Source: Alphaproteobacteria bacterium | Lineage (GTDB): Bacteria; Pseudomonadota; Alphaproteobacteria; UBA828; JAPUJA01 | NCBI GenBank assembly: GCA_965249645.1 | Contig: CBDFML010000010.1 | Coordinates: 416,073 to 440,072, forward strand | Reading direction: 5' to 3' | Length of the DNA stretch: 24,000 nt | Shown here: positions 1-24,000 of the stretch, piece by piece | Layout: the number at the start of each line of letters is the position of its first letter | How positions within the stretch are numbered: the first letter of the stretch is position 1 | The notes under the pieces: model-generated | Told to the model about the DNA's origin: nothing | Seen by the model: only the letters and a program-made list of their open reading frames with translations | Databases searched by the model: none | Made by a program: the position numbers and the translations under genes

Positions 1-810
1 CGGCTCATGGCCGAAGGGCCGGGCGAGGACCTGATGCTTACCAGTAACACCCAACCGGCACTGATGGCGGCCTCGATGGCGGTGGTTCGGGTCCTCGAGC
101 ATGAAACCGAAACCTCGCTCGCCGTCCACGGCGCCTTCGTCGCAGGTCATTCGCTTGGAGAATATTCCGCACTATGCGCCGCGGGCGCGCTGTCCGTGAC
201 TGCGACGGCGCGGCTCGTTCGGCTGCGCGGCGAAGCAATGCAGCAGGCGGTGCCGCAGGGCAAGGGCGCGATGGCTGCGCTGCTTGGCGTCGACCTCGAG
301 ATCGCCCAGGCGATCGCCGCCGACGCGGCGGAAGGAGAGGTCTGTGCCGCGGCCAACGACAATGCCCCCGGCCAGGTCGTCATCTCGGGCTCACGCACCG
401 CGGTGGAACGAGCGATCGAGCTGGCCGGCGAGCGCGGCGCGAAGCGTGCCATCTTGCTGCCCGTCAGTGCGCCGTTTCATTGCGCCCTAATGGCGCCGGC
501 CGGCGAAGCCATGGCTGAGGCTCTGGCCGGGATTACCGTCGCGCCGCCCGCTTTGCCGCTGGTCGCAAACGTGACGGCCCAGCCTGTAACCGAGCCCACC
601 GTCATTCGGCGTCAGCTTGTCGAGCAGGTCACGGCGATGGTGCGCTGGCGCGAATCGGTCCAGTATCTGCGCGCTCAGGAAGTCGAGACAGTGGTCGAGC
701 TGGGCCACGGCAAGGTGCTGAGCGGGCTGACCAAGCGGATCGACCGCGAGCTTCAGCCGCTCTCGGTGGGCGATGTGGAGTCGGTCGAGGCGTTTCTGGG
801 CACTCTTTAA
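1..810 (+). CDS. fabD: malonyl-CoA:ACP transacylase, 5' end cut by window edge
   Basis: The frame is open from nt 1. It has the TQPAL motif and the GHSLGEYSAL active-site Ser motif. The ORF track gives a stop at 808-810. It heads a fabG-acpP-fabF cluster. Confidence 0.93.
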   Translation, partial: RLMAEGPGEDLMLTSNTQPALMAASMAVVRVLEHETETSLAVHGAFVAGHSLGEYSALCAAGALSVTATARLVRLRGEAMQQAVPQGKGAMAALLGVDLEIAQAIAADAAEGEVCAAANDNAPGQVVISGSRTAVERAIELAGERGAKRAILLPVSAPFHCALMAPAGEAMAEALAGITVAPPALPLVANVTAQPVTEPTVIRRQLVEQVTAMVRWRESVQYLRAQEVETVVELGHGKVLSGLTKRIDRELQPLSVGDVESVEAFLGTL

Positions 811-841
811 AAATATCCGCGAAGCAAAACGAGGAATTGGA

Positions 842-1579
842 ATGTTCGATCTGACGGGAAAGACGGCGTTGGTCACCGGCGCCTCGGGCGGTATCGGCGC
901 GGCGATCGCGCGGGCACTCCACGCCCAAGGCGCGCAGGTCACCCTGTCCGGTACCCGCCGAGACGCGCTCGATGCACTGGCCAGCGAGTTGGGTGCGGGT
1001 GCGGGCTGCCTCGCCTGCGATCTCGCCGATGCCGCGGCCGTCGCGACTCTGGCCAAAGACGCCGAGGCTGCGATGGGCGGCCTCGATATTCTGGTCAACA
1101 ACGCGGGCCGCACGAGCGACGGGCTCGCCATGCGAATGTCCGACGAGGATTGGAACGCGGTCCTCGAGGTCAATCTCAGTGCCGGATTCCGGCTTTCGCG
1201 CGCAGTCCTGCGCGGCATGATGAAGCGTCGCTTCGGTCGGATCATCAATATTACTTCGGTCGTCGCTCAGGCCGGCAACCCCGGCCAGGCCAATTATGTC
1301 GCCGCGAAGGCCGGGCTGACCGGCATGACCAAAAGTCTTGCGGCCGAGGTTGCCGGCCGGAACATCACCGTCAACTGCATCGCACCAGGCTTCATCGAGA
1401 CACCGATGACCGATGCGCTGCCCGAAGAACGGCGTGCCGCGCTGCTCACGTCGATCCCTGCGGGTCGGCTCGGCCAGCCCGGAGAAATCGCGGCCGGCGC
1501 GGTTTTTCTGGCCAGCGACGAGGCGGCTTACGTGACTGGCGCGACGCTCTCGATAAACGGCGGAATGGCCATGATCTGA
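842..1579 (+). CDS. fabG: 3-oxoacyl-ACP reductase
   Basis: Start chosen at MFDLTGKTALVTGASGGIG (ATG 842) inside ORF 773..1579. It has the TGASGGIG Rossmann motif, NNAG, and the YVAAKAG (YxxxK) catalytic motif. It lies between fabD and acpP. Confidence 0.93.
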   Translation: MFDLTGKTALVTGASGGIGAAIARALHAQGAQVTLSGTRRDALDALASELGAGAGCLACDLADAAAVATLAKDAEAAMGGLDILVNNAGRTSDGLAMRMSDEDWNAVLEVNLSAGFRLSRAVLRGMMKRRFGRIINITSVVAQAGNPGQANYVAAKAGLTGMTKSLAAEVAGRNITVNCIAPGFIETPMTDALPEERRAALLTSIPAGRLGQPGEIAAGAVFLASDEAAYVTGATLSINGGMAMI

Positions 1580-1742
1580 GCCGATTTGACAGGGCTGTGA
1601 TCGTCTAGTCAAACGCTGGAAAGTGTGTTACCACCGCGAAGCGTCACGCCGCAGCCGAGGGGTATCGTTTCCGGTGCCGCCGAGGGTCCAAAACAACAGG
1701 ATGTTCCCTGGAACGACCACTAGCCTGAAGGAAATTTGACGT

Positions 1743-1979
1743 ATGAGTGATGTCCCGGATCGGGTGAAAAAAATTGTCGTCGAGCATCTTGGCGTCGAGG
1801 AATCCAAGGTCACCGACAATGCCAGCTTCATTGACGATCTCGGCGCCGACAGCCTGGATACCGTCGAGTTGGTGATGGCGTTCGAGGAGGAATTCGGCTG
1901 CGAAATCCCCGATGACGCCGCGGAAAAGATCCTGACCGTCAAGGACGCGGTCGAATACATCAAGGAACTCGAGGGTTAG
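1743..1979 (+). CDS. acpP: acyl carrier protein
   Basis: 78 aa with the [18 protein letters not shown] phosphopantetheine-attachment motif. A GAAGGA Shine-Dalgarno sequence lies upstream. Confidence 0.96.
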
Positions 1980-1994
1980 CCGCCATGAGCGCGG

Positions 1995-2012
1995 GGACCC
2001 ATCGGGGTCCCG
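1995..2012 (+). promoter_or_regulatory. GC hairpin (GGGACCC-atcg-GGGTCCC) in the acpP-fabF spacer; possible partial terminator or processing site
   Basis: Perfect 7-bp inverted repeat read directly from the sequence. There is no T-run, so function is uncertain. Confidence 0.3.
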
Positions 2013-2046
2013 GGATCGCTCGGGGGCGGACCGCCCGGTTGATGCC

Positions 2047-3306
2047 ATGAGACGCGTAGTCGTGACCGGCCTTGGCTTGGTGACGCCGCTGGGGTGCGGT
2101 GTGGCCGGGGTGTGGGAGCGCCTCGTTAATGGCAAATCGGGAATCAGCCCGATCACCGATTTCAATGTCGACGACCTGCCCGCCAAGGTCGCGGGCCAGG
2201 TGCCTCGCGGCGAGGGTCCGGGCCAACTCAATCTCGAAGCGGTCGTCCCGCCCAAAGAACTCAAGAAGATGGACGACTTCATCCTCTTCGCCATTGCCGC
2301 GGCCGACCAGGCTGTGGCCGATGCCGGCTGGACGCCCGAGGACGAGGGCGCGCTCGAGCGAACCGGCGTGATGATCGGCTCGGGCATCGGCGGGCTGAAG
2401 ACCATTGAGGCGGGCACTGTCCTGATGAATGAGAAAGGCCCGCGCCGCCTGAGCCCGTTTTTCATCCCCTCCGCGTTGATCAATCTCGCGGCCGGCCATG
2501 TCTCCATGAAATACGGCTACAAGGGGCCCAACCATTCGGTCGTCACCGCCTGCTCGACGGGCGCCCATGCGATCGGCGATGCCAGCCGTCTTATCGCGTT
2601 CGACGATGCCGACGTCATGGTCGCCGGCGGCGCCGAGGCGGTGATATGCCGGCTTGGGCTGGCCGGGTTTGCCGCCGCCCGGGCGCTGTCAACCGGGTTT
2701 AACGACACCCCCGAAAAGGCGTCGCGCCCGTGGGATGTCGATCGTGACGGCTTCGTCATGGGCGAAGGTTCCGGCCTTGTCGTGCTTGAGGAGATGGAGC
2801 ACGCCAAGGCGCGCGGGGCCACGATTTACGCCGAAATCATGGGCTATGGCCTGTCGGGCGACGCCTATCACCTGACCGCTCCACGGCCCGATGGCAGCGG
2901 CGGCGAGCGTTCGATGCGCATGGCGCTCAAGCGGGCCGGAGTCGATCTCGGCGATATCGACTATATCAATGCCCACGGAACCTCGACGCCGCTGGGCGAC
3001 GAGATCGAGCTGGGTGCCGTGAAACGCCTGTTCGGAGACGCGGCCTACAAGCTTTCCATGTCCTCGACAAAATCCTCCATCGGTCATCTGCTGGGCGCGG
3101 CAGGCAGCGTCGAATTGATATTTTCGATTCTCGCGGTGGTCAACGGCGTCGTCCCGCCGACCCTGAACCTCGACAATCCGTCGCCGGGTTGCGATATCGA
3201 CCTCGTGCCCTATCAGGCCAAGGAGCGGCCCGTGCGTTACGCGCTGTCCAACTCCTTCGGTTTCGGCGGCACCAACGCAAGCCTGGTGATCGGTCGGGCT
3301 CCGTAA
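2047..3306 (+). CDS. fabF: 3-oxoacyl-ACP synthase II
   Basis: 419 aa. It has the active-site Cys context ACSTGAHAIGDA, then NAHGTSTPLGD and GHLLGAAG (Cys-His-His triad). It follows acpP. Confidence 0.95.
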   Translation: MRRVVVTGLGLVTPLGCGVAGVWERLVNGKSGISPITDFNVDDLPAKVAGQVPRGEGPGQLNLEAVVPPKELKKMDDFILFAIAAADQAVADAGWTPEDEGALERTGVMIGSGIGGLKTIEAGTVLMNEKGPRRLSPFFIPSALINLAAGHVSMKYGYKGPNHSVVTACSTGAHAIGDASRLIAFDDADVMVAGGAEAVICRLGLAGFAAARALSTGFNDTPEKASRPWDVDRDGFVMGEGSGLVVLEEMEHAKARGATIYAEIMGYGLSGDAYHLTAPRPDGSGGERSMRMALKRAGVDLGDIDYINAHGTSTPLGDEIELGAVKRLFGDAAYKLSMSSTKSSIGHLLGAAGSVELIFSILAVVNGVVPPTLNLDNPSPGCDIDLVPYQAKERPVRYALSNSFGFGGTNASLVIGRAP

Positions 3307-3310
3307 TTCC

Positions 3311-4297
3311 ATGCGGCGCACTGCCGTCCGCATTCTTCTTCCCGCCGTTCTCCTTCTCGCCGCGCTCGCTGCGGGCGCCGCGCTCTGGGGTTGGACGCAG
3401 TTCGGAGCCGAGGGGCCTCTTGGGGCACCCGCAACGGTGATTCTCGATCGCGGGCTCGGCCTGCAGGGCATCGCCCGGAGGCTGGAAGAACGTGGCGTCA
3501 TTGCCAGCGCTACGGTGTTCTCCGTGGGGGTCCGTCTGACCGGTTCGCATGATCGCCTGCGGGCCGGCGAGTACGCGTTCGAGCCGGGCATTTCTCCCCG
3601 CGCGGTGATGGATGAGCTGGTCGCGGGCGACGTGGTGGTCCATCGCCTGACCCTGCCCGAAGGCCTGTCGAGCACCGAGATCGTCGCACTGATAGAGGCG
3701 GCTCCGGCGTTGACCGGTGAGATCGCCGGGCCGGTTACCGAAGGCTCGCTGCTGCCCGACACCTACCATTATGTCTATGGCGACGATCGTACGCGGTTGA
3801 TTGTGCGTATGCAGGCGGCTATGCAGGGCGCACTCGAAGAGCTTTGGCCCGCGCGGGCCGACGGCCTGCCGCTCGCGAGCCCGGAGGAAGCGGTGGTTCT
3901 CGCCTCCATAATCGAGAAGGAGACCGGCCTTGCCGGTGATCGGGCGCTGGTCGCGGGCGTCTTCGTCAACCGGCTTCGGATCGGCATGCCCCTGCAATCC
4001 GATCCCACTGTCGTCTACGCGCTTGCGCGGGGCGGGGTCGTTCTCGATCGCCCGCTCCGTCGCTTCGACCTGGAGCTGGACGATCCCTACAACACCTACC
4101 GTCATCGCGGCTTGCCGCCGGGGCCCATCGCCAACCCGGGCCGGGCCGCGCTCGAAGCCGCCCTTCATCCGGCCGAGACCGGGGCCTATTATTTTGTCGC
4201 CGACGGCACCGGCGGTCACGCCTTTGCCGCGACTCTCGACGAACACAACCTCAACGTTCAGCGCTATCGCGACATGCTGTCGGGCGGCGTACCCTGA
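3311..4297 (+). CDS. mltG: endolytic murein transglycosylase (YceG/MltG family)
   Basis: N-terminal membrane anchor (ILLPAVLLLAALAAGAALW). YceG motifs LASIIEKET, GMPLQSDPTV and YNTYRHRGLPPGPIANPG are present. It sits in the conserved position after fabF. Confidence 0.9.
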   Translation: MRRTAVRILLPAVLLLAALAAGAALWGWTQFGAEGPLGAPATVILDRGLGLQGIARRLEERGVIASATVFSVGVRLTGSHDRLRAGEYAFEPGISPRAVMDELVAGDVVVHRLTLPEGLSSTEIVALIEAAPALTGEIAGPVTEGSLLPDTYHYVYGDDRTRLIVRMQAAMQGALEELWPARADGLPLASPEEAVVLASIIEKETGLAGDRALVAGVFVNRLRIGMPLQSDPTVVYALARGGVVLDRPLRRFDLELDDPYNTYRHRGLPPGPIANPGRAALEAALHPAETGAYYFVADGTGGHAFAATLDEHNLNVQRYRDMLSGGVP

Positions 4298-5115
4298 TCC
4301 GGGAGTTGCTCCGCCCCCGAGGCGCGCCTTGCGCGGCGTATCGAGCCGGCCAGCGTGAGGTCGGCAAGGCCGGGCGGCAACAAGGCGAACAACAGGGTCG
4401 GCAGGTACAAACCCACTGGAAAGGCAATCCGCGCCGGGCGGCGGCGCAGCCGGCGGCGGATCAGCTGAGCGGCTTTGGGCGCCGTCAGGAGAAACGGCAT
4501 CGGAAATCGGTTGCGCGCAGTGATCCGCGATTCAACAAATCCCGGGCAGATCACCGTGACGGCTATGCCATCCGGAGCCAGGCTCGGGCGCAGGGCTTCA
4601 CCCCAACTCTTGACCGCCGCCTTGCTCGCCGAATACGCGGTGGCACCCGGCACGCCGCGGAACCCGGCGAGCGAGCTCATCAGCGCGATTTGGCCATGGC
4701 CGCGGGCGCGCATGCCTGGGATCACCGGAAGCACGGTGTTGAGCACACCGTCCAGATTAACCGCAAAGATCCGCCGTGCCTGCGCTTCGGTTTCGTCGTA
4801 GATGTGCCGGCCCCCCGGTGTCCCGCAGGTGCCGGCCGATACGCCCGCGTTGGCGATCACCATGTCGAGGGGGCGGGACGCGTCGCGCGCGGCGATCCAG
4901 GCCGCCATGGTCTCGGAGTCGGCGACGTCGAGCACGGCCATTTCGGTCTCGCTGCCACTTATGCAGCAGGCCTGGGCGACGCTCTCCAGTCGGTCGGCGT
5001 TGCGTCCGGTCAGCGCGAGCGATACCCCCGGGGCTGCGTAGAGGCGGGCCAGTGCCTCGCCTATCCCGCTGCTGGCCCCCGTGATCAAAATCGAGGTCGG
5101 TGCTCCATCGGCCAT
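4264..5115 (-). CDS. short-chain dehydrogenase/reductase (SDR) family oxidoreductase
   Basis: Start trimmed to MADGAPTSILITGASSGIGEA (ATG at 5115) within ORF 4264..5553. It has the TGASSGIG cofactor motif and the YSASKAA catalytic motif. The substrate is unknown. Confidence 0.85.
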   Translation of the reverse strand: MADGAPTSILITGASSGIGEALARLYAAPGVSLALTGRNADRLESVAQACCISGSETEMAVLDVADSETMAAWIAARDASRPLDMVIANAGVSAGTCGTPGGRHIYDETEAQARRIFAVNLDGVLNTVLPVIPGMRARGHGQIALMSSLAGFRGVPGATAYSASKAAVKSWGEALRPSLAPDGIAVTVICPGFVESRITARNRFPMPFLLTAPKAAQLIRRRLRRRPARIAFPVGLYLPTLLFALLPPGLADLTLAGSIRRARRASGAEQLPDQGTPPDSMSR

Positions 5116-5251
5116 CGCGCGCGCCCTCCCGCCGATCGCTTGCTTGTTGGTCGACCCGGCCCGCGGGTATAGTGCCCGCCATCGGGCGCCGCGGCGGCGC
5201 CCGCCGGCCCTGACGGGCAGACAATACGAGGTGAGCGTGGCGGTTTCCAGC

Positions 5252-6124
5252 ATGACCGGCTTTGCCCGCACCGATGGGATCCATGGTGAGGCGCGATGGA
5301 CATGGGAGGTCAAGAGCGTCAACGGCCGGTCCCTTGAGGTGCGCTGTCGGCTGCCGCAGCGGATGGACTGGCTTGAGCCGGTTGCCCGAGAAGCTGCGAG
5401 CGCGCGCCTGAGTCGCGGCCATATAGGGATTGCGTTGAATTTCGACCAGGCCGACGTCCCCGCTGATTTGCGCCTCAACGAGGCGCTGCTCGAGCGATTG
5501 CTCGCCGTGGCCGCCGAATTCGCCGCCGACGGCCGCGCCGCGCCGCCGCGCATCGATGGTTTGCTTGGCCTGCGCGGGGTGGTGGAATCGGTCGTTCCCG
5601 TCGAGGACGAGGCTGCGCGCGAGGCACGCGATGCCGCGCTCGTGTCCAGCCTTCACGATGCGCTCGACAAACTCGCCGATGCGCGTCGCGCCGAGGGTGA
5701 GCAGATCGATGCCACCTTGCGCGACCAGCTTGACGAAATCGCGGTGCTGGCCGACCGGGCGGCCACGGCGCCCGCTCTTGCGCCCGAGGCGATCAAGGCG
5801 CGACTCGCCGAGAAGCTCGCCGCCTTGCTTGACGAGGGCACCGGGTTGCCGGAGGACAGAATCGCTCAGGAAGTGGCGGTTCTCGCAGTCAAAGCCGATG
5901 TGCGCGAAGAACTCGACCGGCTGCGTGCCCATCTGGTCGGTGCGCGGGAATTGCTCGACGGCGGCGAGGCGGTGGGCCGCCGGCTCGATTTCCTGTGCCA
6001 AGAATTCAACCGCGAAGCCAACACCCTATGCTCGAAATCGAACGATCTCTCGCTCACCCGGATCGGTCTCGACCTCAAGGCCGTGATCGACCAGTTTCGC
6101 GAGCAGGTCCAGAACGTCGAATGA
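5252..6124 (+). CDS. yicC: YicC-family protein (stress-induced, RNase-associated family)
   Basis: Start trimmed to MTGFART (ATG 5252). The C-terminal DUF1732-like block is FLCQEFNREANTLCSKSND...REQVQNVE. It lies directly upstream of gmk, as in many bacteria. Confidence 0.85.
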   Translation: MTGFARTDGIHGEARWTWEVKSVNGRSLEVRCRLPQRMDWLEPVAREAASARLSRGHIGIALNFDQADVPADLRLNEALLERLLAVAAEFAADGRAAPPRIDGLLGLRGVVESVVPVEDEAAREARDAALVSSLHDALDKLADARRAEGEQIDATLRDQLDEIAVLADRAATAPALAPEAIKARLAEKLAALLDEGTGLPEDRIAQEVAVLAVKADVREELDRLRAHLVGARELLDGGEAVGRRLDFLCQEFNREANTLCSKSNDLSLTRIGLDLKAVIDQFREQVQNVE

Positions 6125-6153
6125 TCTGCGCTGCTCGAGGAGGCCGTCCCGCC

Positions 6154-6792
6154 ATGCCCGTTTTGTCGATCGAACGCAGAGGCCTGATGCTTGTGCTGTC
6201 CTCCCCATCGGGCGCGGGCAAGACCACAATTTCACGCCGTCTGCTCGAGCTCGACGACAATTTGACCCTGTCGGTCTCGATGACGACCCGTCCGATCCGC
6301 TCCGGCGAAATCGACGGCGTCGACTACAAATTCGTCGATGAGGCAGTCTTCGCGGACATGGTAAAGCAGGGGGAATTTCTCGAGCACGCTCGCGTCTTCG
6401 ATCATTACTACGGAACGCCCCGCGGTCCTGTCGAGACGGCGCTCGCTGCCGGGCGCGATATGCTTTTCGACATCGACTGGCAAGGCGCTCAGCAACTGGC
6501 CGAGGCGGTGCGCGACGATCTCGTGAGCGTGTTCATTCTGCCGCCGTCTACTGCCGCGCTTGAGCGCCGCCTCCACTCGCGGGCCCAGGATTCCGACGAG
6601 GTCGTAGCCCGTCGCATGGCCGAGGCGGCGGACGAGATGAGCCACTGGGATGCCTACAGCTACATCATTATCAACGACGATCTCGAAGAGAGCGTAGGCG
6701 GCGCGCGCGCCGTGCTGGCCGCCGAAAGGCTGTCGCGTCAGCACCAGATCGGGTTGGGGGAATTCGTCAAGCGGCTGCGCGGCGAACGCTGA
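6154..6792 (+). CDS. gmk: guanylate kinase
   Basis: It has the P-loop SSPSGAGKTT, then TTRPIRSGEIDGVDYKFV and DIDWQGA. An alternative start is the ATG at 6121, which overlaps the yicC stop as ATGA. The start is therefore uncertain by 11 codons. Confidence 0.9.
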   Translation: MPVLSIERRGLMLVLSSPSGAGKTTISRRLLELDDNLTLSVSMTTRPIRSGEIDGVDYKFVDEAVFADMVKQGEFLEHARVFDHYYGTPRGPVETALAAGRDMLFDIDWQGAQQLAEAVRDDLVSVFILPPSTAALERRLHSRAQDSDEVVARRMAEAADEMSHWDAYSYIIINDDLEESVGGARAVLAAERLSRQHQIGLGEFVKRLRGER

Positions 6793-7309
6793 ACAAATTG
6801 CGGCTTACGCCCCGTCGAAGACAACCTCCCGGCGCGAGCGGGCCGGCAACCCCCTCGAGCGCCCCGGGCGCGAGTTCCAGAACCAGAAAGCGTTCGTCGT
6901 CGACGGCCTCGTCGAACACCAGATCATGCTGGCGCGCCGACACAAAGCCGAAGCGTCCCAGATAGGCGCGGGTGCCAATCGCAACGACAATGTCATGACC
7001 CGCTATACGCGCCGCTTCGATGCCGGCGGCAACCAGCCGGGCACCGATCCCCTGGCCTTGCTCGTTGGGATCGACGGCAATGGGGCCAAGCAGAATAGCG
7101 GCCACGCCGCCCGCCGTGATCGGCCAGAAGCGGATGGTGCCGACTAGGCGCCCATTCCTGTATGCGACGAAGCATAACCCGTCGAGAGGAGGACGCTCAG
7201 TGCGCAGGCGATAACTCGGGCGCGCCTGGCGTTCGGGCTCAAAGGCGCGATCGAGTAGATTTTCGATGGCGACGGTGTCTGCCGGCGTCTCGGGCCGGAT
7301 GATAATCAT
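6767..7309 (-). CDS. GNAT-family N-acetyltransferase
   Basis: 180 aa with the acetyl-CoA binding motif QGQGIGARLV. It has YhbS-like architecture. Its 3' end overlaps the gmk 3' end convergently. Confidence 0.8.
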   Translation of the reverse strand: MIIIRPETPADTVAIENLLDRAFEPERQARPSYRLRTERPPLDGLCFVAYRNGRLVGTIRFWPITAGGVAAILLGPIAVDPNEQGQGIGARLVAAGIEAARIAGHDIVVAIGTRAYLGRFGFVSARQHDLVFDEAVDDERFLVLELAPGALEGVAGPLAPGGCLRRGVSRNLFSVRRAAA

Positions 7310-7385
7310 AGGGATCTCCGGAAAAGCGAAAAAGACCGGGGCGTCTTCTTACGGCAGTTCGCATGATCGGGCAATACGGATTGTG

Positions 7386-8384
7386 TCACGAGCGCTCGGC
7401 CTCGGTGCGGGAACGCCAGGCCCGGGCGAGCGAGCAGAACTCCGCGACATCGAGTTCCTCGGCCCGCCGCTCGGGCGCAATGCCCGCAACAGCCAACAAC
7501 GTCTGCGGGTCGGGTCCCAGACGTTTTAATGCGCTGCGCAGCATCTTGCGCCGCTGGTTGAAGACGGCGGCGACCACGGTTTCCAGCGCGTCCCAGTCGG
7601 CGGCAGCCTGAGGTTCGGCCAACGGGGCCAGGGCAACCAGTGTCGAGGTCACTTTTGGGGCCGGCACGAAGGCGCCGGGCGGCAGGTCGAATAACGCGCG
7701 GGGTCGGGTTCGCCATTGGGCCATAATCGAAAGACGGCCATAGGCTCCGGTGCGGGGCAGGGCCGTGAGGCGCGCCGCAACTTCCTTCTGGAACATCAGG
7801 GCCAGGCCCGTGAACAGCTCGATCTGCGCGAGCCATTTGACCAGCAACGGCGTCGCGACGTTGTAAGGGAGATTGGCGACGATGCGGCGTGGCGCGGGCA
7901 CAAGAGCTGCTTCGTCGACGGTTCGGGCGTCGGCCTCGACGATTTCGAGTCGGCCGGGATACGCCGCGGCAAGTTCGGTCAAGGCGGCAACGCAGCGCGG
8001 GTCTCTCTCCACCGCGAGTACCCGTACGGCCCCGGCCTCAAGCAGCGCGCGGGTCAATCCGCCGGGGCCCGGGCCAATCTCAATCACCGTCTCGCTGCCA
8101 AACGGTCCAGCAGCGTCGGCGATGCGTCGGGCGATTGTCGGGTCGAGTAAAAAATTCTGGCCGAGCTTGCGTCGCGCGGAAAGACCGTGCCGGCGGATAA
8201 CCTCGCGCAGCGGCGGCAGCGCGGGCCCGCTTTCAGGCCGGCTCAGACGCGCACCTCGATGAAGGACGCGGTCCGCAAGTCGCGCAGGTAGCGCCGGGCC
8301 AGCAGGTCGAGCCGACGGGCGACGAGATCCCGGCGGATCCTCTCGTCGTCGATGACCCGATCGCCGGTCTCGCGACGCGCGCAT
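7386..8384 (-). CDS. rsmA: 16S rRNA (adenine1518/1519-N6)-dimethyltransferase
   Basis: It has the LGQNFL motif and the SAM motif VIEIGPGPGGLT. The ATG at 8384 is the only ATG/GTG/TTG start I find by hand translation. Recognisable homology starts only near 8215. A CTG at 8246 overlapping the surA stop (CTGA) may be the real start, so the 5' boundary is uncertain. Confidence 0.88.
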   Translation of the reverse strand: MRASRDRRSGHRRREDPPGSRRPSARPAGPALPARLADRVLHRGARLSRPESGPALPPLREVIRRHGLSARRKLGQNFLLDPTIARRIADAAGPFGSETVIEIGPGPGGLTRALLEAGAVRVLAVERDPRCVAALTELAAAYPGRLEIVEADARTVDEAALVPAPRRIVANLPYNVATPLLVKWLAQIELFTGLALMFQKEVAARLTALPRTGAYGRLSIMAQWRTRPRALFDLPPGAFVPAPKVTSTLVALAPLAEPQAAADWDALETVVAAVFNQRRKMLRSALKRLGPDPQTLLAVAGIAPERRAEELDVAEFCSLARAWRSRTEAERS

Positions 8385-9508
8385 ACCATCAACACGTGAT
8401 AGCCGTTTATGGTGCGCACGGGCGCGCTCGGCTGGTCCACCGCCAAGCCTGCCACGGCCACGCGTATGGGGGTGGGTAGTTCGTCCAGCATCATGGTTCC
8501 AAGGTCGCCCGACAATTCGTTCCCCACGACCTGGGACAGCTCGCGCATATCGGCGCAGCTGCGCACGGTTCGCCCGACTTCCTGAGCCAAGGCGCGTTGT
8601 TCGTTGTCATGCACCGACCCGGGCTCTTCGGTGACGGGCAGAACCACCTGGACGAGTTCGACCGACACGTCGGCTGCCGCCGCATGGGGTTCCTGGCGAT
8701 CGAGCACGGCGATGATATGGAAGCCTTCAACGGACCGGATTGGCTCGGATATGTTGCCCGGTTGCATGGTCGGCACCACGCGCGCGATTTCCGGTGCGAG
8801 TTGACCGACCTGCACCCAGCCGAGATCGCCGCCGACGGCGGCCGTTGCGCTCTGGGAGAATTGTCGGGCGAGCACCCCGAAATCGACCCCACCGGCCTTT
8901 AGCTGGGCGGCAAGCTGTCGGGCGTCGGCCGCGACGGCAAGCTCGTCGGATTGGTTGGGCACGCCCAGAAATAATTCGGCAATCCTGAAAATCGGCTCGT
9001 TCTGTCCCGCTTCCATCCGCTCGCGCGCGGCATCGATTTCTTCCTGGCCGACCACCACATTGGGCCCTAGCCTTCGACGCACGGCAGTGCCCCACACGAT
9101 CTGCGCGCGGATCTGCTCAAGCGCTGTCTCCCGGTTTAGACCGCTCGCTTGGAGAAATTCGAAAAAACTGCCTGGCGGCGCGCCGCTGTCGTCTTCCAGT
9201 GACGCGACGGCGCGGGCCATCTGGTCCTCGGTGATCTGGATGCCCAGCCGTGCGCCTTCCTGAAACTGCAGTCGCTCGTTGATCAGGTTCTGCAGCACCT
9301 GGGGGGCGATGTTGCGGCGAACCTCGGGACTGTTCTGCAAACCGGTGGTCGCTACCGCCAGGTCGATTCGGATGATCAGATCGTAGACCGAAATGACCTC
9401 GTCATTGACCACGGCGGCGATGCGCTGCGAATCCTGGGCCCGGATGGCGGAGCCTGCAAACAGCAGGATCGTCACCGCGATCGCAACAATGATCCATTTC
9501 ATGCGCAC
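8243..9508 (-). CDS. surA: periplasmic chaperone / peptidyl-prolyl isomerase SurA
   Basis: Signal peptide MRMKWIIVAIAVTILLFAGSAIRA. It has a SurA N-terminal domain and two parvulin-like segments (GGDLGWV...GFHII; GDLGTM...GYHVLMV). It lies between lptD and rsmA. Confidence 0.88.
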   Translation of the reverse strand: MRMKWIIVAIAVTILLFAGSAIRAQDSQRIAAVVNDEVISVYDLIIRIDLAVATTGLQNSPEVRRNIAPQVLQNLINERLQFQEGARLGIQITEDQMARAVASLEDDSGAPPGSFFEFLQASGLNRETALEQIRAQIVWGTAVRRRLGPNVVVGQEEIDAARERMEAGQNEPIFRIAELFLGVPNQSDELAVAADARQLAAQLKAGGVDFGVLARQFSQSATAAVGGDLGWVQVGQLAPEIARVVPTMQPGNISEPIRSVEGFHIIAVLDRQEPHAAAADVSVELVQVVLPVTEEPGSVHDNEQRALAQEVGRTVRSCADMRELSQVVGNELSGDLGTMMLDELPTPIRVAVAGLAVDQPSAPVRTINGYHVLMVCARRETGDRVIDDERIRRDLVARRLDLLARRYLRDLRTASFIEVRV

Positions 9509-9601
9509 ATCATGCCCGTTCTTGTCGTCGGTCTACCGAGGCCGTTTATAGCGGGTTCGGTAAGCCGGCCTCAAATTCTATTTGCACCTGTCAGGCCGGT
9601 T

Positions 9602-11764
9602 CTAGCCCAGATGCTTGAATTGGATGGTAAATAACACCGTGGTCTCGGACTCGACGTCCCGGTCCTCGGTGAATCGCCGGTTCGCACGCAATCGGAAGAG
9701 CAGGCATTCGTCCTCATAGATCAAGCTGCTTCCGGAATTCAGCGACCCGCCGTCACCGGTCAGGTCGCGCCGGTGGTCGAGCGAAAGCGTCCAGGACTTG
9801 GTCAGCTCGACATTGCCGACGAAGGAGATTTCCTCACGATTTGCAAATTCCGACTCCGTGTCGGCGCTGATTTCGGCGTCGAGCTGGATATAGGTTATCG
9901 ACGTGTTGAGATAGGACGGCCCGATCGACGCATTCACTTCGTTGCGCTGGGCGGTGAAGCTCACCCGATCGAGGCGGAAGCGGTAGCTGATATCCAGGTA
10001 ATCCGCCGGCGTGATGGCGAGGCGGCCGACATAGTCCGAAAAATTGCTCTCCAGACCCGTGCCCGTGCCAAAGGTCGAATCGTCTTTCAGACGGGCGCTC
10101 TGGCCCAGCAGTGCCGTGGTTTGTCCGCCGCTCTCGCCGTAGAGCCCCCAGCGCACCCCGTAATTGACCCGCGGTCCGCCCTCGACGCGGTCGAGCCCGG
10201 TGAAACGGTTCGAGCTGAACAGGTTGGTATCGTCGAACTCGAAGTCGACGCTGTCCTCGTTGGGAATCTGGTCGAGGTTTCCGCCGTAGGGACTGACGAT
10301 AGCGGTGACGATCGGCTCGATCATCTGACGGACGCTTTCATGTTGGGCGATCATGGGATAGCGCCAGCCGAGGGTGACCTCGGGGATAACGCGTCCCGTC
10401 ACGCCGTTGAGCGCGGTCGTGTTTGGGTCGGCGGGGTTCGCGACGTCGTTGACCCAATAAAGATCGCCACGCAGTCTGGCTGAAAAATTGTAGATATCGC
10501 CGGAAGCGCCGGTATATCGCGCGTGCCAACCGCCGGTGGTTGACAGGCGTCGGCTGTCGGCTCCCTCGCTGCGTGCCAGCAACAAGGTGTTGGCGTTAAC
10601 ACTCCACCAGGTTCCCGCAGAACTCGGGTCGCTGATGAACTCGTAGTCGAACGAAGGCAGGATAAGCGGAATCTTGCCCGGATCGTCATTCTCCTCCAGC
10701 CCTTGGAACCAGTAGCCGGCAAGCGATGCAAAGCGGCGACCGTCTTGTCCCTGCAGCCAGAGGTCGGTGGTCAACGTATCCTCGCCGCCGAACCCGTAGC
10801 GGCTGCGGTATGTGTCGTCGGTCGCGCGAGAGAGATCGAATCCCCACATCCAGGCCGGGCCCAGAGCGAATCGCCCGTCGCCTTCAATATGACCCCGGGT
10901 TTCCTCGCCGCCGATACGCTCCCCGTCATCGTCTCGCTGGTCGACATGGGTCCAGCTGCCACCCAGGCGATAGATTCCGTTTCCCGTATGCTCGCGGTAT
11001 TCGCCGGCCAGGACGACGCCTTCCTTCGAGGTGAAAATCGGTGCGAACGTGAAGTCGCGCTGGGGTTGAATATTCCAGAAATAGGGCGTCGTGACGTTGA
11101 GGCCGAGGGTGCTCGAGCTGCCGTAGGTAGGGGCGAGAAAGCCGCTCTTTCTCTTCACCGTTGGATCGGGGTGTGCGAAATAAGGCAGGTACATGACCGG
11201 TACGCCGTAGATTTCCATGAAGACGTCGGAATATTCGATCATGCGGTCTTCCTGGTCGTGCTCGACTCGAATGGCTTTGAGTTGCCAAAGCGGCGCACTC
11301 TCCGGATCGTCGGCGCAGAGCGCACAAGGCGAGTAAATAGCCTTGCGCATTTCCGTTCGGTTGCCCGCGGAGCGCCGCGCGCCGTTGGCTGCCAGGCGCG
11401 AGTGGTCGGTCATCAGCAGACGGATATTCGTGACCACGCCATTTTTCATCTGGTTGGTCAGTTCGACCGCATCGGCGAACAGCACCTCGCCGTTGGGCTC
11501 GAGAATGCTCACATTGCCGCTGGCAACCACCCGGTCGCGCCGCTGGTCGTAGGTCACGCGGTCGGCCAGCAGGATGCGGCCGGACTGGGCAAGCTCGACA
11601 TGGCCCTCCGCAGTGACGATTTCCGACGTCTGGTCGTGGGTCAACCAGTCCGCGCGTAGCAGCACGGGCGCATCGGTCGGCGCCTGGGCCTGCGCACCGC
11701 AGAGGGTCGTGACCGAAAGGCTGGTCGCCAGGACCAGGGCGATCACCGAGAGAATGCGGTGCAT
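9602..11764 (-). CDS. lptD: LPS-assembly outer-membrane protein LptD
   Basis: Start trimmed to MHRILSVIALVLATSLSV (ATG 11764; signal peptide ending AQAQA). It has an OstA-like N-terminal region, is a 720-aa beta-barrel-type sequence rich in aromatic-Gly pairs, and ends ...FKHLG. It is positioned after lptG. Confidence 0.9.
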   Translation of the reverse strand: MHRILSVIALVLATSLSVTTLCGAQAQAPTDAPVLLRADWLTHDQTSEIVTAEGHVELAQSGRILLADRVTYDQRRDRVVASGNVSILEPNGEVLFADAVELTNQMKNGVVTNIRLLMTDHSRLAANGARRSAGNRTEMRKAIYSPCALCADDPESAPLWQLKAIRVEHDQEDRMIEYSDVFMEIYGVPVMYLPYFAHPDPTVKRKSGFLAPTYGSSSTLGLNVTTPYFWNIQPQRDFTFAPIFTSKEGVVLAGEYREHTGNGIYRLGGSWTHVDQRDDDGERIGGEETRGHIEGDGRFALGPAWMWGFDLSRATDDTYRSRYGFGGEDTLTTDLWLQGQDGRRFASLAGYWFQGLEENDDPGKIPLILPSFDYEFISDPSSAGTWWSVNANTLLLARSEGADSRRLSTTGGWHARYTGASGDIYNFSARLRGDLYWVNDVANPADPNTTALNGVTGRVIPEVTLGWRYPMIAQHESVRQMIEPIVTAIVSPYGGNLDQIPNEDSVDFEFDDTNLFSSNRFTGLDRVEGGPRVNYGVRWGLYGESGGQTTALLGQSARLKDDSTFGTGTGLESNFSDYVGRLAITPADYLDISYRFRLDRVSFTAQRNEVNASIGPSYLNTSITYIQLDAEISADTESEFANREEISFVGNVELTKSWTLSLDHRRDLTGDGGSLNSGSSLIYEDECLLFRLRANRRFTEDRDVESETTVLFTIQFKHLG

Positions 11765-11768
11765 GGAG

Positions 11769-12863
11769 TTATCCGTCTTCAAGGTGGAACAGCAGGCCGA
11801 TGCCCAGCAGGGTGCATATCCCCGCGGGCGTCCAGGCCGCCAGAGCAGGCGGAATTTTCCCTGAGAGACCAAGGGCGAGGACCACGTCGGAAAGGAAATA
11901 GAATACGAAGCCGGTCAGCACGCCGGCTGCAATCAGCAGCCCCGTACCGCCGCGCCGCGTCAGGCGCAGCGAGAATGTCGCGGCGATCAGCACCATGGCG
12001 CAGAACAGCAATGGAGCCGAGAGCAGGGCATACCAATGGATGCGGTGCTTCACCGCCGAGAAGCCGGCCTTCTCCAACACTTTGATGAAGCCCGGCAGCT
12101 CCCAGAACGACAGCGTTTCGGGAGACGCAAAGCTGTCCTGGATTTGGCTCAGGGTCAGATCCGTGGAAAGCTTGTAGCGGTCGGTAAACTCGGCTGGCCG
12201 GTCCGGCGCGGTCAGCACTGCATCTTGCAGGTCCCAATAGCCGTCCTCGAGCTTCGCGCTCGCCGCGTCGATCCGGCCGATGAAGCTGTCGGTGCCTTCG
12301 AAGCGAAAGATGATTACGTCGTGCAGCACCGTGTCGGGCTCGGTGACCCGCTGCGCATGGATCACCGATTCTCCGCTCTGGCCCGCCTGGCGTAGCCACA
12401 GCCCGGACGACGAAATCGCGAGCAGGCTCGCCTGCTTGCGCAGGTGGGTCGCTTCGAGTTGCTCGTAGCGCGAAACCATGGCCGAGGCGAGCGGGTTATA
12501 GATCGTGATCGTCACCGTGCCGACGAGAAAGGCGATAATCAGGGCAGGCAGCATGAATTGCCAGGCCGATACCCCGGCGGCTCGGGCGACCACCAGTTCG
12601 TGGCTGCGTGTGAGTTTCGAAAAACACAGGATACCGCCGATCAGGATGGCGAATGGGATCGCCTTTTGCGCCATAAATGGCAGCTTCATGAACGCCATCA
12701 ACATCAGCGTGCCGACGTCTGCCGTCTCCTTCGACGCACCTCGGCGAAGCAGCTCGACCAGGTCGAAGACGAAAATGGTTGCAATAAACACAAGAAAGAC
12801 GAGACCGACCCAGGTGAAGAACTGGCGACCGAAATAAACCGACAGCGTCGTCGACAACCTCAT
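11769..12863 (-). CDS. lptG: LPS export ABC transporter permease LptG
   Basis: 364 aa in the YjgP/YjgQ permease family. The N-terminus is LSVYFGRQFF..., with six hydrophobic segments around a periplasmic insert. Its start overlaps the lptF stop by 4 nt. Confidence 0.9.
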   Translation of the reverse strand: MRLSTTLSVYFGRQFFTWVGLVFLVFIATIFVFDLVELLRRGASKETADVGTLMLMAFMKLPFMAQKAIPFAILIGGILCFSKLTRSHELVVARAAGVSAWQFMLPALIIAFLVGTVTITIYNPLASAMVSRYEQLEATHLRKQASLLAISSSGLWLRQAGQSGESVIHAQRVTEPDTVLHDVIIFRFEGTDSFIGRIDAASAKLEDGYWDLQDAVLTAPDRPAEFTDRYKLSTDLTLSQIQDSFASPETLSFWELPGFIKVLEKAGFSAVKHRIHWYALLSAPLLFCAMVLIAATFSLRLTRRGGTGLLIAAGVLTGFVFYFLSDVVLALGLSGKIPPALAAWTPAGICTLLGIGLLFHLEDG

Positions 12864-13996
12864 GACGCCTCACCCGTGTGTGCGCTCTTCTCCCGCAACC
12901 GCCAGAGCGGCCGCCGGTTAGTCGGCCGAACCATGACGTACCAGCCCAGCCCGATTGCCGCCGCGACGTTGAGATACATCAGCGGTGTCAGTATGGTCGA
13001 TTTGGCGACCACGCTCACCAGGGCAAGGCCGATTGCCTCGAACAGGAAGGCCGACAGGATGGCGGCCAAGATGCGTCGCCACTGGCCGCGCCGCGAATAC
13101 TCACCTGTCAGCAAAGCGCCGAGCGCCAGGCAGACGAGTGCCACGGAAAACAGCGGCGCAACCAGTCGCTGGTGGCCCACCGCCCAGAATTTCCCCTTGT
13201 TGTTTTGGTCGTCCTCGCCCCGGCTTGGGTTGAACAGCTCATGCAGGAAGCGCTCGCGCGCCTCGCGCCAACGTTCTTTGGGTCCCGCGGTGAGCTGGCC
13301 CAGATCGAGGGTATAGCGGTCGAAATAGAGTAGTGAGAGTTGACCGCGTTCCGCCTCGATCTGCTGACGGTTGCCGTTGATCATAACGAAACGCGGGCCG
13401 CTCTCGGTGTTCACCAGAGCGCCCCGTTCGGCCATCATGGTCACCGGCTCGCCGTAGATCCGGTTGTCGTGGACCAGGATGCCCAGCAGTTCGCCGTCGC
13501 TCTCGCGGGCTCGGACATAGACGGTCAAATTGTCGGCAACCGTGGTGAAAACGCCTTCCTGAAGCAGGATGCCGGAAAAGTCGCTGCGGATGTTGAACTG
13601 GCGGTCCTTGAAGTCGCGGAAGCTCGCCGGCGAGAAGTAGAGCGTCATGGAGTAGATCACCAGGGTCATGACTCCGGCGATCATCAGCGGCGGTAGGGCG
13701 AGTTGGGCATGGCTGATGCCGCTCGCCTTCAGGCTGATCAGCTCGCTGTCGTTGATCATCTTGTTGTAGACGTAAAGAACCGAGGCAAACAGCGCGATCG
13801 GAGCGATCACCGTGAAAAACGACGGCAGCAGCAGCAGCGTGAGGTAGAGAAAGGCGTCGATCGAGAGCCCTTTGTTGACGATCAGATCGACAAAGCGTAG
13901 AGACTGGGTAAGCCAGACTACCGCCGTCAGACCCAGCAGGATGAAGACCAGCGGTCCGACCAACTGGCGCAGGATGTACCAACTGTAACGACGCAT
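12860..13996 (-). CDS. lptF: LPS export ABC transporter permease LptF
   Basis: 378 aa with N-terminus MRRYSWYILRQLVGPLVF, in the YjgP/YjgQ family. It is divergent from pepA, as in E. coli. Confidence 0.9.
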   Translation of the reverse strand: MRRYSWYILRQLVGPLVFILLGLTAVVWLTQSLRFVDLIVNKGLSIDAFLYLTLLLLPSFFTVIAPIALFASVLYVYNKMINDSELISLKASGISHAQLALPPLMIAGVMTLVIYSMTLYFSPASFRDFKDRQFNIRSDFSGILLQEGVFTTVADNLTVYVRARESDGELLGILVHDNRIYGEPVTMMAERGALVNTESGPRFVMINGNRQQIEAERGQLSLLYFDRYTLDLGQLTAGPKERWREARERFLHELFNPSRGEDDQNNKGKFWAVGHQRLVAPLFSVALVCLALGALLTGEYSRRGQWRRILAAILSAFLFEAIGLALVSVVAKSTILTPLMYLNVAAAIGLGWYVMVRPTNRRPLWRLREKSAHTGEAS

Positions 13997-14098
13997 GTCG
14001 GCGCAGTATAGCCGCCCGCAGGCATCCGGTCACAGCGTCAATATGCCCCGGGACGCGATCTTTTTTTACCGGCCGGCGCCTCGGCCGATGAGGACATC

Positions 14099-15595
14099 AT
14101 GGACATCAATTTTTCTCCGATCGATTTGACTGCTCAGCCGACCCTCGTGGTTGGCGTGCTTGACGAGCGCGCACTCACCGCCAGCGCCGAGGCGGCCGAC
14201 GTTGCCACAGACGGCGCCGTTCGCCGTGCGCTGGCTGTTGGCCGTTTTACCGGCAAAAAGGATCAGACCCTGTCTCTCGCCGCGCCCGCCGGTCTCGGCG
14301 TCGATCGTATTGTCCTGCTCGGCCTCGGTGCGCCCGCCAAGCTTGACACCCTGGCTGTTCAGGAAGTGGGCGGCGCGCTGGTGCCTGCACTCAACGCGCT
14401 AGGCGCGACCCAGGCGGCGGTCGCGCTCGATCCTCTCGACGGCTGTCCGCTTGAGCCGGCGCAGCTTGCGGCCAATCTCGTCTGCGGCGCGCGCCTGCGC
14501 GCGTATCGTTTTGACAAGTACCGCACCAAGGAAAAAGACGACGACAAGCCGACCCTTGCCGCTCTCACCGCCATGTGTGCTGACCCCGAGGCAGCCGAGG
14601 CCGGCCATGCGCCGCTTGCTGCCATTGCTGCCGGGGTCGAGTTCACCCGCGACCTCGTCTCCGAACCCGCCAACGTCGTCTATCCCGAGAGCTTCGCCGA
14701 GCGGGCCGACGGGCTGGCCTCGGTCGGTGTCGACGTCGAGGTCCTCGGCGCGGCCGCGATGAAAAAGCTGGGCATGGGCGCGTTGCTCTCGGTGGGCGAC
14801 GGCAGCGCCCGCGAATCGAAGCTGGCGGTCATGCGCTGGAACGGCGCGCCCGACGCCGATGCGGCTCCCGTCGCCTTCGTCGGCAAGGGCGTCACCTTCG
14901 ATACCGGCGGCATTTCGCTGAAACCCGCCGGGGGCATGGAGGAGATGAAATACGACATGGCCGGCGCGGGCTGCGTGGCCGGGCTGATGAAGGCTCTGGC
15001 CGGGCGCAAGGCGCGGGTCAACGCAGTCGGTGTCCTCGGGTTGGTCGAAAACATGCCGTCGGGCAACGCCACCCGCCCGGGCGACGTGGTCACCTCCATG
15101 TCGGGTCAGACCATCGAAGTCATCAACACCGATGCGGAAGGCCGCCTGGTTCTCTCCGACGCCCTTTATTATACCCGGACCCGGTTCAAGCCGCAGTTCA
15201 TGGTCGATTTGGCGACGCTCACCGGTGCCGTCGTGGTCTCGCTCGGGACCTACCAGGCCGGGCTGTTTTGCAACGACGACGATCTGGCGGAACGCATCAT
15301 GGGAGCGGGCAAGAGCGTCGGCGAAAACGCCTGGCGCATGCCGCTCGGCGAGCGCTACGACAAGGACGTCAACTCCGAGATCGCCGACATGAAGAACGTC
15401 GGCAAGGGGCGCGAGGCGGGCAGTATCACCGCCGCCCAGTTCCTCCAGCGCTTCGTCGGCGAAACCAAATGGGCCCATCTCGATATCGCCGGCATGGCCT
15501 GGTGCAAGAAGGAAACGGCGCTCGTGCCCCAGGGAGCCGCGGGTTTCGGAGTGCGCCTGCTCGACCGGCTCGTCGCCGATCATTACGAAGGCTGA
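14099..15595 (+). CDS. pepA: leucyl aminopeptidase (M17)
   Basis: 498 aa with the M17 signature NTDAEGRLVLSDAL and metal-ligand blocks VGKGVTFDTGG and DMAGAG. Confidence 0.95.
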   Translation: MDINFSPIDLTAQPTLVVGVLDERALTASAEAADVATDGAVRRALAVGRFTGKKDQTLSLAAPAGLGVDRIVLLGLGAPAKLDTLAVQEVGGALVPALNALGATQAAVALDPLDGCPLEPAQLAANLVCGARLRAYRFDKYRTKEKDDDKPTLAALTAMCADPEAAEAGHAPLAAIAAGVEFTRDLVSEPANVVYPESFAERADGLASVGVDVEVLGAAAMKKLGMGALLSVGDGSARESKLAVMRWNGAPDADAAPVAFVGKGVTFDTGGISLKPAGGMEEMKYDMAGAGCVAGLMKALAGRKARVNAVGVLGLVENMPSGNATRPGDVVTSMSGQTIEVINTDAEGRLVLSDALYYTRTRFKPQFMVDLATLTGAVVVSLGTYQAGLFCNDDDLAERIMGAGKSVGENAWRMPLGERYDKDVNSEIADMKNVGKGREAGSITAAQFLQRFVGETKWAHLDIAGMAWCKKETALVPQGAAGFGVRLLDRLVADHYEG

Positions 15596-15607
15596 GCGGC
15601 TCAGGCG

Positions 15608-16057
15608 ATGACCGACGTCGGCTTTTACCATCTCACCGCGACGCCGCTTGAGCGCGCCCTGCCCAAGCTGCTGGAAAAGGTCCTCGAATCGGGTGCCCGC
15701 GCGGTCGTCCTCGCGGCCTCCGAACCGCGCATCGAATCCTTGGACACAGCGCTCTGGGTCTACAATCCCGACAGCTTCCTGCCTCACGGCACAGCCGGCG
15801 CTGGTGTTCCGGCGGACCAGCCGGTCTTTCTCACCGCTTGCGAAGAGAACCCCAACGACGCCGCCATTCTCGTGCTCGTCGACGGAGTCGAGTCGGCCTT
15901 TCTGAGCACGTTTGCCCGCTGCCTCGACGTCTTCGACGGCACCGACGAGGTTGCGGTTGCGGCGGCGCGCGAGCGCTGGAGCGCGCGCAAGGCCGCCGGC
16001 GATGACGTGACTTACTGGAAGCAGGCCGCCGACGGTCGCTGGGAGAAGGGGACGTGA
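15608..16057 (+). CDS. holC: DNA polymerase III chi subunit
   Basis: 149 aa. The N-terminus FYHLT...ERALPKLLEKVLESG.RAVVL and the D..LW......FLPHG pattern are typical of chi. It is in the conserved pepA-holC pairing. Confidence 0.88.
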   Translation: MTDVGFYHLTATPLERALPKLLEKVLESGARAVVLAASEPRIESLDTALWVYNPDSFLPHGTAGAGVPADQPVFLTACEENPNDAAILVLVDGVESAFLSTFARCLDVFDGTDEVAVAAARERWSARKAAGDDVTYWKQAADGRWEKGT

Positions 16058-16085
16058 CGCGCGCGCGGGCCGGGGAGCACGCCCG

Positions 16086-17351
16086 ATGATCGCGGTGCTC
16101 AACGCCGCCGCAGCACTGCTCGGCCTCGCCGCGCTGTTCGGCTTTCTCAACTATCGCTTTCTCAAACTGCCCCAGCCCATCGGCCTGGTCATCATTGCGC
16201 TGCTCGCGTCCCTCGCGGTGATCGGGCTGGATGCGGTCATCCCTGGTCTCGGCCTCGTGGCCGACGTGCGGGCCGCCGTGATCGAACTGCATTTCTCCGA
16301 GGCGCTGATGCAGGGCATGCTGAGCTTCCTGCTGTTTGCCGGCGCGCTCCATGTCGATCTCGGCGCGCTGGCGGCGCGCAAATGGGCGATCGGCACCATG
16401 GCCAGCGTCGGGGTTCTGATCTCGACCGCGCTGGTTGGTTTCGGCATCTGGGGTGTCTTCGCCCTGCTTGGCATTTCCATGCCGCTGATCTTCTGCCTGG
16501 TGTTCGGGGCGCTGATATCGCCGACCGACCCGGTCGCGGTGTTGGGCATCCTCAAGACGGCGAAGATCCCGAAAAGCCTGGAGGCCAAGATCGCGGGCGA
16601 GAGCTTGTTCAATGACGGCATCGGCGTCGTCGTCTTCATCATCCTCGCCGCCATCGCACTGGGCGGCGGTCATGGTGGCGAGGCGCTCAGCGCCGGCGGC
16701 ATCGCGCTCTTGTTCGCGCAGGAGGCGCTGGGCGGTGCGGCGCTCGGGCTGGCCACGGGCGGGCTCGCATTTTATGCCATTCGCGCTATCGACCAGCACA
16801 ATCTCGAGGTCATCATCACGCTCGCGCTGGTCATGGTGACCTACCAGATCGCCACCGTGCTGCATCTTTCCGGACCCATCGCCGTGGTCGTCGCAGGACT
16901 CCTGATCGGCAACCACGGCACCCGCCTCGCTATGAGCAAGACCACCCGGCTCCATCTGACCAACTTCTGGACCCTGCTCGACGAAATCTTCAACGCCGTG
17001 CTCTTCCTGCTCATCGGCATCGAGCTCCTCGTCATCCCCTTCCAGACCTCGCCGGTGCTTGCCGCCCTGATCGCCATTCCCCTGGTCCTGGCCGCGCGCT
17101 TCGTCTCGGTCGGCCTGCCGATCACCCTGCTCGGCACCTTCCGCGAGTTCACCAAGGGCGCGGTGCCGGTGCTCACCTGGGGCGGCATCCGGGGCGGCAT
17201 CTCCGTTGCCCTCGTGCTGTCGCTTCCCAACTCGCCCGAGCGCGACGTGCTGCTTACTGTGTGCTACGGCGTCGTGCTCTTCTCCATCGTGGTCCAGGGC
17301 CTGACCATCGGCCGCTTCGCCCGGCGCATCGTCGGCGGCGGAAAGGATTAG
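16086..17351 (+). CDS. cation:proton antiporter, CPA1 (NhaP-type Na+/H+ exchanger)
   Basis: 421 aa polytopic membrane protein. It carries the CPA1 motifs LISPTDPVAV and GESLFNDGIGVV. Confidence 0.85.
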   Translation: MIAVLNAAAALLGLAALFGFLNYRFLKLPQPIGLVIIALLASLAVIGLDAVIPGLGLVADVRAAVIELHFSEALMQGMLSFLLFAGALHVDLGALAARKWAIGTMASVGVLISTALVGFGIWGVFALLGISMPLIFCLVFGALISPTDPVAVLGILKTAKIPKSLEAKIAGESLFNDGIGVVVFIILAAIALGGGHGGEALSAGGIALLFAQEALGGAALGLATGGLAFYAIRAIDQHNLEVIITLALVMVTYQIATVLHLSGPIAVVVAGLLIGNHGTRLAMSKTTRLHLTNFWTLLDEIFNAVLFLLIGIELLVIPFQTSPVLAALIAIPLVLAARFVSVGLPITLLGTFREFTKGAVPVLTWGGIRGGISVALVLSLPNSPERDVLLTVCYGVVLFSIVVQGLTIGRFARRIVGGGKD

Positions 17352-17692
17352 CGCGAAATCCGCAGCGTCGGATTTGGCAAGCCGGAAACTGCCGGTCGCC
17401 GCAGGGTCGGGGTTGGCTTGAGGCGCGGCCGATCCCGTAAAAATGCGGCGTGAGCCTGCGCGACGCTTGAGCACGTAAAGAAAATTCTGTCCGGGCTTTG
17501 CGCGTGCTATCAATCGCGCGCCACGCTGTGGAATTCCAATTAGGGCATACAGCCCCTCATCGGAACCGGCAGAAAAGCTAGGGCACAAATTCTGATAGAA
17601 GCAGGCGACTGTTAGAACGGTGCCAAGACCAGCATGGCAATCGCGAGAGAATTTGGAGTGCAGTTCAATAGGGCAGGGCGAGGAGATTACGA

Positions 17693-19114
17693 GTGAATAC
17701 GAACCATTGTGACGTTTTGATCATTGGCGGCGGACCCGGAGGGATCAGCGCGGCGAGCAAAATCGCAATGCAGGGGAAAAAGGCGATCGTCGTCAATGAT
17801 GGACCCTTAATGGGTTACGGTATCGAGGGGGCGTTCAAATCGAAGGCTGGTTACGAGATTGCTCGCGAATATCTACACGTGAGCTACCGTGACGATGTTT
17901 TCGGTCAGATACCCGTGATGGATTATTCCGTGCTGCAGAGGGGTATCGAACGGTCTGCTGCCAGCTTGACGGCGATGCTGAAAACCCGGTTACAACGTCT
18001 CAATGTCAGAGTGGTTCAGGGCAAGGCGAGCTTCGTGGATCCTCACAGGGTGGTAGTGGGTAGTGAGGAATTTTCAGGCGACCATATTGTCATTGCCACA
18101 GGAACCCGACCGAGAATTCTCCCGAATATGTCGGTGGACGGGAAAAGAGTGATCACCAGCGATGAGGCTGTCAACCTGTCGGGTTCCCCAAAAAGCATCC
18201 TGATTTTAGGCGCTGGAATAATTGGCTGTGAATTCGCCACCATATTCAACGCCGTGGGGACCCGGGTTCACCTAGTCGATACCAGAGCTAAAATTTTGTC
18301 TAATGAAGACAAAGACATCAGTGATTTCATCCAAAACGCTTTCGACGCATTGGGCATCGATGTCATCCCCTCCAGCCGCTATCAACGCCATGAGCTACAG
18401 GACAACGGCGTCCGAACAAAGTTGTCCACTGGGGATATCAAAACCGAGGCGATATTGTTGGCCGTGGGACGAATACCCTGCGTGGACGAAATGAATTTGG
18501 CGGCCGCAGGCGTTGCCCTGGACAGCCACAATTATATTCAGATTGATGCGAATGCCCGGACCAATGTGCCTCATATCTACGCGGTCGGTGATGTCGGCAC
18601 CAGAAATGTACCGAGCGATTTGTCGCTTGTTCATGTCGCTGAAGCCGAAGGAAGATGCGCCGCCGCTAACATTCTGGGTGTGGAGTATCCGCAAGGTTTA
18701 GATCACGTCCCCTATATTGTTTTTACCGTACCGATGTTGGCTGGTGCCGGCGTCACCGAAGCGTATGTTCGGGAACAATTCGGCGAAGTCCGGGTCGGCA
18801 AGTACCCCTTTGCGCGAAATCACCGGGCCCATGCCATTCAACCGCCAATCGGGTTTGTGAAACTTATCGTTGGCCCCCCCGGCGACGATCGGATTCTCGG
18901 GGTTCGCGTGGTCGGCCCAAATGCGGACGCGATTGTCGGTGCCGCCTCGATAATGATCGAACGGAACTTCCCCTATACCTACCTATTGGAATCGATTTTT
19001 CCCCACCCGTCCCTGCTGGAGGCCCTCAAGGGCGCGGCACATATTATTGCGGGAGATGCTCTTCAATATGAAGAAGGAGAGGAACTATCCGCCGCACAGG
19101 CGCTTGGTAGATGA
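17693..19114 (+). CDS. FAD/NAD(P)-binding oxidoreductase related to dihydrolipoyl dehydrogenase but lacking the redox-active CxxxxC
   Basis: GTG start. It has the FAD motif DVLIIGGGPGG, the NAD motif ILGAGIIGCEF, the block TNVPHIYAVGDV, and the dimerisation-domain His-Glu block FPHPSLLEALKGAA. Where Lpd has GGxCLNxGCIPSK, this protein reads LMGYGIEGAFKSK. The gene is about 50% GC by hand count. Confidence 0.8.
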   Translation: MNTNHCDVLIIGGGPGGISAASKIAMQGKKAIVVNDGPLMGYGIEGAFKSKAGYEIAREYLHVSYRDDVFGQIPVMDYSVLQRGIERSAASLTAMLKTRLQRLNVRVVQGKASFVDPHRVVVGSEEFSGDHIVIATGTRPRILPNMSVDGKRVITSDEAVNLSGSPKSILILGAGIIGCEFATIFNAVGTRVHLVDTRAKILSNEDKDISDFIQNAFDALGIDVIPSSRYQRHELQDNGVRTKLSTGDIKTEAILLAVGRIPCVDEMNLAAAGVALDSHNYIQIDANARTNVPHIYAVGDVGTRNVPSDLSLVHVAEAEGRCAAANILGVEYPQGLDHVPYIVFTVPMLAGAGVTEAYVREQFGEVRVGKYPFARNHRAHAIQPPIGFVKLIVGPPGDDRILGVRVVGPNADAIVGAASIMIERNFPYTYLLESIFPHPSLLEALKGAAHIIAGDALQYEEGEELSAAQALGR

Positions 19115-19284
19115 GCTTGGCACCCCTGTTGTCATTACGTCCCCTGCCGGCATTCTCACGTTAACCGAGGGTGATTTGGCAATAAAGCGACCAAAGCTCT
19201 CGCGTGGCGAGACGGCGCCATTCAGCAAGTGCGATAACATGGCGGTATAAAAACAAGCCTCGGCAATCTCGATGTATCGTTCGC

Positions 19285-19313
19285 AAAATTTTAGATATGC
19301 CGTCTAGAATTTT
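19285..19313. repeat. AT-rich inverted repeat AAAATTTTAGA-(7 nt)-TCTAGAATTTT
   Basis: Read directly from the sequence. It forms 11 pairs including one G-T position, with loop TATGCCG. It could be a weak hairpin or a dimeric protein-binding site. Confidence 0.6.
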
Positions 19314-19323
19314 GAGAAACGGA

Positions 19324-19340
19324 GGGGGGGGGGGGGGGGG
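19324..19340. repeat. G17 homopolymer (C17 on the minus strand)
   Basis: Counted directly: gga + 17 g + acgcgg. It is intergenic. A complementary CCCCCTCCCC run lies at about 19365-19375. Confidence 0.9.
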
Positions 19341-19427
19341 ACGCGGTGCGCCCACCAAGGGTTTCCCCCTCCCCTGGCGGCACTCGCGCGGCCGGGGAAT
19401 CTTTGTGCAGAGGCGTCGAAAACGCAC

Positions 19428-19472
19428 AAAAAAATGGCGGGGTGGCTTTCCGATCTTCAAGCCGCCCCCGCC
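19428..19472 (-). terminator. Rho-independent terminator (minus strand) ending the small transcription unit
   Basis: On the minus strand, GGCGGGGGCGGCTT-loop-AAGCCACCCCGCC is followed by TTTTTTT (A7 at 19428-19434 on the plus strand). Confidence 0.7.
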
Positions 19473-19594
19473 GTTAGTGCGGAGAGTGATTGCGATGCCT
19501 CACACTATGCTCTCGTGGGTGACCTCCAATGCCGTTGCGTCTGTGTCGCTGCCCCGAGGGGCGGTTTGTGTTTCGTTGCTCGTCGATCGAGCAT
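19430..19594 (-). ncRNA. candidate ~165-nt small RNA, or leaderless mRNA for a 29-aa basic peptide
   Basis: It is bounded by a predicted sigma70-type promoter (19601-19629) and the intrinsic terminator at 19428-19472. No family was recognised. An ATG sits exactly at the predicted +1 (19594), opening MLDRRATKHKPPLGAATQTQRHWRSPTRA. Confidence 0.3.
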
Positions 19595-19600
19595 GGGAGT

Positions 19601-19629
19601 AGTATGCTTATAACGAATAATTATGTCAA
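19601..19629 (-). promoter_or_regulatory. sigma70-like promoter TTGACA-N17-CATACT (minus strand)
   Basis: The -35 is at 19629-19624 and the -10 at 19606-19601. It lies in an AT-rich patch and is 21/29 identical to the promoter at 21787-21815. Confidence 0.5.
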
Positions 19630-19747
19630 CAAAAAAATTCATATTTAGAATTAATTTTTTTGGGCTTTTTCGATAGCGTAGTGACATTTGCCTGGTGGGA
19701 GAGGCCGGCGCGGGCCAGGAGCTGGGCAACTCGATGGTGCGCGTCAT

Positions 19748-19800
19748 AAAAAAATCGGCGGCGGGAGGGGCTTCGAAATTTTGAAGCCATCCCGCCGCCG
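19748..19800 (-). terminator. Rho-independent terminator of the FecR-repeat gene
   Basis: On the minus strand, CGGCGGCGGGA..GGCTTC-loop-GAAGCC..TCCCGCCGCCG is followed by TTTTTTT (A7 at 19748-19754 on the plus strand). It starts 32 nt after the stop codon. Confidence 0.8.
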
Positions 19801-19831
19801 ACGCGGAGAGTCAGGTCGTAGGGGTTGGCAC

Positions 19832-21736
19832 CTACGACTTCTTGCTGTTGCTGTTGCCGCTGCCGCTGTTGCCCGCATTGCCCGCACCGGCGTTTCCGGC
19901 ACCTGCGTTGCCCGCACCGGCGTTTCCGGCACCCGCATTGCCCGCACCGGCATTCCCGGCACCCGCATTGCCCGCACCGGCGTTCCCGGCGCCTGCGTTG
20001 CCCGCACCGGTGTTTCCGGCACCCGCATTGCCCGCACCGGCATTCCCGGCACCCGCATTGCCCGCACCGGCGTTTCCGGCACCGGCATTCCCGGCACCTG
20101 CGTTACCCGCACCAGCGTTTCCGGCACCCCCATTGCCCGCACCGGCGTTCCCGGCACCTGCGTTACCCGCACCGGCATTCCCGGCACCCGCATTGCCCGC
20201 ACCGGCGTTCCCGGCACCCGCATTGCCCGCACCGGCATTCCCGGCGCCTGCGTTGCCCGCACCGGCGTTGCTGGAACCTGCATTGCTGCCGCCGCTATTG
20301 CCACCGGCGTTGGTGTTGCCGGAGTTGCCGGAATTGCCGCTGCCGCTGCTGCCGCCCGCGTTGGCGTTGGCGTTGCCGGAGTTACCCGAATTGCCGCTGC
20401 CGCTGTTGCCGCCGGCGTTGGCGTTGGCGTTGCCGGAGTTGCCGGAATTGCCGCTGCCGCTGTTGCCGCCCGCGTCGGCGTTGGCGTTGCCGGAGTTACC
20501 TGAATTGCCACTGCCGCTGTTGCCGCCGCCGTTGCCGGAATTGCTGTTGGCGGAGTTGCCGCTGTTGCCGTTTCCATTCCCGGAGTTGCCGTTGTCGTTA
20601 CCGTTCCCGGAGTTTCCGTTTCCGTTGCCGTTTCCGTTGTTGCCGTTGCCGTCGTCTCCGTCGTTGTTGCCGTTCCCGTCGTCGTCGCTGTCGTCGTCGT
20701 TTCCGTTTCCGTTTCCGTTTCCGTTGCCGTTCCCGTTCCCGTTGTTGCCGTTGTCATTCGCGGCTGTAACCGCGCTGGGCACGGAATTGCCATTGCCGTT
20801 GTTACCGGAATTGCCGGGGCCCGTTTCTAGGACGGTCGTGATCAGCCCGCTGGTCAGGCCCGAGATGTCGGCCGCGTTGGTGACCAGAACCGCGGTCAGG
20901 GTCGGAGTGCCGCCGACGATGGAATCGCCTCCGCCATAGCCGCCCTCGAGCGTCTCGTGCTCGACGTCCGAGCCTTTGGCCTCCTTGTTCTGACCCCTGG
21001 CGTCATCCTTCGCCTGCTCGGACTTGCCCTTGACCGGATCGGCCGCGCCGTCGGACGGGGTGTCGGTCTCTGTACTCGGAGCGCTATCGTCGACCGCGTC
21101 GGTCTCGACCGCATCCACGCTCGAGGGGCTCTCGCCCGGAGCGTTGCGAATATCCAGGCCCGCGCCGCCCGCGGAGGCGGCGACGGCCGTCTGACCGGGA
21201 ACGATCAGCCCGGTCTGGCCATTGCTCGTCGCGGTCACCTGGACCGCGCCTTCGGTCACGTGCAGCGCAGTGCCGCTCATATTGACCGAGACCGTGAAGG
21301 TCGTGCCCTTGACCACGGCGGCCATGTAGGGGGTCTCGACCTCGAACTGGAACTCGGGCCGGGTCTCGACCTTGAACAGGAGAGTCCCGATCGTCTGGAT
21401 GACCTCGGTGACGACGCCGCCGTCCTTGCGCACCGGAAGTTTCATCTGACTGTCGGGGGAGACGGTGATGGAATCGCCGTCGCGGACCATAACAACCCGC
21501 CCGTCGGCGCCCGTCTCGATCTGGGTGCCCGGTGCGACCGAGTAGCCGGGATAGACATCCACCGCCGAGATCAGAGCCTGCTGCGCCTGGACCCCGCCGC
21601 TGGCGGCCAACACCGTCCAACTGTCGTCGCCGGCCTGCGCGCTGCGGCCCGCAAACGTTACGAGCGCCGCCACTGCGAGAGCGACAACTAATGATCCGAT
21701 CGAGAAACTTTTTCGGTCCGTGCGTACCTGCATCAT
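19832..21736 (-). CDS. secreted FecR-domain protein with a ~330-aa Gly/Asn/Ala/Ser low-complexity repeat tail
   Basis: Signal peptide aa 1-35 (..FAGRSAQA|GDD). FecR-type region aa ~38-190 (VRDGDSITVSPDSQMKL; FEVETPYMAAVVKGTTFTVSV; LHVTEGAVQVTA). An acidic linker follows, then a tail from aa ~306-634. GGAG lies 7 nt before the ATG. The gene has its own promoter and terminator. Confidence 0.85.
   Translation of the reverse strand: MMQVRTDRKSFSIGSLVVALAVAALVTFAGRSAQAGDDSWTVLAASGGVQAQQALISAVDVYPGYSVAPGTQIETGADGRVVMVRDGDSITVSPDSQMKLPVRKDGGVVTEVIQTIGTLLFKVETRPEFQFEVETPYMAAVVKGTTFTVSVNMSGTALHVTEGAVQVTATSNGQTGLIVPGQTAVAASAGGAGLDIRNAPGESPSSVDAVETDAVDDSAPSTETDTPSDGAADPVKGKSEQAKDDARGQNKEAKGSDVEHETLEGGYGGGDSIVGGTPTLTAVLVTNAADISGLTSGLITTVLETGPGNSGNNGNGNSVPSAVTAANDNGNNGNGNGNGNGNGNGNDDDSDDDGNGNNDGDDGNGNNGNGNGNGNSGNGNDNGNSGNGNGNSGNSANSNSGNGGGNSGSGNSGNSGNANADAGGNSGSGNSGNSGNANANAGGNSGSGNSGNSGNANANAGGSSGSGNSGNSGNTNAGGNSGGSNAGSSNAGAGNAGAGNAGAGNAGAGNAGAGNAGAGNAGAGNAGAGNAGAGNGGAGNAGAGNAGAGNAGAGNAGAGNAGAGNAGAGNAGAGNTGAGNAGAGNAGAGNAGAGNAGAGNAGAGNAGAGNAGAGNAGAGNAGNSGSGNSNSKKS
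19871..20284 (-). repeat. about 27 tandem 15-nt units encoding NAGAG; two synonymous-codon versions alternate (30-nt super-unit)
   Basis: The plus strand reads gcccgcaccggcRtt / YccggcaccYgcRtt repeatedly. The minus-strand translation is (NAGAG)n with only NGGAG and NTGAG variants. Confidence 0.9.
20308..20528 (-). repeat. 57-nt tandem repeat x3 plus one 51-nt copy, encoding GGNSGSGNSGNSGNANANA
   Basis: Copies are at 20358-20414, 20415-20471 and 20472-20528, with a shorter copy at 20308-20357. All were aligned by eye with few substitutions. Confidence 0.85.
20529..20815 (-). repeat. GN-dipeptide / hexanucleotide (GTTNCC)n-rich tract with a DDDSDDD patch
   Basis: The purest run, gtttcc x4 then gttgcc and gttccc x2, lies at about 20699-20746. 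The translation is GNGNGNGNGNGNGN... Confidence 0.8.
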
Positions 21737-21786
21737 GACCCGACTCCTATCCTGCTAATCGCCCGCTACCTGCGGACATGGTGCAC

Positions 21787-21815
21787 AATATGCCGAAAAA
21801 GAATATATCTGTCAA
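21787..21815 (-). promoter_or_regulatory. sigma70-like promoter TTGACA-N17-CATATT for the FecR-repeat gene
   Basis: The -35 is at 21815-21810 and the -10 at 21792-21787, inside the only AT-rich patch upstream of the gene. The predicted +1 is near 21779, giving a ~44-nt leader. Confidence 0.55.
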
Positions 21816-22062
21816 TATAAAAATGAATTTATGTCATATTTTATTCTCGGTGTTAACGCTGACGGGGATAAATCCGCAGAAATCGGGGGGTTTGCCCAAT
21901 GCAGCAGCAAGCGCGGTTATGGGGAGTAGGGGCAGCGGCTGACCAGCGCGACGACCCGGGAATCCGGGCTGTGATCGCCACCGAAGCGTTAACCGATTTC
22001 GTGGAATCGGGGAGATCGACCGTCGGTCGAGGATTAGCGTGGTTTGTGCGCCGGGAAGGGCG

Positions 22063-22488
22063 TCAGTCGCCGGCTTTCTTGCGCAGCGCGGCGAGGAAAC
22101 GCTCGCGGTCGGCTTCGCACTTGTCGAGGATCATGGTCAGCGCCGCCGCGACCTCGCGGTTGCGGCCCGCCTTGGCCCGGCGGATAGCCTCGCGGATGGC
22201 GTCGGTCAGGCGTTTGCCCGCGACGCCGGTCATGTCGGCCTTCGACGCCGAGCCGCCCCCGGCTTTGCCGGATTTGCCGTAATGAAAATCTCCGGCCGAG
22301 ACGCTGGAGACTTCGGCGAGGCGGGCGATGATGTCCTGGCGGGGTTCGATCAGGCCGCGCTCCCAGCGCGAGACCAGCCCTTGCGTGACGCCCAGAAAGG
22401 CGGCGAATTTCGCCTGGGTCATGCCCAAACTGGTGCGTGCCGCCTTGATTCGGGCGGCGAGGCCGCTGGTACCCCGTTGGGCGTTCAT
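22063..22488 (-). CDS. XRE-family helix-turn-helix transcriptional regulator with an uncharacterised C-terminal half
   Basis: The N-terminal segment IKAARTSLGMTQAKFAAFLGVTQGLVSRWERGLIEP is a classic HTH_3 pattern. The C-terminal ~70 aa (Gly/Lys linker plus helical segment) has no motif I recognise. Confidence 0.8.
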   Translation of the reverse strand: MNAQRGTSGLAARIKAARTSLGMTQAKFAAFLGVTQGLVSRWERGLIEPRQDIIARLAEVSSVSAGDFHYGKSGKAGGGSASKADMTGVAGKRLTDAIREAIRRAKAGRNREVAAALTMILDKCEADRERFLAALRKKAGD

Positions 22489-22667
22489 CCCACTTTGCCC
22501 TCAATTTCCAAATCCCGGCCCCTCACAGGATCGAAGCCACCCGACCGCGATTTCCACTCACAAGCGGTAGTATGCCCCGACTATAGCGAGCGGCGCGGCG
22601 TCTGTCGCCGGTCTGTCATCGTGTCGGGGGTAATTTTACTAAAGCCCGGGGACGCGGTGCAAGGCCG

Positions 22668-23930
22668 TCAGGCCGATGCCTTGGCCGGGCCGGCCGCAAA
22701 GGCGGCCTCGCGCTCGTTTGCGGGACGTGCGGCGTCAAGGCGTCGGACCGGCCAGCGCGCCTCGTCGAGCCAGGCCGGAAAATCCGCTGAAGGCATGGGT
22801 CGGCTGATGAAATAGCCCTGACCCGTGTCGCACATTTCGTCCTCCAAGTGGTCCAGGTGGGCCTGTTCCTCGATACCCTCGGCGACCACCTTCAGGCCAA
22901 GATTGTGCGCCAGGTCGACGGTGGCGCGAACGATCACCGCGTCGCTTTCGTCTTCTATCATGTGAATGACGAAGGATTTGTCGATCTTGAGCTCGTCCAC
23001 CGGGAGGCGCTTGAGGTAACTGAGCGAGGAATACTCGGTTCCGAAGTCGTCGATCGACAGCCGGACATTGAGGGCGTCCAACGCCTTCACGGTCTCGAGG
23101 GCCCGATCGGGATCGAGCATGATGGCGCCTTCGGTGATTTCAAGGGTAATTCGCGCGCGGTCGAGATTCCATTTTTCCAGCAACCCGTCGATCAGTTCGG
23201 GCAAGTCCTGATCGTGAAGGTTTCGGGTAGACAGGTTGACGGCGAGGTTGAGGTCGAGCCCCTGGTCGCGCCATGCGGCCTGCTGGGCAAAGCCGCGCTC
23301 GAGCACCCATTTGGTCAAGGGGCGAATCAGGCCGGTTTTCTCGGCAAGCGCGACGAATTCCTCGGGATTCTGAAACCCGTAGGTCGGATGTTCCCAGCGC
23401 AGCAATGCTTCGGCGCCCACGATCATGCCAGACGCGATGTCGATCTTGGGTTGGTAGTGAATATCGAGCCCGTTTTGGTCGATGGCGTGGCGCAAATCGC
23501 CCTTCATGGTCAGATTGCGAACCGTGTGGTGGTCCAGTTCGGCGTCGTAATGCGCGATATTTTCGGGCTTCTGTTTGGCCAGATACATCGCGACGTCGGC
23601 ACACTGCATCAGCCGACTTGCCTCGTTCGCGTGATCTGGATAGAGCGCGATGCCGATGCTGGCGCCGATCTCGAGCGACAGGTCGTCGATCTCGAAGGGC
23701 TCGACGAGAATGGCGAGACAGCGGTCGGCAATGCATTCGGCCCAGTCCGGGCCGCTGACTTTGGGCAGAAGGATGGCGAATTCGTCGCCCCCGAGACGCG
23801 CAATGGTGTCCGATTTGCGCAACAGGCCGGCCAGGCGTTGTGCGACTGTCAATGGCGGAGCAAAAAGGGACCACCGTGGCGGTGTAAGAAGGGACCACTT
23901 GGCGGCTGCGGGCTTGTCCCCGTAGTCCAT
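22668..23930 (-). CDS. GGDEF(N-terminally truncated)-EAL cyclic-di-GMP phosphodiesterase-type protein; possibly a disrupted gene
   Basis: The EAL domain looks intact (EALLRWEHP, DDFGTEYSSLSYL, KIDKSF, EGIE, QGYFISRP). The GGDEF motif (RLGGDEFAILL) sits at aa 47-51, so most of the GGDEF domain's N-terminal half is missing. The frame stays open to the window edge, but that upstream sequence is not GGDEF-like. Confidence 0.8.
   Translation of the reverse strand: MDYGDKPAAAKWSLLTPPRWSLFAPPLTVAQRLAGLLRKSDTIARLGGDEFAILLPKVSGPDWAECIADRCLAILVEPFEIDDLSLEIGASIGIALYPDHANEASRLMQCADVAMYLAKQKPENIAHYDAELDHHTVRNLTMKGDLRHAIDQNGLDIHYQPKIDIASGMIVGAEALLRWEHPTYGFQNPEEFVALAEKTGLIRPLTKWVLERGFAQQAAWRDQGLDLNLAVNLSTRNLHDQDLPELIDGLLEKWNLDRARITLEITEGAIMLDPDRALETVKALDALNVRLSIDDFGTEYSSLSYLKRLPVDELKIDKSFVIHMIEDESDAVIVRATVDLAHNLGLKVVAEGIEEQAHLDHLEDEMCDTGQGYFISRPMPSADFPAWLDEARWPVRRLDAARPANEREAAFAAGPAKASA
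23853..23905. repeat. tandem 24-mers TGGCGG-N8-GGGACCAC-N2 (x2, plus a third GGCGG) at the point where GGDEF homology stops
   Basis: TGGCGGAGCAAAAAGGGACCACCG (23853-23876) and TGGCGGTGTAAGAAGGGACCACTT (23877-23900) match at 19/24 positions. A third GGCGG follows at 23901-23905. Confidence 0.75.
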
Positions 23931-24000
23931 GGGAGGGCCCCGCGTGCGACGCGGCGTGCCCTCAACAGGCCGACGCGGCGGCGCGCGCGGGAGGGACCTG

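Follow-up and report, generated by a model that had tools for sequence, protein, structure and literature searches.

What a FecR-domain protein might do with a C-terminal tail of 329 residues built almost only from glycine, asparagine, alanine and serine is the question raised by this locus, which lies in a 24,000-nt stretch of alphaproteobacterial DNA (the window). A first, sequence-only reading had treated the protein as an isolated oddity to which no function could be assigned. The 634-aa minus-strand ORF was present as that reading described it and ran from a Sec-type signal peptide through a FecR fold, an acidic linker and a short hydrophobic motif to the tail.

19832..21736, minus strand: complete FecR-domain gene with low-complexity tail, 634 codons and stop (ORF list, Pfam FecR and Pentapeptide_2 matches, 436 homologues)
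21632..21736, minus strand: signal peptide, aa 1-35 (sequence features, AF2 helix 14-24, equivalent N-termini in homologues)
21137..21631, minus strand: FecR-fold beta domain, aa 36-200 (PF04773, AF2, Foldseek, alignment)
20906..21136, minus strand: acidic disordered linker, aa 201-277 (composition, pLDDT <50)
20837..20905, minus strand: family-conserved motif of ~22 aa, here PTLTAVLVTNAADISGLTSGLIT, a partly divergent copy (alignment column counts)
19835..20821, minus strand: G/N/A/S tail, aa 306-634, with the basic end ...SKKS (composition; unstructured in both AF2 runs)

The N-terminus (MMQVRTDRKSFSIGSLVVALAVAALVTFAGRSAQA, followed by GDD) showed a basic n-region, a hydrophobic core and an AQA site after which cleavage is predicted, in agreement with the Sec-type signal peptide proposed earlier; inspection revealed no lipobox cysteine in it. 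The FecR domain, which begins at approximately residue 30-45 in the top homologues, was likewise confirmed. The Pfam profile PF04773 matched aa 72-166 with 41.8 bits (cut-off 24), AF2 modeled aa 40-200 as an all-beta domain (pLDDT about 90-97), and Foldseek matched the model to the PupR C-terminal domain (6OVK) and the anti-sigma protein BDI_1681 (4M0N) with E about 1e-7, over 135-137 columns with an rmsd of 2.6-3.9 Å and a sequence identity of only ~17%. In a 120-sequence alignment that included the window protein, 19 columns were invariant, among them W40, G47, G117, F131, V133, T135, P136, A139, A140, K143, G144, T145, F147, V149, G163, V165, V167 and G181. Residues 201-285, a region extending slightly past the linker, contained 13% D, 9% E and 11% S. 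As the earlier reading had stated, no anti-sigma N-domain and no transmembrane helix apart from the cleavable-type signal peptide were detected by Pfam, AF2 or sequence inspection. An assignment to the Leptospira FecR-domain lipoproteins and adhesins was rejected: NCBIfam scores were 40.7 vs. 420 bits for LipL45, 24.5 vs. 350 for Lsa33 and 22.1 vs. 250 for Lsa19, the alignment covered the FecR region only, and the window protein has no lipobox.

The protein is not isolated. A word-indexed search returned 436 homologues, and 1,582 representatives at 50% identity were found at E ≤ 1e-10, all with the FecR domain directly after the signal peptide; the family thus comprises at least 1,500 sequence clusters, with tails that are usually G/N-rich. 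Members are annotated as "FecR family protein" or "FecR domain-containing protein" and occur in Bradyrhizobium, Rhodospirillales, Kiloniellales and Sphingomonadales. The FecR domain of the window protein is 30-47% identical to those of the family and 69% identical to that of the closest genomic relative, L008. By homology, then, the gene is a member of a large, uncharacterised alphaproteobacterial FecR family, an unusual member and not a new kind of system. No protein identical to the 634-aa product is on record, and the literature yielded no experiment on any member of exactly this family.

What had been described as a short hydrophobic patch is present; it is not a bare patch, being instead the second conserved element of the family (consensus RISxxLGEVxLNFxKVTxGLA). 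Among 120 members, G297 and I/L280 were conserved in all 120, T295 in 114 and L298 in 110, so that T295 and L298 each reach at least 90%, and an HMM recovered the motif in 55 of 76 genome loci. The window copy retains L280, L284, D290, I291, T295, G297 and L298 and departs at conserved positions, with V for G285 (G in 113/120), N for V287 and A for L289. The tail also belongs to the gene, since orthologues do not stop at approximately aa 300 and carry tails themselves. Of the 120 members compared, 87% had tails with 30% or more G+N and 64% a 40-aa stretch of at least 70% G/N; C-termini were typically basic. Tails differed in kind and were always of low complexity: mostly G/N, but A/E/K-rich in L008, P/A/V/S-rich in P0012 and with a poly-D end in P0011. 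The window protein has in common with its family the signal peptide, the FecR domain, the acidic or low-complexity linker, the T-x-G-L residues of the otherwise partly divergent motif, the G/N-rich tail and the basic C-terminus; it differs in a tail of approximately three times the median length, in its NAGAG and 19-aa arrays, absent from the homologues inspected, and in partner genes disrupted by insertion sequences (IS).

The composition of the tail, as first described, was borne out by calculation. Its 329 residues are ~93% G/N/A/S, a bias far beyond chance, and aa 313-634 consist of 35% G, 27% N, 20% A, 11% S and 4% D, with a DDDSDDD patch and the terminus ...GNSNSKKS. Residues after the motif number 335 (61% G+N), vs. 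a family median of 118, which makes this the longest tail among the 120 members compared. TRF found arrays with periods of 30/90 bp, 57 bp and 6/18 bp; the 19-aa and NAGAG arrays are known from the window assembly alone.

20537..20758, minus strand: GN-dipeptide region with the DDDSDDD patch, aa about 327-400 (TRF period 6/18)
20306..20534, minus strand: four 57-bp units of 19 aa (GGNSGSGNSGNSGNANANA), repeat family D4 (TRF period 57, 4.0 copies, 91% matches)
19880..20269, minus strand: 26 tandem NAGAG pentapeptides of NxGxG type, aa 490-619 (TRF periods 30 and 90; Pentapeptide_2)

The tail is predicted to be disordered, as had been supposed (AF2 pLDDT <50 with an alignment and 31 alone), the lack of AF2 structure in tail and linker being no proof of disorder. 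NxGxG repeats of the Pentapeptide_2 family (PF01469) are best known from mycobacterial PPE-MPTR proteins; stalks of such repeats occur in cohesin, LPXTG and DUF7666 proteins as well. The 26 NAGAG units fit the NxGxG pattern and scored just above the PF01469 gathering threshold (28.5 vs. 26.4 bits), so that PPE-MPTR is a closer compositional analogue than the mycobacterial PGRS suggested at first, by resemblance only. Unlike PPE-MPTR proteins, the window protein has no PPE domain detectable by Pfam and no actinobacterial or ESX context, its neighbors and best homologues being alphaproteobacterial, and the similarity is probably compositional and convergent.

The 26 units encode an identical peptide in 24 cases and comprise 12 distinct 15-nt types. 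Minor-allele bases were found 55 times at third codon positions vs. two times at first or second positions, corresponding to at least nine synonymous third-position events vs. two nonsynonymous ones, when approximately 70% would be nonsynonymous under neutrality (binomial estimate, P about 6e-4). Because the units differ almost only at synonymous sites, the substitution pattern indicates that the tail is constrained at the peptide level. The length of the GN-dipeptide region varies between near-identical strains by in-frame indels (four and at least six residues relative to P0001), every one a multiple of three.

The FecR gene has a neighborhood that is near-invariant within the family. Of 76 genome loci, 66 have it flanked by a divergent ShlB/POTRA_2 (TpsB-type) outer-membrane gene on one side and the gene of a CHASE2 sensor on the other, and the order ShlB/POTRA_2 <- -> FecR -> CHASE2 was seen in all four homologues looked up. 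Eight further loci have ShlB only; in seven of them, all but L045, the contig ends within ~1.3 kb downstream of the FecR match. Of the remaining two, L008 has CHASE2 and no ShlB within 6 kb, and L017 is cut ~530 nt upstream. In 74/76 loci, the FecR gene adjoins a gene for a ShlB/POTRA_2 protein as large as a TpsB (552-598 aa), and the CHASE2 sensors carry GGDEF-EAL or HisKA outputs. The genes first regarded as relevant neighbors, those for ECF sigma factors and TonB receptors, were indeed absent from the 24,000-nt window, and none adjoined the FecR gene in the four homologous loci for which gene content was compiled; the actual neighbors are ShlB/POTRA_2 and CHASE2, of which the window keeps a sensor remnant. 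A sigma-70 r2/r4 gene lies ~8 kb from the FecR gene in L004/L005.

Upstream of the FecR gene, three features were identified.

22063..22488, minus strand: XRE-type HTH gene, 141 aa, between sensor remnant and FecR gene (Pfam HTH_3, 48.7 bits)
22668..23930, minus strand: sensor remnant with N-truncated GGDEF and complete EAL, its first ~28 codons from an IS end
23843..24000, minus strand: IS21-type terminal sequence abutting the truncated sensor gene (158 nt common to the L001 IS21 ends)

In the remnant, the GGDEF profile matched from position 61 of 161 and EAL scored 239.8 bits. It shares 67% identity with residues 653-1044, the C-terminal 392, of a CHASE2-PAS-GGDEF-EAL protein whose gene precedes the FecR gene in L008, an alignment by which the window GGDEF'-EAL is orthologous to the C-terminal part of that sensor, with the CHASE2-PAS part replaced by the IS21-type end. 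These 158 nt recur after each of the two IS21 (IstA/IstB) copies of L001, a contig near-identical to the window (98.7-99.3% identity); beyond them, the sequences diverge. The HTH gene occupies the same position in L001, and the order sensor -> HTH -> FecR of the window is that of L008 and L021, as opposed to the usual FecR -> sensor. The window, whose end falls inside the IS, contains no ShlB gene; in L001, a 196-aa ShlB fragment lies beyond IS21 and an IS3-family element interrupts the FecR gene at about aa 377, truncating the tail. The locus is a mosaic, IS-rich island beside core genes, and the window neighbors include fab, lpt, surA and pepA genes. To judge from these remnants, the module is dismantled by insertion sequences in this genome. 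The CHASE2-PAS half is gone and the window holds no ShlB gene; therefore, the FecR protein is probably an orphan that has lost its cognate input or output partner, unless the genome has another copy elsewhere. Neither partner being intact nearby, it may be without present function.

The gene nevertheless keeps predicted expression signals of its own, as reported in the sequence-only reading.

21787..21815, minus strand: sigma-70-like promoter TTGACA-17-CATATT in an AT-rich stretch (consensus scan, 10/12 matches; predicted only)
21744-21748, minus strand: Shine-Dalgarno sequence AGGAG, 7 nt ahead of the ATG
19748..19801, minus strand: intrinsic terminator, a GC-rich hairpin with U7, 30 nt past the stop codon

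The terminator hairpin reached -44 kcal/mol (z = -5.54; equally stable shuffles, 0/200). Given the intact ORF, the promoter-like site and the terminator, the product may still be made.

The earlier view that no function could be assigned can now give way to a hypothesis based on the ShlB-FecR-CHASE2 context. FecR/PupR periplasmic domains pass a signal from an outer-membrane partner inward. From gene neighborhood and analogy, we consider it reasonably likely that the FecR protein is a Sec-exported component of a widespread three-gene envelope-signaling module, which would consist of a TpsB/ShlB-type outer-membrane protein with POTRA domains, the FecR protein and an inner-membrane CHASE2 sensor with c-di-GMP turnover or a histidine kinase as output. 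After removal of the signal peptide, the folded FecR domain would mediate protein-protein contacts at the periplasmic face, a relay role proposed because FecR/PupR domains and the NsrA-CHASE2 coupling work that way. The conserved ~22-aa motif would dock the protein to a partner, plausibly the POTRA domains, and the low-complexity tail would be a flexible, extended spacer or bristle, selected for length and general character and not for exact sequence. Here, in-frame tandem duplication (GN runs, 4 × 19 aa, 26 × NAGAG) would have extended it to approximately threefold the family median. The most likely role, by analogy, is that of an envelope adaptor or spacer that connects the CHASE2 sensor with the outer-membrane protein and has become an orphan in this genome. 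A spacer is supported by the family tails, varied in kind and always of low complexity, and by NxGxG repeats that elsewhere separate a functional domain from a membrane or wall anchor (cohesin, LPXTG proteins). Against it, a spacer is expected between two binding modules, but the long tail follows both conserved elements. The departures of the window motif at several conserved positions likewise count against the module reading.

Several known systems resemble parts of this arrangement. FecR/PupR sigma regulators (6OVK, 4M0N) have the periplasmic FecR-fold beta domain in common with the window protein and probably, by analogy, the general role of a periplasmic protein-protein relay module; they also have an anti-sigma domain, a transmembrane helix, an STN-like C-terminal domain and an ECF sigma/TonB-dependent partner, none of which is found here. 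NsrA, an outer-membrane beta-barrel protein of Sinorhizobium meliloti, itself has a FecR domain. NsrA is reported to signal to the CHASE2 adenylate cyclases CyaK, CyaD1 and CyaD2 (PMC7529298, PMC13001267) and is one chain of ~1,200 aa whose C-terminal half, aa 600-1200, holds the barrel (PMC7529298). Common to both is an outer-membrane beta-barrel protein functionally coupled to inner-membrane CHASE2 sensors; the window family differs in that FecR protein and barrel are encoded by separate genes and outputs are GGDEF-EAL or HisKA, and no G/N tail is described for NsrA. Neither Pfam nor AF2 found an outer-membrane barrel domain in the FecR protein. In Campylobacterota, CHASE2 cyclases are reported to cluster with an outer-membrane protein that has a FecR domain (PMC9239204), and in Caulobacter a CHASE2/hypothetical/TPR/HxuB-like cluster is co-regulated (PMC11724286). 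Burkholderia and Pseudomonas have LysM-FecR and CHASE2 histidine-kinase genes in one operon (PMC5192318). In this last case (COG4254; PA4035-like), an exported FecR-domain protein is likewise encoded beside a CHASE2 sensor, and the remainder of the protein is an element that associates with the envelope (PMC5192318), but that element is a LysM peptidoglycan-binding domain, with no ShlB partner and no low-complexity tail.

The position of the tail suits a threaded or surface-exposed segment at least as well as a spacer, which leads to the strongest of the alternatives. A TpsB protein is an exporter dedicated to its adjacent partner. The FecR protein could accordingly be cargo of a noncanonical two-partner secretion system, in which the motif would be the recognition signal and the G/N tail would pass through the 16-stranded barrel to the surface while the FecR domain is kept periplasmic on CHASE2, forming a trans-envelope tether that senses contact or envelope state. 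The TpsB-size ShlB/POTRA_2 proteins encoded alongside favor this idea, as do a Gly/Asn-rich chain without predicted structure, an easy substrate for a narrow pore, the location of the tail beyond both conserved elements, a strain-to-strain polymorphism in repeat length typical of surface-exposed proteins, and the NxGxG stalks of cell-surface proteins. The family gene resembles those of TpsA exoproteins (type Vb) in adjoining a TpsB-type gene and encoding a Sec signal peptide. However, Pfam detected no TPS (haemagglutination activity) domain and AF2 predicted no beta-helical passenger, the FecR protein is small, the ShlB and FecR genes are divergent and not arranged as a tpsBA operon, and L008, the closest relative, has an A/E/K tail and no ShlB within 6 kb. 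On balance, we regard this alternative as rather unlikely. Less likely again is its fuller form, in which the ShlB-FecR-CHASE2 trio would be an undescribed trans-envelope sensor: a TpsB-type transporter would thread the G/N tail to the surface without a TPS domain, and the periplasmic FecR domain, docked on CHASE2, would convert surface events into c-di-GMP or histidine-kinase signaling. Candidate events would be contact, binding, Asn-Gly deamidation or proteolysis of the tail, and strain-variable tail length would tune or diversify the exposed part.

It is also unlikely, and slightly more so, that the gene is a decaying relic, a future pseudogene released from selection when IS destroyed its partners, with a tail lengthened by runaway replication slippage. 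The sensor truncated by the IS21-type end, the interrupted FecR gene and ShlB fragment of L001, the longest tail of the 120, the partly degenerate motif and the mosaic island next to core genes would all fit such a history. Against it, the 1,905-nt ORF is intact and in frame across about 1 kb of repeats, with promoter-like site, Shine-Dalgarno sequence and strong terminator; the near-exclusively synonymous NAGAG differences are not a product of neutral decay; the indels relative to P0001 are all multiples of three; and the IS events may be very recent, given the 98.7-99.3% identity between the contigs.

That the repeat arrays were expanded, chimeric or frame-shifted in assembly, the true protein being much shorter, is very improbable. 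Tandem repeats are prone to misassembly, no identical protein is on record, and independent assembly backing extends from aa 1 to about 373 (L001, 98.7% nt identity), so that aa 374 to the end has no second source; L001 diverges from the window there because of its IS. However, the units are only 86-91% identical in DNA and of 12 types, which gives an assembler anchor points, the reading frame, a G/N composition typical of the family and the basic C-terminus persist up to an ORF end 30 nt before the terminator, and other family members reach 547-645 aa. Finally, a classical FecR/PupR-type anti-sigma regulator of iron or cell-surface signaling, which the Pfam match and the structural likeness to PupR and BDI_1681 might suggest, is refuted by architecture and context and has almost no probability left: there is no N-terminal anti-sigma domain, the only transmembrane-like segment is the cleavable signal peptide, Pfam found no STN-like FecR_C domain where the low-complexity tail stands, the NCBIfam FecR equivalog scored 11.8 bits vs. 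a cut-off of 385, and ECF sigma and TonB-dependent receptor genes are absent from the window and from the sides of the gene in the four listed loci.

For the family, the window copy is useful as an extreme, combining the longest tail of 120 with peptide-level constraint and strain-to-strain length variation, and as a natural "orphan" case whose partners were removed by insertion sequences. CHASE2 is among the commonest bacterial extracytoplasmic sensor domains, and to our knowledge no signal, ligand or mechanism has been established for it. In Alphaproteobacteria, such a sensor turned out to be encoded almost always in company with an exported FecR-domain protein and a TpsB-type outer-membrane protein. 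Trans-envelope sensing, if true, would be a first mechanism for CHASE2. The FecR-ShlB-CHASE2 association itself provides a concrete three-component hypothesis that is testable in Bradyrhizobium or Caulobacter.

The 634-codon minus-strand open reading frame at 19832-21736 (the FecR gene) was confirmed in the ORF list, and the further long ORFs overlapping it on both strands were by-products of its repeats. Its N-terminus had the basic, hydrophobic and AXA parts of the Sec signal peptide proposed earlier (MMQVRTDRKSFSIGSLVVALAVAALVTFAGRSAQA/GDD, read from the sequence), and residues 14-24 formed a helix in an AF2 model of the 634-aa protein built on a 120-sequence family alignment; the N-terminus contained no lipobox cysteine. 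The sequence-only reading had given the gene its own promoter and terminator, and both were recovered: a promoter-like site (TTGACA-17-CATATT) at 21815-21787, and a hairpin of -44 kcal/mol followed by U7, 30 nt past the stop codon (z = -5.5). AGGAG was found 7 nt 5' of the ATG. An Rfam scan of the whole window returned no family at gathering score and only sub-threshold, chance-level matches around the terminator. The exact 634-aa product had no record in the exact-protein lookup.

With the first 318 residues as query, 436 relatives were found, and PF04773 was the sole domain in all of them. The exhaustive HMMER scan of 1.84 billion representatives gave 1,582 matches at E ≤ 1e-10; among the matches listed, the domain usually started about 25-60 residues in, as expected behind a signal peptide. 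The common architecture of the inspected relatives was a signal peptide, a FecR domain, a variable and often acidic linker, a short conserved motif and a low-complexity tail. The "hydrophobic patch" described earlier was present, but it is actually the conserved family motif, with the consensus RISxxLGEVxLNFxKVTxGLA in the 120-sequence alignment (G297 invariant, T295 and L298 conserved in at least 90%); the copy in the window keeps the second half and is divergent in the first. Across these 120 sequences the tail after the motif had a median of 118 residues, G+N made up at least 30% of 87% of tails, and 64% of the proteins had a 40-residue window with at least 70% G/N. Most tails terminated in a few K/R/H residues. 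The 335 residues that follow the motif in the window protein were the longest of the 120. Thus, the tail is a family trait, expanded about threefold here, and relatives carry tails beyond residue ~300 rather than stopping there with the N-terminal domain. Within a large family that is annotated but unstudied, the 634-aa protein is an extreme case.

Other low-complexity tails occur in the family, including an A/E/K-rich tail in locus L008, a P/A/V/S-rich tail in the homologue P0012 and a run of nine Asp ending the homologue P0011. The tail can therefore be replaced by other low-complexity types, which suggests that selection acts on an extended spacer, flexible or stiff, and not on a specific fold. 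FecR-family ORFs of about 650-1,100 residues (stop-to-stop estimates) were seen in five loci from Sphingomonadales, Brevundimonas and an unclassified Pseudomonadota MAG (L012, L014, L046, L056 and L066), so long tails are also found in other clades. The family motif HMM missed all five except L012 (weak partial match, 10.7 bits), and these long-tailed members possibly use a different docking element.

All four looked-up homologue contigs had the same gene order, a divergent ShlB/POTRA_2 (TpsB-type) outer-membrane gene followed by the FecR gene and then a CHASE2 sensor, with either HisKA-HATPase or PAS-GGDEF-EAL as the sensor output. The family alignment was used to fetch 76 genome loci, which were scanned with HMMs built from the partners of those homologues; both partners were present in that arrangement in 66 of the 76. 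Eight loci had ShlB only; in seven of these the contig ended no more than about 1.3 kb from the FecR match, the exception being L045. The remaining exceptions to the both-partner layout were L008 and L017, and contig ends do not account for all three. The loci came from Bradyrhizobium and other Hyphomicrobiales, Rhodospirillales/Kiloniellales, Sphingomonadales, Parvularculaceae and Brevundimonas. A FecR-ShlB fusion was also sought among the 76 loci; the sole apparent overlap (L018) was an opposite-strand stop-to-stop ORF across the FecR match and was taken as an artefact.

In the most likely reading, Sec would export the 634-aa protein and release it into the periplasm. In the main rival explanation, the TpsB protein would carry the tail out to the cell surface, in keeping with both the C-terminal position of the tail and its strain-to-strain variability; however, the TPS domain is absent.

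The part of the window upstream of the FecR gene contained the following features:

22668-23930, minus strand: sensor remnant (GGDEF'-EAL), two genes upstream of the FecR gene; EAL is complete and GGDEF begins at profile position 61 of 161
23843-24000: IS21-type terminal sequence; in L001, a near-identical metagenomic contig, these 158 nt come after each of the two IstA/IstB copies before the sequences diverge
22063-22488, minus strand: XRE-type HTH protein gene (141 aa), flanked by the sensor remnant and the FecR gene; L001 has it at the same place

In the window, the FecR gene is intact, but the CHASE2-PAS half of the sensor is gone and a ShlB gene is not seen. The sensor remnant was 67% identical to residues 653-1044 of a 1,044-aa CHASE2-PAS-GGDEF-EAL protein in L008, the closest genomic relative (69% identity in the FecR domain), where the gene for that protein precedes the FecR gene. 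The order sensor then FecR was found in L008 and L021 and likewise in the window, with the HTH gene between; at the equivalent position L008 had no ORF of 120 aa or more. The IS21-type terminal sequence supplies the first 28 codons of the sensor remnant: its outward-reading ATG (MDYGDKPAAAKWSLLTPPRWSLFAPPLT) runs in frame into the truncated GGDEF-EAL gene (23843-23930). A 98.7%-identical copy of this end was located at 2547-2700 of L008; there the CHASE2 sensor is intact, and its first transmembrane segment follows directly. Two different lineages thus carry the same IS end 5' of this sensor gene. At 5932-7500 of L008, a very acidic linker was followed by about 200 A/E/K-rich residues (AAKAAEEAAK...) in place of the G/N tail; a Mutator-family transposase and a TPR protein lay downstream, and the ShlB gene was not found within 6 kb.

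L001 and the window were 98.7-99.3% identical over 16080-19235 and 20618-24000. An IS3-family element replaces window positions 19236-20617 in L001 and cuts its FecR copy at about residue 377, a 196-aa ShlB fragment lies beyond the IS21-type element, and L001 has other content (an OEP gene and a second IS21) to the left of window position 16080. Together with the IS21 end, these differences indicate an IS-battered locus: 16080-24000 is an accessory island of mosaic make-up, rich in IS elements and adjoining the conserved pepA-lptFG-lptD-surA block.

The reported tail composition was reproduced (residues 313-634: G 35%, N 27%, A 20%, S 11%, D 4%), as were the DDDSDDD patch and the ...NSNSKKS end. 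Three array types were found in the tail DNA: one of GN repeats with a 6/18-bp period, one of four 57-bp units and one with a 30/90-bp period. The last comprises 26 NAGAG units (residues 490-619), of which 24 are identical as peptides although their DNA falls into 12 different 15-nt unit types. Minor-allele bases were located at third codon positions in 55 cases vs. two at first or second positions. This corresponds to a minimum of at least nine synonymous vs. two non-synonymous events, when roughly 70% non-synonymous would be expected without selection (binomial P about 6e-4, our own estimate). The peptide sequence, and not merely the DNA repeat, is therefore maintained. Window and L001 differed by four synonymous and two non-synonymous changes in 330 codons, too few for an informative dN/dS. 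Relative to the protein match P0001, the GN region carried indels of 4 and 6 or more residues, all of them in frame; tract length thus varies between near-identical strains with the frame kept.

These data bear on a second rival explanation, in which the partners are gone, the FecR gene is a relic and the tail expanded by neutral slippage. The IS insertion in the sister contig L001 shows that the gene can be lost, but synonymous-only variation and the intact frame argue against a relic. Residues 374-634, which include the NAGAG array, are unlikely to be an assembly artefact.

With the alignment, the tail was unstructured in AF2 (pLDDT <50). The earlier description was accurate, and its cautious reading as an exported FecR-domain protein with a disordered tail holds. 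The earlier analogies to PGRS and prion-like domains were dropped in favor of the NxGxG pattern, because the NAGAG array has an actual Pfam match (Pentapeptide_2, 28.5 vs. a threshold of 26.4 bits). A pentapeptide-repeat β-helix or solenoid was not supported for this array: residues 401-634 modeled alone gave a pLDDT of 31 and no secondary structure. A tail-only search found NxGxG stretches in unrelated proteins. In cohesin-domain and LPXTG proteins the stretch sits between the functional domain and the membrane or wall anchor, whereas in DUF7666 proteins it follows the domain with no evident anchor. Among P0121, P0124 and P0154, NSGSG-type repeats were seen as a stalk from cohesin to a C-terminal membrane anchor, after DUF7666 and in an LPXTG-anchored protein. 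These cases hint that NxGxG is used convergently as a "stalk" in general, beyond mycobacterial PPE proteins; the likeness is compositional and not homology.

The FecR call was borne out by Pfam (PF04773, 41.8 bits vs. a cut-off of 24, residues 72-166). Residues 40-200 were modeled as an all-beta domain (pLDDT about 90-97), with the PupR C-terminal cell-surface signaling domain (6OVK) and the Bacteroidales anti-sigma protein BDI_1681 (4M0N) as Foldseek neighbors (E about 1e-7, 135-137 aligned columns). The N-terminal 273 aa had no match at E ≤ 10 in a sequence search of all PDB chains, and the relation to PupR could be seen by fold only. A lipoprotein/adhesin reading (LipL45/Lsa33) was rejected on NCBIfam scores far under cut-off and the missing lipobox. 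As noted earlier, ECF sigma and TonB-receptor genes are missing from the window. Architecture and context rule out a classical anti-sigma role.

The remaining window was core alphaproteobacterial chromosome (fabD-fabG-fabF, mltG, gmk, an RsmA/KsgA-type rRNA adenine dimethylase, surA, lptD, lptG, lptF and pepA), followed by a Na+/H+ exchanger and these features:

17693-19114, plus strand: pyridine-nucleotide disulphide oxidoreductase gene (473 aa), 52-57% GC vs. about 65% elsewhere
19324-19340: homopolymer of 17 G (17 C on the minus strand), intergenic between the FecR and oxidoreductase genes
within 19430-19629, minus strand: second promoter-like site (TTGACA-17-CATACT, 10 of 12 matches) in an AT-rich stretch resembling the FecR promoter region

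The low GC content of the oxidoreductase gene suggests horizontal acquisition, and the homopolymer is a possible slippage site or sequencing hazard. A GGCGGGG...CCCCGCC hairpin with U7 lay about 130-170 nt downstream of the second promoter-like site, and the two could delimit a small transcript of ~170 nt just downstream of the FecR gene; this candidate (19430-19629) had no Rfam match and a fold z-score of only -2.5.

By analogy with FecA to FecR signaling, the FecR domain would act as a protein-protein relay module, the motif may dock the protein to a partner and the tail may serve as a bristle or spacer; the 634-aa protein and the TpsB-type outer-membrane protein would jointly feed the CHASE2 sensor. 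Related arrangements have been described: NsrA acting on CHASE2 adenylate cyclases in S. meliloti (PMC7529298, PMC13001267), a LysM-FecR and CHASE2 kinase operon in Burkholderia and Pseudomonas (PMC5192318), a FecR-domain outer-membrane protein clustered with CHASE2 cyclases in Campylobacterota (PMC9239204) and a co-regulated CHASE2/hypothetical/TPR/HxuB-like cluster in Caulobacter (PMC11724286). Neither the three-gene module nor the G/N tail is described in these five papers, and pairing CHASE2 with POTRA, hemolysin, ShlB or FecR in literature searches turned up no account of the module. The meaning of the 634-aa protein lies in this ShlB-FecR-CHASE2 module. The FecR gene itself is not a new system; the family-level pattern is a testable handle on CHASE2 signaling.
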